Assembly (NCBI GenBank): GCA_951406725.2
Contig: OX597821.1
Coordinates: 47,802,001 to 47,866,000, forward strand
Direction: 5' to 3'
Length of the DNA: 64,000 bases
Source of the DNA: Octopus vulgaris
Taxonomy: Eukaryota
The position numbers and the translations under genes are program-made. Below are positions 1 through 64,000 of this stretch, one piece after another (positions within the stretch are counted from its first letter, which is position 1; every line of letters starts with the position of its first letter). Under the pieces are notes generated by a model. It ran no database searches and had not been told where the DNA came from. It saw only the letters and a program-made list of their open reading frames with translations.

Positions 1-104
1 ACCCCTTATTCCTTCGAAATTAGGAATATGCACCCTTCGAAACATATGTTGAGAATAAAGGAATTTTGTTAAATCATCGTTCAACTCCATTCTTTCATTT
101 ATTT

Positions 105-158
<54 letters not shown>

Positions 159-225
159 ACACACATATATAAATATATACATATATATATATACATACAT
201 ATAATACATACATATAGATATATAT

Positions 226-300
226 TCTTTTATTCTTTTGTTTCAGTCATTTGACTGCGGCCATGCTGGAGCATCACCTTTAGTCAATGGGGACATAAAC
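226..300 (-). mobile_element. 3' fragment of the abundant tRNA-derived SINE (family A)
   Basis: Reverse complement of the family A tail: GGTGATGCTCCAGCATGGCCGCAGTCAAATGACTGAAAC followed by an AAAAGAATAAAAG tail. Confidence 0.75.
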
Positions 301-973
301 AAGACAATGGGAGAAAAGCCAGTGATGTTGCTTGTATAATCCCAGCAGAGCAGTGACTATTACACATAGCCAAGGGTCAAATAGGCAGCAAAAGAGCAAA
401 CTCTTGAGGTGCCTGAGGACCAAATCTAAAAGACAAAAAGGATCAATGGTCCTTTTCAAGCCCTAGGATTATAAGCCTTGTTTTTCAGATTCTGTGGCAT
501 ATGTATTTCTTCTGACCCTAGATGAGATGCCACTTCATTACAAGATTACTCACTCTTGCCAGCTAAGTGGAATGAAGTGTTTTGCCTAAGATCACAGTGC
601 ATCACCTTGTCCAAGAATCAAAACCACAATGTTATGATCATGTGTGCAACTCCCTAGCCATATTCCACATACCACCAATTAAGGGCCAAATGCTGACATT
701 AAATTAAGGGAAATTAAGGTGAACTTCACTAAAGGTATCCAAAGACAAAATATATATAGGACAAAATTAGTGCTAAACTGGGTGCCATATTAATTGCACC
801 ACTCCAAAACAAGAGACTACCCCTACGTGACTTTCATGTCATTTCCTGTTACTCACAGATCTTTAGGTCAACCCTAGCCTTTGTGCAGTCAAGTGGAACC
901 CAATGGCATGGGATTATGAAAAAACCTGCTTAATCACATGACCACATTAAACATTAAAAGGGTCTCTTTTCAC

Positions 974-1124
974 TTCTTCTTCCCCTTCTTCTTCTTCTTC
1001 TTCTTCTTCTTCTTCTTCTTCTTCTTCTTCTTCTTCTTCTTCTTCTCCTCCTCCTCCTCCTCATTTTCATTTTCTTTCGCTGCTGCTGCTTCTGCGCTTT
1101 ATTTTGTATAAATGTTTCTATGGA

Positions 1125-1175
<51 letters not shown>

Positions 1176-1197
1176 AAGAAAGAAAGAAAGAGAGAGA
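974..1197. repeat. (TTC)n/(TCC)n and (GA)n microsatellites
   Basis: Directly visible simple repeats. Confidence 0.95.
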
Positions 1198-1605
1198 GCA
1201 TGTGTGTATGTATGTGTGAGTGTATGCATATTTATGAATATTTACACTCAAATAATTTATTTCTTCACCTAAATATATTATTGATGTATGTTATTACTGC
1301 CAGTGATCAGGATACAACTGCTGCTGCTGCTGCTGCTACTGATTGTTGTGATACTGATGATGGTGGCATTGATGGTGCAGCTACTATGACTACTGCTGTC
1401 AGTGCTAACATGTTATGTTGCTGTTTGTATGGCTGTTGTTATTGTTTCACATATAACTTACATATAACTGTAACACTAAATGTTGACAGCCATGAGAAAA
1501 GAAATTGTGGTGTTTTATATTATTTGTAGTAATTCCCATTTTATTGAAGTGGTGTGTAACAGAATGTAAGTTTGATATAGAGGAGTGAAGTGCAGTTTGT
1601 GTAGT

Positions 1606-2012
1606 GGATCTTTTCGGTTTGAATGGCAGTTTTTAACATAATTTGTAGGTAACTAAACTTCGTATGCTGGTAGAATGTGTTTAGAAAACATCTTTTTCTC
1701 TTGGCTTTATTGAGAAAATTCTATAGTTTGTAAGATATTTGTTGTTGTTTTTCTTCAATTTCTGCAATTTCAACCAATCAGTGACATCTATTGAGTTAAA
1801 AAGCATTCTGTGCCGTATGAATATGTCCCTCGCTTAAGAAACAGATTGGGTTTATTTACATTTGTGAAGAGAAAAAAAGATACCCTCCCCCCCCACCCTA
1901 ACCAACCCTAAAACAGATTGAAATGCAATAGATCGATACTAGGGTCATAATTATGGGTGACAATTTCATATGACACCGCTAGAAAAAACTGCCGCTCAAA
2001 CCGAAAAGATCC
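1606..2012. mobile_element. MITE (non-autonomous DNA transposon) with ~29-bp TIRs and an 8-bp TSD
   Basis: TIRs GGATCTTTTCGGTTTGAATGGCAGTTTTT / AAAAACTGCCGCTCAAACCGAAAAGATCC; flanks TGTGTAGT (1598-1605) and TGTATAGT (2013-2020). Confidence 0.85.
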
Positions 2013-2099
2013 TGTATAGTTTGTATTGTGTGTTGTGAAGTGTTGTGTTACACAAAGAATCAAACTTCAACTGGGTGTTGCAACATTTTGAAATTTAAG

Positions 2100-2451
2100 T
2101 GCAGGCATGGCTGTGTGATAAGAAGTTTCTTTCCAAACGACATGGTTCCAGTTTCAGTCCCACCACATGGCACCTTGGGCAAGTGCCTTCTACTATAGTC
2201 TCAGACCAACCAAAGCCTTGTGAGTTAATTTGGTAGATGGAAACTGAGAGAAGCCTGTCTCACACACACACACACACACACATATGTAAAGTACCAAAGC
2301 TGGTTCCTTCAGACGGTGTGTTATAAGAGTTAAAGGAAATTTACCATAAAATGCAATATCTGAAAGAACAAGCCTTGGCATTTTACATAAAGAAATTCAG
2401 TATCTGCATGGATATTAAATCCCTCCTCTAACTCTGTGTGTGTGTGTGTGT

Positions 2452-2505
<54 letters not shown>

Positions 2506-2720
2506 GTCTGTGTTTGTCCTCCACCACCACTTGACAACTGGTGTTGGTGTGTTTACATCCCTGTAATTTAGCAGTTCAGCAAAAGAGATTATTGAATAAG
2601 TACAAGGCTTAAAATAAATAAATCCTGGAGTCAATTTGTTCACCTACAATCCTTCAAGGCAGTGCTCCAGCATGGCTGCAATTAAATGACTGAAACGAGT
2701 AAAAGATAAAAGATAAAAGA
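2100..2720 (+). mobile_element. SINE family A, with a ~150-bp insert in its internal microsatellite
   Basis: tRNA-like head GGCTGTGTGATAAG...GTTTCAGTCCC, conserved body, (CA)n-insert-(TG)n, and tail GGCAGTGCTCCAGCATGG...TGACTGAAAC. Confidence 0.85.
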
Positions 2721-2844
2721 CATATACAAAGTATCAGAATCTCCATGGAAACTACTGCTGTTATTGTTTTGCCCTGGGTTAACCTTTACCAAGAAGTTCT
2801 AATATGAAAAGTTGCTCCAGCATTGACCATTTCTTCTTTTACAC

Positions 2845-3517
2845 CAGTGGTTCTCAACTGGGATTCATATGATCCTTCAGGGTCCATATAAGATTTTGTT
2901 GTTAAAATTTATGTGCAGGTATGGCTGTGTGGTAAGAAGCTTGCTTCCTAACCACATGGTTCTGGATTTCGTCCCACTATGTGGCACCTTGGGAAAGTGT
3001 CTTCTACTATAGCCTCAGGCTGACCAAAGCCTTGTGAATGGATTTGGCTGATGGAAACTGAAAGAAGCTCATCGTATATATATGTATATATATATATATA
3101 TGTATATGTATTTATATATATGTGTCTTTATGTCTGTGTTTATTCCCCCACCATCACTTGACAATTGATGCTGATGTATTTACATAGCTGTAACATAGCA
3201 GTTCAGCAAATGTGTCTGATAAAATAAGTACCAGGTTTACAAAGAATAAGTCCTGTGGCTGATGTCTTCAACTAAAATAACTTTTTAAGGCAGTGCTCCA
3301 GTATGGTCACTGTCTAATGACAGAAACAAGTAAAAGGATAAAAGAATTAATTGGCTATGGTTCAACAATACATGAAATATTTTAAGAATTTTGTTGTACA
3401 ATTCCTAATAATATTTAATAAGAAAATATAATAGGACTTTTTTAAACATCGAATGGGTCCACTTGAAGAAAATAGGAATCAAAGGGATTTATAGGTAAAA
3501 ATGGCTGAGAACCTCAC
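2845..3517. mobile_element. hAT-like MITE carrying a nested SINE
   Basis: Termini CAGTGGTTCTCAAC ... GGCTGAGAACCTCAC; 8-bp TSD TTTTACAC on both sides (2837-2844, 3518-3525). Confidence 0.75.
2915..3345 (+). mobile_element. SINE family A nested in the hAT MITE
   Basis: Complete head, internal (TA)n and tail. Confidence 0.9.
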
Positions 3518-3964
3518 TTTTACACAATTGTACTGTGGTATGAGATTTGTGGGAAATGTAGCTGTTTTTTCTAATAGATTAGGTGGTCAACAATAATCAC
3601 ACCCTATTTGCATATGTGGTATTTATTGAAGCCATATAAGTTCACCCTCTCTATTGATTACACTGTCACGCTATGGAAGAGATAGCTGGCATTGATTTGA
3701 TAAAAAGTTAATGTACTGACCAGTCATTCTTCCCTATAACTGTTACCCACTGGTGGCCTCTTGTTGCCCGGATTAGCCAACAAACCTCAACCTACACAAT
3801 GATAACTGTATTGGTGTCACCAGTCAACAACAACACTGTAATCACCACCAACATCACCAACACTAACACTCCCATTAATCACCATCATTCACAACAGTCA
3901 TCAACCATCATCATCAGCACATATATATATATATATATAAATTAATATAAATATGCATGCATAA

Positions 3965-4125
3965 GCGCACGCGTGACTGTGTGGTAAGAAGCTTGTTTTC
4001 CAAACCACTTGGTTAGGGATTCAGTCCTGCTGCATGGTACCTTGGTAAGTGTCTTCTACTATAGCCTCAGGCTGACCAAAGCCTTCTGAGTGGATATGGT
4101 AGAAGGAAACTGAAAGAAGCCTGTC

Positions 4126-4185
<60 letters not shown>

Positions 4186-4392
4186 GTATATATTTATGTC
4201 TGTGTTTGTCCCCTCCACCATTGCTTGACAACCGATGCTGGTGTGTCTACATCCCTGTAGCTTTGGCAGAAGAGATCGATAGAATAAGAACCAGGCTTAC
4301 AAGGAATAAATCCAAGAGTTGATTTCTTCGACTAAAAGGCAGTGCTCCAGCATGGCCATAGTGAATTGACTAAGAGTAAAAGAATAAAAGAA
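3965..4392 (+). mobile_element. SINE family A
   Basis: Complete head, internal (TA)n and tail. Confidence 0.9.
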
Positions 4393-4806
4393 TATACATA
4401 GATACGCATACATATATACATACATATATACATACACCCACACACATATATATGTATATATACATAGACACACACATACACACACTCTCACAGACACATA
4501 TATATGTGTGGATGTATATACACACACACACACAATATACAAACACACACACACACACATATATAAATATATATATATAATGTTTACACGTATGTATTTG
4601 TATTTGTATGTGTACATCAGCAATTCAGATCTCCATAGATTCTGCAATGTTTTACTAATCAAGTTCCTATCGTGTCATTTCTCTGAATATTTTATTCTAT
4701 TTCTATTTTTGATAGCTTTCATGTTGTTGTTTTATAGATTTATAGCTATAGAAGTCATTGTCTGTATGATGGTTTATACTCATTCTCTACTCTTTCTCAT
4801 TCCTTC

Positions 4807-4843
<37 letters not shown>

Positions 4844-5099
4844 AGTATGTATATATATATACATACATACACATACATATTCATGTGTGTATGTATATAT
4901 ATATATATGTATGTATATTGGTATGTATGCATATATATATATGTGTATGTATGTATGTATGTATGTATGTATGTATGTATGTATGTATGTATATAGATAT
5001 ATATCTATATCTATGAATATGTACATATATATATGTATATATACATATATATTAGATATAGATATATATATTTATCTGTCTGTCTCTCTCTGTGTGTGT

Positions 5100-5130
<31 letters not shown>

Positions 5131-6331
5131 ATCATCATCATCATCATCGTTTAGCGTCCGTTTTCCATGCTAGCATGGGTTGGACGGTTCTACTGGGGTC
5201 TGTGAAGCCAGAAGGCTTCATCAGGCCCAGTCAAATCTGGCAGTGTTTCTACGGCTATATGCCCTTCCTAACGCCAACCACTCCGTGAGTGTAGTGGGTG
5301 CTTTTTACGTGCCACCTGCACAGGTGCCAGACAGCTGGCAAACGGCCACGAATGGATGGTGCTTTTTATGTGCCACCGGCACGAGGCCAGTCGGGGCGGT
5401 GCTGGCAACGGTCGCGAAACGGAAGGTTCTCTTACATGCCACCGGCACTGGTAACACATCTGCAATTTCCATTGATCGATTTCCATTGATCGATTTCGAT
5501 TCTGATCCTCACTTGCCTCAACGGGTCTTCACAAGTAGAGTTTCGACATGCCACCGGCACTGGTAACACATCTGCAATTTCCATTGATCGATTTCGATTC
5601 TGATCCTGACTTGCCTCAACAGGTCTTCACAAGTAGAGTTTGTGTCCCAAGAAGGGAAGGTATGCATACGTAGGCTGGCTCCATCCCATGTAGAAGGCCA
5701 CGGGTTATGGACTCACTTGTCTTGCCGGGTCTTCTCGCGCACATCACACTTCCAGAGGTCTCGGTCTCTAGTCATTTCCTCAGTGAGACCTAAAGTTCGA
5801 AGGTCGTGCTTCACCACCTCGTCCCAGGTTTTCCTGGGTCTGCCTCTTCCGCAGGTTCTCTCAACAGCTAGGGTGTGGCACTTTTTCACACAACTATCTT
5901 CATCCATTCTCGCCACATGACCATACCAGCGCAAACGTCTCTCTTGCACACCACAACTGATGCTTCTTAGGTCCAGCTTTTCTCTCAAGGTACTTACACT
6001 CTGCCGAGTATGAGTACTGACATTACACATCCATCGGAGGATACTGGCTTCATTTCTTGCGAGCTTACGCATATCCTCAGCAGTCACGGCCCATGTTTCA
6101 CTGCCATGTAGCATGGCTGTTCGTACACACACATCATACACTGCCTTTCACTCTGTGCGAGAGGCCTTTTGTCACCAGCAGAGGTAAGAGCTCTCTGAAC
6201 TTTGCCCAAGCTATTCTTACTCTAGCAGTTACACTTTCAGCACACCCGCCCCCGCTGCTGACTTGGTCACCTAGGTAACGGAAACTATCAACTATTTCTA
6301 GTTTTTCTCCCTGGAAAGTGACGGAAGTTGG

Positions 6332-6332
<1 letters not shown>
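5131..6332 (-). mobile_element. 5'-truncated RTE-clade LINE with a long 3' UTR and (GAT)n tail
   Basis: C-terminal ORF with RTE motifs (HGSETW, RRLRWYGHVARM, GRGRPRKTW); the 3' UTR matches 38580-39058. Confidence 0.9.
5713..6330 (-). pseudogene. C-terminal part of RTE LINE reverse transcriptase ORF (truncated, frameshifted near 6141)
   Basis: ORF 5713..6141 carries RTE C-terminal motifs; a YLG-type thumb sequence lies upstream in another frame. Confidence 0.85.
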
Positions 6333-6363
<31 letters not shown>

Positions 6364-6389
6364 AATCCAAGTACACAGTATTAATAGAT

Positions 6390-6750
6390 CCATTATCACC
6401 AATCATACCAACTGGTTTCACACCAGATCTTAAATCAGTGCATGTTTATTACCTAATAAAATATAGTTGTCAGTGAAAGGAGGTATGGAAAAATGATTAC
6501 TATTCTACCTGCTATCTCTGATGAGTATATTTTATTAGGTAATCTTCCAATTAACTACTATCTGGTATGAAACCAATTGGTCAGGTTGATTGTAATATAT
6601 CTACAAACTGTATACATTTTGAATTATATCCTTATATATTCACTCCACTGACAAATATATGAGTGCCTATTTTATCTCTCTAATGCATTTAAACTAACAT
6701 AAATTTGAAAATTTATGAGTTTATACCTCTAAGTTGATACTGATTAGTGC
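6390..6750 (+). mobile_element. Penelope-like non-autonomous remnant with an inverted segment and a hammerhead-like motif (6514-6586)
   Basis: 6408-6465 is inverted relative to 6525-6581; motif ATCT-CTGATGA...GAAA-CCAATTGG-TC-AGGT. Confidence 0.55.
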
Positions 6751-6754
6751 TATA

Positions 6755-6917
6755 GACGCAGGAGTGGCTGTGTGGTAAGTAGCTTGGTTACCAACCACAT
6801 GGTTCCTAGTTCAGCCACACTGCGTGTCACCTTGGGCAAGTGTCTTCTACTATAGCCTCGGGCCGACCAAAGCCTTGTGAGTGGATTTGGTAGACAGAAA
6901 CTGAAAGAAGCCCGTCG

Positions 6918-6982
<65 letters not shown>

Positions 6983-7195
6983 CTGTATACGTTTATGTGT
7001 CTGTGTTTGTCCCCCCAACATCGCTTGACAACTGATGCTGGTGTATTTACGTCCCCGTAACTTAACGGTTCGGCAAAAGTGACTGATAGAATAAGTACTA
7101 GGCTTACAAAGAATGAGTCCTGGGGTCGATTTGCTCGACTAAAGATGGTGCTCCAGCATGGCCACAGTCGAATGACTGAAACAAGTAAAAGAATA
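6755..7195 (+). mobile_element. SINE family A
   Basis: Near-consensus full copy. Confidence 0.92.
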
Positions 7196-7479
7196 TTCTT
7201 TACAGTCTCACTTCACAATCCACTCTTGTTGTTGGACATTGTGTAGTCCCACCCACTTTACATTTCTGAAATGTTGGTAATTCGCATGTTGATGATCTGT
7301 TGATTAATCAACATATCACTTGTTTACTTGGTTATTTGGTTGGCCAGGTGAGTTGAGAATTGCTTATGGATGTTGAGCATACTACATACTTGACTGCATT
7401 ATGTTTATGTCACAATAAAGAATTTTAATGAAACAATTGTAGCAATTCTGAATAACCCAGTCTTCTGTTTTTAATATAT

Positions 7480-7695
7480 CATCATCATCATCATCATTCA
7501 ACATCTGTTCTCCATGCTGGCATGGGTTAGACAGTCTGACAGGTGCTGGCCAGCAGGGGAGCTGCCCAGGCTACATTTTGCCTGTTTTGGCATGGTTCCT
7601 ACAGCTTGATACCCTTCCTAATGCCAACCACATCACAGAGTGTACTGAACGCTTTTAATGACACTAGCATGGCTACTTTTATGTGGCACTGGCAC
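7480..7695 (-). mobile_element. Degraded RTE 3' UTR fragment next to a (TAA)n tract
   Basis: (CAT)n followed by TCCATGCTGGCATGGGTTAGAC...CCCTTCCTAATGCCAACCAC, similar to 5131-5310. Confidence 0.7.
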
Positions 7696-7707
7696 ATAAT
7701 AATGATG

Positions 7708-7750
<43 letters not shown>

Positions 7751-7752
7751 TA

Positions 7753-7832
<80 letters not shown>

Positions 7833-8689
7833 CACTCAAGGCGTACCATTCAGATAGTCGTATGGGCTGTGGTTTGCCCATGACTGATATAGAGGTACAA
7901 CCATGAGAACAGACAAATCGACCACTTCCTCCAATACCACCACCCCATTACCACCACCACGTCACCCCGACCTTGGAATGATGAAAAGGAAGATTAAATA
8001 TGGTAGGATTTGAACTCATAGCACAAAGGACAGCAAATGAAACACCCTGAAGCAGTTCGTTTAATGTTCCCCCACATCAGTGAACCCCAGCCCTCTGATA
8101 ACATCTGCTTCTAATGTGGGAACAAGGTGTGAAATATCAGGGAAAGAAAGAAAAGGGGCTTGGTTGATTGCCTACACCCCACCACCATTGCAGCAGGACT
8201 TGGATAGTACTTTTACATGGTACCAGTATGGGTACTTTTATATGGCACTAGCACAGGCGTTTTTCCGTGCCCACACACACATGCGACCAGCATAGGCTCT
8301 TTTATGTGGAACCAGCACAGTTGCTTTTACTAGGTACCAGCACCCACAAGGCCACAATCATCATCATCATCTTAATATCTACTTTTGCATGCTTGCATGA
8401 GTCAGGTTGATGACGAAGTTTTCAACAGTTTGCTGCTCTTTTTGTCACTCACCTTCACCTATTTCCAAGCAAGGTAAAAATTTTCCTTGGTCAGACATAG
8501 TCTTCATGGAAGATTGGAAAGGAACAACATCATCTGTTCAACAGTGATGATTATTTACAACCTTCCCTTGATGTCAAGACAAGGGTACCTACAAGCACAT
8601 ACACATGCACACACACACACATGGCACATTGCTGCCCACCACAACAGAATTGAGATCCTAAAACTGTCACATAAAAAAGCATTGATGTG

Positions 8690-8872
8690 AGTGCTGGTGT
8701 CACATAAAAAGAACTCAGTGCACTCTGTAAAGTGGTTGGCATTAAGAAGGGCATCCAGCCATAGAAGTCAAGCCAAAAGAAACTATGGAACCCTTGGCCT
8801 TACCAGTTCCTGTAAAGCCATCCACCCTGGCGTGTGGAAAACAGATGTTGAATGTTGACAATGATGATGATA
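8690..8872 (+). mobile_element. Degraded RTE 3' UTR fragment
   Basis: GTGGTTGGCATTAAGAAGGGCATCCAGCC ... GGAAAACAGATGTT plus (GAT)n. Confidence 0.65.
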
Positions 8873-9127
8873 AAGAGGCTTCTTTCAGTTTCTATCTACC
8901 AAATCTATTCACAAGGCTTTGGTTGGCTTGGGGCTATAGCTGAAGTCATTTACCCAAAATGGCAAACCATATGACTGAGCCTGGGATCCCATGGCTGGGA
9001 AGCAACCTTCTTAGCCATGCACCCACTCTAATTGTAAACCTTTTCCAAGTAAAAGTTCATAAATATTAAACTCAGCCAAAAAGTATTAAGTATCTTTCAA
9101 TTGAATGTTTCATTGTTTTATACATAC

Positions 9128-9173
<46 letters not shown>

Positions 9174-9229
9174 TCATCAGCATCATCATCATCAGCGGAT
9201 GTTAAACGATGATAATGATGATGACATAT

Positions 9230-9266
<37 letters not shown>

Positions 9267-9347
9267 TTTATATAATTTATATACATACATAAGCAAATGT
9301 AAATATATCCGCACATGTGTGTTTGTGTGAATGTATGTGTGTGTATG

Positions 9348-9387
<40 letters not shown>

Positions 9388-9909
9388 TACTTATATGTAT
9401 GCAACTCACCACCATTAAATCAATGTTGTTTATAAACTATTTAGTTCTATCTTAAACGTTAACAACTTTCAATGTTCTCGTCAAAGTAAAAAAACCCTCT
9501 TATTGAATACAACACCGATTTCATCTGTCTATAAATCAATTTAATGACTCGTTTATGTACAGGCTTTATTAAAGATTCTTTTGATGTGTTTGTTGTTGAA
9601 CAATAGTACACAGTTTATACATAGTCTTGTTGAGGAAATATTTCACAGAAATTGTGTCACTTGGTCAAATATAGTCATTAAATGTATGTTTTTATTTTCT
9701 AAGTTATTAAAGTAACATTAATTCAGTTTTAATTTTTAACAAATGTAATATAGTAATATTACATTTATTTTATTTGAATTTTTCCTATTTGAATAATAAT
9801 TATAGTGGGAGGATTTATGTTAGTCCAAAGAAAAGAAAAGAACTCCCATTTTTAAACTTTTAACCATTTGAATTAATTAATATATAGTTTAATTATATAA
9901 TAATGGTAT

Positions 9910-10075
9910 GTGCACTGCAAAATTGGTTGGTAGGGTGTCACACCAAATTGGTAGATTATTGCACCAAACTGGAAGAGTATCACACAAAATTGGTAGAATG
10001 ACATGCTGACTTGGTAGAATGTTGCACCAAAATTAGTAAAGTGTCATACTAAGTTGGTAATGTTGCACCTAATAA
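9910..10075. repeat. Degenerate ~22-bp minisatellite
   Basis: About 7 units resembling GCACCAAATTGGTAGAATGTT. Confidence 0.6.
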
Positions 10076-11058
10076 CTTTTGGTATTTTGTAAAATCTTAT
10101 TAAATCTTGGTGTTTATAAAAATGTATTGCAACTGATATAAGCAAGTAAGCCCCTCAAACTAGTGTTCTAATGTGGCCACAACTCAATGACTGAAACTAG
10201 TAAATAGCAATAAAATACTAAAATAATATTTGTTGTTGTTGTTGTTAAGCAGAGATCCTAGGAACATTCAACCAGAACATCATTGTACACAGCTCAACAT
10301 GGCAACAATACCAGTAGTCATAGTGTTACTAGCACAACTTAGTAACACTGGTCATGGCAACAGATATAGTGCAGTGAGACATGGTAAACCAGCTACAAGC
10401 ATATCAATTCAGATGCAGCCCCTGCTGTCAGCATAGATACCATCATACACGGCAGAAACCAACACAGCAATTATTAACACCATCAAGCAAAATGCAGCCA
10501 AGCTCACACAAGAACTGTCATCAACTTACCAAACTACTTTTTCCCCAATGACACAGATAATAGTTGTATCATAGCCAACACTTCTTACTAATGATACACC
10601 GCTATTCTATTAAAATATATGTTTCCATTACTCCCGGTGCACTATACACACACACACACACACACCACCACCACTACCACCACCACCACCACCACCACCA
10701 ACACCACACTACACATACGCATACACACACTGAGATAAATGTTTGCAAAACTTTTGAGCAATGCAGACGAAGAGTTGAAAAAATATGTAAGATCATACAA
10801 ATGAATGAAATCAAAGAGAAAAGATAATATAATGGGATGCAATATACTAGAATGTGTAACAAAGCATTTCCCAAAATTCTTTTGACTGTTTTCTTTCTTC
10901 TCTTCTAAAAAGGAATTTTTCTTGAAATTTTAAAAGGATTGTTAAAACTCAATTTATCCTTTTGCTTTTTTTTTTTCATTCATTGACACACCTTACATAT
11001 TTTGCTTTATTCCTCATACTCACTGCCCACAAGTTTTTGCAAGCAATTATCATACATA

Positions 11059-11362
11059 TTTGTTTGTTCCTTCTCGAGTCATGCCTGGCTCATAAGGGCC
11101 GGTTTCCCCGGTTTCTTGGCATATAGGTTCGCCACCTGGACGGGACGCCGGTCCATCGCAGGTGAGCTGCAAGAGGCAGGAGGAAAGAGTGAGAGAAAGT
11201 TGTGGTGAAAGAATCAGCAGAAGTTTCACCATTACTTTCTGCTGGAGCCACATGGAGCTTAGGTGTTTCACTCATAAACACACACATCGCCTAGTCTGAG
11301 ATTCGAACCCGCGATCCCTTGACTGCGAGTCCAATACTCAAACCACTAGGCCATGTGCCTCC
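11059..11362 (-). mobile_element. tRNA-derived SINE family B, tail type 1
   Basis: Head GGAGGCACATGGCCTAGTGGT...GGTTCGAATC; shared body CTTTCACCACAACTTTCTCTCACTCT; tail with CTGCGATGGACCGGCGTCCCGTCCAGG. Confidence 0.85.
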
Positions 11363-12347
11363 ACAATTACATTACATATGCTTATTGGAATGTTTTAAGC
11401 AAATCACAAAACTCATATACATGCATACATACATGAATACTCACATATGATTTGCACAAAAACCTTGCAATACTCAGTTTCATGGAGACAGAGCAAAAGA
11501 AACTAATGTGGGTTCTCCAAATCCAATCCATTAGCAACAAAGTGAAAATTTATAAGAGATTCCCAAATTTCTCCATCTGAAATATTAATGTGAACAGATG
11601 CAAAGACGTGGGTGCATGCAGTTCAATGAATGCACCAACTCAACCACATATTTACAAATACTGGTAACAATTTTAACTCATAAAGTCTTGTCGTTTTACT
11701 GGCGACCAGCCTGAATACTCTCAAAAAGACTTAAATAGAACTCAAATGCAAACATACACACATGTGTATACATATACACATATACATAACATAATGGTGA
11801 CCACTGTAGTCAGTCTGATACTCAGATGCTTGTAATTACTGCACAAACAAAGGCAACCTATCAAAATTTTAGGACAATAAAAATAAGAAAATAAGTGGAA
11901 ATTTTACTGGTGAGTGTGTTACATAATAAGGCACAAAAAGAAAATGACTCTCCCCAGACACAACAGATTACACACAAATATTTCTACATAAGTGTTTTAA
12001 ACATTACATGTGTTACAACATATCTATATAAACAATACACACAGCTTATCATATTTATATAAACACATAACTGTAATAATAGGAGTAGAAATTAATATTA
12101 TTAAATAATATTATCAGCAACTCTGGCCTTCTGCTATCTCAGATGTAATCACTAGTAATCAAGTACTGTAAATAATAAACTTCTGATTAGTTAATGTATG
12201 TAGTAGCCAATTTTTTTCATTTTATGCCCTACTATATTCAAACAGAAGTATATATATTAGAGAAATCAATATATCTGTAACAAGTTATATTAATCCTTAA
12301 AAATTGTACATATGATAGGAGGCTTCTGTTCGGACATCAAGACAATA

Positions 12348-12578
12348 CCTATTTCTTTACTACCCACAAGGGGCTAAACACAGAGAGGACAAACATCGAC
12401 TGACAAACTGATTAAGTCAATTATATCGACCTCAGTGCGTAACTGGTACTTATTTAATCGACCTCGAAAGGATGAAAGGTAAAGTTGACCTCGGCGGAAT
12501 TTGAACTCAGAAAGTAGCGGCAGACGAAATACTGCTAAGCATTTCGCCCGGCTTGCTAACGTTTCCGTCAGCTCGCCA
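12348..12578 (-). mobile_element. tRNA-derived SINE family C (Nin-like central domain)
   Basis: GGCGAGCTGACGGAAACGTTAGC...GAGTTCAAATTCC...CCTTTCATCCTTTCGAGGTCGATTAAATAAGTACCAG. Confidence 0.85.
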
Positions 12579-12952
12579 GAAATAAATGCCAGAAATACCC
12601 TGAAATTCACTGGAGGCAGCTTAATCACTTATTTAAAATACTGATCATTTACCCACTCATAAGTTTCATTCATTACCTTAGAATTTAAATTAGGATTTTG
12701 TCAAACTGTTAGATTTATCATGCTTGACATTAATTTAACAATTATAGGAAGTACTACAACAAACTTTCACCAAGATTATGCTGCAAGTTTGCTGAATTTA
12801 TGTTGCACCTCTACTAAACATCATAAAACGATGACTGAATCAATTTCTCTCCTTATTCTGTATTTATTTACCAAATCTCCTCATACAGGAGGTCATAAAT
12901 CTACTTTCTTGGCCAGAAAGTTTGTACTGGAGTTATTAGCTTAAATACTCAC

Positions 12953-13061
12953 CTGAGGCATTTCCATATCATTACTGGATAGTGACAGGAAAAGAATTAG
13001 AAAAAGATAAAATAGATGTCAATCAAAGCTAGATTCCAGAGTTATTCACCTGCTGCTGCAC
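12953..13061 (-). other. Candidate host exon (non-coding or 5' UTR/start exon)
   Basis: Acceptor ttgtttccatgtgtgtag and perfect donor CAG|GTGAGT; stops in all frames, ATGs near the 3' end. Confidence 0.3.
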
Positions 13062-13249
13062 CTACACACATGGAAACAACAGTAAATAATTAAATCTGGG
13101 TGGAAATTGTTAGACATTCCAAACAGGAAATTATCAATTAATCATCTCATATAATAAAGTTTCATTATATATGCATTATCACATGCAACTTGCCTCAGAG
13201 TTCTCTTTTAATAATGGGAGTCAAACTGACCTACTGTTGCTATTGCTGT

Positions 13250-13562
13250 TGCTGTTGAGCGAACGGTCTTCGTCCCAGAGCTTGCAAGATGGGAGAAGTC
13301 CGAATCGTGGTCCTTTGCTATTCGTAAGACCCACAGAAGAGAAAGCAGGTCAACCCCCCGACACTGAGAACATCGACGGATGGATGAATGCGCATCCAGG
13401 CTCAGCGGTTGTGTAGGAAGTCGGGGACAAGAAAAAGGAAGAAAGAGTGAGAGAAAGTTGGAGCGAAAGAATACAACAGGGGTCGCCACCACCCCCTGCC
13501 GGAGAAACCGCGATCCTCCGACCGCGAGTCCGCTGCCCTAACCATTGGGCCATTGCGCCTCC
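13250..13562 (-). mobile_element. SINE family B, tail type 2 (internally deleted)
   Basis: Head GGAGGCGCAATGGCCCAATGGTTAGGGCAGCGG; the tail matches 38080-38270. Confidence 0.88.
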
Positions 13563-13787
13563 ACTACTGTTGCTGTTTTCTTTGCTGTACATTTTCAGGA
13601 GAAGAAGTACATGGTGAGAAAGTGAAGAAAGGGATTCATACCACTGCTAAATCTAAATGAGGGTGAGAGATTCTAAAATGTTGCATAACTTGTGGAGGAA
13701 GTTTTAGCATCAACTTACTCCTTACTTTGAATGTATTCATGTAAAAATACCTTGTTATATGTACAAACATACACACAGACATATTTA

Positions 13788-13886
13788 ATAACAGTTTGAC
13801 TCAGCTCCACACAGCTTTAAGTTTCGTGAACATGTCTTGTGCCCCATGAAATTTCAAGTCATGTGGAGCAGAGTCAAACTGTTATA
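13788..13886. mobile_element. Small MITE-like inverted repeat
   Basis: ATAACAGTTTGACTCAGCTCCACA ... TGTGGAGCAGAGTCAAACTGTTAT. Confidence 0.65.
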
Positions 13887-13907
13887 AAATGCATGTAACT
13901 ACAACCA

Positions 13908-14067
13908 AATGTATTTACATTATTTACATTATTTACAATTGACAGATATTTGTCCTCATCTTGTTTGTTGTTAACACAACGTTTTGGCTGATATACCCTC
14001 CAGTCTTCATCAGGTGTCTTAGGGAAACTTCGAACCTGGGTTCTCATTCCTAATGTATTTTTTTGAT

Positions 14068-14100
<33 letters not shown>
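13908..14100 (-). mobile_element. 3' half of the Penelope-like tRNA/(TAA)n/hammerhead element, split by the Dong insertion
   Basis: Highly similar to 39755-39895; hammerhead motif at 13971-14018. Confidence 0.85.
13971..14018 (-). ncRNA. Minimal type I hammerhead ribozyme motif (this copy has GAAA changed to AAAA)
   Basis: GACAC-CTGATGA-AGACTG..loop..CAGCC-AAAA-CG-TT-GTGTT. Confidence 0.7.
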
Positions 14101-14274
14101 TTTTTTTTCTTCTTTCAAATTTGCTTCCATTTCTTGCCGAGTGTCTTCCCAACTCCTAGGGCAAAGAAACTCATAGTATACATTGGTAGGCCATTAAACC
14201 AAACTCAGTAGTTCGTTCATTTTTTTTTTTTTTTTTTTTAAAGTTAAATTAAAATACATGAGCAGCAACAGTTC

Positions 14275-16704
14275 TCACATCGACAATGCTCTTCTCAATA
14301 CGTGTGATGTACCAGTTAAGACAATCTTTTGCACTTCTTGCAGGGATGGTAAGCCAGGGATCATTCTCATATAATTTTCGGTTCCCTTCTTGATCATTCC
14401 TAGTGCTCCTACGATCACTGGTATTGTAACCGCCTTGAGATGCCACATTTTCTCAATTTCAATGAGTAGGTCTTTACATTTTCTGAGCTTGTCAAACTCT
14501 TTCGCTGAGATATTATGATCACAGGGGATGCTCATGTCGATCAATAAGCAAACTTTATTGTTTTGGTCTTTCACAACAATATCTGGTTTATTGGCCTTGA
14601 TGGTTCGGTCTGTATGTACTGGAAAGTCCCACAGAATGGTTACATTTTCTCCTTCAGTTACAGCCTCAGGGTGGTGATTATACCACTTGTCGGCAGTTTT
14701 GATATTGTAATGCCGACTTATTAGCCAGTGGAGATATTGGCCAACTCTGTCATGTCTTAATTTATACTCCACTGGTGCTAAGACTTTACATCCAGAGATT
14801 AGATGGTCCACTGTTTCAATCATGTCGTTGCAGAATCGGCATTTTGGGTCTGCTCCATTTTTCATCACATTGGCCTGGTAGTTCCGGGTTAATAGGCTTT
14901 GATCTTGAGCAGCCAGGATGAAACCTTCGCTCTCTGCTTTTAGCCCTGAGCTCCGTAGCCACTGATGGGTTTGCTTCTGGTCAACATCAGCTTGTTTGCT
15001 GCGGGTCACATATTTGCTGTGCAGAGGTTTCTCCTCCCACCTATCAGCCAATTGCTCGTGCGCTTTCTTCATTGCCATCATTTTCACCTTCTTTGCAACA
15101 ATAGTTGCCGTACTTCCCTCGGGTTGTTCAGTTTGGGTATCCTGCACGAGATCAATAGCAAATTTTTTGCTTTCCTTTATGATAGAATGAAGCTTCTTTC
15201 GTCTCTTGTGATTTTCCACGAGCTTTAGCATCCAGTCATTCGATATTTCGAGATATTTGGCCAGTCCAATTGTGGTTGTTTTGTAAACTAGTTCAAATTG
15301 GATCAGGCCTCGACCTCCTTGGGCTCTGGGAAGGTAAAGGCGATCTACGTCTGCCTTTGGGTGGTGCATCCTATTGCAACTCAGCAGCTTGCGTATTTTT
15401 CTATCTATATTCTTTACTTCACTCATATTCCAGTTCAACACATTGTAGCTATAAGTAACAACTGGAACTGCTAAGGAATTTATAGCTAGAACCTTGTTAC
15501 GTGCATTTAGTTCAGATTTCAGGACTGCACGAACTCTCCTATAACATTCCTTCCTGATTTTCTCTTTCATGCTCGCATGCTGAATACCAGAGCCTTCATT
15601 TATCCTTAAATATTTGTATGTTTGTTCTTGCTCAAGCTCTCTTATGACTGTGTCAACATCTAACATGACTGAATTTGTGGTCTTCACTTTCCCTTTCTGG
15701 AAAGTGGCCTTGGCACACTTCTCAAGTCCAAACTCCATCCCGATGTCATCGCTGAATGCTTTCACGGTGCGCAATAGGCCTTCAAGTTCATTATTGTCTT
15801 TACCATAAAGTTTTAAGTCATCCATATAAAATAGATGGCTTATTTTTTTATTGGCAATTTTATACCCATACCCTGTTCTGTTTAATTCACTTGTAAGGGG
15901 TATTAGGGCTATGCAGAATATTAAAGGTGAAAGTGAGTCACCTTGAAAAATTCCACAGTTGATGTTTATATTTTCTGAGGCAAGTACTCCATTAGAGTGG
16001 TATAATTGGAGATTCGTATTCCACAACGACATATTGTGCTTCAGGAAGTTTGAAATCACAGAGGAAATTTTGAAGATGTCCAGCGATCTCAAGATCCATG
16101 GATGCAGTATACTGTCGAAGGCCTTTTTGTAGTCAATCCATGCGGTGCTGAGATTTCTGCGCTTGTTGTGACAGTTCTCAAGGATCATACGATTGATTAG
16201 CAGTTGATCTTTGCATCCGTAAGAGCCTCGGCGGCACCCTTTTTGTTCAATGGGGAAAATATCGTTCTTCTCCATGAATGCATATGTTTTCTCTGCCAGG
16301 ATAGATGTTAGGATTTTATACGTGGTGGATAGACAGGTTATAGGCCGATAGTTTTTTGGAAGGTTGGTTTCGTTATTCTTTGGGAGTAGGTAAGTAATGC
16401 CACTTGCTAACCATTCAGGTGTTTTCTTTGGGTCTCTCATAATTCCATTGAGCAGCTGAACTAGCTTACCGTGTGCGCATGGGAGCGATGCGAGCCAGAA
16501 ATTCGGCACCCTATCTTTACCGGGGGATTTCCAATTATGGGCCTTCGTGAGTGCCTTTCTTAGGTCTGCTATTGTGATGTCTTCCCATGCTTGTTGTTGT
16601 AAATTTTGGTAGGATCCTTCAGTTTGTATAATCCAGTCTGCATTTATGTTGTACGTCTTCTTGTCACTCCAAATCCTTTTCCAAAAGTTTTGAACTTCTT
16701 CCAT
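14275..16704 (-). CDS. R4/Dong RT plus restriction-like endonuclease (uninterrupted 809-aa C-terminal part of a frameshifted ORF)
   Basis: NYRPITCL, IDYKKAFDS, GIFQGDSLSP, HLFYMDD, CRFC-H-C, RHD, NKPDIVV. Confidence 0.9.
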   Translation of the reverse strand: MEEVQNFWKRIWSDKKTYNINADWIIQTEGSYQNLQQQAWEDITIADLRKALTKAHNWKSPGKDRVPNFWLASLPCAHGKLVQLLNGIMRDPKKTPEWLASGITYLLPKNNETNLPKNYRPITCLSTTYKILTSILAEKTYAFMEKNDIFPIEQKGCRRGSYGCKDQLLINRMILENCHNKRRNLSTAWIDYKKAFDSILHPWILRSLDIFKISSVISNFLKHNMSLWNTNLQLYHSNGVLASENININCGIFQGDSLSPLIFCIALIPLTSELNRTGYGYKIANKKISHLFYMDDLKLYGKDNNELEGLLRTVKAFSDDIGMEFGLEKCAKATFQKGKVKTTNSVMLDVDTVIRELEQEQTYKYLRINEGSGIQHASMKEKIRKECYRRVRAVLKSELNARNKVLAINSLAVPVVTYSYNVLNWNMSEVKNIDRKIRKLLSCNRMHHPKADVDRLYLPRAQGGRGLIQFELVYKTTTIGLAKYLEISNDWMLKLVENHKRRKKLHSIIKESKKFAIDLVQDTQTEQPEGSTATIVAKKVKMMAMKKAHEQLADRWEEKPLHSKYVTRSKQADVDQKQTHQWLRSSGLKAESEGFILAAQDQSLLTRNYQANVMKNGADPKCRFCNDMIETVDHLISGCKVLAPVEYKLRHDRVGQYLHWLISRHYNIKTADKWYNHHPEAVTEGENVTILWDFPVHTDRTIKANKPDIVVKDQNNKVCLLIDMSIPCDHNISAKEFDKLRKCKDLLIEIEKMWHLKAVTIPVIVGALGMIKKGTENYMRMIPGLPSLQEVQKIVLTGTSHVLRRALSM

Positions 16705-17915
16705 GGGAGGGGGTCTTTAACGGTTACTTTCTCCTTCCCTATTTCTCTGTAGAATTTTTTGGCATTGGATGTGAACAGCTTATTTTGCTTGTAAAACTTG
16801 TTTCTCTTCTCAAATCTTCGTATTCTTTGGGCTTTTGCTTGGACTAAATTTTCTCTTCATCTTTCTTCCTGTTCTGGATCTTACATCATTTCCACATATT
16901 AGTTCACTTAATATTGATATTTCCCCTCTCATAAATTCAATCTCTTTTTCAATTTTACTTCTCCAGGTTTGATTTCTTCCCAGGTTTTGTTTTCTTTGTT
17001 TTTCGGGGGCATACAGCTGGTTTCAATTGCCCTAGCAGAAGCGTAAATAATTTCATTTAACTCAGTAAAATCAGGTTTTAATTCTCGTATTATTTCATTT
17101 GTTACATAGTTGCCAATTTGGATTTGTTTTTTATTTTGGTTTGTATTTGAGAGTTTATGAAGTGGTTCTCTATCATTCATACTTGTATGTCTTACAACTT
17201 CAAGCGTATTCAGGATTTTCTGCCTCATTTCTGCCATAGACTCTCTGTGTTCTTCAGCAAATGCGAGATCTTCAGTTACTGTTGTTTTTTCGTTTTCCTG
17301 GCTATCTTTAACAGGTACAATAGAATTTCTTGTATCTTCAGGCCTTTGCGTACTTTGGTCAGATGGCAGTCTTTCAATTAAGCCTCGTGGCGGGCTATAC
17401 TGTTCATCTGATTCTTCATTTCCTTTGTGTCTTATATTTATGTCATTTTCCGTTGCGTGCTTGATCGCGCTTATTTCACTGTCTGTGAGTCTGTTATTTC
17501 TAAGGATATCCCTCCTCACATTTGCTAATTTGTTCTCGTCTAAATAGGGCCTACTGTCTTGATTCCGTGTTCTCCATATACTGTAAGAGTTTGCGGTGTG
17601 TCTCTCTGAGATGGCCTACCTAATGCATAGTAATAAGCGTATATTACTTCTTTATACTCTTCTCGGGTCCATTTGTTCCGCTTACATTTTTCTTTCTGTG
17701 GTGGTTGTGGTGGTGAACTTGGAGGGCTCGAGTTGGGGATTTCCCGTTCAAGTGACCATCCATGTCCGTATTCGGAGAAGAGTTTGTGCCAGTTGATGAC
17801 TTTTCGATCCCAGGCTGGCTCTTCCCAGATTAACCATAGGACAAGCAATTTGGTATACTGATTTAGTTTTCCTTTTAGTTTCCAAAAACATTTTGGTGCT
17901 ACGATAATGTTATCA
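16705..17915 (-). pseudogene. Frameshifted N-terminal part of the Dong ORF (Myb-like motif)
   Basis: ORF pieces 17540..17848 (KWTREEYKEVIYAYY) and 16929..17519 are colinear with the RT ORF. Confidence 0.75.
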
Positions 17916-18807
17916 TTTTTTAGCTTTGATTGGCTCGTGGGGAGACGGCCATCATTGCCGTTACAATTATAATCGTACCATTATAGCAGCCGTAGTCGGC
18001 TTATTATTGTTATTATCATCACCATTACCATCACTATCATCATTATCACCACCATTACCATCATTATTATCATCATCACCATCACCATCACCACCATCAT
18101 CATCAATGATATTGTTTTATGTGTAGTCACAGCAGTATCTTATTATTGATATTTTTGTTTTTTTATCATTATCGCCATCACAGTAGTGTCTGTCTGTCTC
18201 GTTGGCTGGCTTGGTGGTTGGCTGGCTGACTGTCTTCAACACCAGAGTTCTTGCCTGTCAAATAATACTTTCTTTGTGTTGGTTGAACTCTTTGAGTGTG
18301 TGTGTGTGTAGATAGATAGATAGATAGATTATCAGCACTATTACTATCATTCTTATCATCATCACCATCATCACCATCACCATCAGTGATTTTTTTTTTT
18401 TTTTAGGTGGGGTCCTATCGGTCAAAAAATGTTTACTACTATTAGGCTTAAGAAAAATTAAGGAAGGGCTGTTCTGTATTGTTTGTGAATAGAGAAGTTG
18501 TGTTCGGCCAGAGAGAATCTTAGCATCATCATTTTTTTTTGTTTTTTTCCATGTGCGTTTGTGTTATTGCAATAAAAAGTGTTTGTATATTTCCTGTAAG
18601 GTAATATTGTGGAGGTTGAAGTTGACTTTTCTAGAGATGTTTGTATGTCCAGTTAGAAGAACAGGTGTGTTTTTACAATAAAAAGTATGTTTACATATAT
18701 ATTTGAATATTCAGGGAGGAAGCAAAGAAAAGTCAGATTTTCATAGAAAGTTTTAGGGTTTTGTAAGTCCACAAAAAGAAAAGCGTGATGTTTTTAGAGA
18801 GAAGAAA

Positions 18808-18808
<1 letters not shown>

Positions 18809-18857
<49 letters not shown>

Positions 18858-19043
18858 AGTCACTGCCTGGAATCGAACTCAGAATCTTGGAGTTAGTAGC
18901 CCATGGGCATATGGCATAGTGGTTAAGAGTGCGAGCTACTAACCCTAAGATTCCGAGTTCAATTTCAGGCAGTGACCTCAATAATAATAATAATAATAAT
19001 GATAATAATAATAATATTAATAATAATGATGATGATGATGATG

Positions 19044-19084
<41 letters not shown>

Positions 19085-19085
19085 T
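18809..19085. mobile_element. 5' part of the split Penelope-like element: (TAA)n, partial tRNA head (-), then inverted full tRNA head (+) and (TAA)n
   Basis: 18853-18901 is the reverse complement of 18933-18983; A-box TGGCATAGTGG and B-box GAGTTCAATTTC; matches 40031-40097. Confidence 0.8.
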
Positions 19086-19087
19086 AA

Positions 19088-19215
19088 TTCGTTTATTGGC
19101 CACAAGGGCTAACAAAAATCAATTAAAACATAAAGGGACAAAACACAGGACGAAAGTTACAAAGGGTTTTGTCCATTTGAAAAAGTCTGTGTACAAAAGC
19201 AGGATAAAATTACAC
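19088..19215 (-). mobile_element. Short LINE-type 3' end fragment
   Basis: TTAGCCCTTGTGGCCAATAAACGAA terminus next to (TTA)n; resembles the tail of the family C SINE at 12348. Confidence 0.4.
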
Positions 19216-19217
19216 TG

Positions 19218-19841
19218 GTCTGATCACTTCACAGGAAATATGACATTTTTTGTGGTAGATCCTGCTGGTTTCCTTGAATGTTTCTTAACCCAGGATAAGT
19301 GTTGGCTTCATCCCTTTGAGCCAGAGACAAAGAGACAATTCATGCAGTGGAAACACCCCTCCTCACCTGCTCCTAAGAAGGCCACAGTTATTTCCTCTAC
19401 AGGGAAGGTGATGGCCTCTCAGTTTTCTGGATGCAAATGGCATTGTGTTTATTGACTATCTCACAAAAGGGCCACAACATCAATGGAGAGTACTAAGCCA
19501 TCTTGCTGAAACAGTTACAGAAAACTATCAAGACCAAACACCCAGGAAAACTGATAATGCTCCAGCACACAAGTTGTTGGTCTCAATGGCTGCTGTGCAT
19601 GATGACTGTGGCTTTGAACTGGTTGATCAACCTCCCTGTTTTCTTGATCTGGGTCCATCTATTCCCCAACATGAAAAAAACGCTTGGATTGAAACCAGTA
19701 TCACAATGATGGTGACATCATATCTGGTGCTGATCAATTTTTTGACCAACTGGATAAAAGCTTCTACACCACTGGGATCCAAGCACTGCAACAGCGATGA
19801 GAGTATCTTGGTCAGCAGGTGAACTTTTCAGCTGACCTACG
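19218..19841 (+). mobile_element. Degraded mariner transposon, 3' part
   Basis: WLHPFEPETKRQFMQWKH..GKVMA and DNAPAH..ELVDQPP motifs; right TIR GAACTTTTCAGCTGACCTACG followed by TA. Confidence 0.85.
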
Positions 19842-19859
19842 TAGATTACACACTGACCT

Positions 19860-20061
19860 GACTTTTATCTGTTGCTTGGTTCAGTCACTGGACTGCAACA
19901 ATGCTGGGATATTGCCTTGAAGAGTTTAATCATACAGATCATTAATAACTATTTATTTTTGTAGTCTGGTACTTGTTCTAGCAGTTTCTCTCATTGAACT
20001 GCTAACAAGGACGTTGTCATATGGTGGTGGAGACAAACACAATAGAAACACAACCACATGT

Positions 20062-20124
<63 letters not shown>

Positions 20125-20135
20125 ACAAGCTTCTT
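19860..20135 (-). mobile_element. Degraded SINE family A (3' half)
   Basis: Reverse complement of the family A tail and body, followed by (CA)n. Confidence 0.6.
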
Positions 20136-20932
20136 TTCTTAATTAAGACAGTCCATCTTGCCAGTTTATCTTCTGACATTCATAGTATGTTACTTCAACT
20201 ATTTCTACATAGTTCACATTTCCATAGTGATAATATCAATGAACTATCATTGAAACCATTAAAAACACACAAAACTATAATCATTAAAAATGTTTTTCCT
20301 AAGGTGTCAAAATTGTTGTTCTACTTCTGTGACCTGGTCTCTAATACAGTCGATAGTTTCATAGCTATTAATAAACATAGTACTCCATCTTTTAAACGTA
20401 TTACATCTATTTTGTACAATACCATTTGAGTTTATCGTGCTACAATATCCACATTATCTTCTGTAGTACCTAAAACATTTGTCTTTTATACGTCTTTTCA
20501 TCTATGTGTCTCCCTTGTGTGCTTGACGACATATTTATTCATAAATATGTCTCCTGTCACTATGATAACTATCTATTTACCCAATATATCCAAGTGTGTG
20601 TTACTCTAACGTTGTTGTTTATAAAACATATTGATTTCTGTGTGTTTAATGAGTTTTTGTAATATTTATAAACATAGCACATTATATAATATATATTATA
20701 CACACACACACACACACATACACTCACACAGATACATACACAGACATTTATACATTTTAAAACATATGGAAAGTTATTTTTTTCATAGAAAATAATATGA
20801 AATAAAAGAATGCTTTAATGTTAATCGCACCTAGTTTCGGTGTTCACAGTATGTCACTCCTTGTTTCAAATATTTCAACAAATATTGTAATTTGAAAATA
20901 AATGTCAAATTCATGATTGTGTGGAGAGAAGG

Positions 20933-20970
<38 letters not shown>

Positions 20971-21086
20971 AATGGGTAGGGAGAGAAGAGGAAGAGAGAG
21001 AGAGAGAGAGAAAGCAAAAGAGGTTCAGGGGGAGAAAAGACGGATAGCAAAATGGAGAGAAAGAGAGAGAGGAGAGAAGTGGAGTG

Positions 21087-21133
<47 letters not shown>

Positions 21134-21538
21134 AAACAAGGAGATTGAGAGAAAAAGTAATAAAGTAATTAGAAAGCAATTCAGATTAAAACTCTTTCAG
21201 ATCATAGACGGTTTTGTCATGGTAGAATATTTCCAAAGACAATAATAACCAAAAACTGAGTTAAATAAAATCAAAAAATCATCAACACTAAGTGCATTAT
21301 TATTACATCAACACCAATAAAAAAAAGGTTACATTTAGAAAGCCTGGGGCCAAAATACTACATATTTTATAGGGATCCAAAAGTTAACAACCAAAATGTT
21401 TAGAATAAAAATTAGTGTGGCAAGGAATGTAAATTTGGTAAAATTACTGAGTCATATTTTAGAAAAGTTATCAGGAAGATGTGTGCAAGTAATGCTAATT
21501 ACTGTCTTTTGTCTCTTCTACTGCTACTACAAGGAAGT

Positions 21539-21917
21539 GGAGGCGCAATGGCCCAGTGGTTAGGGCAGCGGACTCGCGGTCATAGGATCGCGGTTTCAAT
21601 TCCCAGACCGGGCATTGTGAGTGTTTATTGAGCGAAAACACCTAAAAGTTCCACGAGGCTCCGGCAGGGGATGGTGGGGATCCCTGCTGTACTCTTTCAC
21701 CACAACTTTCTCTCACTCTTACTTCCTGTTTCTGTTGTACCTGTATTTCAAAGGGCCGGCCTTGTCACTCTCTATGTCACGCTGAATATCCCCGAGAACT
21801 ACGTTAAGGGTACACGTGTCTGTGGAGTGCTCAGCTACTTACACGTTAATTTCACGAGCAGGCTGTTCCATTGATTCGGATCAACCGGAACCCTCGTCGT
21901 CGTAACCGACGGAGTGC
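21539..21917 (+). mobile_element. SINE family B, tail type 3 (RTE-like end)
   Basis: Head GGAGGCGCAATGGCCCAGTGGTTAGGGCAGCGG, shared body, ends CTCGTCGTCGTAACCGACGGAGTGC. Confidence 0.9.
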
Positions 21918-21997
21918 TTAGATAGAGAGACTACAAGGAACATTGATGGTCTTTCTCGTAGGCCTCATGTCTCCTCCTCTCATTATTCATTTTAGAA

Positions 21998-22190
21998 GGT
22001 AGTGAGCAGGTAGAATTGTTAGCATGTTGGGCAAAATGCTCAGTGGCATGTTGTCCATCTTTATGTTCTGAGTTCAAATAAATAGGTCGATAAAATAAGT
22101 GCCAGTTGAGCACTGGTTTCAATTGTAATCAACTTACCCACTACCCTAAAATTGCTGGCTTTGTGCCAAAAATTGAAACTATTATTCATA
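21998..22190 (+). mobile_element. SINE family C (degraded)
   Basis: GAGTTCAAAT...GGTCGATAAAATAAGTGCCAG...CCTAAAATTGCTGGCTTTGTGCCAAAA. Confidence 0.75.
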
Positions 22191-23104
22191 TAATAACTAC
22201 TTTGTCCAGTCCTTCTTCCTGTGTCTCTGAAATTCCCACTCTGCCAACCATTGTTCCCCCTAATGTCAACCTGCACCAGTTTATGAACAACATTAACCAC
22301 ATCAGTTAAATTAGTCTTGAGGAGTCTGTAAAGGGCATGAGAGCTCCCCATCCCTCAAGCCACACCAGTAAAAAAACAAAACCGTTGGTCCTATTATGTC
22401 TCTCCAACTAAGTCACACAGCCAAAGCTTGGTCACACCAACATTTCTATGATGTTTCCTTGAAGAAGTAAAAAGTGTTTACATTACTGCCCAGTGTTTGT
22501 CTCTCATTTCATTAATTGTTAGAGAATCACCAGCAAAGTAAGGGTGAGCCTTGTAAAGTGTACATTCTGAGATGTCTCTTGCCTTCTAAATTGCAGCAAG
22601 GCTTCTTGATCTCTTGCCAATAGTGAGACCTTCTGGTGCCTTGTCTACAAGGTCCACTTCAAGTTGGTTCAGTGAACTGTATTCCTGCTGATACCCACCC
22701 CCCATACACTACATGTCCATACTCTGTGTGAAAAATTTACCACTTGTAATTAGTTTCCAATAATTCACCAATTTGTGAATTTACTGATTAGCATATAATT
22801 AATTCTAATTTAGGCAAAGGCCAGCAATTCTAAAGAAAGGGGTTTAGTTAATTAAATTTATTTTGTCACCCTTGGAAGGATAAAAGGTAAAGTTGACCAT
22901 AATGGAGTTTTACCCATAAGTAGTTGATTTATTACATATTCACAAAAAATAATTAAGTCTACTTGCACAAAACCATCTTTAAAGTTGAAATTCTATTGTC
23001 ATTTAAACATTTAATATTTTTTAATGAGCCTATTACATTTTGGTACATCAATTTCTTCAATTCAGAGAAAGGAAAAACATTTTTTTAATGTTAGCATAAG
23101 CATT

Positions 23105-23270
23105 GGCATGACTATTAGTAAGAAGTTTGCTTGCCAAGCACTTGTTCCAGGTTCAGTTCCACTGACTGGCACCTTGGGCAAGTGTCTTCAACTATAGCCT
23201 CAGACCAACCAAGGCCTTGTGAAAAGATTTTGGTAGATGGAAACTGAAAGAAGTCTGTCATGTATATATG

Positions 23271-23326
<56 letters not shown>

Positions 23327-23583
23327 CGTACATGTGTGTGTGTACCTAAGAGTGTGTGTGTCTTTATGTTTGTCCCCACCCCCACTGTTTGACAACCAGT
23401 GCTGGTGTTCCATTGCCATAGCCTAGCAGTTCAGCAAAAATGACTGATAGCATAAGTATCAGGTTTTACAAAAAATAACAAGTACTGGGGGGGGGGGGGG
23501 TCAATGCATTTGACTAATACTGTTTGGGATGGTACCCCAGCATGGTTGCAGTCTAATGAGTGGAACAAGTAAGGATAAAAGAA
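23105..23583 (+). mobile_element. SINE family A (diverged)
   Basis: Head, internal (TG)n and tail. Confidence 0.85.
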
Positions 23584-23739
23584 ATGATCCATTTATATTC
23601 TAAAGGTAAACAGGTGAATGAAAAATATTCCAAAACTGTTGTGCTTGAGGGAGTTCAGTTATTGATGTTATAGTGAGTCAATGAGGAGGAAACCATCACA
23701 CTGCCAATGTAGTATTGATTGAAGCATCAAAAATTTGTG

Positions 23740-24215
23740 AGAAAACACCATGGAAATGCTAAAAATACAACTGAGTTCCCTCTTTCATACTGTTTGATGT
23801 AATTGTTGTATGCAGTCAAGTAGCAAAATTTCCAAACAAGTATTGCATGAAATGCCAAATTTAAGAAAAACAAAGGACTCTTTCTTCTGTCTCACTGAAA
23901 AGACATAAATTTTCCACAAGAATTTACAAAGTTATCAAGTGGTGAAAATATTTTGTCATTTGATTCTGTTAATACGGAACAACACGTATTCAATTTTTAT
24001 AATGAAGCAAAATATTCATTTGTTGATGAAAAACAGTCATTGGTAAAAAAAGTTGGAACATTAAAATCAGAGACTTTGTTATTTTACCAATGATTCACAC
24101 TGCATGGGTTAGAAAGCTATTCTTTAACTGCTTCAGTTGTATCCTTTCCAACTAACAAATACGCATTAACTGCTAAAACATTTCTAGAAAATGTCAAGAA
24201 CTTTGATCCTATTGT
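23740..24215 (+). pseudogene. Degraded MULE (Mutator-like) transposase
   Basis: Manual translation: SGENILSFDS...VGTLKSETLLFYQ*FTLHGL, resembling MULE GEnFLlfDS...DGTFK.vP.lFYQL.TIHg. Confidence 0.55.
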
Positions 24216-24509
24216 GGATTTGTATCCCATATCTGTACGTTTGCATGGGCTTATCTCTATAGTCGTAAATCATATCTGTAGATCTGTATGTGACATCTGT
24301 ATTTCTCCTATATCACACGTACTATAAGTTATCTATGTATTTACGCATGTGTATAAATAAATGTCTTTCTGGCTATGTCCCTGTATGTCTGTTACATTTA
24401 TATCTGAGTATATATATGTCTGCATGTATGTCTGTGTGAGGTCTCTAGCCGGATTTTTTTGGGTTTGGTCATGCTATTACATTATCTTATACACTACTCC
24501 TTTGGTTTA

Positions 24510-24601
24510 GTGTGTGTGTGTGTTTCTTGTGTGCATGTATGTATGTGTTTATGTATGTATATATGCATGCATGCATGCATGTATGTATGTATGTATGTAT
24601 G

Positions 24602-24660
<59 letters not shown>

Positions 24661-24915
24661 ATGTATGTATGTATGTATCTATCTATCTATCTGTCTGTCT
24701 GTCTGTCAGTCTGTCTGCCTGTCTGTCTGTATGTATGTATGTATCTGTCTGTCTGTCTGACTGTCTGTCTGACTGTCTGTATGTCTGTATGTATGTATCT
24801 ATCTATCTATCTATCTATCTATCTACCTATCTATCTGTATGTATGTATGTATGTATGTATGTATGTATGTATGTATGTATGTATGTATGTATGTATGTAT
24901 GTATGTATGTATGTA
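24510..24915. repeat. Compound (TATG)n/(TATC)n/(TGTC)n microsatellite
   Basis: Directly visible; continues after the CR1 element at 27840-27960. Confidence 0.95.
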
Positions 24916-27744
24916 GCAGATGCGGAGTTACACATACCACAGTATGCTGTACTACGGACCGACAGGAAAGAAAGGAGTCATGGAGGTGTTGCTATGTACA
25001 TCCGTGAGGACCTCACACCCCAGGTCCTCTTGTCATACTCAAACTCGGTGTGTGACACACTAATTGTACATATTAGGCAACTTGATGTAGTTGTGTGTGC
25101 TACATATCGCCCTCCAGATGCCCCAAGCCATGTGGGCAAGTTCGAAGACTGCCTTATAAAAATAGAAGAAATTCTAACCACATTAGAACAACACATAGGT
25201 GTGCTTCTTATGGGAGACTTCAATCTGCCCAATGTCAGATGGCCCGAGGGCCTTTCTCTCCCAGGAATGACAAGATGTGAACGAGGACAGGCGAGGTCCC
25301 TCCTGAACTTCATCAACACCCTGTACATGGAGCAGGTAATACTCCAACCAACCAGGGCAGGTAACACACTGGATCTCTGCTTCACAAATGACATGGATCT
25401 CATCCATAATGTGAAAGTGACACCGACACTACTCTCGGATCACAACATGATAGAGCTGACCATGTACGGGCCAAAAGAGAGCACGGACATGCAGCCTACA
25501 AGAAACCCTCAAAATCTTTCCAGCTTGAACTACCATAAGGCAAACTGGAAACAAATTGAGAAAGAGATCCTCAAACAAAACTGGCCTGAATGTCTCTCCT
25601 CGCCAGACATCGACGTGAAACTTCAACAATTCATGTCTGTAATGCAAGCCATATGCTACAAATGTGTCCCAGAGAGAAAGGCCACTGTACACAAGAACAA
25701 AATCCCCAGAGAGAGGAAAATTTTAATGAGACGGCGTACGAAATTTTCAAATCGCCTAAACAAACAAATTGAAAGCAGTGAAAAGTCCCGCCTAAAAATA
25801 AAACTGTTGGAAATCGAAAAATGTCTGCAACTCTCCCATGAAAAAGAAAGAGCAGACAAAGAAGCCTGGGCTATAGAAAACATAAAATCTAACCCCAGAG
25901 CTTTCTACAGGTATGCCAAAGAAACAGCTACAGTGCACTGTAGAATAGGGCCACTCCTCGAAAAGGATGGCACACTTACAGGAAAACCAATGAGGGTAAG
26001 TGAAATACTGAATGAGCAATTCAAGAGTGTTTTCACTCCACCCCTTGGGCATCTCCAAATCACCAATCCAACTGACTTTTTTACCACTGCAGATATAAAA
26101 TCAGAGGCGGTGACGATAGATTACATCGATATAAAGGAAGACGATGTAACCAAGGCTATAGATGAAATGAAAACAGACTCAGCTACTGGCCCCGATGGAT
26201 TCCCGGCAATCCTCCTAAAAGCATGTAAGAGAGTCCTAGCAAGACCACTGCAGTTCCTCTTTCAGAGCTTCCTTGCAGCTGGCAAACTTCCAGTAAAACT
26301 GAAGGAAGGTAAAATATGCCCCATTCATAAAGGAGGTAGCAGAGCGGAAGCCAAGAACTATAGACCTATCTCTCTGACCTCACACATCAGCAAGGTCATG
26401 GAACGAATAGTCAGAAGGAAGCTGATCACCTTCCTTGAAGAGAATGACTTGCTGCCCGACACCCAACATGGTTTCCGACCAGGGAGAAGCTGTTTAACTC
26501 AGCTCCTACAACACTATGACTGGGTGCTGAAACGGCTGCTCAACCACTCAAATGTGGAAGTGATATATCTCGACTTTGCAAAGGCCTTTGATAAAGTCGA
26601 TCATGGAATGATATGTCACAAACTGCGTGATCTCAACATAGTTGGAAAACTGGGAGAATGGCTTCATGACTTTCTGAAGGATAGAAGTCAGGTGGTAGTA
26701 GCCAATGGGGCCACCTCCATTAACACACAAATAGTGAGCGGTGTTCCACAGGGCACTGTTCTGGGACCACTACTGTTCATAATGGCCCTCTCAGACATGC
26801 CCTCAGCCACGCAGAGAGCCACGATCACAAGTTATGCAGATGATACAAAAGTCTCACAGGCAATACAGAACCCTGAGGACACTAAACACCTGCAATGTGA
26901 GCTGGACGAAATATACAAGTGGGCTGAAAAGAATAGCATGCAGTTCAATGCTGGAAAGTTTCAAGCTTTATACTATCAGCATGCAAAACTGAATGCAATA
27001 CCCAATGAATACACTGGACCCGGAGGGATTGCAATCCCAGAGGCACAATCAGTGCGTGACCTGGGTATTCACATGAGTGATGACGCGACCTTTCATGTAC
27101 ATGTTGCTAAACTGACAATGAAATGTAGACGGCTGGCTGGATGGATTCTTAGAACCTTTAGAACAAGAGAACAAGAAACCATGATGGTCCTCTGGAAGAC
27201 ACTTGTCCTAAGCCACTTTGACTATTGCTCTCAGCTATGGTCACCATCCAGTGTCAAGTTGATCACAGAACTTGAGGCGATCCAACGAAGCTACACAAAG
27301 AAGATAGCCTCTATGCAGAATGTAAGCTACTGGGAAAGACTCAAGAGATTAAAATTATATTCCCTGGAGCGTTGGCGGGAAAGATATGCCATAATATACA
27401 TCTGGAAGATCCTGGAGGGAAGTGTCCTGAACTTTGGCATCGAGAGTTACGCAAATGCCAGAACTGGGCGCCACTGCGTGGTGCCTAGGACTCCAAACCT
27501 GCCATCAAGATGTAGGACAAGATTCTGTGATAGCCTGGGCTTCCGAGGCCCACAGCTCTTCAATATCCTCCCGAAGAACCTGAGAGACCTGCATGGGGTG
27601 GATACAGATGTCTTTAAAATGAAGCTGGATCTCTTCCTGTCAGGTGTCCCAGATGAACCAACTTCACGGCAGGAGGGGCAGATGAGGGCAGCTGCATCGA
27701 ACTCTCTAATGCACCAAATAGCAGTTGCTAGAAAGCCTCCATGA
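24916..27744 (+). CDS. CR1-type ORF2 (partial AP endonuclease plus reverse transcriptase), uninterrupted but 5'-truncated
   Basis: GGVAMY, YRPP, GDFN, LDL, SDH (APE); YRPISLTS, QHGFR, YLDFAKAFDKVDH, GVPQGTVLGPLLF, YADD, DYCSQLWSP. Confidence 0.9.
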   Translation, partial: ADAELHIPQYAVLRTDRKERSHGGVAMYIREDLTPQVLLSYSNSVCDTLIVHIRQLDVVVCATYRPPDAPSHVGKFEDCLIKIEEILTTLEQHIGVLLMGDFNLPNVRWPEGLSLPGMTRCERGQARSLLNFINTLYMEQVILQPTRAGNTLDLCFTNDMDLIHNVKVTPTLLSDHNMIELTMYGPKESTDMQPTRNPQNLSSLNYHKANWKQIEKEILKQNWPECLSSPDIDVKLQQFMSVMQAICYKCVPERKATVHKNKIPRERKILMRRRTKFSNRLNKQIESSEKSRLKIKLLEIEKCLQLSHEKERADKEAWAIENIKSNPRAFYRYAKETATVHCRIGPLLEKDGTLTGKPMRVSEILNEQFKSVFTPPLGHLQITNPTDFFTTADIKSEAVTIDYIDIKEDDVTKAIDEMKTDSATGPDGFPAILLKACKRVLARPLQFLFQSFLAAGKLPVKLKEGKICPIHKGGSRAEAKNYRPISLTSHISKVMERIVRRKLITFLEENDLLPDTQHGFRPGRSCLTQLLQHYDWVLKRLLNHSNVEVIYLDFAKAFDKVDHGMICHKLRDLNIVGKLGEWLHDFLKDRSQVVVANGATSINTQIVSGVPQGTVLGPLLFIMALSDMPSATQRATITSYADDTKVSQAIQNPEDTKHLQCELDEIYKWAEKNSMQFNAGKFQALYYQHAKLNAIPNEYTGPGGIAIPEAQSVRDLGIHMSDDATFHVHVAKLTMKCRRLAGWILRTFRTREQETMMVLWKTLVLSHFDYCSQLWSPSSVKLITELEAIQRSYTKKIASMQNVSYWERLKRLKLYSLERWRERYAIIYIWKILEGSVLNFGIESYANARTGRHCVVPRTPNLPSRCRTRFCDSLGFRGPQLFNILPKNLRDLHGVDTDVFKMKLDLFLSGVPDEPTSRQEGQMRAAASNSLMHQIAVARKPP

Positions 27745-27840
27745 AGTGAAACTAAGTAGCAACACCAAATGGCGGTGCCCCAGCATGGCCACAGCTCATA
27801 AGCTGAAACTAGAATCAATCAATCAATCAATCAATCAATC
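24916..27840 (+). mobile_element. 5'-truncated CR1-clade LINE with (AATC)n tail
   Basis: APE-RT ORF2, short 3' UTR with a double stem-loop, (AATC)n tail; inserted in a microsatellite. Confidence 0.92.
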
Positions 27841-27852
27841 TATCTATTTATC

Positions 27853-27937
<85 letters not shown>

Positions 27938-28279
27938 GTATGTATGTATATATGTATGTACATCCTAGGTGTAACTTAAAACTGCACCCAGTACTTGAGC
28001 CCTGGTTCAGGAGTTCCCGGGTTTAGAGAAGTTGAAACCACCTCTTACTATTGTTCTTAGGTCAATTCTGACCCGGAGTAGTGGTACCTGTCAAGGCCCA
28101 GCTATTGATTGGCTAGCATATGTGATGGTATTCCATCTGAGTGTGGGGACAGAGAAAAACCTGGAGTAGGTGTCAGGGTATGCTGTAAAACCACTGGGAG
28201 TGAGGGATTTCTAACTGGTATCACAATATCCTTCTCGAAGAGGGACATTCCTAGGTGTTAAACCTGCAATTTAATGTGA

Positions 28280-29320
28280 TTACTGGTTATCTCACTTCCG
28301 TCTGTCACTAGGTATTAATTATGGGGATTCAGAGAGTGGCACCTGTGTTGTACAAACATCTTTCCTTATAATCTAATGATGTACAGATATCTCTTTATGC
28401 TGACATCATTTGTCATTCCATCTACTTAAAGTCCTAGTGATGACATGTGCAGACCCAACCAGCCGGAAGTGAACAGTAAGTTACAACTTTTGTCTGTCAC
28501 CTGTGCTTCAAACCATAAACATCTGCAGTGGGACTGAATAGTCATCTGAAAGGTTGAGGATGGAAAGTTAGAAATGATACTGACAATGAGGAAGCACAAG
28601 GAGATGGCAATCATCTGTGAAAATGGAGCAATCACCATCTTCCTATCCATACACACATGCATAACACACACTGCCAGATAGTTATTGTTTGCTTGCAACA
28701 CTTATTCACACAGGGATGGCTGAAGAAACAGCATCAGCAGGGGAAAACAACAGTAGCAATCAAGTTCATGAATGAAGGAAAAAAGCTAGTGAGGACATCA
28801 AAAAGAAATAGTCTACCCCATGGGGGTCTAATCATGAGAAATGAAAATTGACCTGGGAAAAAATTGCAGTTATCTAAGATTGTCCAGACAATCCTGGGAT
28901 CAGATTTAGTTTTTGGGGTCTGAAAAGGCAAAGAAAATAATCTTGATTGAACTTACAGTCCAATGGGGAGAATGGTGGGATCAAGCGTTTGAATGGAAGA
29001 GAGTATTCTGCAAGATTTCAGGAGAGGGTGTGGTTGTCATAGCTAATCCCAGTCCGGGTTAGCTGTTGAGGATTCCTTGTTTAGTTATTATGGAGGTTGG
29101 TTACAACCATTGGGATAAAATGAAAAGAGGAAAGGGTGGTTGTGTGTAGGATGAGAGAAACAGCAGAAAGAACCTGTTGTGGAGAAAAAGAAAGGAGTTA
29201 AGCCTGGAGGAGATGACACCTCTGCTGATACACCAATAGGAGGATGTTGCTATTCTGGGTTGAAACACCTGATGGTCATTGGATACCATCTGATGACATC
29301 AATTTCTTCTGGCCAAAACT
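28280..29320. mobile_element. Possible highly degraded LINE remnants
   Basis: GC-richer, coding-like stretch with an LYAD-like relic near 28393; no long ORF. Confidence 0.25.
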
Positions 29321-30000
29321 CCATTCACCTTCGTGAATGAAAAAGAAGCTGTTATCAATAAAAAAAATATATAAATGTCATAATCTGGCCAAATACTAGC
29401 AGTTTGCTTGCCTATACATTTATACATACATACATACATTTAGTAGCTAACGATCTATCATATATATATATATGTATGTATGTATATGTATATATACACC
29501 ATAAAAACCAATGTAATTTATGCACGTTTTTAGGCCAAAATAATAAAAAAATTAGGGGATATGTCAATTACATGAGTAGATCATTTCTAGAATTTTTTAG
29601 GATACTTTTTGTTGTTGAAAAAAGACGTAGAAAACGTAAACGTTTGTACCAGAAGATGACTCATTTAATGAATTTAAATATAATGAAGTTGACTTTTATT
29701 CATGCTGGACAGTATGATGCTTACTTTTTCTGTATAAATTTACTAAAACCATTAAATGGTTAACTACATTTTGAAGTCTGACGTACATGCTGGTAAATCA
29801 TGGTCTGGGCCATATTTTACTCGGTTGAGTAAAGTGTCATCCCAGCTGATATTTATTGGTAATTAAACTTCATTTGCAACACCTGCGCATATTTGTTTTT
29901 CTTGATAATCCTTAACAACTTTTCCTGTGTACGCACTGTGAGAAAAAAAGGGAAGCACACATGTATATATACATGTATATATATATACACGGGAATATAG

Positions 30001-30042
<42 letters not shown>

Positions 30043-30459
30043 GTGGCTGTGTGGTAAGTAGCTTGCTAACCAACCACATGGTTCCGGGTTCAGTCCCACT
30101 GCGTGGCATCTTGGGCAAGTGTCTTCTGCTATAGCCCCGGGCCGACCAAAGCCTTGTGAGTGGATTTGGTAGACGGAAACTGAAAGAAGCCTGTCGTATA
30201 TATATATATATATATATATGTGTGTATGTGGGGGGGGTCTGTGTTTGTCCCCCTAGCATTGCTTGACAACCGATGCTGATGTGTTTACGTCTCCGTCACT
30301 TAGCGGTTCGGCAAAAGAGACCGATAGAATAAGTACTGGGCTTACAAAGAATAAGTCCCAGGGTTGATTTGCTCAACTAAAGGCGGTGCTCCAGCATGGC
30401 CACAGTCAAATGACTGAAACAAGTAAAAGAGTAAAAGAGTAAAAGAGTAAAAGAGTAAA

Positions 30460-30461
<2 letters not shown>
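30043..30461 (+). mobile_element. SINE family A
   Basis: Near-consensus copy with (GTAAAAGA)n tail. Confidence 0.92.
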
Positions 30462-30498
<37 letters not shown>

Positions 30499-31170
30499 CA
30501 CATATGCACATGTATATATACATACACACACATACACATATATACAAACGTACATTAATGTATATTATATATATATACACATATACATACAGCTATCATA
30601 TGCTCACAATTTGTGAGATAATACTTTGGCTATTTCCGATTAATCTCACACAGTTATGCAGAGAAACACAAACACACAGTCTCATACAGTTACGTACACA
30701 TGGAAGCACTTAAACCACATAGTCTCATACAGTTACATGTACACACATAAGCACACTCACACACACAGATACCAGCAGACAATCAGCAACATATTTTTCA
30801 TTTACATATTTTTATTGCAATACTAATGTTGAGGGAAGAGGAAGGTATGGAGAGTGAGCAAAAACGGATTTTGTTTAACGAGAAGACAAAACAAACACGT
30901 TGTAATTTAATAGCTTTTAATGTGATACCTGTTAAACAGAAATTATTTTTATTTAGTGAAAATTTAATAAAATCTAATCATAAGTAAGAGAAATTATGCT
31001 AAACACAACTAAACTGAAAACCTTTTCCCTGGCCATACCAGCAATTCTGAAAACTTTTGAGTGCAAATTTTACATAAGCTTTTTTTAACAATCTCTATCC
31101 TGAAAATCACCTGTGTAAATTACACAGGTACACAAATTGCATGTTTTTTTTTACAGTATATATATATATA

Positions 31171-31411
31171 CACCAATCCGACCGTGGCCATTTGCCAGCC
31201 TCGCCTGGCACCTGTGCAGGTGGCACGTAAAAAGCACCCACTACACTCACGGAGTGGTTGGCGTTAGGAAGGGCATCCAGCTGTAGAAACATTGCCAGAT
31301 AAGACTGGAGCCTGGTGCAGCCTTCTGGCTTCCCAGATCCCCGGTCGAACCGTCCAACCCATGCTAGCATGGAGAATGGACGTTAAACGATGATGATGAT
31401 GATGATGATGA
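31171..31411 (+). mobile_element. RTE 3' UTR fragment with (GAT)n tail
   Basis: Matches 38830-39058. Confidence 0.85.
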
Positions 31412-31424
31412 TATATATATATAA

Positions 31425-31602
31425 AGTTAATCCAAACAAGAAAACAAAAACAAAAAAACACAACAACGCAAGAACGTGGAACAAATAAAGTATTATTGGA
31501 TGCTCAGGAAAGAAGGGAAGAAGGAGGGTTTGATGTTTCGAGCGGAGCTCTTCGTCGGAAACATAGGAGAATAAAGATCCCGAGAAGGGAAGACAGGGGA
31601 AT
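31425..31602 (-). mobile_element. Short Penelope-like repeat with a hammerhead-like motif (31528-31562)
   Basis: GTTT-CCGACGA-AGAGC-TCC-GCTC-GAAA-CA-TC-AAAC; flanked by (TA)n. Confidence 0.6.
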
Positions 31603-32118
31603 ATATATATATATAGCCTCTGTCTATCATAAGTGACCATGGATAAAGGACTTAGTTGTCCACACCACTGAAACAATATCTCTTCAGCATAGGGTGTTTG
31701 ATAGAATCCAAGCCTATGCAGTTTTATATGGCAGACAGGTTGTTGCTCATGCTGCATACACATCCTCAATTTGGTACCAGCACTGTCACAGCTGTTTCCA
31801 GAACAAGGCTGTAGATAACATCATACTGCCTAAGGAGCTTCAACACCTGATTTTTCATCACTGTTGTCTCCTGAAGTCATTTCTATGCTGGGTGTATGGC
31901 TTCAAGGTGGCAAAGGTTTGGAATGATGATGTTTTTCCTCAGATGGGTTGCTTCTCAGGCTAACAAGCACTATCTACTTGCCTGACACACCTCAAAACCC
32001 TGGAGCTTCTGAACCAGAGCCCTGCAATTGGATGCAGTTTAAAATAGTCATTTCCAGAATATATGTATGTGTGTGTGTGTGTGTAAGAAAATGAGATGAC
32101 AAAAAAGTAAATGACGAC

Positions 32119-32281
32119 CTTATGAACTTCATTAGCTTACAGCTATTTCTGCAATAAGATACAGTGGACTCATATTTGAGTGCCTTTTAACTGCATCAGA
32201 GCCTTGAAAGCCTCAGGCTCTCAACTATGAGTCCAGTGCATCTTATAGCAGAAACAGCTGTAAGCTAATGAAGTTCATAAG
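32119..32281. repeat. Inverted repeat (~62-bp arms) containing a hammerhead-like motif
   Basis: CTTATGAACTTCATTAGCTTACAGC... / ...GAAACAGCTGTAAGCTAATGAAGTTCATAAG. Confidence 0.85.
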
Positions 32282-32312
32282 ATAATTGTTTAAGATAATA
32301 TACATACATACA

Positions 32313-32540
32313 TATATTTCACTTATGCCTTGTGAGACTAATAACCAGGTGTGGAACTCAGTATACATATGCTTCAGAACAAAGTGTTAGATGAGTACAG
32401 AGAGGTAATAAGTAAAGGAGATGACAAATCATCTCCTTTACTTATTACCTCTCTGTACTCAACTAACACTTTGTTCTGAAGCATATGTATACTGAGTTCT
32501 ACACCTGGTTATTAGTCTCACAAGGCATAAGTGAAATATA
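32313..32540. repeat. Near-perfect palindrome with 112-bp arms and a 4-nt loop
   Basis: Arms 32313-32424 and 32429-32540, loop CAAA, about 2 mismatches. Confidence 0.95.
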
Positions 32541-32781
32541 CATATGTATGTAAATATGTATGTATGTATGTATGTATGTATATATTCCCTCATGGAATCT
32601 TTCACTTGGGGTTCTGCCATTTTCAGCTATATATATCCAGCCATAGCATGCAATACAGAGCAGAGATGTTAAAAAAAAAAAATCAAGTAACACTTGGACC
32701 TGAAACTTTTTAAGTGAGGAAAGATTTTTGCACGGGGCCAATCTCACTCTTTAAACTATACAGCAGCTATTGTTATGCTAA

Positions 32782-32832
32782 CATCATCATCGTCATCATC
32801 ATCATCATCATCATCATCATCACCACCACCAC

Positions 32833-32864
<32 letters not shown>

Positions 32865-32902
32865 CCATCTTCATCATCATCATCATCCCCATCACCACCA
32901 TC

Positions 32903-32934
<32 letters not shown>

Positions 32935-32959
32935 CAACACCGCCATCATCATCATCATC

Positions 32960-33038
<79 letters not shown>

Positions 33039-33040
33039 CT
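32782..33040. repeat. (CAT)n/(CAC)n/(CAA)n compound microsatellite
   Basis: Directly visible. Confidence 0.95.
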
Positions 33041-34616
33041 ACTAAGATTTTATGATTTCGAGTGCTATGTGGTCAACTATATAGCAACCAAACTTTTCAC
33101 ATGTAACACCCTATTGTCTTTGAAAGGAAGACAAAGGAAATATTGAATAATATAGTCTGGAAATGCAGAATGTCATAGTTAGAATGTCTTCAGTCATAGG
33201 TTATGTCCAGCTAGCTTTGGCCTGATGCCATAAAATATCAGCAGCAATAACAACTAGGACAACAACTAAACTACAATCTCTCTGCAACAGCAACAACAAC
33301 AACAGCACTGTTCAGATGGACACATTTTATTAAAAATGTCATGTTTTCTTTAACTCGTTGAATTATTTCACCTAATTATGTTGCTAATTAATGTTCACCT
33401 CAGCAACTGTAGCTAATTTTGTTATTTTTATTGTTTCATCTATTGTAACTTTTTATTGTCTTTTTTCTTTATTTTTATTTGAACAAAATTTAAGTAAATA
33501 ATTCAAAATTCTATTATTCAACAAAAAAGTAAAATAAAAACAAAAAAATTACTTTCAAAAATTATATTAAAATACTTAAACTGAATAATTATGATGATAC
33601 CTTTTGATGTTTACATCCCCCCTTTTTTATGGTTTCATGTTTGCTTTCTTATTTCAATATGTTAACAAAATAAAACTGTAACAATTTCACTGCCAGCACT
33701 TTCCTTTATATGTCTTTATGTTATTATTTTATTTTATTTTGAGTAATTTAGCAAGAATATTTTTTAATACATAAATTTAGAAAACTATTGTTTTTTTTTG
33801 TTTTGTTTTGTTTTTCTCTTTAACAGATTTTATATTCTTCCTTTATCTGGCTGTCTTCCAGTGCTGGTAGTGAAAACAACAAAAAAATCTAAAAAAATCA
33901 AACAATTGCTTTTATTAAAGCCACATTTTCCCAATATCTACAAGAAAAACCTTGCAGCTTTATGAAATTTTTAATTTTTGGTAGAATTAATCATTCTACT
34001 ATTTAAATGCTAATGTAATCTTGATTTATTTATTTTAATGTTTTAATTCTTTTTTTTTTTTTTGATATTCTAATTTCTAATGTATATTATGTATTTTATT
34101 GAAAATGAAGTCTGAAGATGAATTTCCTTAGAAAATAGCCTAAACCATTAAAGTTAAGCATTATTTCTTTGTGGAGTGGCAGTATAATGAGTTTGTAGTG
34201 TAAGCCTCATCATATCTAACTTAGTTTTTAAGTTTCTTTTATTTTATCCCTGTCAGATGCAATTGCAATAGATTGCAGCCAATTCTTGATATTGATATGG
34301 AAGACTGAAATTGTTCTATTTAATAGCTTTGAATGAAATCCATTTTAGCATAATCGCAATGACATGTTATTTAAAATTAGAATTGCAAGAAAAAAAAAAG
34401 AAAAAAAATGTAGCAACTTGAAATGGAAGTGATCTGTAAAATCCTTGTGAAGAAATCAGAAAAATAAAAATGGAAGGCATGACTAAGTTGTATGTGAAAA
34501 ACAATGAAAAACCAGAGATGAATATGAAAGGGAAAATAGATGAAAGCCAGAAATACTTGTAGGGAGATGTGTTCTTTATTAAAGGAGAGAATGTGCATTT
34601 TGCAACCCCACCCTCA

Positions 34617-34915
34617 CATACATACATACATACATACATACATACATACATACATACATACACACATACATACATACATACATACATACATACATACATA
34701 CATGCATGCATACATACATACATACATACATAAATACATACATACATACATACAAACATACATACATACATACAAACATACATACATACATACATACATA
34801 CATACATGCATACCTACATACATACATACATACATACATACATACATACATACATACATACATACATACATACATACATACATACATACATGCATACATA
34901 CATACATGCATACAC
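34617..34915. repeat. (CATA)n microsatellite
   Basis: Directly visible. Confidence 0.95.
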
Positions 34916-35338
34916 ACAGATATATATCTGTGTGTATCGATGGTAAATTACAGAAGGTGTAAATGAGAGGGTTGCAGATTTCAGCTGCACAATAATAAAT
35001 GATAGATTTATAATAAGGAATGGAATCATCATATAACGGCTGTGTGTATATGTGCATGTATGTGTAGCACATATGTGTATATGTGTGTGCATGCACATGT
35101 GTGCGTATGTAAGTGAATTCTGATCTTATATTCTTGTAACATTTTGATGTATTTTAGATAAGATATTCTTTCAAAATAAGACTAAAATATGTTCATATAC
35201 ATACATATATCTATGTATATACAAATATATAAATACACATATATATAATAATAATGTGTTTGTGAATCATTAAGATTAATATACACACATAGATACTCAT
35301 ATATATGCATACATATAATACATACAAACAGACAGGTG

Positions 35339-35393
<55 letters not shown>

Positions 35394-35690
35394 TCATCAT
35401 CATCATCATCATCATGATGTGTGTGTGTGCATGTAATTTATTCATATATTCATTGCATTTTATATCTAAGCACAAAAAAATTATAATTTATATATTTCTA
35501 AATTTTTCTTCAAATATGAAAATATTTGAAAGAAGTGATCTGTAGAATATTTGATTCAACTGAACAGCTTGACATACAAAAACTTGGCCTTTACACTGGT
35601 ATAGCTGTCAAATCTTTCAATAGATGTAAATTCATCTAAATTGTAGCTGTTATACCATCTTGTGCTCTCTTTAGCAGTATTTATTACAAA

Positions 35691-36090
35691 CTAGCAGTAT
35701 CGCCCGGCGTTGCTCGGGTTTGTAAGGGAAATAACTATAAAGCATTTTTAGAGAGTTATAGCAAAAAAATAGCAAAAAAATGCATTAAAAATGGAAAAAA
35801 AATTATAGTAAATTTTCTTTAAATCGTTGACTCATCGTAGACATTTTTAGAGAGTTACTTCCCTTATATAATAGCAAAAAAATGCATTAAAATGGAAAAA
35901 AATGATGTTAAATTATTTTTAAAATCGTAGACTCATCGTAGACGCGCGCTAATACCCAGACGGACTCGATATGAATCACGACTATAAGATACCCGAATTT
36001 GGTTAAACTGCACCGCAAAATGTGGGAGTAGTTAGGAATCTAAATCGTAGGAGACAGACACTCACACAGCTTCACTTTTATATATATAGA
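35691..36090 (-). mobile_element. Non-autonomous Helitron
   Basis: Minus strand starts TC(TATATATATAAAAG), ends with hairpin CCCGAGCAACGCCGGG then CTAG; inserted between A and T with no TSD; internal ~100-bp tandem duplication. Confidence 0.85.
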
Positions 36091-36209
36091 TATAAGGTTT
36101 ACTGGAGGATTGCTCAAAGAACCTGACTATTGAGAATATCAGTCAAACTATGTATTTATATGTTAATCATCTGGATGTATTCAATTTTATCTTCCATGCC
36201 TAGAATGTA

Positions 36210-36460
36210 GTGAACGTGTGTGGTTTAATGGTTAGAGAGGTGAGCCTATAATTATTAGATCATAGGTTTGATCCTGGCACTGGGTAGTGCATTATGTCTT
36301 TTTTGCACAAGGTACTTCTTTTCATGTTATTCCAGCTGAAAATGAGTACCCACAACACCTGAGGGTTTACCTTGTGATGGACTGGTGTCCGGTTTAAAGA
36401 TAGTCTTGTACACCTTGGAAATCTGATTAAATTTCGGCCTCGTGATCTTGCAAGCTTCAA
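36210..36460 (+). mobile_element. Old tRNA-derived SINE
   Basis: TGGTTTAATGGTTAG...GGTTTGATCC head, CAGCTGAAAATGAGTACC, CCTTGTGATGGACTGG; related copies near 480-660, 54240-54430 and 58815-58965. Confidence 0.6.
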
Positions 36461-36491
36461 GCTTACAAGAATGAAGCTATTGTTGCTATAT

Positions 36492-36698
36492 CTTTCACTC
36501 TTTTACTTGTTTCAGTCATTTGACTGCGGCCATGCTAGAGCACCGCCTTTAGTCGAGCAAATCGACCCCGGAACTTATTCTTTGTAAGCCCAGTACTTAT
36601 TCTATCGGTCTCTTTTGCCGAACTGCTGAGTGACGGGGACGTAAACACACCAGCATCGGTTGTCAAGCAATGCTAGGGGGACAAACACAGACACACAA

Positions 36699-36731
<33 letters not shown>

Positions 36732-36901
36732 CATATATACGACGGGCTTCTTTCAGTTTCCGTCTACCAAATCCACTCACAAGGCTTTGGTCGGCCCGAG
36801 GCTATAGTAAAAGACACTTGCCCAAGTTGCCACGCAGTGGGAATGAACCCGGAACCATGTGGTTGGTTAGCAAGCTACTTACCACACAGCCACTCCTGCG
36901 C
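36492..36901 (-). mobile_element. SINE family A
   Basis: Near-consensus full copy on the minus strand. Confidence 0.92.
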
Positions 36902-36934
36902 TATCATCATTATTTTTGAAAGTAGTGGCTTGAG

Positions 36935-37360
36935 TATTTAGAATATCTTTATTTACCAATACAATTCCACATGGTAGTGAGACGTAGGCCCAGAATGCAA
37001 AGGACATGTGTAGACTGGAAAGGAATGAATCTAGTATGCTCCATTGGATGTGCAATGTCAATGTACATGTGTGACAGAACAGTATTAAGAGAAAAATTGG
37101 GCATAAGAGGAATTAGATGCAGTGTACAAGAGGGAAGACTCTGCTGGTTTGGTCTTGTGATATGTGTATAGATGTAGACAGCTGTATACAGAAACACTGA
37201 TCACTTACGGTGGATGGAACTCATGGGTGAGGTTGACCCAGAAAGACATGGAACAAAGTACTGAAGGCTGATCTCAAGACACTGAGCCTTACAAAGGAGA
37301 TGACAGAGGACCAAGATATCTGGTATATTGCTGTATTCCAGAAGACCTGTCCACCACAGC
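36935..37360 (+). mobile_element. Degraded RTE LINE fragment
   Basis: LREKLGIRGIRCSVQEGRLCWFG, homologous to the 5713..6141 ORF. Confidence 0.75.
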
Positions 37361-37382
37361 AGAATTAATACTGATGGTTCCA

Positions 37383-37740
37383 TCATTTTGACTATGCAAT
37401 GCTGGAGCACCACATTAAAGGGGTTTTTTAGTTAAAGAAATTGACCCCAGGACTTATTCTTTGTAAGCCTAGGACTTATTCTATCAGCCTCTTTTCCAAA
37501 CTGCTAATGTTATGAGGACATAAACATACCAGCAACTGTTGTCAACCAATGGTGGAAGGGACAAACACAGGCACCCCACACACACATACACGACAGGCTT
37601 CTTTCAGTTTTCCTCTATTAAATCCACTCACAAGGCATTGGTCAACTTCAGACTATAGTAGAAGACATTTGCCAAGGCGCCATGCAGTGGGGCTGAACCT
37701 GGAACCATGTGGTTGGTAAGCAAGCTTCTTACCACACAGC
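37383..37740 (-). mobile_element. SINE family A (diverged)
   Basis: Head, body and tail on the minus strand. Confidence 0.85.
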
Positions 37741-37766
37741 TACACATATACAGAGAGAGAATGAGA

Positions 37767-37821
<55 letters not shown>

Positions 37822-37907
37822 ATTCAGACACACACATATGCTTATATATACATATAGATAAGTTCAACACTATCACCATCATCATCATGAGCAGCAGCAA
37901 CAGCAGT

Positions 37908-38272
37908 GGAGGTGCAATGACCCAATGGTTAGGGCAGTGGACTCACGGTCGGGAGATCGCAGTTTCGATTCCCAGACTGAACATTGAGTTTGTTTATTGA
38001 TCGAGGCTCCAGCAGGGGTGGGGTGGGGTGGACTGGTGACCCCTGTTGTACTCTTTCACTCCAACTTTCTCTCACTCTTTCTTCCTGATTCTTGTCCCCG
38101 ACTTCCTATGCAACTGCTGAGCCTGGATGCGCATTCATCCATCCTTCGATGCTCTCGGTGTCGAGGGTTGACTTGCTTTCTCTTCTGCAGGTCTTATGAA
38201 TAGCAAAGGACCACGATTCGGACTTCTCCCATCTTGCGAGCTCTGGGACAAAGACCGTATGCTCAACAACAA
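37908..38272 (+). mobile_element. SINE family B, tail type 2
   Basis: Head GGAGGTGCAATGACCCAATGGTTAGGGCAGTGG; tail shared with 13250-13562; (CAA)n end. Confidence 0.88.
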
Positions 38273-38579
38273 CAGCAACAGCAACAGTACCAACAGCAGC
38301 AGTGGCTATACCATTATCATCAACATGGTCATTTTATTGCCACTATCCATACTGGTATGAGTTGAATAGGCCATTGTTGGACTCCTAGATAGATAGAACA
38401 ACCACATCCAACTTGTGAGTTTCCTTTTTGACTTGGTTTCAGTTACTGGATACCCTTTCTTACAGCAACTACTAAGAGCATATTAGATGTGCTGGGAATC
38501 ACCAGCACAAGGAAAAGTAGGTAGAAGATCCTGATGCAAAGCATGTGAAGGATAAATGGTGAGGATTAATTATGGCTAG

Positions 38580-39058
38580 GAAATCGATCAATGGAAATTG
38601 CAGATATGTTACCAGTGCCGGTGGCATGTCGAAACTCTACTTGTGAAGACCCGCTGAGGCAAGTGAGGATCAGAATGGAAATCGATCAATGGAAATTGCA
38701 GATGTGTTACCAGTGCCGGTGGCATGTAAGAGAACCTTCCGTTTCGCGACCGTTGCCAGCACCGCCCCGTTTCGTGTCCGTTGCCAGCCTCGCCTGGCCC
38801 TTGTGCCAGTGGCACATAAAAAGCACCATCCGTTCGTGGCCGTTTGCCAGCTCTGTCTGGCACCTGTGCGGGTGGCACGTAAAAAGCACCCACTACACTC
38901 ACGGAGTGGTTGGCGTTAGGAAGGGCATCCAGCCGTAGAAACACTGCCAGATTTGACTGGGCCTGATGAAGCCTTCTGGCTTCACAGACCCCAGTAGAAC
39001 CGTCCAACCCATGCTAGCATGGAAAACGGACGCTAAACGACGATGATGATGATGATGA
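38580..39058 (+). mobile_element. RTE 3' UTR (young 5'-truncated copy)
   Basis: Near-identical reverse complement of 5131-5596, including the internal tandem duplication; (GAT)n tail. Confidence 0.9.
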
Positions 39059-39796
39059 TACCAAACAGATCGTTTGGTATCAATTTTTCATTTATGAAGT
39101 AATGGAGCACAACGCACATAGAATTTGTATTACCAAGTAAGTTTTTCTATATACTTGTGTGACTCTCTTTCTTGCCTTCATTCTTTTCCCTTTTCTTTCT
39201 CTCACTCTTTCACTTTTATTCTAGCCTTTCTACTTATTCCTTTTCTCTCTCTCCCTCTTGTATTCCTAACCTTTCTCCTTTCTCGTCATCCCTTTCCCTT
39301 TTTTTCTTTGTCGCTCTCTCTCTCTCTCTCTCTTGCCTGCTACTCTCACATGGCCTGAGGCCAGTTCCTCTTTTCCTTCCTCTCTTACGCTGGTCCCATG
39401 GCTGACCAATCACAAATTCTCTGTCTCCCTGTTCCCCATTCCTCAAGACATATTTTAAGCCTTATCCACTATCTTCATCTCCTTGTTTTGTTCAACTATT
39501 CATCCTTGTACACTGCCCTAAATCAAACTCACTGTTATTTTGCTTGTTTTGTTTTGTTTTTTGCTCTCATCCCTAATTCTCAGCAAGAAATTTTTTTTTT
39601 TGCAGGCACCACCAGTTGGGAAGCACTCAGTCTTATCATTAAACTGATGAAAAATTACAGACCTTCTGTTTGTCTCCTGTTTGTTTTTACATTCAGTATA
39701 CATTATGTCGTTTGTTTATTTACCATACATTTTTCATTATATATATATATATACATTAGTTACATTTGATGGATATTTGTCCTCATCTTGTTTGTT

Positions 39797-39843
39797 GTTA
39801 ACACGTTTCGGCTGATATACCCTCCAGCTTTCATCAGGTGTCT
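39797..39843 (-). ncRNA. Minimal type I hammerhead ribozyme motif (3-nt deletion at the cleavage site/stem I in this copy)
   Basis: GACAC-CTGATGA-AAGCTG-GAGGGTATAT-CAGCC-GAAA-CGT-GTT. Confidence 0.72.
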
Positions 39844-39943
39844 TGGGGAATTTTCAAACCTGGGTTCTCATTCCTAAGGTATTTTTCGATGTTGTCGTTG
39901 TTGTTGTTGTTGTTCTTCTTTTTATTATTATTATTTTTATTAT

Positions 39944-39995
39944 TTCCATGCTAGCATGGAAAGCGGACGCTAAACGATGATGATGATGATGATTA
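39944..39995 (+). mobile_element. Extremely truncated RTE 3' end inserted in the (TAA)n tract
   Basis: CCATGCTAGCATGGAAAGCGGACGCTAAAC(GAT)n, matching the RTE terminus at 39009-39058. Confidence 0.8.
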
Positions 39996-40030
<35 letters not shown>

Positions 40031-40036
<6 letters not shown>

Positions 40037-40097
40037 CCTGGAATCAAACTCGGAATCTTGGGGTTAGTAGGCTGCGCTCTTAACCACTATGCTATAT
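40031..40097 (-). promoter_or_regulatory. tRNA-derived Pol III internal promoter (A/B boxes) inside the Penelope-like element
   Basis: TAGCATAGTGG (A box), anticodon-like arm, GAGTTTGATTCC (B box). Confidence 0.7.
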
Positions 40098-40117
40098 TAT
40101 AGAGTAAATTTTAGGGC

Positions 40118-40323
40118 TTATAAAACTAATATTTTCCTATCCGTCCTTAATACCAGTTCCCATATGCTACTCATATCTGTACTTGGTCTGCTTAGGAGGT
40201 TGTTGTATCCTAGCATATGTACTGTTTCTTTTAATTTTCCTATTTTCCAGTGGTGTTCTCTGTCTATTATTTTAACTTCATCCCAAAGCTGTTTATCTGA
40301 ATCTTGTCCCCATATCTGTTCAC
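40118..40323 (-). pseudogene. C-terminal fragment of Penelope-like GIY-YIG endonuclease ORF
   Basis: Manual translation QIWGQDSDKQLWDEVKIIDREHHWKIGKLKETVHMLGYNNLLSRPSTDMSSIWELVLRTDRKILVL*, fitting the PLE C-terminal pattern W..VKIID.E..W..RK.KE..H...N.L.R....W..L. Confidence 0.75.
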
Positions 40324-40494
40324 TTCAATTCCCTTTATAGCCACTCTTTATCCTGCTGACTTGGTTCTTGGTAAATATATTGGAGTGTAAGTTCAAATCA
40401 ATTTGAGGTCTACTATGTGTTTTCCATAATGAGAGACTCTCGCTATGATCTGTTGACTCTCCTTTTACATATATATAAATATATATATATATAG

Positions 40495-40665
40495 GATAGT
40501 TTATGAAAAACAAAAGACAAAGACAGGTGGAGTACAAAACAAACAGATGTATTATTATAACGCTCAGGAATAGAAAAAGTCTTTTACATTTTGAGCCTAC
40601 GCTCTTCTACAGAAAGGGACACAGAAAAAACAAGGAGAGAAAAAAATGTGTGTAGTGGCTAACTA
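40495..40665 (-). mobile_element. Short Penelope-like repeat with a degenerate hammerhead motif (40581-40616)
   Basis: CTTT-CTGTAGA-AGAGC-GTAG-GCTC-AAAA-TG-TA-AAAG; similar layout to 31425-31602; flanked by (TA)n. Confidence 0.55.
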
Positions 40666-40921
40666 TATATATATATAAATGAATGAACAGGTTTGGTGCA
40701 GCAAACATGAAAAATAGAACTGAAAATATGAGTATATGTATTTTTTTATCAATATTTAGCAGAATTAACTGAGTGACTCAAAGGTCAAAAGCCTCATGTA
40801 TTAGCTCTTATCAAAGTTTGATGATTACCTGCTAATGTATGAAACCCTCGACATCTGAGCAACTCTGTTGCTTCTGCTAAATATTAATAAAAATATGAAT
40901 TAATAAATAAATATATATATT

Positions 40922-41470
40922 TCTTTCTAATATAGGTTCAAGCCCTGCAGTTTTGCAGGGAGGGGTTGTCCCTGGAGGAGTGAAAGGTAAATTGATTTCC
41001 ACAAGATTTGAACTCAAAAGATAATAGTGAGCTGGAAGAAATACTACAAGGCATTTTGTCCAATGTGCAAGCAATTCTGCCATTTCACCATCTGAATAAT
41101 AACAAGAAGAAAAATTGTTTCTCAGATAAGCAGGAAGCTAGAAATTGTTGAAGAGGTGACTAACTGATACTTTTGACTCAGTACTGACCTTGGTAGGATT
41201 TGAACTCTAAATGCAAAATGCCAGAACAAATATGCAAATAATTCTTGCTGAAGTTCTAATGATATTGTCAATCCTTTCTATTATAGGCATGAGGCCTGAA
41301 ATTCAGGGGAGGGGGCTTGTCAATCACATCAACCTCAGTGCGCAACTGGTACTTATTTTATTGGCCTCAGGAGGATGAAATGGTGGCATTTGAACTCAGA
41401 ATGCCAATCCAGAAGAAATGCTGCTAAGCGTTTCACCCAACATGCTAATGATTCTGCCAGCTTGCTGCCT
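40922..41470 (-). mobile_element. Cluster of degraded family C SINEs
   Basis: Repeated ATTTGAACTCA B-box reverse complements and AACTGGTACTTATTTTAT. Confidence 0.65.
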
Positions 41471-41817
41471 TACCAACCTTAGATAATAAAAATATTAATA
41501 AAAGCAACCAGCCACATTACTTCAGGCTGATGAAATTCTTTCCAGGCACAACCACTCTTTCTTTTATTGTAGCCTATTGTATCTGGAAAAATGTCCTTCC
41601 ATTTGAAAACAGTAAGAGAAAGATATAAAGGTTGTCTCATTGATCTTCATTATAACCGTTATAGATATGAGCTTAATAGGTTGGCAAAAATGGAGCAGTT
41701 TTGTTTTTTCTTCTACATCCAAAGACCAAATCCTGTAGTGGAACAGGTCAACTTTGCTTTTTATTTATCCAGGATTGATGCTATAAATACCAATAACTAT
41801 GTTCAATTGTCAATCAC

Positions 41818-41825
41818 CTACTACT

Positions 41826-41891
<66 letters not shown>

Positions 41892-41901
41892 GCTGCTGCT
41901 G

Positions 41902-41949
<48 letters not shown>

Positions 41950-41950
41950 A
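41818..41950. repeat. (CTA)n microsatellite
   Basis: Directly visible. Confidence 0.95.
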
Positions 41951-42789
41951 CCTTCATTCCCTAACGAAGAATGTCCTGGTGCTGAGTCAAAAAGGAATCA
42001 ATAGTTTTAAAGAGCGCTAAATGTTAGAGAGGACAGTTTATTGTGTTTTATGGACTTCAATGTTGATGTTGCTGATAATTGGAATTAAATACAAAAATAA
42101 ATTCTATTTTGTTGTAACCTTTTTTATGTTTTTTTTTACATGTGTTTATACTTTTCGCTTTTATTCTGTGTTGTTTTTGTCAGGAACTATATACCCGCCA
42201 CCAGCTATTTTCAAATGATATATCGTGGTATGTTGACTTCAGAATAATTTCTATAAAATATATTTTGAATGGGAGAAAAAAATGATTCTCTTCTTATCTA
42301 TCTATGTCGGAAAGGCAGAGGGAGGAGAAAAACAAGATGAAAACAAGATGAAAACAAGCAAACAAAGCGTATAAACCTAAAAAATAAATTAAAAAAGAAA
42401 TTATTATGAAACTGTTTATATTGATATTATATTATATCATATTATATAGGCAGGCTGTCAGATGAAAATAAACGAAAAACTACTAAAAAAATTACTGTGT
42501 TTCATAGGTTTAAGTGAAACTAAATTATTTCTTTGGCTCCCAAAGAAATATGGTTTCTTCTATTTTGGTACATTTTATGACGTATTGTTGTTGTTGTTGT
42601 TGAGTCTAAATGTACTTACCATATATGTAAATAAACACATACATTTATTGATTTGTTGCTTTGTTACACTCACACACAAAATTTGATGATGACCATACTA
42701 ATAAATGATAGTAATGACTCGAAGCTTCAGATGGGTATTTTATGGATTGAAGTTGAATACAGAGAAAAAGTATTTTTAAATATATACAT

Positions 42790-43210
42790 GAGCGTAGGAG
42801 TGGCTGTGTGGTAAGTAGCTTGCTTACCAACCACATGGTTCCGGGTTCAGTCCCACTGCGTGGCACCTTGGGCAAGTGTCTTCTACTATAGCCTTGGGCC
42901 GACCAAAGCCTTGTGAGTGGATTTGGTAGACAGAAACTGGAAGAAGCCCGTCGTATATATGTATATATATATATGTGTATATGTGTGTGTGTATGTGTTT
43001 GTGTGTCTGTGTTTGTCCCCTTGACATCGCTTGACAACCGATGCTGGTGTGTTTGCGTCCCTGTAACTTAGCAGTTCGGCAAAAGAGCCCGAAAGAATAA
43101 GTACTAGGCTTACAAAGAATAAGCCCTGGGGTCGATTTGCTCGACTAAAGGTGGTGCTCCAGCATGGCCGCAGTCAAATGACAGAAACAAGTAAAAGGAT
43201 AAAAAGGATG
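42790..43210 (+). mobile_element. SINE family A
   Basis: Near-consensus full copy. Confidence 0.92.
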
Positions 43211-43613
43211 ACTGCTATGGAAGTCCTGCAAGCAAAGCCTTTCGTGAAAGAAAAGAACTATTACTCTATAAAAAAAATATTCCCATTATTTCAATATTTA
43301 AATTTTATAGTTGAGCAGTGTTTGCACATGACTGAGGGAAGATCAGTTTGGAGACCCAAATCAGCAAGAATAAGATTTAAGTGTATGGGGAGAAAGTGGG
43401 GGGAAAAGAGATATAGAAATAAAGGGAGTAGAGAGAGATAGAAAGAGATACAGGAAGATGAGAATAAAATCACTGAAATATCAAAAAGCTGAAAGGCTGA
43501 ATGATGAATCGACTACAGGAAGCAGTTGTGAGTAAGAGAGAGCAATGGGTGTTATTTCCTCTGAGAGATGGATGTAAACAAGGGTAGGAGTGATGTATGT
43601 GTGTGTGAGAGAT

Positions 43614-43685
<72 letters not shown>

Positions 43686-43846
43686 AAAATGCACAAAAAC
43701 ATTAAGCAAATTATTGTAGTCTTTTAAGAATAATTAAAGAGACAAAAGCAGGTGTGGCATTCTATGGAAATGAGTTAAATCATTTTTAACTTGCATTATA
43801 TAACCAGTTTCATCCAAGTGTCAGGATTTTTCAAATGAGTATGTTT

Positions 43847-44127
43847 ATAGTTACGGAGATGTACTCGCATAGCAAGTAATTTGATCTGAGATCGTGTGCT
43901 GAAACGAAAACAATTGCAGCGTGGAAGGTGTTTATAAGCCATTTAAGAAACACACAAAAGCCGTTCGATTCACTTCAACATTTAAGTTTAATTTGTCAAA
44001 ATATTTTCGTCGCTAAAATCCGTGACCTGTTCACTGACAAAAATCCGTGCTGCATCTGTTGAAGTGAATCGAACGGCTTTTGTGTGTTTCTTAAATGGCT
44101 TATAAACACCTTCCACGCTGCAATTGT
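43847..44127. mobile_element. Penelope-like remnant with ~72-bp perfect inverted arms around a hammerhead-shaped motif
   Basis: 43909-43980 is the reverse complement of 44057-44127; motif at 43993-44040 on the minus strand. Confidence 0.65.
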
Positions 44128-44814
44128 ATGTTTATAGTAATTGTAATATATAAATCTTTGTAGCTGAACAGAGAACTAAGGTATTAGGTTACAATATGTG
44201 TGTGTGTGTGTGTGTATCATATAATGTACACTGCATTAAAGTAAAAGCTATGTAGCAAGTTTTTACAATGTATATTGTGTCTCCATGCAATCTTTAGGCT
44301 CTGAGCACATTGTGGAATCACAAAGCCTATCATGAAAACTGCCAAACCACATGTCTTAATATGTCTTGAAGAATCTAGTGCCAAGAATCTATTAGTAGTT
44401 CGTATTTTAATAAAGTGTACATTAAATATTTATTTCTCGCTGGATGGAGTACTTTTTTCGTTGACACTTATTTTTACTAAATAAGAACTACTGATTGTTG
44501 CTGCAACAATAAAGAAAATAGAATTTAAGAGATAAAATAAGGATAAAAAGTTATTTAAAGCAATGTTTAAAATCTTCAAATCTTCAAAGACAAATGAAAG
44601 AATATTGGTGAAGAGATGCTTTTTCTGTTATCTCTTTAGTTCAAGAATTGGTCAACTGATAGAACAATTTAGTTGCCTTGTAAGGTTTAAAGATGTTTTT
44701 AATATCCACAGGACTAGTAAATACTAGTTTAACACTCGAGTTAATGACAGTGACCACAGACTATTTCTGCAACCATTGGTGTTGTGAGTGAACAGTAAAA
44801 CTGCACACCCAAAG

Positions 44815-45025
44815 GCAGCCAGCTGGCAGAACTGACAGCTTGTGGAGCGAAATGCTTTGTAACATTTTGTCCATGTTTTCATTCTGAGTTCAAATACTGC
44901 CAAGATAGGCTTTGCCTTTCATCCTTTCTGGGTCAATAAAATCAGTACCAGTTGGGCACTCAAATCAATCTCATCAATTTCGCTAGCCCCAAAATTGCTG
45001 GCCTTGTGCCAAAATTTGAAACCAA
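44815..45025 (+). mobile_element. SINE family C
   Basis: GAGTTCAAAT...GCCTTTCATCCTTTCTGGGTCAATAAAATCAGTACCAG...GGCCTTGTGCCAAAATTTGAAACC. Confidence 0.8.
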
Positions 45026-45299
45026 TATCACACAATGGGGATACTGGTGGTAGTGGTGGTGGTGGTGGGAGTGAATGAAACACCAGTGTTTACACGTAGT
45101 CAGGGAGAGGAGATGGGTAAAAGATGATACAGATGGTAGGATGGAGGCAACTAAATAATTTAAATTATTTTCATTTCTTTTGAGTCCCATTCTGGCCAAT
45201 GTTAGCTACATCTGTGTTGATTCAATTAATATTAATGCAGCTGCACTCTGGACTGTGTATTGTTTGATATGCAACATTAACTCACATGTAAGTTAGAGT

Positions 45300-46004
45300 G
45301 AGTGCAAATGAACTGAGAAACTGGTATGTGATACTGCAAGGTATTTGAGTGCAAATGAACTGAGAAACTGGTATGTGATACTGCAAGGTATTTGAGTGCA
45401 AATGAACTGAGAAACTGGTATGTGATACTGCAAGGTATTTGAGTGCAAATGAACTGAGAAACTGGTATGTGATACTGCAAGGTATTTGAGTGCAAATGAA
45501 CTGAGAAACTGGTATGTGACACTGCAAGGTATTTGAGTGCAAATGAACTGAGAAACTGGTATGTGACACTGCAAGGTATTTGAGTGCAAATGAACTGAGA
45601 AACTGGTATGTGATACAGCAAGGTATTTGAGTGCAAATGAACTGAGAAACTGGTATGTGATACAGCAAGGTATTTGAGTGCAAATGAACTGAGAAACTGG
45701 TATGTGACACTGCAAGGTATTTGAGTGCAAATGAACTGAGAAACTGGTATGTGACACTGCAAGGTATTTGAGTGCAAATGAACTGAGAAACTGGTATGTG
45801 ACACTGCAAGGTATTTGAGTGCAAATGAACTGAGAAACTTGTATGTGACACTGCAAGGTATTTGAGTGCAAATGAACTGAGAAACTGGTATGTGACACTG
45901 CAAGGTATTTGAGTGCAAATGAACTGAGAAATTGGTATGTAACACGTCAAGTTATTTGAGTGCAAATGAACTGAGAAACTGGTATGTGATACTGCAAGGT
46001 ATTT
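45300..46004. repeat. 47-bp minisatellite, 15 tandem copies
   Basis: Unit GAGTGCAAATGAACTGAGAAACTGGTATGTGAYACWGCAAGGTATTT; copies directly adjacent with no spacers. Confidence 0.97.
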
Positions 46005-47159
46005 GACACATGTCAATATGAAGTAAGCACCCTTACCTAAGCTTGTCAATATGTAAGCCCTCTTACATAAAATATAAGGGGGCTTCTTTGAATGTGACAG
46101 TTGTTAATGATGATGATGATAATGATGATGATGATGGCGAAGATAGCAATAACAACAATGTTGACAATGAGGATGATGATGATGATGATAGTGGTGGCGA
46201 TGATGTTGGTGGTGGTAGTGGTAGCGATGGGGATGGTGGTGGTTGTAGTGGTGGTAGTGGTAGGGATTGACAGGATTATGGTAAAAAAAGTTATTGTTTT
46301 GGCTTAATTTGTGGTCTTTCTTAGCCATCTTGTATTCATTCCTATTTTACAAAGCATATTAATCCAACTTACATGGCACCAAATAGTCAAGCAGCAGCTT
46401 TCCTGACTGATAAAATACCATTCCACTAGGAATTTTACCCAAAGAATAATAACTTGCTAAATTTTTCGCCAACTCTGGCTGTTAGGACTTTTGATCATTC
46501 ACCTACTGCCAATTAAGTTACCTAGATAACAGAAGTTATTAACAATTTCTAAACAGCCACTAAAGCATTTGAATCTGAGAGAACCTATTTTTGGATGTCC
46601 TTTGTGTTTTACACTCCTTTGTACCTGATGCAAATAGAGGTTACATTTTTGTTAGCCTGCCTGTGATCTCACAACACCATAATTTTGTCCATTTTAATCC
46701 AAAGTACACTGTATGCAGTTTCTATCCATTCTTTTCAGGCATACTAAACACAGCCATTTCTCTGATGGTGGCAGGGGCATTGTCTTTTCTATTTAACAAA
46801 AGTTTAGCTTTGGTTAGGTTTCCATTAACTGAAATTTCTTCTCCTTACCCTCTGTAGGTTCTGCTACAAGAACTAGATCTTTGGTATGTAGGAGTTCCCA
46901 TAGACAGCAGAAATATCATAGATGTTTGTCTGTGCCTCCCAATACTGTTAGATGAAATAGATTTACCAATAATTAAAATGAAAATAAAGTTTCAGCAATT
47001 CATCACCTCTGCTTCCCACTTTCTTCAACACCTACACCACCTGATAACTCTAATGTTACTGCAATGTTCTTATTAACAATATATTTCCTTCCCAGTAGAC
47101 CCTCTAAATGAGAAATCCAATCACAGAATCAAAGCACCATCTGAACATGAGCAATACCA

Positions 47160-47378
47160 GGGCCTTCTGATTGGCTTCTGTGCCGGTGGCATGTAAAAAG
47201 CACTATCTGAATGTGATCGATGCCAGGCCCGCCTAGCAGAGTGGTTGGCGTAGAAACATTGCCAGATCAGATTTAGATCCTGGTGCAGCTGCTGGCTCTC
47301 CAGATCTCATTCAAACTATCCAAGCCATGCAGGCATGGAAAATGAACGTTAATTGATGACGATGATGATGATGATGAT
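47160..47378 (+). mobile_element. Degraded RTE 3' UTR fragment
   Basis: GTGGCATGTAAAAAGCAC...GAGTGGTTGGCG...CCATGCAGGCATGGAAAATGAACG(GAT)n. Confidence 0.75.
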
Positions 47379-47758
47379 TTAAACTTATAGAAATAACTAC
47401 CAAATTTGCTTCAAATTCAGCTTATTGTTGATAACAAAGAATACATTGGACAAGACAGTCATAGACAATGCAAATTTGAAAAAATACAGGATGTTCACAC
47501 TTGGAATCTCTTTAATCCTTGTTTTACTGTTCAATTAAGGCTGACCTGGAACTAATCAACAACCCATTTCGTTCACTTTTTTTTTATACTTTACACTGAA
47601 AGTTTTCAGTTCTTTGATTGACTAATTCTCAGTTTTCTACTCAATTAAATTTAAATGTTTATACTTTCTTGATTTCTGAAAATCAAGAAAATAGGCAGTA
47701 AGGCCCACTCCTTAGCTGTAGTTTCTGTATCATAAAGCCGATGAGAGACAATGCTACC

Positions 47759-48025
47759 TGTGGTGTTATGAGCCAGGCTGTATTGGAGGGAAGGACCGGA
47801 AGTGAGGGAGTATGTAGGTCTTGTTGGAAGTTGGACCTGCGGTTCCCACTGGAAGGGCTGCAGTGGGCATGTGGGGTTGGCAGTGGATAGCGTATGAGAG
47901 TAGACCTATTAGACGGTACAGTGGCAGACAGAGCACATGGACATTGTGAGTGACCCCTCCCAGATAAACAGGTAAGATCGCCGTAATTCTCCCTCTGCCT
48001 CTGTCTTTTCCTCCTTCACATCACA
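47759..48025 (+). repeat. 5' LTR
   Basis: TGTGGTGTTATGAGCCAGG ... CCTTCACATCACA. Confidence 0.92.
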
Positions 48026-48055
48026 AGCTATTTCAGCTCAAAAAAAAAAAAAAAA

Positions 48056-50492
48056 ATGATGGGTATGCTCCGTGTTTTGAATGAGATGGTTATGCCATTT
48101 TGTGGTGAGGGAGACATTGCCACTTATTTGAAAAAGATTAAGCTGGTCGCAAAACTCCATGGTATAGATGACCTAGTGAGTTTTATACCATTGTACCATG
48201 ATGGATCGGCGTTGGCGCTATCCTACCTGGAAATGGAGAATGACCAGTTAAGTGCAGATAATGGAGAAGTCCGGCTGATGGAGGCTTTTATGGAAGGGCC
48301 ATTCTTGGCATACGGTCGACTGCAGATAGCGAAGTGGACGGGTGAACAGGTCGATGTGTTTGCCAACGTAATCAGGATTGGCCAAACTTGCAGGATACAC
48401 AGATGAGGCACTGGAATGAACAGTCAAATTAGCATTTGTGATTGGATTTCCTAACCTCATGTCAGCTGAACTGCAAAAGCTGCCGAATATTCACTCCATG
48501 GCGATGGGTGAGGTAATATCTCGGACTAGAGTCCTCACCTCGTGTTGCAGGACAACACTGCTAGCAGCGACTGCAACAATGAGAAGGGGTCAAACAAAGC
48601 ACAGTGGAGAGGGGTCAAAAAAAGAATGTGTGCAACCCTTCAGAGAGCAATATTTTCAGTGTCAGGGTTCGCACATGGTGAGAGATTGCAAGGAACTCAA
48701 GCCTGGAGTGATTTGCTATCGATGCAGACAAACAGGTCACATCACTAGTGAATGTGTTCAGGGAAACAGTCTAAGGGAGACTACTGCATCAGTAATCGTC
48801 CTGTTGAAAGAACAGAGGCACATATAGAGTCATTGCTAGTAGTGGTCATTGTGGTAGAAGAAAAGGTATCATGAGCCCTCACAGACATGGCTGCTCAACA
48901 ACCCTAATGACTCCGGAAGTGGCAGAAGAATGGAATGGAGTGAATAGTGTAAGGGCTGTTGATGGCATGGAAGTTGAATACAGAGGAAGTAGTGATGTGG
49001 CGATGGCGGTATGAGGAACAAGAATGAGGTTGCATGCAATTGTGATTGACCACGTTTTGGATGGAATCAATGTGGTGATGGAGATGGATGCAATTGTCCG
49101 TTTGGGAAGGTGTCACGGTCAATGAAGCCAGTGTAATGTGGGAGTGCTATGTGCCTCCACATTACACTGTTCTGGAAATTGGAGGTGTCGTGGTGGAGGA
49201 TGTGGTCTAGCTCAGGAAAAAGGACAACTGCAACCACATCAACATGGTGGAGCTGGATGCCATGAACCTGGCCCTGAGGTGGAGGCTGTGTACCATTGAG
49301 ATCCGGACTGATTCGGCCACTGTACTTAGGTGGCATCTTATCAGCATCTCACAGAGATGCTGATAAGACACCACTTGGGAATTCTGGGAGAGTTAGCTGC
49401 CAAGTTTCACCTGAGGCTGAGTGCGGTTTTTGTATTCTCCGAGAGGAATAGGGTGGACGTTCTAACCAGAGTAAAGGAAACCTGGTTGCATGTGCCGGAG
49501 GATCTGGAGCAAGGAATGGCTGCTGTGTGTCAATTGAGTGACTTGGAGCTCAGGAGACTGCATACCATGCATCACATGGGGGTGGACAGGACCCTGTTCC
49601 TAGCCAGGAAAGTTGACTCTGATGTGACCAGGCAGCATGTACAGCAAGTAGCTGGGAGCTGTGACAGGTGCCAGTCCATTGACCCTACTCCAGGTGTGCA
49701 TGAGGCAGGAAGCATTCCAGTGGAACACAACTGGAAATGACTGGCAGTGGACATGATGCACGACTATCAGGGGATATACCTCTCAATGGTCGACTATGGA
49801 CTGGGGTGGTTGGCCATATGGATGGAGATGAAGACAGGGACCATGAAGGAAATCACAAGAATACTAAATGAGATATTCCTAGAATGAGGCCCCATGGATG
49901 AACTGCTTGTGACAATGGTACTGCATTTCACTTGGAGGTGCTGGGGGAAATGCTCGACAAGTGGCATGTTAGCCATTTCTTCTGGGCAGCATTCTGGCCA
50001 AGTGGCAATGGGGTTGTGGAGAGGCATCATCGCCCCATCAAAACCATGGCAAAGAGGAACCACATCCCACCAGTCGAATACGTTTTTTTGGTATAATATG
50101 TTGCCCAGGTCAGGATAGGCTAAGGAGTCAGTGCCACACAGGGCAATATTTAAGTACAAGTGGAGACATCCATGTACTCCATCATGCATCCCACAGAAGA
50201 GAAAGAGCATACCTTTGTGCAAATCAGGGAAGAAGTCTGGGTTAAACCCCCAAATGCACAGTGCACATCACAATGGAGAAAAGGGACAATAACCTCTGTA
50301 AATTCGAGGAACAATGTGTCGAAAGATGATATGTCACATCATGTTTTGGATGTGCACAGGATCGTCAATGCATCTGAGGATGGAGCCAACAATAATGGAC
50401 AAGAGGACGAAGCCAGCAGCAACATGCCAGCGACTGAGGCAAGCCCTGAAGTCCCATGGCAGTCGCAGAGGGAGTGGTGCCCTTCTCACTGA
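48056..50492 (+). pseudogene. gag-pol pseudogene (gag, PR, RH, IN fragments)
   Basis: Colinear ORF fragments 48056..48406, 48438..48827, 49330..49740 and 50160..50492 with stops and frameshifts. Confidence 0.85.
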
Positions 50493-50590
50493 TCAGCTGA
50501 TTACAAGACAAGTTAAGGTGAGTGGTTAGGGCTGAGGAGAGGGTGTGGGCAGGTTGGTTGAATGGTCTTCAGATCAGAGGTGGGGGCGCA

Positions 50591-50933
50591 TGTGGTGTTA
50601 TGAGCCAGGCTGTGTTGGAGAGAAGGACCCGAAGTGAGGGAGTACACAGTTCCTGTTAGAAGTGGAGCCTGCGGGTCCCACCAGAAAGGTTGCAGTGGGC
50701 ATGTGGGGTTGGCGAGGTGCAAGCGGGCAGTTGGCAGTGGATAGCATATGAGAGTAGACTGTTAGATGATACGGTGGCAGACTGAGCATATGGACATTGT
50801 AAGTGACCCCTTCCACACAGGCAGTATGGTGGCAGGCAGAGCATGTAGACGTTGTGAGTGACTCCTTCCAGGTAGACAGGTAAGACCACCGTAATTTTCC
50901 TTCTGCTTCTGTCTTTTCCTCCTTCACATCACA
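50591..50933 (+). repeat. 3' LTR (longer, with an internal ~55-bp duplication)
   Basis: Same termini as the 5' LTR; GGTGGCAG..AGCAT..GAC.TTGT.AGTGAC.CCTTCCA is repeated twice. Confidence 0.92.
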
Positions 50934-51284
50934 CTACTCTTGGATGAGTTTCACGTCTACTTCTAGTTACTTCAACTCTAGGCCCAAATGAAATACCCAG
51001 ATGTTATGGTAACCTATGATATTTATATATAATAGAGGTTTATAAGTGAGTTGAAAACAAAACTTTATTGAACTGAGACTATCTTACAATCAAAAGTAAA
51101 AATAAATTTCCTCAAGGGATGTTTAAAAATCTAAAAACAATAAGCAAGAGGTAACTCCAAAAGTAAAGGAATTAGCTTCATTAAAAATCAGCTAATCCAA
51201 AAATTTATGAAATGAAGACAATAGAGACAGGAGGGGTCTAAGAAAAATGGTGAAAGTTCAACATGGAATTGAGCAGTAACTTAC

Positions 51285-51343
51285 CTATTTGTCCTTTGGT
51301 TAGTTCTGAGATAACTGAAGCGACTACAAATCATTCTTTTCCA
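51285..51343 (-). other. Candidate 59-nt host exon
   Basis: Acceptor ttctttactgtgatttcag, donor AG|GTAAGT; one open frame WKRMICSRFSYLRTNQRTN. Confidence 0.35.
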
Positions 51344-52913
51344 CTGAAATCACAGTAAAGAACAATCACTATTTCGTGAAAATTTGGCAAAATAAATATT
51401 CAATATGGCCAACAAGAGAAGAATATTTCTCGAATTATGCATGGATTGCAATAAATGATTAATTGATAGTGAAATTAATTCTTGAGGATTTCATATTAGC
51501 AAGCAATCAATATTAATTATACTGGTAACTATAATGTGCATAGTCATTTAGCAGGGAATTTCAGAGAAAAGAAGGAGAAAAAGACCAGTAAAAACCATAA
51601 AATAAATACAAGTCTGTGTGTCCAGTTATATCCAAACAATTGGAATGGACATTGTGGAAAATGAATCACGATCAATTTGTGTCAGTATTATAATTATATT
51701 GTTATAATGTTATATTATAATTATATTGTTATATTTACCCCTACGATGAATTAAAAAAAAAAAACTTTATGCAAATAAAATATAAAAATTCTTGTAAATT
51801 TCAATTTTAGAGATAATTTTAAGCTCTCCAATCATTAATTAATTTGTAATGAAAATAAAAATATTCCTCTTTATAAATCTCCTCCTCCTGTTTATCACCA
51901 GCCTCCTCTTTGCAACTGTTCTCTCACACTGGAAACAGAAAGTAGAGGTCTTTTGTTTACAAGAGAATGTAAAGAAAAACACTGCTTCATTTTGGTCTTT
52001 ATCTGTTTATTATTACTGAGGACAATTTGAACAACGTTCACACACATATATATGCACACGACTGCTTCTAGTGATCCTTCCGAAAGGAGTTATTCCACAC
52101 GGATTCCTACTAGTAACTCCTTCCATATTCCTGATACATATGAAGCCTACCATCTCTGTCAGCCTACCCATGACCCCATTATAGGCTTTATACATTCATA
52201 ACTTACACTGAGTACACAGCAGGAAATTTCCACTAGCAACACTTCTGTATATTACACATGATCACTTTTTTCATGTAACAGTATCCTGTCTTTTTTTCTA
52301 CATTTTAAAACTGTAGTTTTAGCTAAGTTTGCTTTGAGGTCTCTTAATTCTAGGCTTTACTTCCAAATTTTAAATTTCTTCTTTGAATTAGTAGAGAATT
52401 ACCTATAAGGACTAGGACAGACATTAATTTCTCTGTTTTGGCATATAAATAATATGTCATATAATTATGCCATATAACTATTATACAGTCATATAACTCT
52501 TATCTGATTACAACAAACAGAAAGGACTTTAGACTAATTCTTGGTTGGTCCTTAACTGCATCTAAGATTTATTACTGGAGTCATTGAATGACTCTCATGT
52601 TAATTGATACATGGTTTGTATAGGTCTCACATTCTGTCTATTTGTCCCTTGTTCTTATAGTGATCAATAGATACAGAGTATTGATCCTTGCGAAAGCTTT
52701 CTTCAAGACCTTATTCCAAATTAGGAACTTTCCCTGCAATTTTCAAACTAGGAAGATGCTACCAGCAGTAGCTCCTTCCTGCCCAAAACTGAACTGCATC
52801 TCATCTAGTCTAATTTTGCTGCTTGATAAGTGTGTTAGAAAGTGTATTATACATGCACATACACACAATTACATACACAGACATATACACAATTACATAT
52901 ATACATATTTAGA

Positions 52914-53992
52914 TGAGGGTGGGCTGGAAAAGTACATAGGCTGACTATGAAGGAGTGATGCTAAAGCTGTGAAATCTTGCATGCATTAATTTCAACTTGT
53001 TTTATAAATAAATGTATTGTTTCGTTCCATATAGACTGACATCTAACTCTTCAAAGAAGACTTCAAAACTTGCTATTAGCGACCTCTTTTGAAAATGGAC
53101 AAAATTTGGTATCATGGTGTTATCAAGTACCTGCAGGAAAAGGGTTTAGCTGACAACTTGCTGCATTAGGGGATGACTGTTCATCACACGGTGATGGATG
53201 CAGGCGATTGATTCTACATCAAATAGCCAATGTTATTAGCATATTCTGTGAGAGAGTTGAGAATATTCTGTACAATGAACTTAACATGTTTTCTGATACC
53301 TGGTCAAAAGTGCATCAGGCTGATCACATCACTGGGAAATCAGAAATTGTTTGAAGCAGAACCAGCAGGTTTCCTTGAACATTTCCTAACCTAGTATGAA
53401 ATTTTGAGTTCCTCAGTATGAGTCAGAGACAAAGAGACAATCCATGCAGTGGAAACACTCCTCCTCACCTGTTTTTACAGATACAAAAGGCATTGTGCTT
53501 ATTGACTATCTTTAAAAGGGTTACACCATCAATAGAGAGCACTATCCCAGCTTGCTGAGACAATTATGAAAGGCTATCAAGACTAAACACCAAGGGAAAC
53601 TGACGAAAGGGGTACTGTTTCATCAGGACAGTGCTCCAGCACACAAGTCCTTGCTTTCAGTGGCTACTGTGCATGACTGAAGCTTTTGAACTGGTTGATC
53701 AGCCTCCCTGTTCTCCTGATTTGCCTCCATCTGGCTATTGTCTGTTCTCCAACATGAAAAAACACATGTTTGAGAACCAGTATTGCTGTGATGACGACGT
53801 CAAATCGATCGTGATGACTTTTTTGAACAACAACAAGATGAAAGTTTGTTCCCCAATTGCATCCAAGCACTGCAACACTGATGGAAGAAGTGTGTGGACA
53901 GCAAGGGGAGACTATGTTGAAAATTGAACCTCATTCAGTCACATTCAATGAGAATATCTCAGTCAACCTATGAACTTTTCAGTCATCCCCCA
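52914..53992 (+). mobile_element. Degraded mariner transposon with both TIRs
   Basis: TIRs TGAGGGTGGGCTGGAAAAGTACATAGGCTGACT / AGTCAACCTATGAACTTTTCAGTCATCCCCCA; PPCSPDLPPSGY corresponds to the YSPDLAPSD motif. Confidence 0.88.
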
Positions 53993-55065
53993 TGTGTGTA
54001 TGTGTTTTAATTCATAGAGAGTTATGAAAGTAAAAGTTTCATACACAGGTTTTTTCAAAAGCTGGGAGAACTCTAATTTCTTTCCAGTAGAATCATTAGT
54101 AAATACAATCTAGGGCTGATGAGTTTGACATGGCTATGGGTTCTTTAGACTCTGCTCAGGTTACCAACTTTGTAGGTCTATATGGTTAGTCCACATTACT
54201 CTGTAAATAGCATAGATCTAATTTCCCAGTTCCTCTGGCATATATACATTCCTACCTGAATGGTATACTGGACTTTTGCAGGGTTCCTCATTTTTACCAG
54301 CTGAGTGGACTGAAGCAATGTGAAATAAAGTGTTTTCTTCAAGCACACAATGCATCACCTGGTCCAGGAATCAAAACCACAATCTTATAATCATGAGTCC
54401 AACACCCTAACCACTAAGTCATACACTTCCACTTGTAGGTTTAAATATACTCTACTATTTGAAGGAGAGTTTTGAAAGCCTGAAATATGGGAGCAGGCTC
54501 AATAAGGATGATGCTCTCTCTTCTAATTGCTTTTGGATGTCCAGTCTAGGCTGGAAAAGGCATAGAAAACATTTCCACGTTTTTGTCCTGGGATTACAAT
54601 TTTCAGATATTTTTCAAAATGTGCAGCAAAATACACAGCAATCTATCATACTACAGACACCAATCAAAATGGACACCAAGCTTAAACTGGCCCTGGAGTT
54701 CTGTAGAGGAAGGTAGAATCTTAACAGTATTAGTAGTTAGAAGCTACTGAAATCTTACCTTTCCAACACAGGCTGAGTGACCTCAGAACCTGTAGCCAAC
54801 CCCAATAGATCAAATTGGGCTCCAATTCAGTATGGCAATAATCTGACCTCCAGGGTATATGTGTGTGTGAGTGATGTGGGGGTAACATATAGCTCACCTG
54901 GATCAGCAGTGACCCTGGGCAGACTAATTACAAGACTGGATCTACACAGAGTGCAACCTGGTTTGTGGAACAGGGTCCTTTGGGCATTAAACCAAAGATT
55001 GCTGACCACCCATATCGTTGGTGGTCCATCCCAGGGGCAGATGCAAGAGAAAGAGACATGTAATC

Positions 55066-55326
55066 TGATCTAGGGTATGGGGTGGGATGAAGGCAAGAGA
55101 TTCAGCCAAATATGTTTACATCAAAATGGTGCCTGCTAATTTGAATTTTCAATTAATGCAGGAATAATTATTTTCCATCTGATTGACTTTCTCAGCAATT
55201 ACGCATTCAATGATTGCACTTCTAAACAGTTAGTTGTTTGTGCTTCCTTCTTGACAAAACAGCCAAATCTTTCTCCAATCACAGCTTACCAGCTTAAAAA
55301 TGGAAAGGACATATTAGACATTATTA
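55066..55326. repeat. Left arm of a long-range inverted repeat
   Basis: Reverse complement of 57274-57537. Confidence 0.85.
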
Positions 55327-56761
55327 CCACCATTCCTATCTAATGTCAAAACCAACATTCCTGGAATGTTTTTTTTTCCAGATCAGAAAGCTTTACCTCC
55401 ACAATATAGGTACAGTAGAATTTTCAACAAGACTACCATCAACCTATCCTACTACAACACTACAACACACAAACCGTATTCATCAATATAGCTGCTTCAA
55501 ATAAGTTTAAAGTTTGCTAAGCATAATGTGTGGATCTACTTTAGGGAAACAGTAGATTCTAAGGCTACCTCTTGTGGTAACACAAACCCAGATCACACAC
55601 ACCTATACTCTGAGAGGATCTATGGGAACAGGAAGGATTGCAGGACAGATAGAGCTTCCAGGAATTCTTGGGTTATATGCAAAACTCAACCCTACACTCT
55701 AAGTTCCACCTACCAAGTATGCATCTCACTAATCACTACAGAACTGGGGCACCTGACAAACTATTCTGCCCCAAGCTTCCACCACCTGATGTAACCATTG
55801 CAGATAGCCCCCTTGATGGGCAATGCATACATATGAACATTGTATATAAAATGTAAAACAATATGTTACTATGCATTGGAACATCTTCTCCAGCCAGAGA
55901 CTTAAGCACTCTACCTAATTATTTGAGACTCTCCATAAATTAGATGACGCAAATGTGTTAAGTGGAACTTTTTGAAAATCCTTTTGATAATTGTATGTCA
56001 CATTATGTAGTTTTGTGGTGCTAATTCGAAATATCAAATTAGCTCTTTCCTATTACCGAAGATTTTCTCGCAATTTAATGACAAAATATATCTTAATTTT
56101 CAGGTAAAGTACAAAAGAAACTAATAAAAATTAATTTGGTTCTTTACTGAGCAAAATACAATGGCATATATTCAAATTTCTGTTAGACGTATCAATTTAC
56201 ATCTAATGATATGCTTTGCTTGTCCATCTAAATATTTTGAGGAAAAATATGATTCTGTATGTTTGAAGTGCCACATATTTTTTATCCTTTATATAAAATT
56301 GAACTTTTGGGGGTCAGGTTATAGATATGCTTCATATAAATCTTTGTTAAGACTGTAGGATCATTGTATACAGTGACTGTAGTCATGATTTGGTCAAAGA
56401 AGACTCATGTGTTTAGCCATGATGATTTTGTTTATTCACTGATATTTGTATTTGTTTTTCAAAATAGATTATGATGTTGCTTAATAGTCACAACAAAGTT
56501 TTGTCAGAATGAAATTTAAAGTTGTTCACAGCTTGGGTAATCTTTCCTTTTGGGTTGCTTTTAATCCTGCAATTGTACTTAAACATACATATTTATCATT
56601 ATTATTTTCTTATTTTGTTTTCGTGAATTGTTTTGAAATGTCACTTTATGTGTAATATTACGGTGATGTGTTTATATAAATATGATAAGCTGTGTGCATT
56701 GCTTATATAGATATGCTGCAACACATGTGGTGTTTAAAACACTTATGTAGAAATATTTGTA

Positions 56762-56861
56762 TTCTTTTATTCTTTTATTCTTTTACTTGCTTCAGTCATT
56801 TGACTGCATCCGTGCTGGAGCAATACCTTTAGTCGAACAAGTCAACCCCAGCACTTATTCT
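56762..56861 (-). mobile_element. SINE family A 3' fragment
   Basis: TTCAGTCATTTGACTGCATCCGTGCTGGAGC with (TTCTTTTA)n. Confidence 0.75.
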
Positions 56862-56990
56862 GAATGAGATTGCATAACAATTAATCTTTGTTTAGAATGC
56901 CATGTAAATCCATGTGCCAAACTTTCAATGGAGTATTAAACCTAGATTGATCAAAATTTTTGTGACTGACTCTCCAGTTTTACTCTAATC

Positions 56991-57032
<42 letters not shown>

Positions 57033-57273
57033 GTGCATGCGCACACACACTGACATAGACATATATGCGGAGAGAGAGTGGGAGAGAGAGTGAGAGACTA
57101 AGTGATAGATAGATAGATAAATAGATAGACAGACAGAGCTATTTAACAAAGTGTATTTCTCTTAAATCTGTGTAAATTTAAAAATTTCGTTGTAACACAG
57201 TTATTATTTAGCCCCAGGTCATCCCCGATCAAGTAGAAATGATCAAACAGATTCCAAATGCATTCAACCCCAT

Positions 57274-57537
57274 GATAATGTCTAATATGTCCTTTCCCTT
57301 TTTAAGCTTTTAAGTTGTGATCGGAGAGAGATTTGGCTGTTTTTTCAAGTAAAAAGAGCAACTAACTCTTTAGAAGTGTAATCATTGGCTCATTGAATGC
57401 TTAATTGCAGAGAAAGTCAATCAGATGGAAAATAATTATTCCTGCATTAATTGAAAATTCAAATTAGCAGGCACCGTTTTGACTCAAACATATTTGGCTG
57501 AATCTCTTGCCTTCACCCCACCCTATACCCCAGGTCA
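57274..57537. repeat. Right arm of the long-range inverted repeat
   Basis: Reverse complement of 55066-55326. Confidence 0.85.
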
Positions 57538-59375
57538 TTTGGCTTCTTGTCAAAGAACCATTCAACCACATGCTACAACTACTGACTCACAGAAATATGG
57601 CAGCTACTACTGTTATCGCTGCTGCTGTTGCTGCTCTAATGGTTTCAACTCCTGTATAACACAAGATCAGAAATCTCTACAAATTTGCTCGTGAACCTTA
57701 ATACTTTCTCTCATTTAAACAACATGAAACAACTTCCAGCAAAACAATCAGGCCTTGATGCAGTTATTTGACATGCTAGAAATAGTAGCTTGATCTTTGT
57801 CAATTCACACTGTCTATCATTTTATAATACAAAAGACATATGAGACAATACAGTTAAGACACAACTAAAAGGATAGTCATTGGTCAATTCCAAGTTTGCA
57901 TGACACAGCAATAATGTTATGCTAAAAGAAAATGGAATCAATAAACAAAATCAATGTATTTTTTGACTGGCTAAGGAAAATGATCAATACTTCTGGTTGA
58001 GGCTCTTAATCAGAGATGAGAAAGAGAACAGAAAAGGGAAAAGCCGTGTATTGACATATAAGGGTCATGGAAAGTTATAAACATACATATATAGATATAT
58101 GCTTAAATGCATACTTGTATACATACTTAGGTACATTCATACATAAACATACAAAAATATACACATACACACATATATACATACTTATAAACATTCACAT
58201 ATATGTATATTCATATATATACAAAAATATACATTTACTTCCATACACATACATGCACACAAATATACATATATATCATATATATATACAGAAATACATA
58301 TGCATACACACATACATATATACATACATACACTCATCATACAAAAATACATAGGTAAAACCCACAGAGATATCAGATGTAAAATTTGAGCTGATAATGA
58401 AACAATCGAACAAATTGCCATCTGGAGTCAGGCAGGTAAAAGAATACGTCTGAAAAGTGTAGAAATATTATGGGAAAAACAATAATCAAAGAAGCTTAAT
58501 ACACAGAAGGTAGAAACAGAAGTGAATGTGAAGTTTTGGGTGACAGTCATTGTCAAAGGGAAGAAAAGATAATGGAAACAAGAACTGAAAGAGAAAAAAA
58601 TGCATAATGCACAATTATGGCATCTGTTCAGGTGACAATAAATTTACCTAAATAAAATAATTAAATTCAGTTTTTATACATGGAAGATTGGGTTGGGGGT
58701 AGATAACAACTGACAATTTAATATGGGTCAATAAACTATGATACTTAGGTGTGTAGAAAGGGTGTGGAAAAAGTTTATATGTAAGGTACACATTCCTCAA
58801 CACTATTATTTTTGAAGGCACATAACCTTATGGTTAGTGTTTCAAGTTCAGGATCATAAGATTGTGGGTTTAATTCTGTGACAAGGTAGTGAGTTGTGTC
58901 CTCGGGCAAAGTACTTTATTTCAAGTTCTACCAGTATTTCTCAGCTGAAAATGAGTACCAGCTGATTGTTGTTGCAGCTCTTCTTTCCCTCTCTACTTTC
59001 ACTGTCATATTTTCGATATTTTACTGAGTCAAAGAAGGAAGTTGTAAAGAAGTTGTTTATGCTCACTTATAACTACTTAGGCAACTGGAATTAATAGTAA
59101 AAGTAGGGCATACACTATCAGGTCACACTAGGCCTCAGTGATTGGTGTAGCAGCGTTATAGTCAACTGCTAAAAAGGCAAAGGTAATGCCCCAGACAGAA
59201 ATACAGAGGAATCAGTTTGCTGAACCAAGTGATGAAATTTGCAGAAAGGGTCATAACTTAATTAATGCAGATGTGAGTTAGCATAGATGAGATGCAGTTT
59301 GGAAAAATACTATAGTATAGCGAGAAAGAGAGAGAGATACAATAGTATTTTATGATAGTATTTTTCCGATGGCTG

Positions 59376-59436
59376 GATAACTGAAGAGATGGCAGCGTGG
59401 ATTTCCACCTTGGCATCCGAAACTCGGAGTTTTATC
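59376..59436 (+). ncRNA. Type I hammerhead ribozyme motif with intact core, in a short Penelope-like repeat
   Basis: GATAA-CTGAAGA-GATG..CATCC-GAAA-CTC-G-GAG-T-T-TTATC. Confidence 0.7.
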
Positions 59437-59538
59437 ATGGCTACCAAATAATTGTCACATATTACATTTACAGATAAATTCCTCTATTTACATAATATCG
59501 AGGTCTCTTTCATTCTTTTGTTCTCTTACCATTTTTAT

Positions 59539-59574
<36 letters not shown>

Positions 59575-59577
<3 letters not shown>

Positions 59578-59733
59578 CGTAGGAGTGGCTGTGTGCTAAG
59601 TAGCTTGCTTACGAACAACATGGTTCAGTCCCACTGCATGGCATTTTGGGCAAGTGTCTTCTACTATAGCCTCGGGCTAACCAAAGCCTTGTGAGTGGAT
59701 TTGGTAGAAGGAAACTGAAAGAAGCCTGTCGTA

Positions 59734-59778
<45 letters not shown>

Positions 59779-59997
59779 ATATGTTTGTGTGTCAGTGTGT
59801 GTGTCCCCCCAACATTGCTTGACAACTGATGCTAGTGGTTTTACGTCTCTATAACATAGCGCTTTGGCAAAAGAGACCGACAGAATAAGTACTAGGCCTA
59901 CAAAGAATAAGTCCTGGGGTCGATTTGCTTGACTAAAGGTGGTGCTCCGGCATGACCACAGTCAAATGACTGAAACAAGTAAAAGAGTAAAACGAGT
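59575..59997 (+). mobile_element. SINE family A
   Basis: Full copy. Confidence 0.9.
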
Positions 59998-60478
59998 ATA
60001 TGTGGAACATGATGATCATGATGATGTACCAATGTATATATATATATATGTCTGTATAAATTCTCACGCAAATATTATTCAATGTGCTATTCTAATAAAT
60101 CAGCAGGTCTAAATCGTTAAAACATCAAGTGCATAAATTTCCAGTGATTGATTATTAATATAAATTGATAAACTCACTGCTGAGATGTGATTACTATTTC
60201 TCTAAAAGCCACTAAGTCGCTTTTCTTTTCACCATGAAATATTAAAAGACATTTCATGGGATCCAAGGCAGAATTTAATGATATTACCGGATATTATGCA
60301 TTGTGGTTAGATAGCGAGAGGATAGCAATATTTTTGATGAGATATTTGCTTAAACCATTCATTTTCTAAACCATTCTGGTGTATTGCTTTTTCATTCATA
60401 TCCTTCAAACTTTCCTTTATCTATTTACATCTCCAGTGATTTCTTATTCCGTTCCACTCAGAACAAACAATTACATCA

Positions 60479-60517
<39 letters not shown>

Positions 60518-60887
60518 GAAATATGTGTGCATATACGCTGATACACATTATGATATGTGTACAGGCATACAGACGTGTTTGAATGTATATAAATGTACAT
60601 AACATTACCACATGCTATTACTTGAAAACATGAATGAAACACATACACATGTTTACATATCTGTTACTGCAAGCATACACATCCACACATGTAGAAACAC
60701 AAGCACATACATCCAGACATTCACAAATACACACACACAGACACATATACATACACACACCAACATACACATGTACACATACAGTAATTAGAAGTCCAAC
60801 TTTTATTAACTTTTTATATTTCTAATTAAAACTAATGTTTATTTCTTCCGACCTTATGTTGTTATTGTCATTATTACTGCTGTTGCT

Positions 60888-60967
<80 letters not shown>

Positions 60968-61032
60968 GCTGGTGCTGGTGCTGGTGGTAGTGTTGGTGGT
61001 GCTGGTGCTGGTAGTAGTAGTAGTAGTAGTAG
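60888..61032. repeat. (GTA)n/(GTG)n/(GGTGCT)n compound microsatellite
   Basis: Directly visible. Confidence 0.95.
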
Positions 61033-62027
61033 TTATTGTTCCAACTCCGATCTCATGAAACTGTGAGTATACTAGTCATATTAACTATCTCAGACAAGAT
61101 TATTCAATGCATCTTTACTGTATATTATGTTAGGCTGTGACTGGAAAAGGAACAACATTTGACTGTTCTAATTTGACCATGTAGAAGATATTTCTTCATT
61201 GGCTCAGTGGAACATCAAGTTTTCAGGAGAGATGTTATGTTGTGATACAGATGCTTTCCCAAAGGTCAAATAAGTTGGCCTTTTTCTCCCTCTGAACTGA
61301 AACTCTATTAAATTCCTGGTTCATCACATAATCCAAATTACTCATTATCTTAATAACATTCTGAAATTGAAGTTTTCGTGTGGAGAACACAACTAACAGT
61401 TACCCTTCTGTATACTACGTTTTATTTTGATAAAGGTATTTTCTATTAGTCTGTTCTGGAAGAAGGGGCTGTGATTATGTCCGTCACAAACCTTTTGAGA
61501 TCTGTGAGCAAAGAGCCAACATCTCTACTGATGTTTCCACTAAGCTATGCATTGGTGATGTGCACCATTGTTTTACAACTAATGTATAAAAGGAAAAAGT
61601 GCACACACACACACACACAAGATTTCTGAGACCAAATTAATAGTACACACTTAAAAGTGGAATGCATTTCTTGGGGAGGTGGTGCAATATAGCATTGTGC
61701 AATGGTTAGTTGCATGGACACTCACATATATTGCAAAGATAAAATTTGCACACCAGCAAAAGTTAGAGGGAACATTTACCTCACCAGAGATGCATCAGTT
61801 CCATTCGATTATAGGACAGCACCATTGAAGACCCTATATTGTGTAGTTTTAGAAATTGAGCTCCTATGATTCAGTTCTCCTCTAGCTATACATGCAGAAG
61901 GAATTGAAGTGAAGTACTGGGAGGTAACTTATCACCTGGCATTTCTACAATGTTGCTGCTACTTAGTGTGATAAATTACTCCTTCATTAAAAGGAACCCT
62001 TGTAAATTAAGTCCCTTGGTTATGCAA

Positions 62028-62205
62028 TATTCGTCCTTCGGTTCGAAGATGACTATTGACATCATTTGGTGGAATTGCTGCTATGAGACCGGAGGTGGCT
62101 GGTGAGGCCAATCCTGGCAAGAAAGCTCCTCCCACTGTGGGAGGCAGAAGTGGGTAGGGGCTGTGCTACTGGTGCAGGTGGCTCTGGCTTTCTGCATCTG
62201 GCGTT
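62028..62205 (-). mobile_element. RTE-BovB-like LINE 3' end (C-terminal zinc finger plus 3' UTR)
   Basis: Translates with one frameshift to ..THFC.T.GRSFLARIGLTSHLRSH; ends GTCATCTTCGAACCGAAGGACGAA. Confidence 0.7.
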
Positions 62206-63419
62206 ATAAATACATCATATTGACAGAGTCAGGAAGATTGACTTAGTTGTTCAGTACCTCATTGACTCGATCTACAATTCTACAATCTTGCTGCTAGTTG
62301 GAGTGATAAATTATTCCTTCATTAAAGAGAATCGTTGTAAATTAAGTCCCTTGCTGATAGATATACCACAGTGACTGTGAAAGTGACAAGATACACTTGA
62401 TTGTTCAATACTGTGTGGACTCTGTCATCTCCCCTTGCTAACGTTAATGATTGAAGTATTCCACTACTGCCCCTTCTGTGTTTTAATTGAAAATCTTGTC
62501 CAGAATGTTTTCTTATGTTTCAGCGCAGGAAATTAACCATCCATTGAAACACTTTCTCTTGCTGTCAAGAATAATTACTGTATTATTACAAATATAATTA
62601 AACCATCTGCCTACCTGGAGAAATAACAGCCAAACTTCTCCCCCCATAACTGTCAGTGGAATGAGCTGAAGAAAAATCAAATCATAGGGTTATATGCATT
62701 GCAATAATAATAATTTCTGACATTGATATAACACTTATGATATGGTAGTAGATGTTTAGTTAATTGACTCAACCCCAGCTCATTACTGGTACCTAGTTTA
62801 TCAGTGTTGGTTGGCTAAAGAAAAAAATTGACATCTGAAAGGATTATGACTCATAATGCAGAAAGACATGTGATTTACTAATTTTGAAAACTTCATCACT
62901 TATTGCAGTTGTTGGTATTTAACCCCAGGTCAGCATGATCCTACAGATTTATAATCAAAAGACTTTGTAGTCATGACCATCCAATCCGTTTTTCAGGCAC
63001 AGTGTACCAAGGATTATCTTATTCAATATGTTCTTTTAAAAGCTTTAGTGTGTGATTTCAAGGGAATTTCGTTGCTTTTTTTGGCTGTCCTCGCACTGCA
63101 GCTACTTTTTTTCTTATCAATGATAACATATATAAAGGGAAGTATTTATGCCATCAGTGAAGAATCTCAGAGTAGCTGACTGACTTCCAACCAACACAAT
63201 GTTAAATTTGAGATGAATATCTCATGTTTTAAGTGATAAATATCAGAACAATTTGATAAGACTGATAAGAGATATCCTAAACTAGACACTAACCATACAA
63301 GTTACTCCTTCATACATCGCACATATCTACTGTAATGGACAGTATGACATATGGGTTGACTTTAAGGAATTGGATTGGTCTAATTCATGACTGATCAGGA
63401 GCTAGCTATCATAACAATA

Positions 63420-63612
63420 TTGGTTTCAAATTTTGGTGCAATGCCAGCAATTTCAGGGAGTAGGTAAGTTGATTACACCAACCCAAGTGTTCAACTGGTA
63501 CTTATTTTATTCACCTTAAAAGGATGAAAGGCAAAGTTGACTTTAGCAAAATTTGAATTCAGAACACAAAGACAGAAGGAATGCTGCTAAGCATTTTGCC
63601 TGGTATGCTCAC
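63420..63612 (-). mobile_element. SINE family C
   Basis: Reverse complement of the Nin-like domain and tRNA head. Confidence 0.75.
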
Positions 63613-64000
63613 CACCTCCTATCGTAACAACATTAAGAACAATAGCAGCAGCAGAAGCCACAAAAACAGTAAACCAATAACTTGTTGGTTGGTCCCTAGG
63701 CTTTGCCTGGCTAGGAAACATGGAGTGTTTAGTTATGAGGAATGTATAAAAAGTGATGGGTACAAGTCAGGATGGTTTGTAGTCAACACTTTATAAATGT
63801 TACTTTTTGATATAAAAGTCTTTGGCTGATAAAGCCATCGAATTGCATTAATAAAAGATGGGCACAAGAAAAAATAAATACAAGAGATATAGTGTATAGA
63901 CTAGCAAGGCATGATCAGTTTGCTAAATTCAAACCTAAAGGCTGGAAGTTAATTATTGATTTATTCAATACAAGAACAAGCATTTAGATCAAAAACTGTG

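What the first reader, a model, noticed from the sequence alone, without database searches (positions are those of the whole stretch)
13908..18985. Full-length Dong/R4 element inserted into the (TAA)n of the tRNA-hammerhead element
Seen: removing 14101-18808 rejoins the hammerhead tail (13908-14070) to the (TAA)n and tRNA head (18809-18901), reproducing 39755-40097. In that second copy the same tract holds a ~50-nt RTE 3' end (39944-39995). Established: Dong elements target (TAA)n repeats. Inference: this element family disperses (TAA)n landing pads used by other LINEs (2 of 2 copies here). The nesting also fixes the Dong 5' end and shows a ~0.9-kb 5' UTR.
Basis: partly seen in the sequence, partly recalled or inferred. 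Interest (0 to 1): 0.7.

Follow-up and report, generated by a model that had tools for sequence, protein, structure and literature searches.

The report
Dong retrotransposon nested in Penelope repeat
A broken, 5'-shortened copy of a known TAA-seeking jumping gene sits in the TAA repeat inside the end repeat of another known jumping gene, and such end repeats are hit no more often than other TAA repeats, so this is an ordinary nested insertion.

Summary
(1) The host is not a stand-alone tRNA-hammerhead element. It is the pseudo-LTR of a Penelope-like element (RT + GIY-YIG), present here as an inverted pair. The scan had already found this on other DNA (e1-8669850). (2) The Dong copy is not full length. 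17950-18808 is Dong 5' UTR, but other copies run 0.8-0.9 kb further to a shared 5' end; the UTR is 1.8-1.9 kb and the window ORF is frameshifted. (3) Dong shows no preference for this host. The pLTR tail follows 2 of 99 Dong 3' ends against 7 of 87 random (AAT)n tracts (odds ratio 0.24, CI 0.02-1.29). 39 of 44 pLTR heads outside the window are uninterrupted. The 'RTE' tail occurs 50 times per Mb and is not TAA-specific. A weak form survives: pLTRs supply about 8-9% of (AAT)n tracts, and Dong uses them (five more nested copies).

The parts
13912..14070 (-). 3' part ('tail') of a Penelope-like pseudo-LTR, left arm of an inverted pair
   Evidence: 82% to 39738-39941; profile hit 14061-13920; the same sequence follows the GIY-YIG ORF end and precedes the ORF start in other loci
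13973..14018 (-). Minimal type I hammerhead motif (5-bp stem I, 5-bp stem II, palindromic stem III); A instead of G at core position 12 (13985), so likely inactive
   Evidence: 21 of 57 family copies keep all 11 scored core letters; no Rfam hit
14072..14100 (-). (AAT)n tract downstream of Dong, 3' share of the split target
14101..18808 (-). Dong/R4-type non-LTR retrotransposon, 4,708 nt, 5'-truncated by 0.8-0.9 kb
   Evidence: 94-97% to other copies; truncation
14275..17763 (-). Single ORF (RT, CCHC knuckle, PD..D endonuclease), broken by frameshifts near 17739, 17608, 17003 and 16714 and a 53-nt deletion at 16846
   Evidence: an uninterrupted 1,208-aa frame exists in L138; the same differences show in contigs of four public runs (tables 4 and 7)
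17764..18808 (-). Remnant of the Dong 5' UTR; it begins inside a ~450-580-nt tandemly repeated UTR unit
18808..18855 (-). (AAT)16 tract upstream of Dong, 5' share of the split target
18857..18904 (-). 3' half of the tRNA-like head of the left pLTR arm (B-box side only)
   Evidence: head profile positions 35-82 of 83
18900..18978 (+). Complete tRNA-like head of the inverted right pLTR arm
   Evidence: head profile positions 4-82; 84% to 40097-40010; not called as a tRNA gene by ARAGORN
18980..19084 (+). (AAT)n tract of the right arm; no pLTR tail follows it in the window
19085..19200 (-). 3' end of another young repeat family that ends in (TTA)n, opposite polarity to Dong; family not identified
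   Evidence: 40 scored copies at 96-100%; 14 of 16 fetched copies have (TTA)3 within 45 nt downstream
39748..40097 (-). Second pLTR copy: head 40097-40036, tract, tail 39885-39748
39944..39995 (+). ~50-nt 3' end of a very abundant (GAT)n-tailed repeat; RTE origin not tested
   Evidence: 50 hits in a random 1 Mb, none abutting a TAA tract
40118..40460 (-). Degenerate 3' end of the Penelope ORF (GIY-YIG C-terminal part) running into the second pLTR head
   Evidence: homologous loci extend into RT; ESM Atlas top hits are GIY-YIG clusters at 0.95-0.96

Best explanation
A 5'-truncated, frameshifted Dong/R4-type LINE lies in the (AAT)n tract inside one arm of an inverted pair of Penelope-like pseudo-LTRs, and it likely got there by ordinary TAA-specific target-primed reverse transcription with no preference for this host. 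Steps: (1) A Penelope-like element left two 5'-truncated, back-to-back 3' ends, each built as tRNA-like head, (AAT)n, hammerhead tail (anatomy shown; insertion route inferred from PMC8557442 and PMC11167929). (2) Dong's endonuclease cut the left arm's tract and reverse transcription stopped 0.8-0.9 kb short of the 5' end (truncation shown; cleavage inferred from known Dong biology). (3) The other two pLTR tracts in the window took unrelated short 3' ends. pLTRs supply about 8-9% of the genome's (AAT)n tracts and receive about 2-7% of Dong copies, so they are passive, proportionally or under-used targets. Tails of other Dong-like families, a ~550-nt TAA-flanked non-coding element and an abundant SINE-like repeat supply more of Dong's sites.
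For: Host: GIY-YIG-like ORF end runs into head-(AAT)n-tail; RT with YVDD upstream; GIY-YIG clusters are the top Atlas hits; the (AAT)n + hammerhead part also precedes the ORF start in L322 and L324; 16 of 29 tail loci have an inverted arm within 800 nt; 20 of 62 3' ends carry the optional ~35-nt extension. Order of insertion: both host halves flank Dong here and in L130, L133, L134, L135 and L174. Truncation: a shared 5' end after (AAT)n in the 30 loci; element length 5,482 nt in L123 against 4,708 here. No enrichment: 2 of 99 against 7 of 87, Fisher p=0.085, OR CI 0.02-1.29; 2 of 78 against 8 of 87, p=0.10; 1 of 28 and 2 of 30 in two further 5' sets.
Against: The samples are small and not fully random: 70 of the 99 Dong ends come from the first 64 Mb of one chromosome, out of 3,869 exact matches; 29 are top BLAST hits. 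A block of 20 listed ends that I did not fetch contains one known nested copy (L130). The only exact match to this Dong family in the random Mb (L174) is itself nested in a pLTR, and all 3 pLTR arms in the window are interrupted. The baseline has a wide interval (7 of 84: 3.4-16%). Pfam and NCBIfam gave no GIY-YIG hit. No empty allele of this locus was seen.
Confidence: 0.85

Rival explanations
1. One reading: the head-(TAA)n-hammerhead family is a preferred landing pad for Dong and other LINEs.
For: Six nested Dong copies with both flanks (window, L130, L133, L134, L135, L174), of which three were fetched because of their flanks; 3 of 3 arms in the window interrupted; a second family nested in pLTR tracts in L113 and L372.
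Against: 2 of 99, 2 of 78, 1 of 28 and 2 of 30 against a baseline of 8-9%; 39 of 44 heads uninterrupted; the (GAT)n-tailed repeat abuts TAA in 0 of 50 random copies.
Confidence: 0.07
2. Dong under-uses pLTR tracts, for example because they are short or because Dong returns to tracts already expanded by Dong-type tails.
For: All point estimates lie below baseline (2.0%, 2.6%, 3.6%, 6.7% against 8-9%); binomial P=0.018 for 2 or fewer of 99 at 7.5%; the ~550-nt TAA-flanked element follows 15 of 99 Dong ends against 3 of 87 random tracts (p=0.011, post hoc).
Against: The Fisher tests are not significant (p=0.085, 0.10); 1 of 11 Dong-like ORF ends in the random Mb is followed by a pLTR tail, as the baseline predicts.
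Confidence: 0.35
3. Head and tail come from two different pLTR copies, or the arrangement arose by recombination between (TAA)n tracts, or a truncated Penelope end inserted into Dong's tail.
For: Both junctions are simple repeats, so no target-site duplication can be read; tails without a head follow other elements' TAA tails (L014, L023, L028; L322); the right arm lacks its tail.
Against: Head and tail flank Dong in the right order and polarity, as in five other loci; with about 11-13 tails per Mb two independent halves in register are unlikely.
Confidence: 0.07
4. The host is an independent SINE-like element that borrows Penelope machinery.
For: Most copies are short and carry no ORF; the head has A-box-like (12 of 22) and B-box-like (9 of 22) motifs (consensus motifs recalled).
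Against: The second window copy and the 29 ORF-selected loci join the head directly to the ORF's stop codon with variable 5' truncation. Some head-start copies could still be separate Pol III transcripts; not tested.
Confidence: 0.15

Closest known systems
Dong (Bombyx mori), DongAg, DongBg: TAA-targeting elements of the R4 lineage (PMC3812793 passages; PMC3774820 passages and section 16)
   Same: Inserts in (TAA)n; single ~1,200-aa ORF with RT, CCHC and PD..D endonuclease; fixed 5' end directly after the TAA tract. Dong-R4 is reported as the LINE group with most recent insertions in Octopus vulgaris (PMC13282606, Table 1 passage).
   Different: 1.8-1.9-kb 5' UTR with an internal tandem repeat and microsatellites. 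An HDV-like ribozyme is shown for B. mori Dong but was not established here. No tree with a named Dong or R4 sequence could be built.
Penelope/Poseidon-type PLEs with minimal type I hammerheads in the pLTR (PMC4209133 part 1 of 4; PMC11167929 parts 1-2 of 4; PMC8557442 passages)
   Same: RT followed by C-terminal GIY-YIG, hammerhead at the pLTR-ORF junction, inverted 5'-truncated arm, optional 30-40-nt tail.
   Different: The pLTR begins with a tRNA-like segment and holds an internal (AAT)n tract. I found no paper describing this, but earlier notes of this scan did.
Microsatellites born from retrotransposon tails and targeted by site-specific LINEs (PMC3812793 passages)
   Same: One element supplies the repeat that another targets.
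   Different: Here the tract is internal to a pLTR and not a 3' tail; use is proportional or lower, not preferential.

Membership tests
Dong / R4-lineage RLE LINE | Single long ORF with RT | tested here: met
   1,208-aa open frame in L138 with RVT_1 E=2e-29; the window copy is the same ORF in pieces
Dong / R4-lineage RLE LINE | C-terminal CCHC knuckle and PD..D / K..KY endonuclease; no AP endonuclease | tested here: met
   Motifs at aa 1020, 1104 and 1137 of L138; no Exo_endo_phos hit; best PDB relatives are R2 proteins, E=7e-25
Dong / R4-lineage RLE LINE | (TAA)n target | tested here: met
   98 of 99 3' ends; tracts upstream of most 5' junctions, by eye
Dong / R4-lineage RLE LINE | Placement in the R4 clade by RT phylogeny | not testable with these tools
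   None of the 120 listed homologs is named Dong or R4; PMC309301 not held
Dong / R4-lineage RLE LINE | HDV-like ribozyme at the 5' end | tested here: inconclusive
   Conserved 5' motif in 30 loci; no Rfam hit; MFE z about -0.2; copies too alike for covariation; absent from the truncated window copy
Full-length Dong copy | Reaches the family's shared 5' end | tested here: not met
   Shared end lies 0.8-0.9 kb upstream of the 18808 junction
Penelope-like element (EN+), pLTR | RT followed by C-terminal GIY-YIG endonuclease | tested here: met
   RVT_1 E=0.002 on an 88-aa piece; GIY-YIG clusters 0.95-0.96; family on 15-24% of members, so a lead backed by the motifs; Pfam/NCBIfam did not hit the EN piece
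Penelope-like element (EN+), pLTR | Repeat found both after the ORF and before the ORF start | tested here: met
   (AAT)n + hammerhead part precedes the ORF in L322 and L324; a head upstream of an ORF start was not seen
Penelope-like element (EN+), pLTR | Inverted 5'-truncated arm and optional 30-40-nt tail | tested here: met
   16 of 29; 20 of 62; window 18857-18978
Penelope-like element (EN+), pLTR | Poseidon versus Neptune subclade by phylogeny | not tested
   Poseidon-like by domain order and motifs as recalled; no tree built
Minimal type I hammerhead | Core CUGANGA / GAAA..UH with stems I and II | tested here: met
   Family majority fits; stem pairs kept in 39-52 of 57 copies; the window copy lacks G12
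Minimal type I hammerhead | Covariation or selection on the motif; cleavage | tested here: inconclusive
   Core conservation 0.88 against 0.86 for all columns; activity not testable
Independent tRNA-derived SINE | Own 5' start at the tRNA head, no link to an ORF | tested here: not met
   Head follows the Penelope stop codon at 40118 and in L092-L120; ARAGORN finds no tRNA gene
RTE 3' end (39944-39995) | Link to an RTE ORF | not tested
   Only abundance and flanks were examined

The most novel reading that the evidence does not exclude
This genome has a (TAA)n economy: a Penelope element with a tRNA-type (possibly Pol III) head has spread about 35,000 internal (AAT)n tracts, a tenth of all such tracts. 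These and the tails of several Dong families form hubs where Dong, a ~550-nt non-coding Dong passenger and an opposite-strand (TTA)n family pile up. A Dong nested behind a pLTR head would be transcribed from that head and freed by its own 5' ribozyme, so the pLTR would give Dong a promoter as well as a site.
Probability: 0.15. Interest if true: 0.6.

Novelty: new member of a known kind. Interest (0 to 1): 0.25.

Why it matters
As it stands it is an ordinary nested insertion of two known retroelement kinds. Its use is practical: it gives the real 5' end and the 1.8-1.9-kb UTR of a young, abundant Dong family, and a first estimate of where its TAA targets come from. It would matter more if pLTR heads proved to drive transcription of nested full-length Dong copies (L130, L339 and L348 have a full Dong 5' end behind a head), or if the ~550-nt element proved to be a Dong-mobilised passenger.

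Tried and rejected
Empty allele: contigs of 4 public runs laid on 13560-19300 were short and dominated by other repeat copies; joints that skip ~4.9 kb have 18-35 letters on the short side and do not reach the unique flank, so no verdict. Rfam gave no hammerhead, tRNA or HDV hit in the window, in L013 or at the Dong 5' end. ARAGORN found no tRNA. Pfam and NCBIfam did not recognise the GIY-YIG piece. A genome-wide count of Dong ends followed by the pLTR tail could not be made, so samples were used. The first 5' junction mapping stopped at an internal gap of the reference for 21 of 29 loci and was redone. The pooled 5' figure (6 of 136) includes duplicate loci and one by-eye positive, so the sets are reported apart. 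An HDV-like fold of the Dong 5' end could not be fixed by hand or by MFE. The ~550-nt element has no match to 60 Dong-like proteins. Xiong and Eickbush 1993 (PMC309301) was not held; Kojima and Fujiwara 2004 was seen only as a citation; no supplements were read (Fig. S2 of PMC3774820 bears on the ribozyme).
Full report
1. Observation. The window is G000:C8:47802001-47866000 of a 2.8-Gb genome; size and repeat content suggest an octopus (inference). Between them, 14101-18808 is a minus-strand LINE bounded by (TTA)n tracts. The left head is only the 3' half of the head, and a complete head sits back to back with it on the plus strand at 18900-18978, followed by its own (AAT)n.

2. The host is a Penelope pseudo-LTR. 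Next to the second copy, 40118-40460 translates into the end of a GIY-YIG-like domain whose stop codon lies about 20 nt before the head. The 29 other loci fetched with that junction show the same order, ORF end, head, (AAT)n, tail (output partly cut), and the longest extend upstream into an RT with YVDD. The Atlas places the 140-aa end piece with GIY-YIG clusters at 0.95-0.96; Pfam and NCBIfam do not recognise it. In L322 and L324 the (AAT)n and hammerhead part also precedes the ORF start. 16 of 29 tail loci have an inverted arm and 20 of 62 3' ends carry an optional ~35-nt extension. These are the hallmarks described in PMC8557442 (passages) and PMC11167929 (parts 1-2 of 4). The hammerhead fits the minimal type I form of PMC4209133 (part 1 of 4). 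21 of 57 copies keep all 11 scored core letters; the window copy lacks G12, and core conservation is no higher than the rest of the tail. An exact 13-mer of the tail occurs 12,380 times and is present in 4 of 13 tails of a random Mb, which suggests roughly 35,000 tails. Earlier notes of this scan reached the same identity; I had tested it before reading them.

3. The Dong copy. A sister copy has an open 1,208-aa frame with RT, CCHC and PD..D motifs and no AP endonuclease; the nearest solved relatives are R2 proteins. 98 of 99 3' ends are followed by (AAT)n. This fits Dong, a TAA-targeting element (PMC3812793, passages) of the R4 lineage (PMC3774820, passages); no tree with named references was possible. 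An exact 3' 21-mer occurs 3,869 times. The window copy differs from two sister copies by 33 substitutions in about 3,420 nt, and from three by four 1-nt deletions and a 53-nt deletion; contigs of four public runs show the same differences. 17950-18808 is shared with other copies, so it is UTR. But of 29 copies fetched with 17620-18010, 11 align up to 18808, and those examined at 10 kb carry more Dong sequence upstream, with a tandem repeat of the 18808-18463 unit. L123, L128, L129 and L130 reach a shared 5' end directly after (AAT)n, and the 30 loci fetched with that end confirm it. It lies 0.8-0.9 kb beyond the window junction. The UTR is 1,769 and 1,918 nt in two copies against 1,045 nt here. 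The nesting therefore marks a truncation point.

4. The landing-pad test. Baseline: 100 random 10-kb stretches hold 87 (AAT)4+ tracts; 7 have a pLTR tail downstream and 8 a head upstream; weighted by AAT units the shares are 134 and 155 of 1,498. Dong sample: 29 top BLAST hits plus 70 of the first 100 listed exact matches on C1. I left out listed ends 31-50, one near-duplicate and the last nine; the skipped block contains L130, a known nested copy. Result: tail after 2 of 99 3' ends (Fisher p=0.085; OR 0.24, CI 0.02-1.29) and head before 2 of 78 resolved 5' junctions (p=0.10; a third, L082, has a 12-nt head remnant by eye). Two further 5' sets gave 1 of 28 and 2 of 30, with a few duplicate loci. 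Enrichment above about 1.3-1.7-fold is outside the intervals. Against my reading: the one exact Dong match in the random Mb (L174) is nested in a pLTR, and all three arms in the window are interrupted. From the host side, 35 of 38 heads in ORF-selected loci and 4 of 6 in the random Mb run straight into their tail; two carry a clear LINE insertion (L113, L174). Upstream of Dong's 5' tracts the common neighbours are a SINE-like repeat (12 of 78, against 12 of 87 random), tails of other Dong-like families (clusters of 9, 4, 3 and 2) and a ~550-nt element (5). Ten of 11 Dong-like ORF ends in the random Mb have an (AAT)n tail, one followed by a pLTR tail.

5. The second copy. The ~50-nt insert is the end of a (GAT)n-tailed repeat found 50 times in the random Mb. 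One of the 50 has a TTA run within 90 nt and none abuts one. It is no evidence of TAA targeting, and its RTE origin was not tested. The right arm's tract is followed by the 3' end of a third, young family in the opposite polarity; 14 of 16 fetched copies end in (TTA)n and one (L372) is nested in a pLTR tract.

6. Mechanism and verdict. Penelope insertion left an inverted pair of pLTR ends; Dong later cut one (AAT)n tract and was copied short. Five other loci show both host halves around a Dong (L130, L133, L134, L135, L174; three were fetched because of their flanks). No target-site duplication can be read in a simple repeat, and the empty allele could not be tested. The strong form does not. 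Dong-R4 and Penelope are both reported as recently active in Octopus vulgaris (PMC13282606, passages). My searches found no paper on a tRNA-like head or an internal (AAT)n in a pLTR, or on pLTRs as Dong targets; the library lacks most subscription journals and Repbase. bioRxiv 10.64898/2026.07.22.740005 was only term-searched (no hit for tRNA or octopus). Novelty: new member of known kinds. Interest 0.25.

Noticed in passing
L137 3' flank; L145, L216, L235, L143: A ~550-nt non-coding element flanked by (AAT)n on both sides, variably 5'-truncated. It follows 15 of 99 Dong 3' tracts against 3 of 87 random tracts (p=0.011, post hoc). Candidate Dong-mobilised passenger.
   Followed up: partly
L331-L360, full-length Dong 5' ends: After (AAT)n come 0-10 variable purine-rich letters and a fixed start; L345, L346 and L122 carry short tandem duplications of the 5' end. 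Possible HDV-like ribozyme, as in B. mori Dong; unproven.
   Followed up: partly
window 19085-19200 (-); L113, L145, L308, L361-L376: Young (96-100%) family with a polyadenylation-like signal and (TTA)n end, inserting in the same tracts in the opposite polarity to Dong; not identified.
   Followed up: partly
L130, L339, L348: Full-length Dong 5' end directly behind a pLTR head and (AAT)n, where the tRNA-like head could act as promoter.
   Followed up: no
L122, L132, L133, L140, L244/L245, L256/L257: Head-to-tail tandem Dong copies: Dong inserts in Dong's own (AAT)n tail.
   Followed up: partly
window 24511-27744 (+): Open frame with AP endonuclease and RT domains, apparently intact LINE.
   Followed up: no
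window 13783-13890: Imperfect 108-nt palindrome just left of the pLTR tail.
   Followed up: no
window 19220-19600 and 53320-53674: Two related fragments that look like mariner transposase by eye (family name recalled).
   Followed up: no
window 32356-32497: Long near-perfect hairpin (weak Rfam MIR6027 match below threshold); probably a MITE-like inverted repeat.
   Followed up: no
L125, L126, L127 (C31, C31, C30): Three Dong copies share several kb of flank, so they are segmental duplicates.
   Followed up: no

What the first reader, a model, noticed from the sequence alone, without database searches (positions are those of the whole stretch)
39755..40465. Penelope-like element whose 3' region carries a tRNA-derived Pol III head, (TAA)n and a hammerhead ribozyme
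Seen on the minus strand, in order: a GIY-YIG-type C-terminus (..LWDEVKIIDREHHWKIGKLKE..NLLSRP..W.., stop at 40118), about 20 nt later a tRNA-like head with A and B boxes (40031-40097), a (TAA)n tract, then GACAC-CTGATGA-stem II-GAAA-CGT and a tail. The same tRNA/(TAA)n/hammerhead module recurs without the ORF at 13908-14100 plus 18809-18985. Established: Penelope-like elements encode GIY-YIG endonucleases and carry minimal hammerheads in their pseudo-LTRs. Inference: this lineage has captured a tRNA promoter inside its pseudo-LTR, so the 3' module could be transcribed by Pol III, self-processed and mobilised as a Penelope-dependent SINE/retrozyme hybrid. The two copies have different hammerhead lesions, and together they give an intact consensus GAAACGTT-GTGTT.
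Basis: partly seen in the sequence, partly recalled or inferred. Interest (0 to 1): 0.9.

Follow-up and report, generated by a model that had tools for sequence, protein, structure and literature searches.

The report
Penelope retrotransposon headed by a tRNA
This is a decayed copy of an abundant Penelope-type jumping gene whose terminal repeat begins with a captured tRNA-like segment at which most copies start, so the host's tRNA-copying enzyme (RNA polymerase III) likely launches its RNA, an arrangement I did not find described for this class.

Summary
Window 39755-40288 (minus) is a 5'-truncated copy of a ~2.9-kb Penelope/Poseidon-type element (RT plus C-terminal GIY-YIG). Its pseudo-LTR reads: tRNA-derived head with A/B boxes, (TAA)n, ORF start codon, minimal hammerhead inside the ORF, tail. 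Exact 34-mer counts genome-wide: tail 6245, head 2767, ORF end 369, ORF start region 35. Of 88 head-bearing copies, 67 begin at the head (16-fold higher break rate than just upstream); 44 of these 67 have an inverted arm. The 2.66-kb sense strand has no shared run of four T (a Pol III terminator); other PLEs average 3.3/kb. Solo and ORF-linked repeats share variants and age, so solos are by-products of the autonomous element rather than a separate SINE/retrozyme lineage. Pol III transcription and cleavage are untested; RNA-seq showed no start site. New variant of a known kind.

The parts
40121..40288 (-). C-terminal 56 codons of the PLE ORF (end of the GIY-YIG endonuclease); the copy is 5'-truncated at 40288
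   Evidence: 63% to P0003; upstream GIY-YIG/CCHH and RT seen in sibling copies
40098..40120 (-). Stop codon and short linker; in siblings the linker is a degenerate inverted copy of the first ~17 nt of the head, of which this copy has lost ~11 nt
40034..40097 (-). tRNA-derived head (closest sampled host tRNA: Arg-TCT); A box 40084-40094, B box 40040-40050; cloverleaf lost
   Evidence: (9/11 and 9/11 box identity)
39992..40033 (-). (TAA)n tract, first part
39946..39991 (-). Secondary insertion of another (CAT)n-associated repeat; not part of the family
   Evidence: matches elsewhere in the window at 5131, 39009, 31359; absent from siblings
39872..39945 (-). Rest of the tract and short leader
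39869..39871 (-). Likely start codon of the family ORF (in frame with the PLE N-terminus in full-length copies)
   Evidence: L101/L126
39800..39842 (-). Minimal type I hammerhead (stem I, core, extra base after A9, stem II, palindromic loopless stem III); decayed in this copy
39753..39799 (-). Tail, ending at the first of the family's two preferred 3' ends
13908..14100 (-). 3' half of a solo pseudo-LTR ((TAA)n, hammerhead 13973-14018, tail)
14101..18807 (-). REL-endonuclease non-LTR element (Dong/R4-like; 813-aa frame 14275-16716) inserted in the (TAA)n tract of that solo repeat
18808..18899 (-). 5' half of the same solo repeat (partial head and (TAA)n)
18905..19084 (+). Head-to-head inverted arm: complete head and (TAA)n

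Best explanation
[quoted passage not shown] Shown: the unit is head, (TAA)n, start codon, hammerhead (inside the ORF), RT, GIY-YIG, stop, short linker, next head; most copies start at the head and end at one of two tail sites. Inferred: Pol III starts a few bases upstream of the head and, meeting no run of four T, can read through the ORF into the next repeat. The element's RT primes inside the tail, as shown for Anolis Poseidon. Priming at the first tail yields the thousands of solo, SINE-looking repeats; priming at a later tail yields ORF-bearing copies. A small palindrome at the RNA 5' end lets the cDNA fold back, which would explain part of the head-to-head inverted pairs. The hammerhead is predicted to cut only as a dimer or with protein help, and is not needed to make the copies.
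For: Junction conserved in 29 of 29 sibling loci. Copy profile tail 6245 > head 2767 > ORF end 369 > ORF start region 35. 67 of 88 head-anchored copies begin between about -26 and +15 of the tRNA, against 6 of 21 in the 155 nt upstream; hazard ratio 16. In a tail-anchored sample, 13 of 30 reach the head and none passes it. One copy runs from the head straight into the ORF (L101/L126). A and B boxes match a host tRNA-Arg at 9/11 each while the stems are lost. No position in 2.66 kb carries a four-T run in 15% or more of copies (148 segments); T-matched control PLEs have 3.3 per kb. The 3 of 58 controls without one in the RT core have them elsewhere in the unit. 0 of 19 control pseudo-LTRs have a B box and 17 of 19 have four-T runs. 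Solo and ORF-linked repeats do not differ. Arms of inverted pairs agree at a subfamily marker in 21 of 21 informative pairs.
Against: No transcript evidence: three RNA-seq runs gave about equal depth on both strands, depth following copy number, and no pile-up of starts (libraries of this kind are poorly suited). Of three ORF-start copies that reach the head, only one starts there; two run on upstream into the previous ORF (L203, L225). The lack of four-T runs is one family, one observation: p=0.019 by codon shuffle, about 0.05 and 0.11 under first- and second-order Markov nulls, and four-G runs are depleted too. An uncapped Pol III RNA is a poor mRNA (established knowledge), so the protein may need a second, Pol II transcript. 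A hairpin at the same place could also stop RT.
Confidence: 0.65

Rival explanations
1. The tRNA-derived head is a passenger. The element is transcribed by Pol II (internal pLTR promoter or read-through), and copies pile up at the head because the 5' palindrome stalls RT or triggers fold-back there.
For: Drosophila Penelope uses a TATA-less internal promoter in its pLTR (PMC2377424, abstract and Discussion). A hairpin spans the head start. Two ORF-start copies pass through the head. No RNA start seen.
Against: A stall would end copies on the 3' side of the hairpin, yet many run through it to about -7. Boxes are kept while tRNA stems are lost. Four-T runs are absent across the unit, whereas control pseudo-LTRs usually have them.
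Confidence: 0.2
2. One reading: the head-to-tail module is a self-standing Pol III SINE/retrozyme lineage that amplifies from its own copies using the PLE enzyme.
For: Solo head-start copies outnumber ORF-linked ones about 3:1 (67 vs 21). They carry a promoter and the priming site. Paired arms share rare variants four times more often than chance (12 vs about 3), so some templates had drifted a little.
Against: No solo-specific diagnostic change, same markers and same age as ORF-linked repeats. Shared rare variants are only about 0.3% of sites, and conversion between arms or RT errors could explain them. In Anolis Poseidon the RNA needed about 55 nt beyond the priming site (PMC11167929, text read), which solos would lack if the same holds here. 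No retrozyme-type tandem arrays in the sampled loci.
Confidence: 0.12
3. Chance adjacency: a tRNA pseudogene or SINE inserted behind one PLE fragment.
For: None beyond the single window view.
Against: Same junction in 29 of 29 siblings. 197 of 202 near-complete head matches are followed by the tract (overlapping loci included), and no other SINE body follows this head.
Confidence: 0.01

Closest known systems
Poseidon_Ac (PAc) and other Penelope/Poseidon PLEs (PMC11167929, PMC4209133, PMC8557442)
   Same: Single ORF with RT and C-terminal GIY-YIG, pseudo-LTRs, inverted 5' arms, two tail ends, minimal hammerhead overlapping the ORF start with an extra base after A9 and a palindromic stem III
   Different: No tRNA-derived or Pol III promoter reported in the parts of these papers I read; Penelope's promoter is a TATA-less internal one (PMC2377424). 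Control pseudo-LTRs usually hold four-T runs and have no B box.
Schistosoma Sm-alpha / Sj-alpha (passages in PMC6765202, PMC2770079)
   Same: tRNA-derived element with a hammerhead, described as Pol III-transcribed
   Different: Non-coding SINE-like tandem repeats derived from tRNA-Gln; here the head is part of a protein-coding PLE and the hammerhead is a minimal PLE type inside the ORF
Non-LTR retrozymes as PLE derivatives (10.64898/2026.07.22.740005, part 1 of 5 and term search)
   Same: Hammerhead-bearing non-coding pieces related to PLE pseudo-LTRs
   Different: Defined as tandem arrays; that preprint has 0 occurrences of tRNA, Pol III or promoter. Here solos are dispersed or inverted.
Cassandra TRIMs (10.1101/2023.07.14.548913, listing and abstract start only)
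   Same: A Pol III gene fragment captured inside a retroelement terminal repeat as promoter
   Different: 5S rRNA, LTR class, non-autonomous, plants
Octopus tRNA-SINEs OK, OR1, OR2 (Ohshima and Okada 1994; not held, seen only as citations)
   Same: tRNA-derived heads in what is probably the same genus
   Different: OR1/OR2 are cited as CORE-SINEs.

Membership tests
Penelope/Poseidon EN+ PLE | Single ORF with RT followed by C-terminal GIY-YIG endonuclease | tested here: met
   Pfam RVT_1 E 5.5e-10; C-terminus matches P0097, which carries PF01541, at E 1e-29. Pfam did not call GIY-YIG directly on our decayed copies.
Penelope/Poseidon EN+ PLE | CCHH motif in the endonuclease, no CX2-5CxxC linker finger (criteria from PMC8557442 passages) | tested here: met
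   Read from translations of natural copies
Penelope/Poseidon EN+ PLE | Pseudo-LTRs from partial tandems, inverted 5' arms, optional tail | tested here: met
   L128 has repeat-ORF-repeat; L203 and L225 are tandems; inverted arms in 44 of 67 solos; 3' ends at two sites in 35 and 30 of 88
Penelope/Poseidon EN+ PLE | Minimal type I hammerhead in the pseudo-LTR | tested here: met
   12 invariant core columns across 3 family copies and 8 control PLE hammerheads; 83.6% paired, 9 of 10 pairs with compensatory change, 0 of 500 shuffles reach the covariation score. Sequence and structure only.
Penelope/Poseidon EN+ PLE | Placement in the clade by RT phylogeny | not tested
   No labelled reference set was at hand
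Hammerhead ribozyme | Self-cleavage | not testable with these tools
   Needs an in vitro assay
tRNA-derived SINE | tRNA-derived head with A and B boxes at the 5' end of copies | tested here: met
tRNA-derived SINE | Independent non-autonomous lineage with its own diagnostic variants | tested here: not met
   (67 solo vs 48 ORF-linked copies)
tRNA-derived SINE | Transcription by Pol III | tested here: inconclusive
   Indirect support; RNA-seq uninformative
tRNA-derived SINE | Target-site duplications | not tested
   Not examined
Non-LTR retrozyme | Head-to-tail arrays of two or more hammerhead-bearing units | tested here: not met
   Sampled loci show solos, inverted pairs and a few short local duplications
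Non-LTR retrozyme | Circular RNA intermediates | not testable with these tools
   No suitable data

The most novel reading that the evidence does not exclude
An autonomous, protein-coding retrotransposon that has swapped its promoter for a captured tRNA gene and purged Pol III terminators from its whole 2.9-kb unit, so Pol III makes the full-length retrotransposition template. Its solo repeats would be the missing intermediate between Penelope pseudo-LTRs and tRNA-plus-hammerhead SINEs such as Sm-alpha.
Probability: 0.4. Interest if true: 0.85.

Novelty: new variant of a known kind. Interest (0 to 1): 0.72.

Why it matters
Where PLE transcripts start, why PLEs form inverted arms and what their hammerheads do are open questions. 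Here the tRNA head marks the likely RNA start to within a few bases in thousands of copies, so these questions become testable. Pol III promoters are known in non-coding parasites (SINEs, Cassandra, Sm-alpha); one driving a coding retrotransposon would blur the SINE/autonomous divide and give a route from PLE repeats to hammerhead SINEs. Practically, some of what is annotated as SINE in such genomes may be PLE pseudo-LTR.

Tried and rejected
ARAGORN found no tRNA in the window. Rfam gave only microsatellite-driven miRNA hits and no tRNA or hammerhead, even on a near-intact copy. Pfam did not call GIY-YIG on our fragments. The look-up of sequencing runs listed no holder on record as RNA: no RNA holder listed. 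Laying three raw RNA runs (about 6 in 100 of each read, coded organism C, strandedness unknown) gave no start or end pile-up. Folding z-scores of the hammerhead and head were not significant, and an unconstrained dimer fold did not give the hammerhead dimer. A first pair count was mis-registered and repeated. Relaxed ARAGORN on 79 control PLE loci gave only noise, and the A/B-box scan found no head. The three controls lacking four-T runs in the RT core showed no tRNA or other Pol III gene in Rfam. No pile-up of 5' ends at the hammerhead cleavage site could be shown; 4-5 of 30 ORF-start copies begin just downstream of it, which is inconclusive. The comparison of inverted arms in solo versus ORF-linked copies (44/67 vs 1/21) was rejected as unfair, because the 5' ends of ORF-linked copies lie outside the stretch examined. 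DNA for the closest relatives (60-72% identity) could not be fetched; the metagenome scan reached 50% at best. No earlier findings of this scan matched. Ferbeyre 1998 and Lunse 2017 were not held. A scripted look-up of exact motif coordinates was not done, so window coordinates are read by eye and may be off by a base or two.

Full report
Setting. The window is G000:C8:47802001-47866000 in a 2.80-Gb assembly of 227 contigs. Size, contig numbering up to about 30 and repeat content suggest an Octopus genome; this is my inference from recall, not a tool result.

Observation. A genome search with 39755-40465 gave 5496 candidates, of which 40 were scored. All 29 other loci kept align from about query position 178 on, so the window copy is truncated at 40288 and 40289-40465 is flank. 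28 of the 29 continue upstream into shared sequence: a GIY-YIG core with CCHH, and further up the RT motifs. The window's 56 residues match PLE protein P0003 at 63%. All 29 keep the ORF-linker-head junction, which excludes chance adjacency. Dong of Bombyx sits in TAA repeats (PMC3774820, passages), and a related insertion follows the tract in L059 (60% identity) and, by reading, in L035.

Anatomy of the element. Searches with an N-terminal stretch and extended loci give a unit of about 2.9 kb; L128 is a repeat-ORF-repeat copy. In L101/L126 the upstream repeat begins at head position +4 and reads without a stop from the leader through the hammerhead into the PLE N-terminus. So the start codon lies about 30 nt before the hammerhead, and head plus tract make up the whole leader. 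Anolis Poseidon likewise starts its ORF at the hammerhead (PMC11167929, parts 1-2 of 4 read). C-terminal endonuclease, CCHH present and no linker finger place the element with Penelope/Poseidon by the criteria in PMC8557442 (passages); I built no tree. The best protein relatives are unnamed, 60-72% identical.

The hammerhead. It fits the minimal PLE type of PMC4209133 (parts 1-2 of 4 read): short stem I, extra base after A9, G10.1-C11.1, palindromic loopless stem III. Its core is invariant against 8 control PLE hammerheads, and the stems covary. 20 of 92 fully covered copies keep both core halves. The main non-CpG variant in the core is at N7, the free position, and it changes Asp to Glu in the ORF. 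Activity is untested. In PMC11167929 the Poseidon hammerhead needed protein and was dispensable for insertion in vitro; all integrated copies here span it uncut.

The head. Among 40 ARAGORN calls from 30 tRNA loci, covering only some isotypes, tRNA-Arg(TCT) scores best (z about 9), then Arg(TCG); the parent is therefore Arg-like, not proven. A and B boxes match at 9 of 11 each, the acceptor stem does not pair, and neither Rfam nor ARAGORN recognises it. This is the usual state of a SINE head. In 845 kb of held G000 sequence, 197 of 202 near-complete matches are followed by the tract (overlapping loci counted), and other SINE heads score only at E above 0.05.

Where copies start and end. Exact 34-mer counts: tail 6245, head 2767, ORF end 369, just past the tail 35; reversed controls 0. 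Hit rates of 23/66, 2/12 to 15/29, 3/19 and 1/8 put true numbers very roughly at 18,000, 5,000-17,000, 2,300 and 300. I took the first 91 listed head hits (90 loci, all on contig C1) and dropped two near-identical duplicates. Of 88, 67 begin between about -26 and +15 of the tRNA, 6 in the next 155 nt upstream and 15 beyond; hazard ratio 16. The boundary was called against one natural copy and can over-run into palindromic sequence. In an independent tail-anchored set, 13 of 30 reach the head and all stop there, 10 stop in the tract and 7 elsewhere. 3' ends fall at two sites about 30 nt apart (35 and 30 of 88), as in Poseidon's two priming sites. 44 of 67 solos have an adjacent inverted arm. 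Arms agree at a subfamily marker in 21 of 21 informative pairs, and many junctions are palindromes centred on the head start, which fits fold-back of the cDNA end or paired priming from one source. Against a simple picture: of 30 copies anchored just past the tail, none starts at the head and two run through it into the previous ORF; with L101 that is one of three.

Terminators. Across 148 aligned segments (88.6 kb, median depth 32-37) no position has a run of four T in 15% or more of copies, while many four-A sites are fixed. The observed rate is 0.37 per kb against 2.11 expected from composition; three-T runs are near expectation. In 79 control PLE loci from metagenome contigs (several come from one assembly), 38 T-matched ones of at least 1.3 kb have 3.27 per kb. 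3 of 58 lack such runs in the RT core, but all 3 have them elsewhere in the unit. Between ORF end and hammerhead, 17 of 19 controls have such runs and none has a B box. Caveats: one family is one observation; p is 0.019 by synonymous shuffle of 1.78 kb, about 0.05 and 0.11 by Markov nulls and 2e-4 by the control rate; four-G runs are also scarce.

Is there a separate SINE? 67 solo and 48 ORF-linked repeats share both non-CpG markers at similar frequency. The only differences at p below 0.05 are two CpG sites, and non-CpG divergence is 5.1% versus 5.7% (p=0.26). Paired arms share 12 rare variants where about 3 are expected, only 0.3% of sites. So templates were close to the master, and solos are best read as products of priming at the first tail of head-started RNA. 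A minor share of re-mobilised solos is not excluded.

Expression. Three RNA-seq runs carry thousands of reads at mostly 85-95% identity, on both strands about equally, with depth highest at the tail and no start pile-up. That fits read-through of old copies and neither supports nor excludes a Pol III transcript.

Mechanism, steps marked. Shown: architecture, start and end clustering, box retention, absence of four-T runs, shared ancestry of solos. Inferred: Pol III initiation at the head (about 0.65), read-through of the ORF by Pol III (about 0.4), internal priming by analogy to Poseidon, fold-back origin of inverted arms. Unknown: how the protein is translated, and whether the hammerhead cuts.

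Novelty. Ten literature searches turned up no PLE with a tRNA-derived repeat; the four-term search for Penelope, tRNA-derived, polymerase III and retrotransposon returned 0 papers. The 2026 O. vulgaris repeat annotation lists Penelope-like and tRNA-SINE families without such a note in the passages and supplement rows I saw. The library lacks most subscription journals, Repbase and Dfam; bioRxiv supplements and the 1994 octopus SINE paper could not be read, so prior cataloguing is possible. Each part has precedent: PLE hammerheads, tRNA plus hammerhead in Sm-alpha (passages in PMC6765202, PMC2770079), a Pol III fragment in a terminal repeat in Cassandra (listing only). Their union in a coding PLE is what is new. 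Other papers seen as passages only: PMC7761336, PMC4824008, PMC4758252, PMC3531059; PMC2377424 as abstract and Discussion. Verdict: real, new variant of a known kind, interest 0.72.

Noticed in passing
window 14101-18807 (-); L035, L059: A Dong/R4-like REL element sits in the (TAA)n tract of a solo repeat; related insertions follow the tract in two other loci, so the PLE's tract serves as a landing site for a second retrotransposon.
   Followed up: partly
window 39946-39991: A short (CAT)n-associated repeat is inserted in the tract; the same repeat occurs at 5131, 31359, 39009 and 47325.
   Followed up: partly
L027, linker between ORF stop and head: The linker is a degenerate inverted copy of the first ~17 nt of the head and folds back on it, possibly a fossil of the fold-back event that joined head and ORF.
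   Followed up: partly
L243 (two copies), L081, L132: Other minimal-hammerhead repeat families in this genome, with no tRNA head seen upstream.
   Followed up: partly
window 45299-46006: 47-bp tandem array, 15 copies, 97% matches.
   Followed up: no
window 32356-32497: Near-perfect 140-bp inverted repeat (MITE-like), hit by Rfam as a plant miRNA precursor below the gathering score.
   Followed up: no
window 6766, 21548, 30042, 36889, 37738, 42804: Copies of at least two other abundant tRNA-headed SINE families, only weakly similar to this head.
   Followed up: partly
L071: Cluster of seven tRNA-Cys-like genes within 3 kb, two with changed anticodons.
   Followed up: no
L202-L231: 4-5 of 30 copies that contain the ORF start region begin just downstream of the predicted hammerhead cut; might reflect cleaved templates, not significant.
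   Followed up: partly
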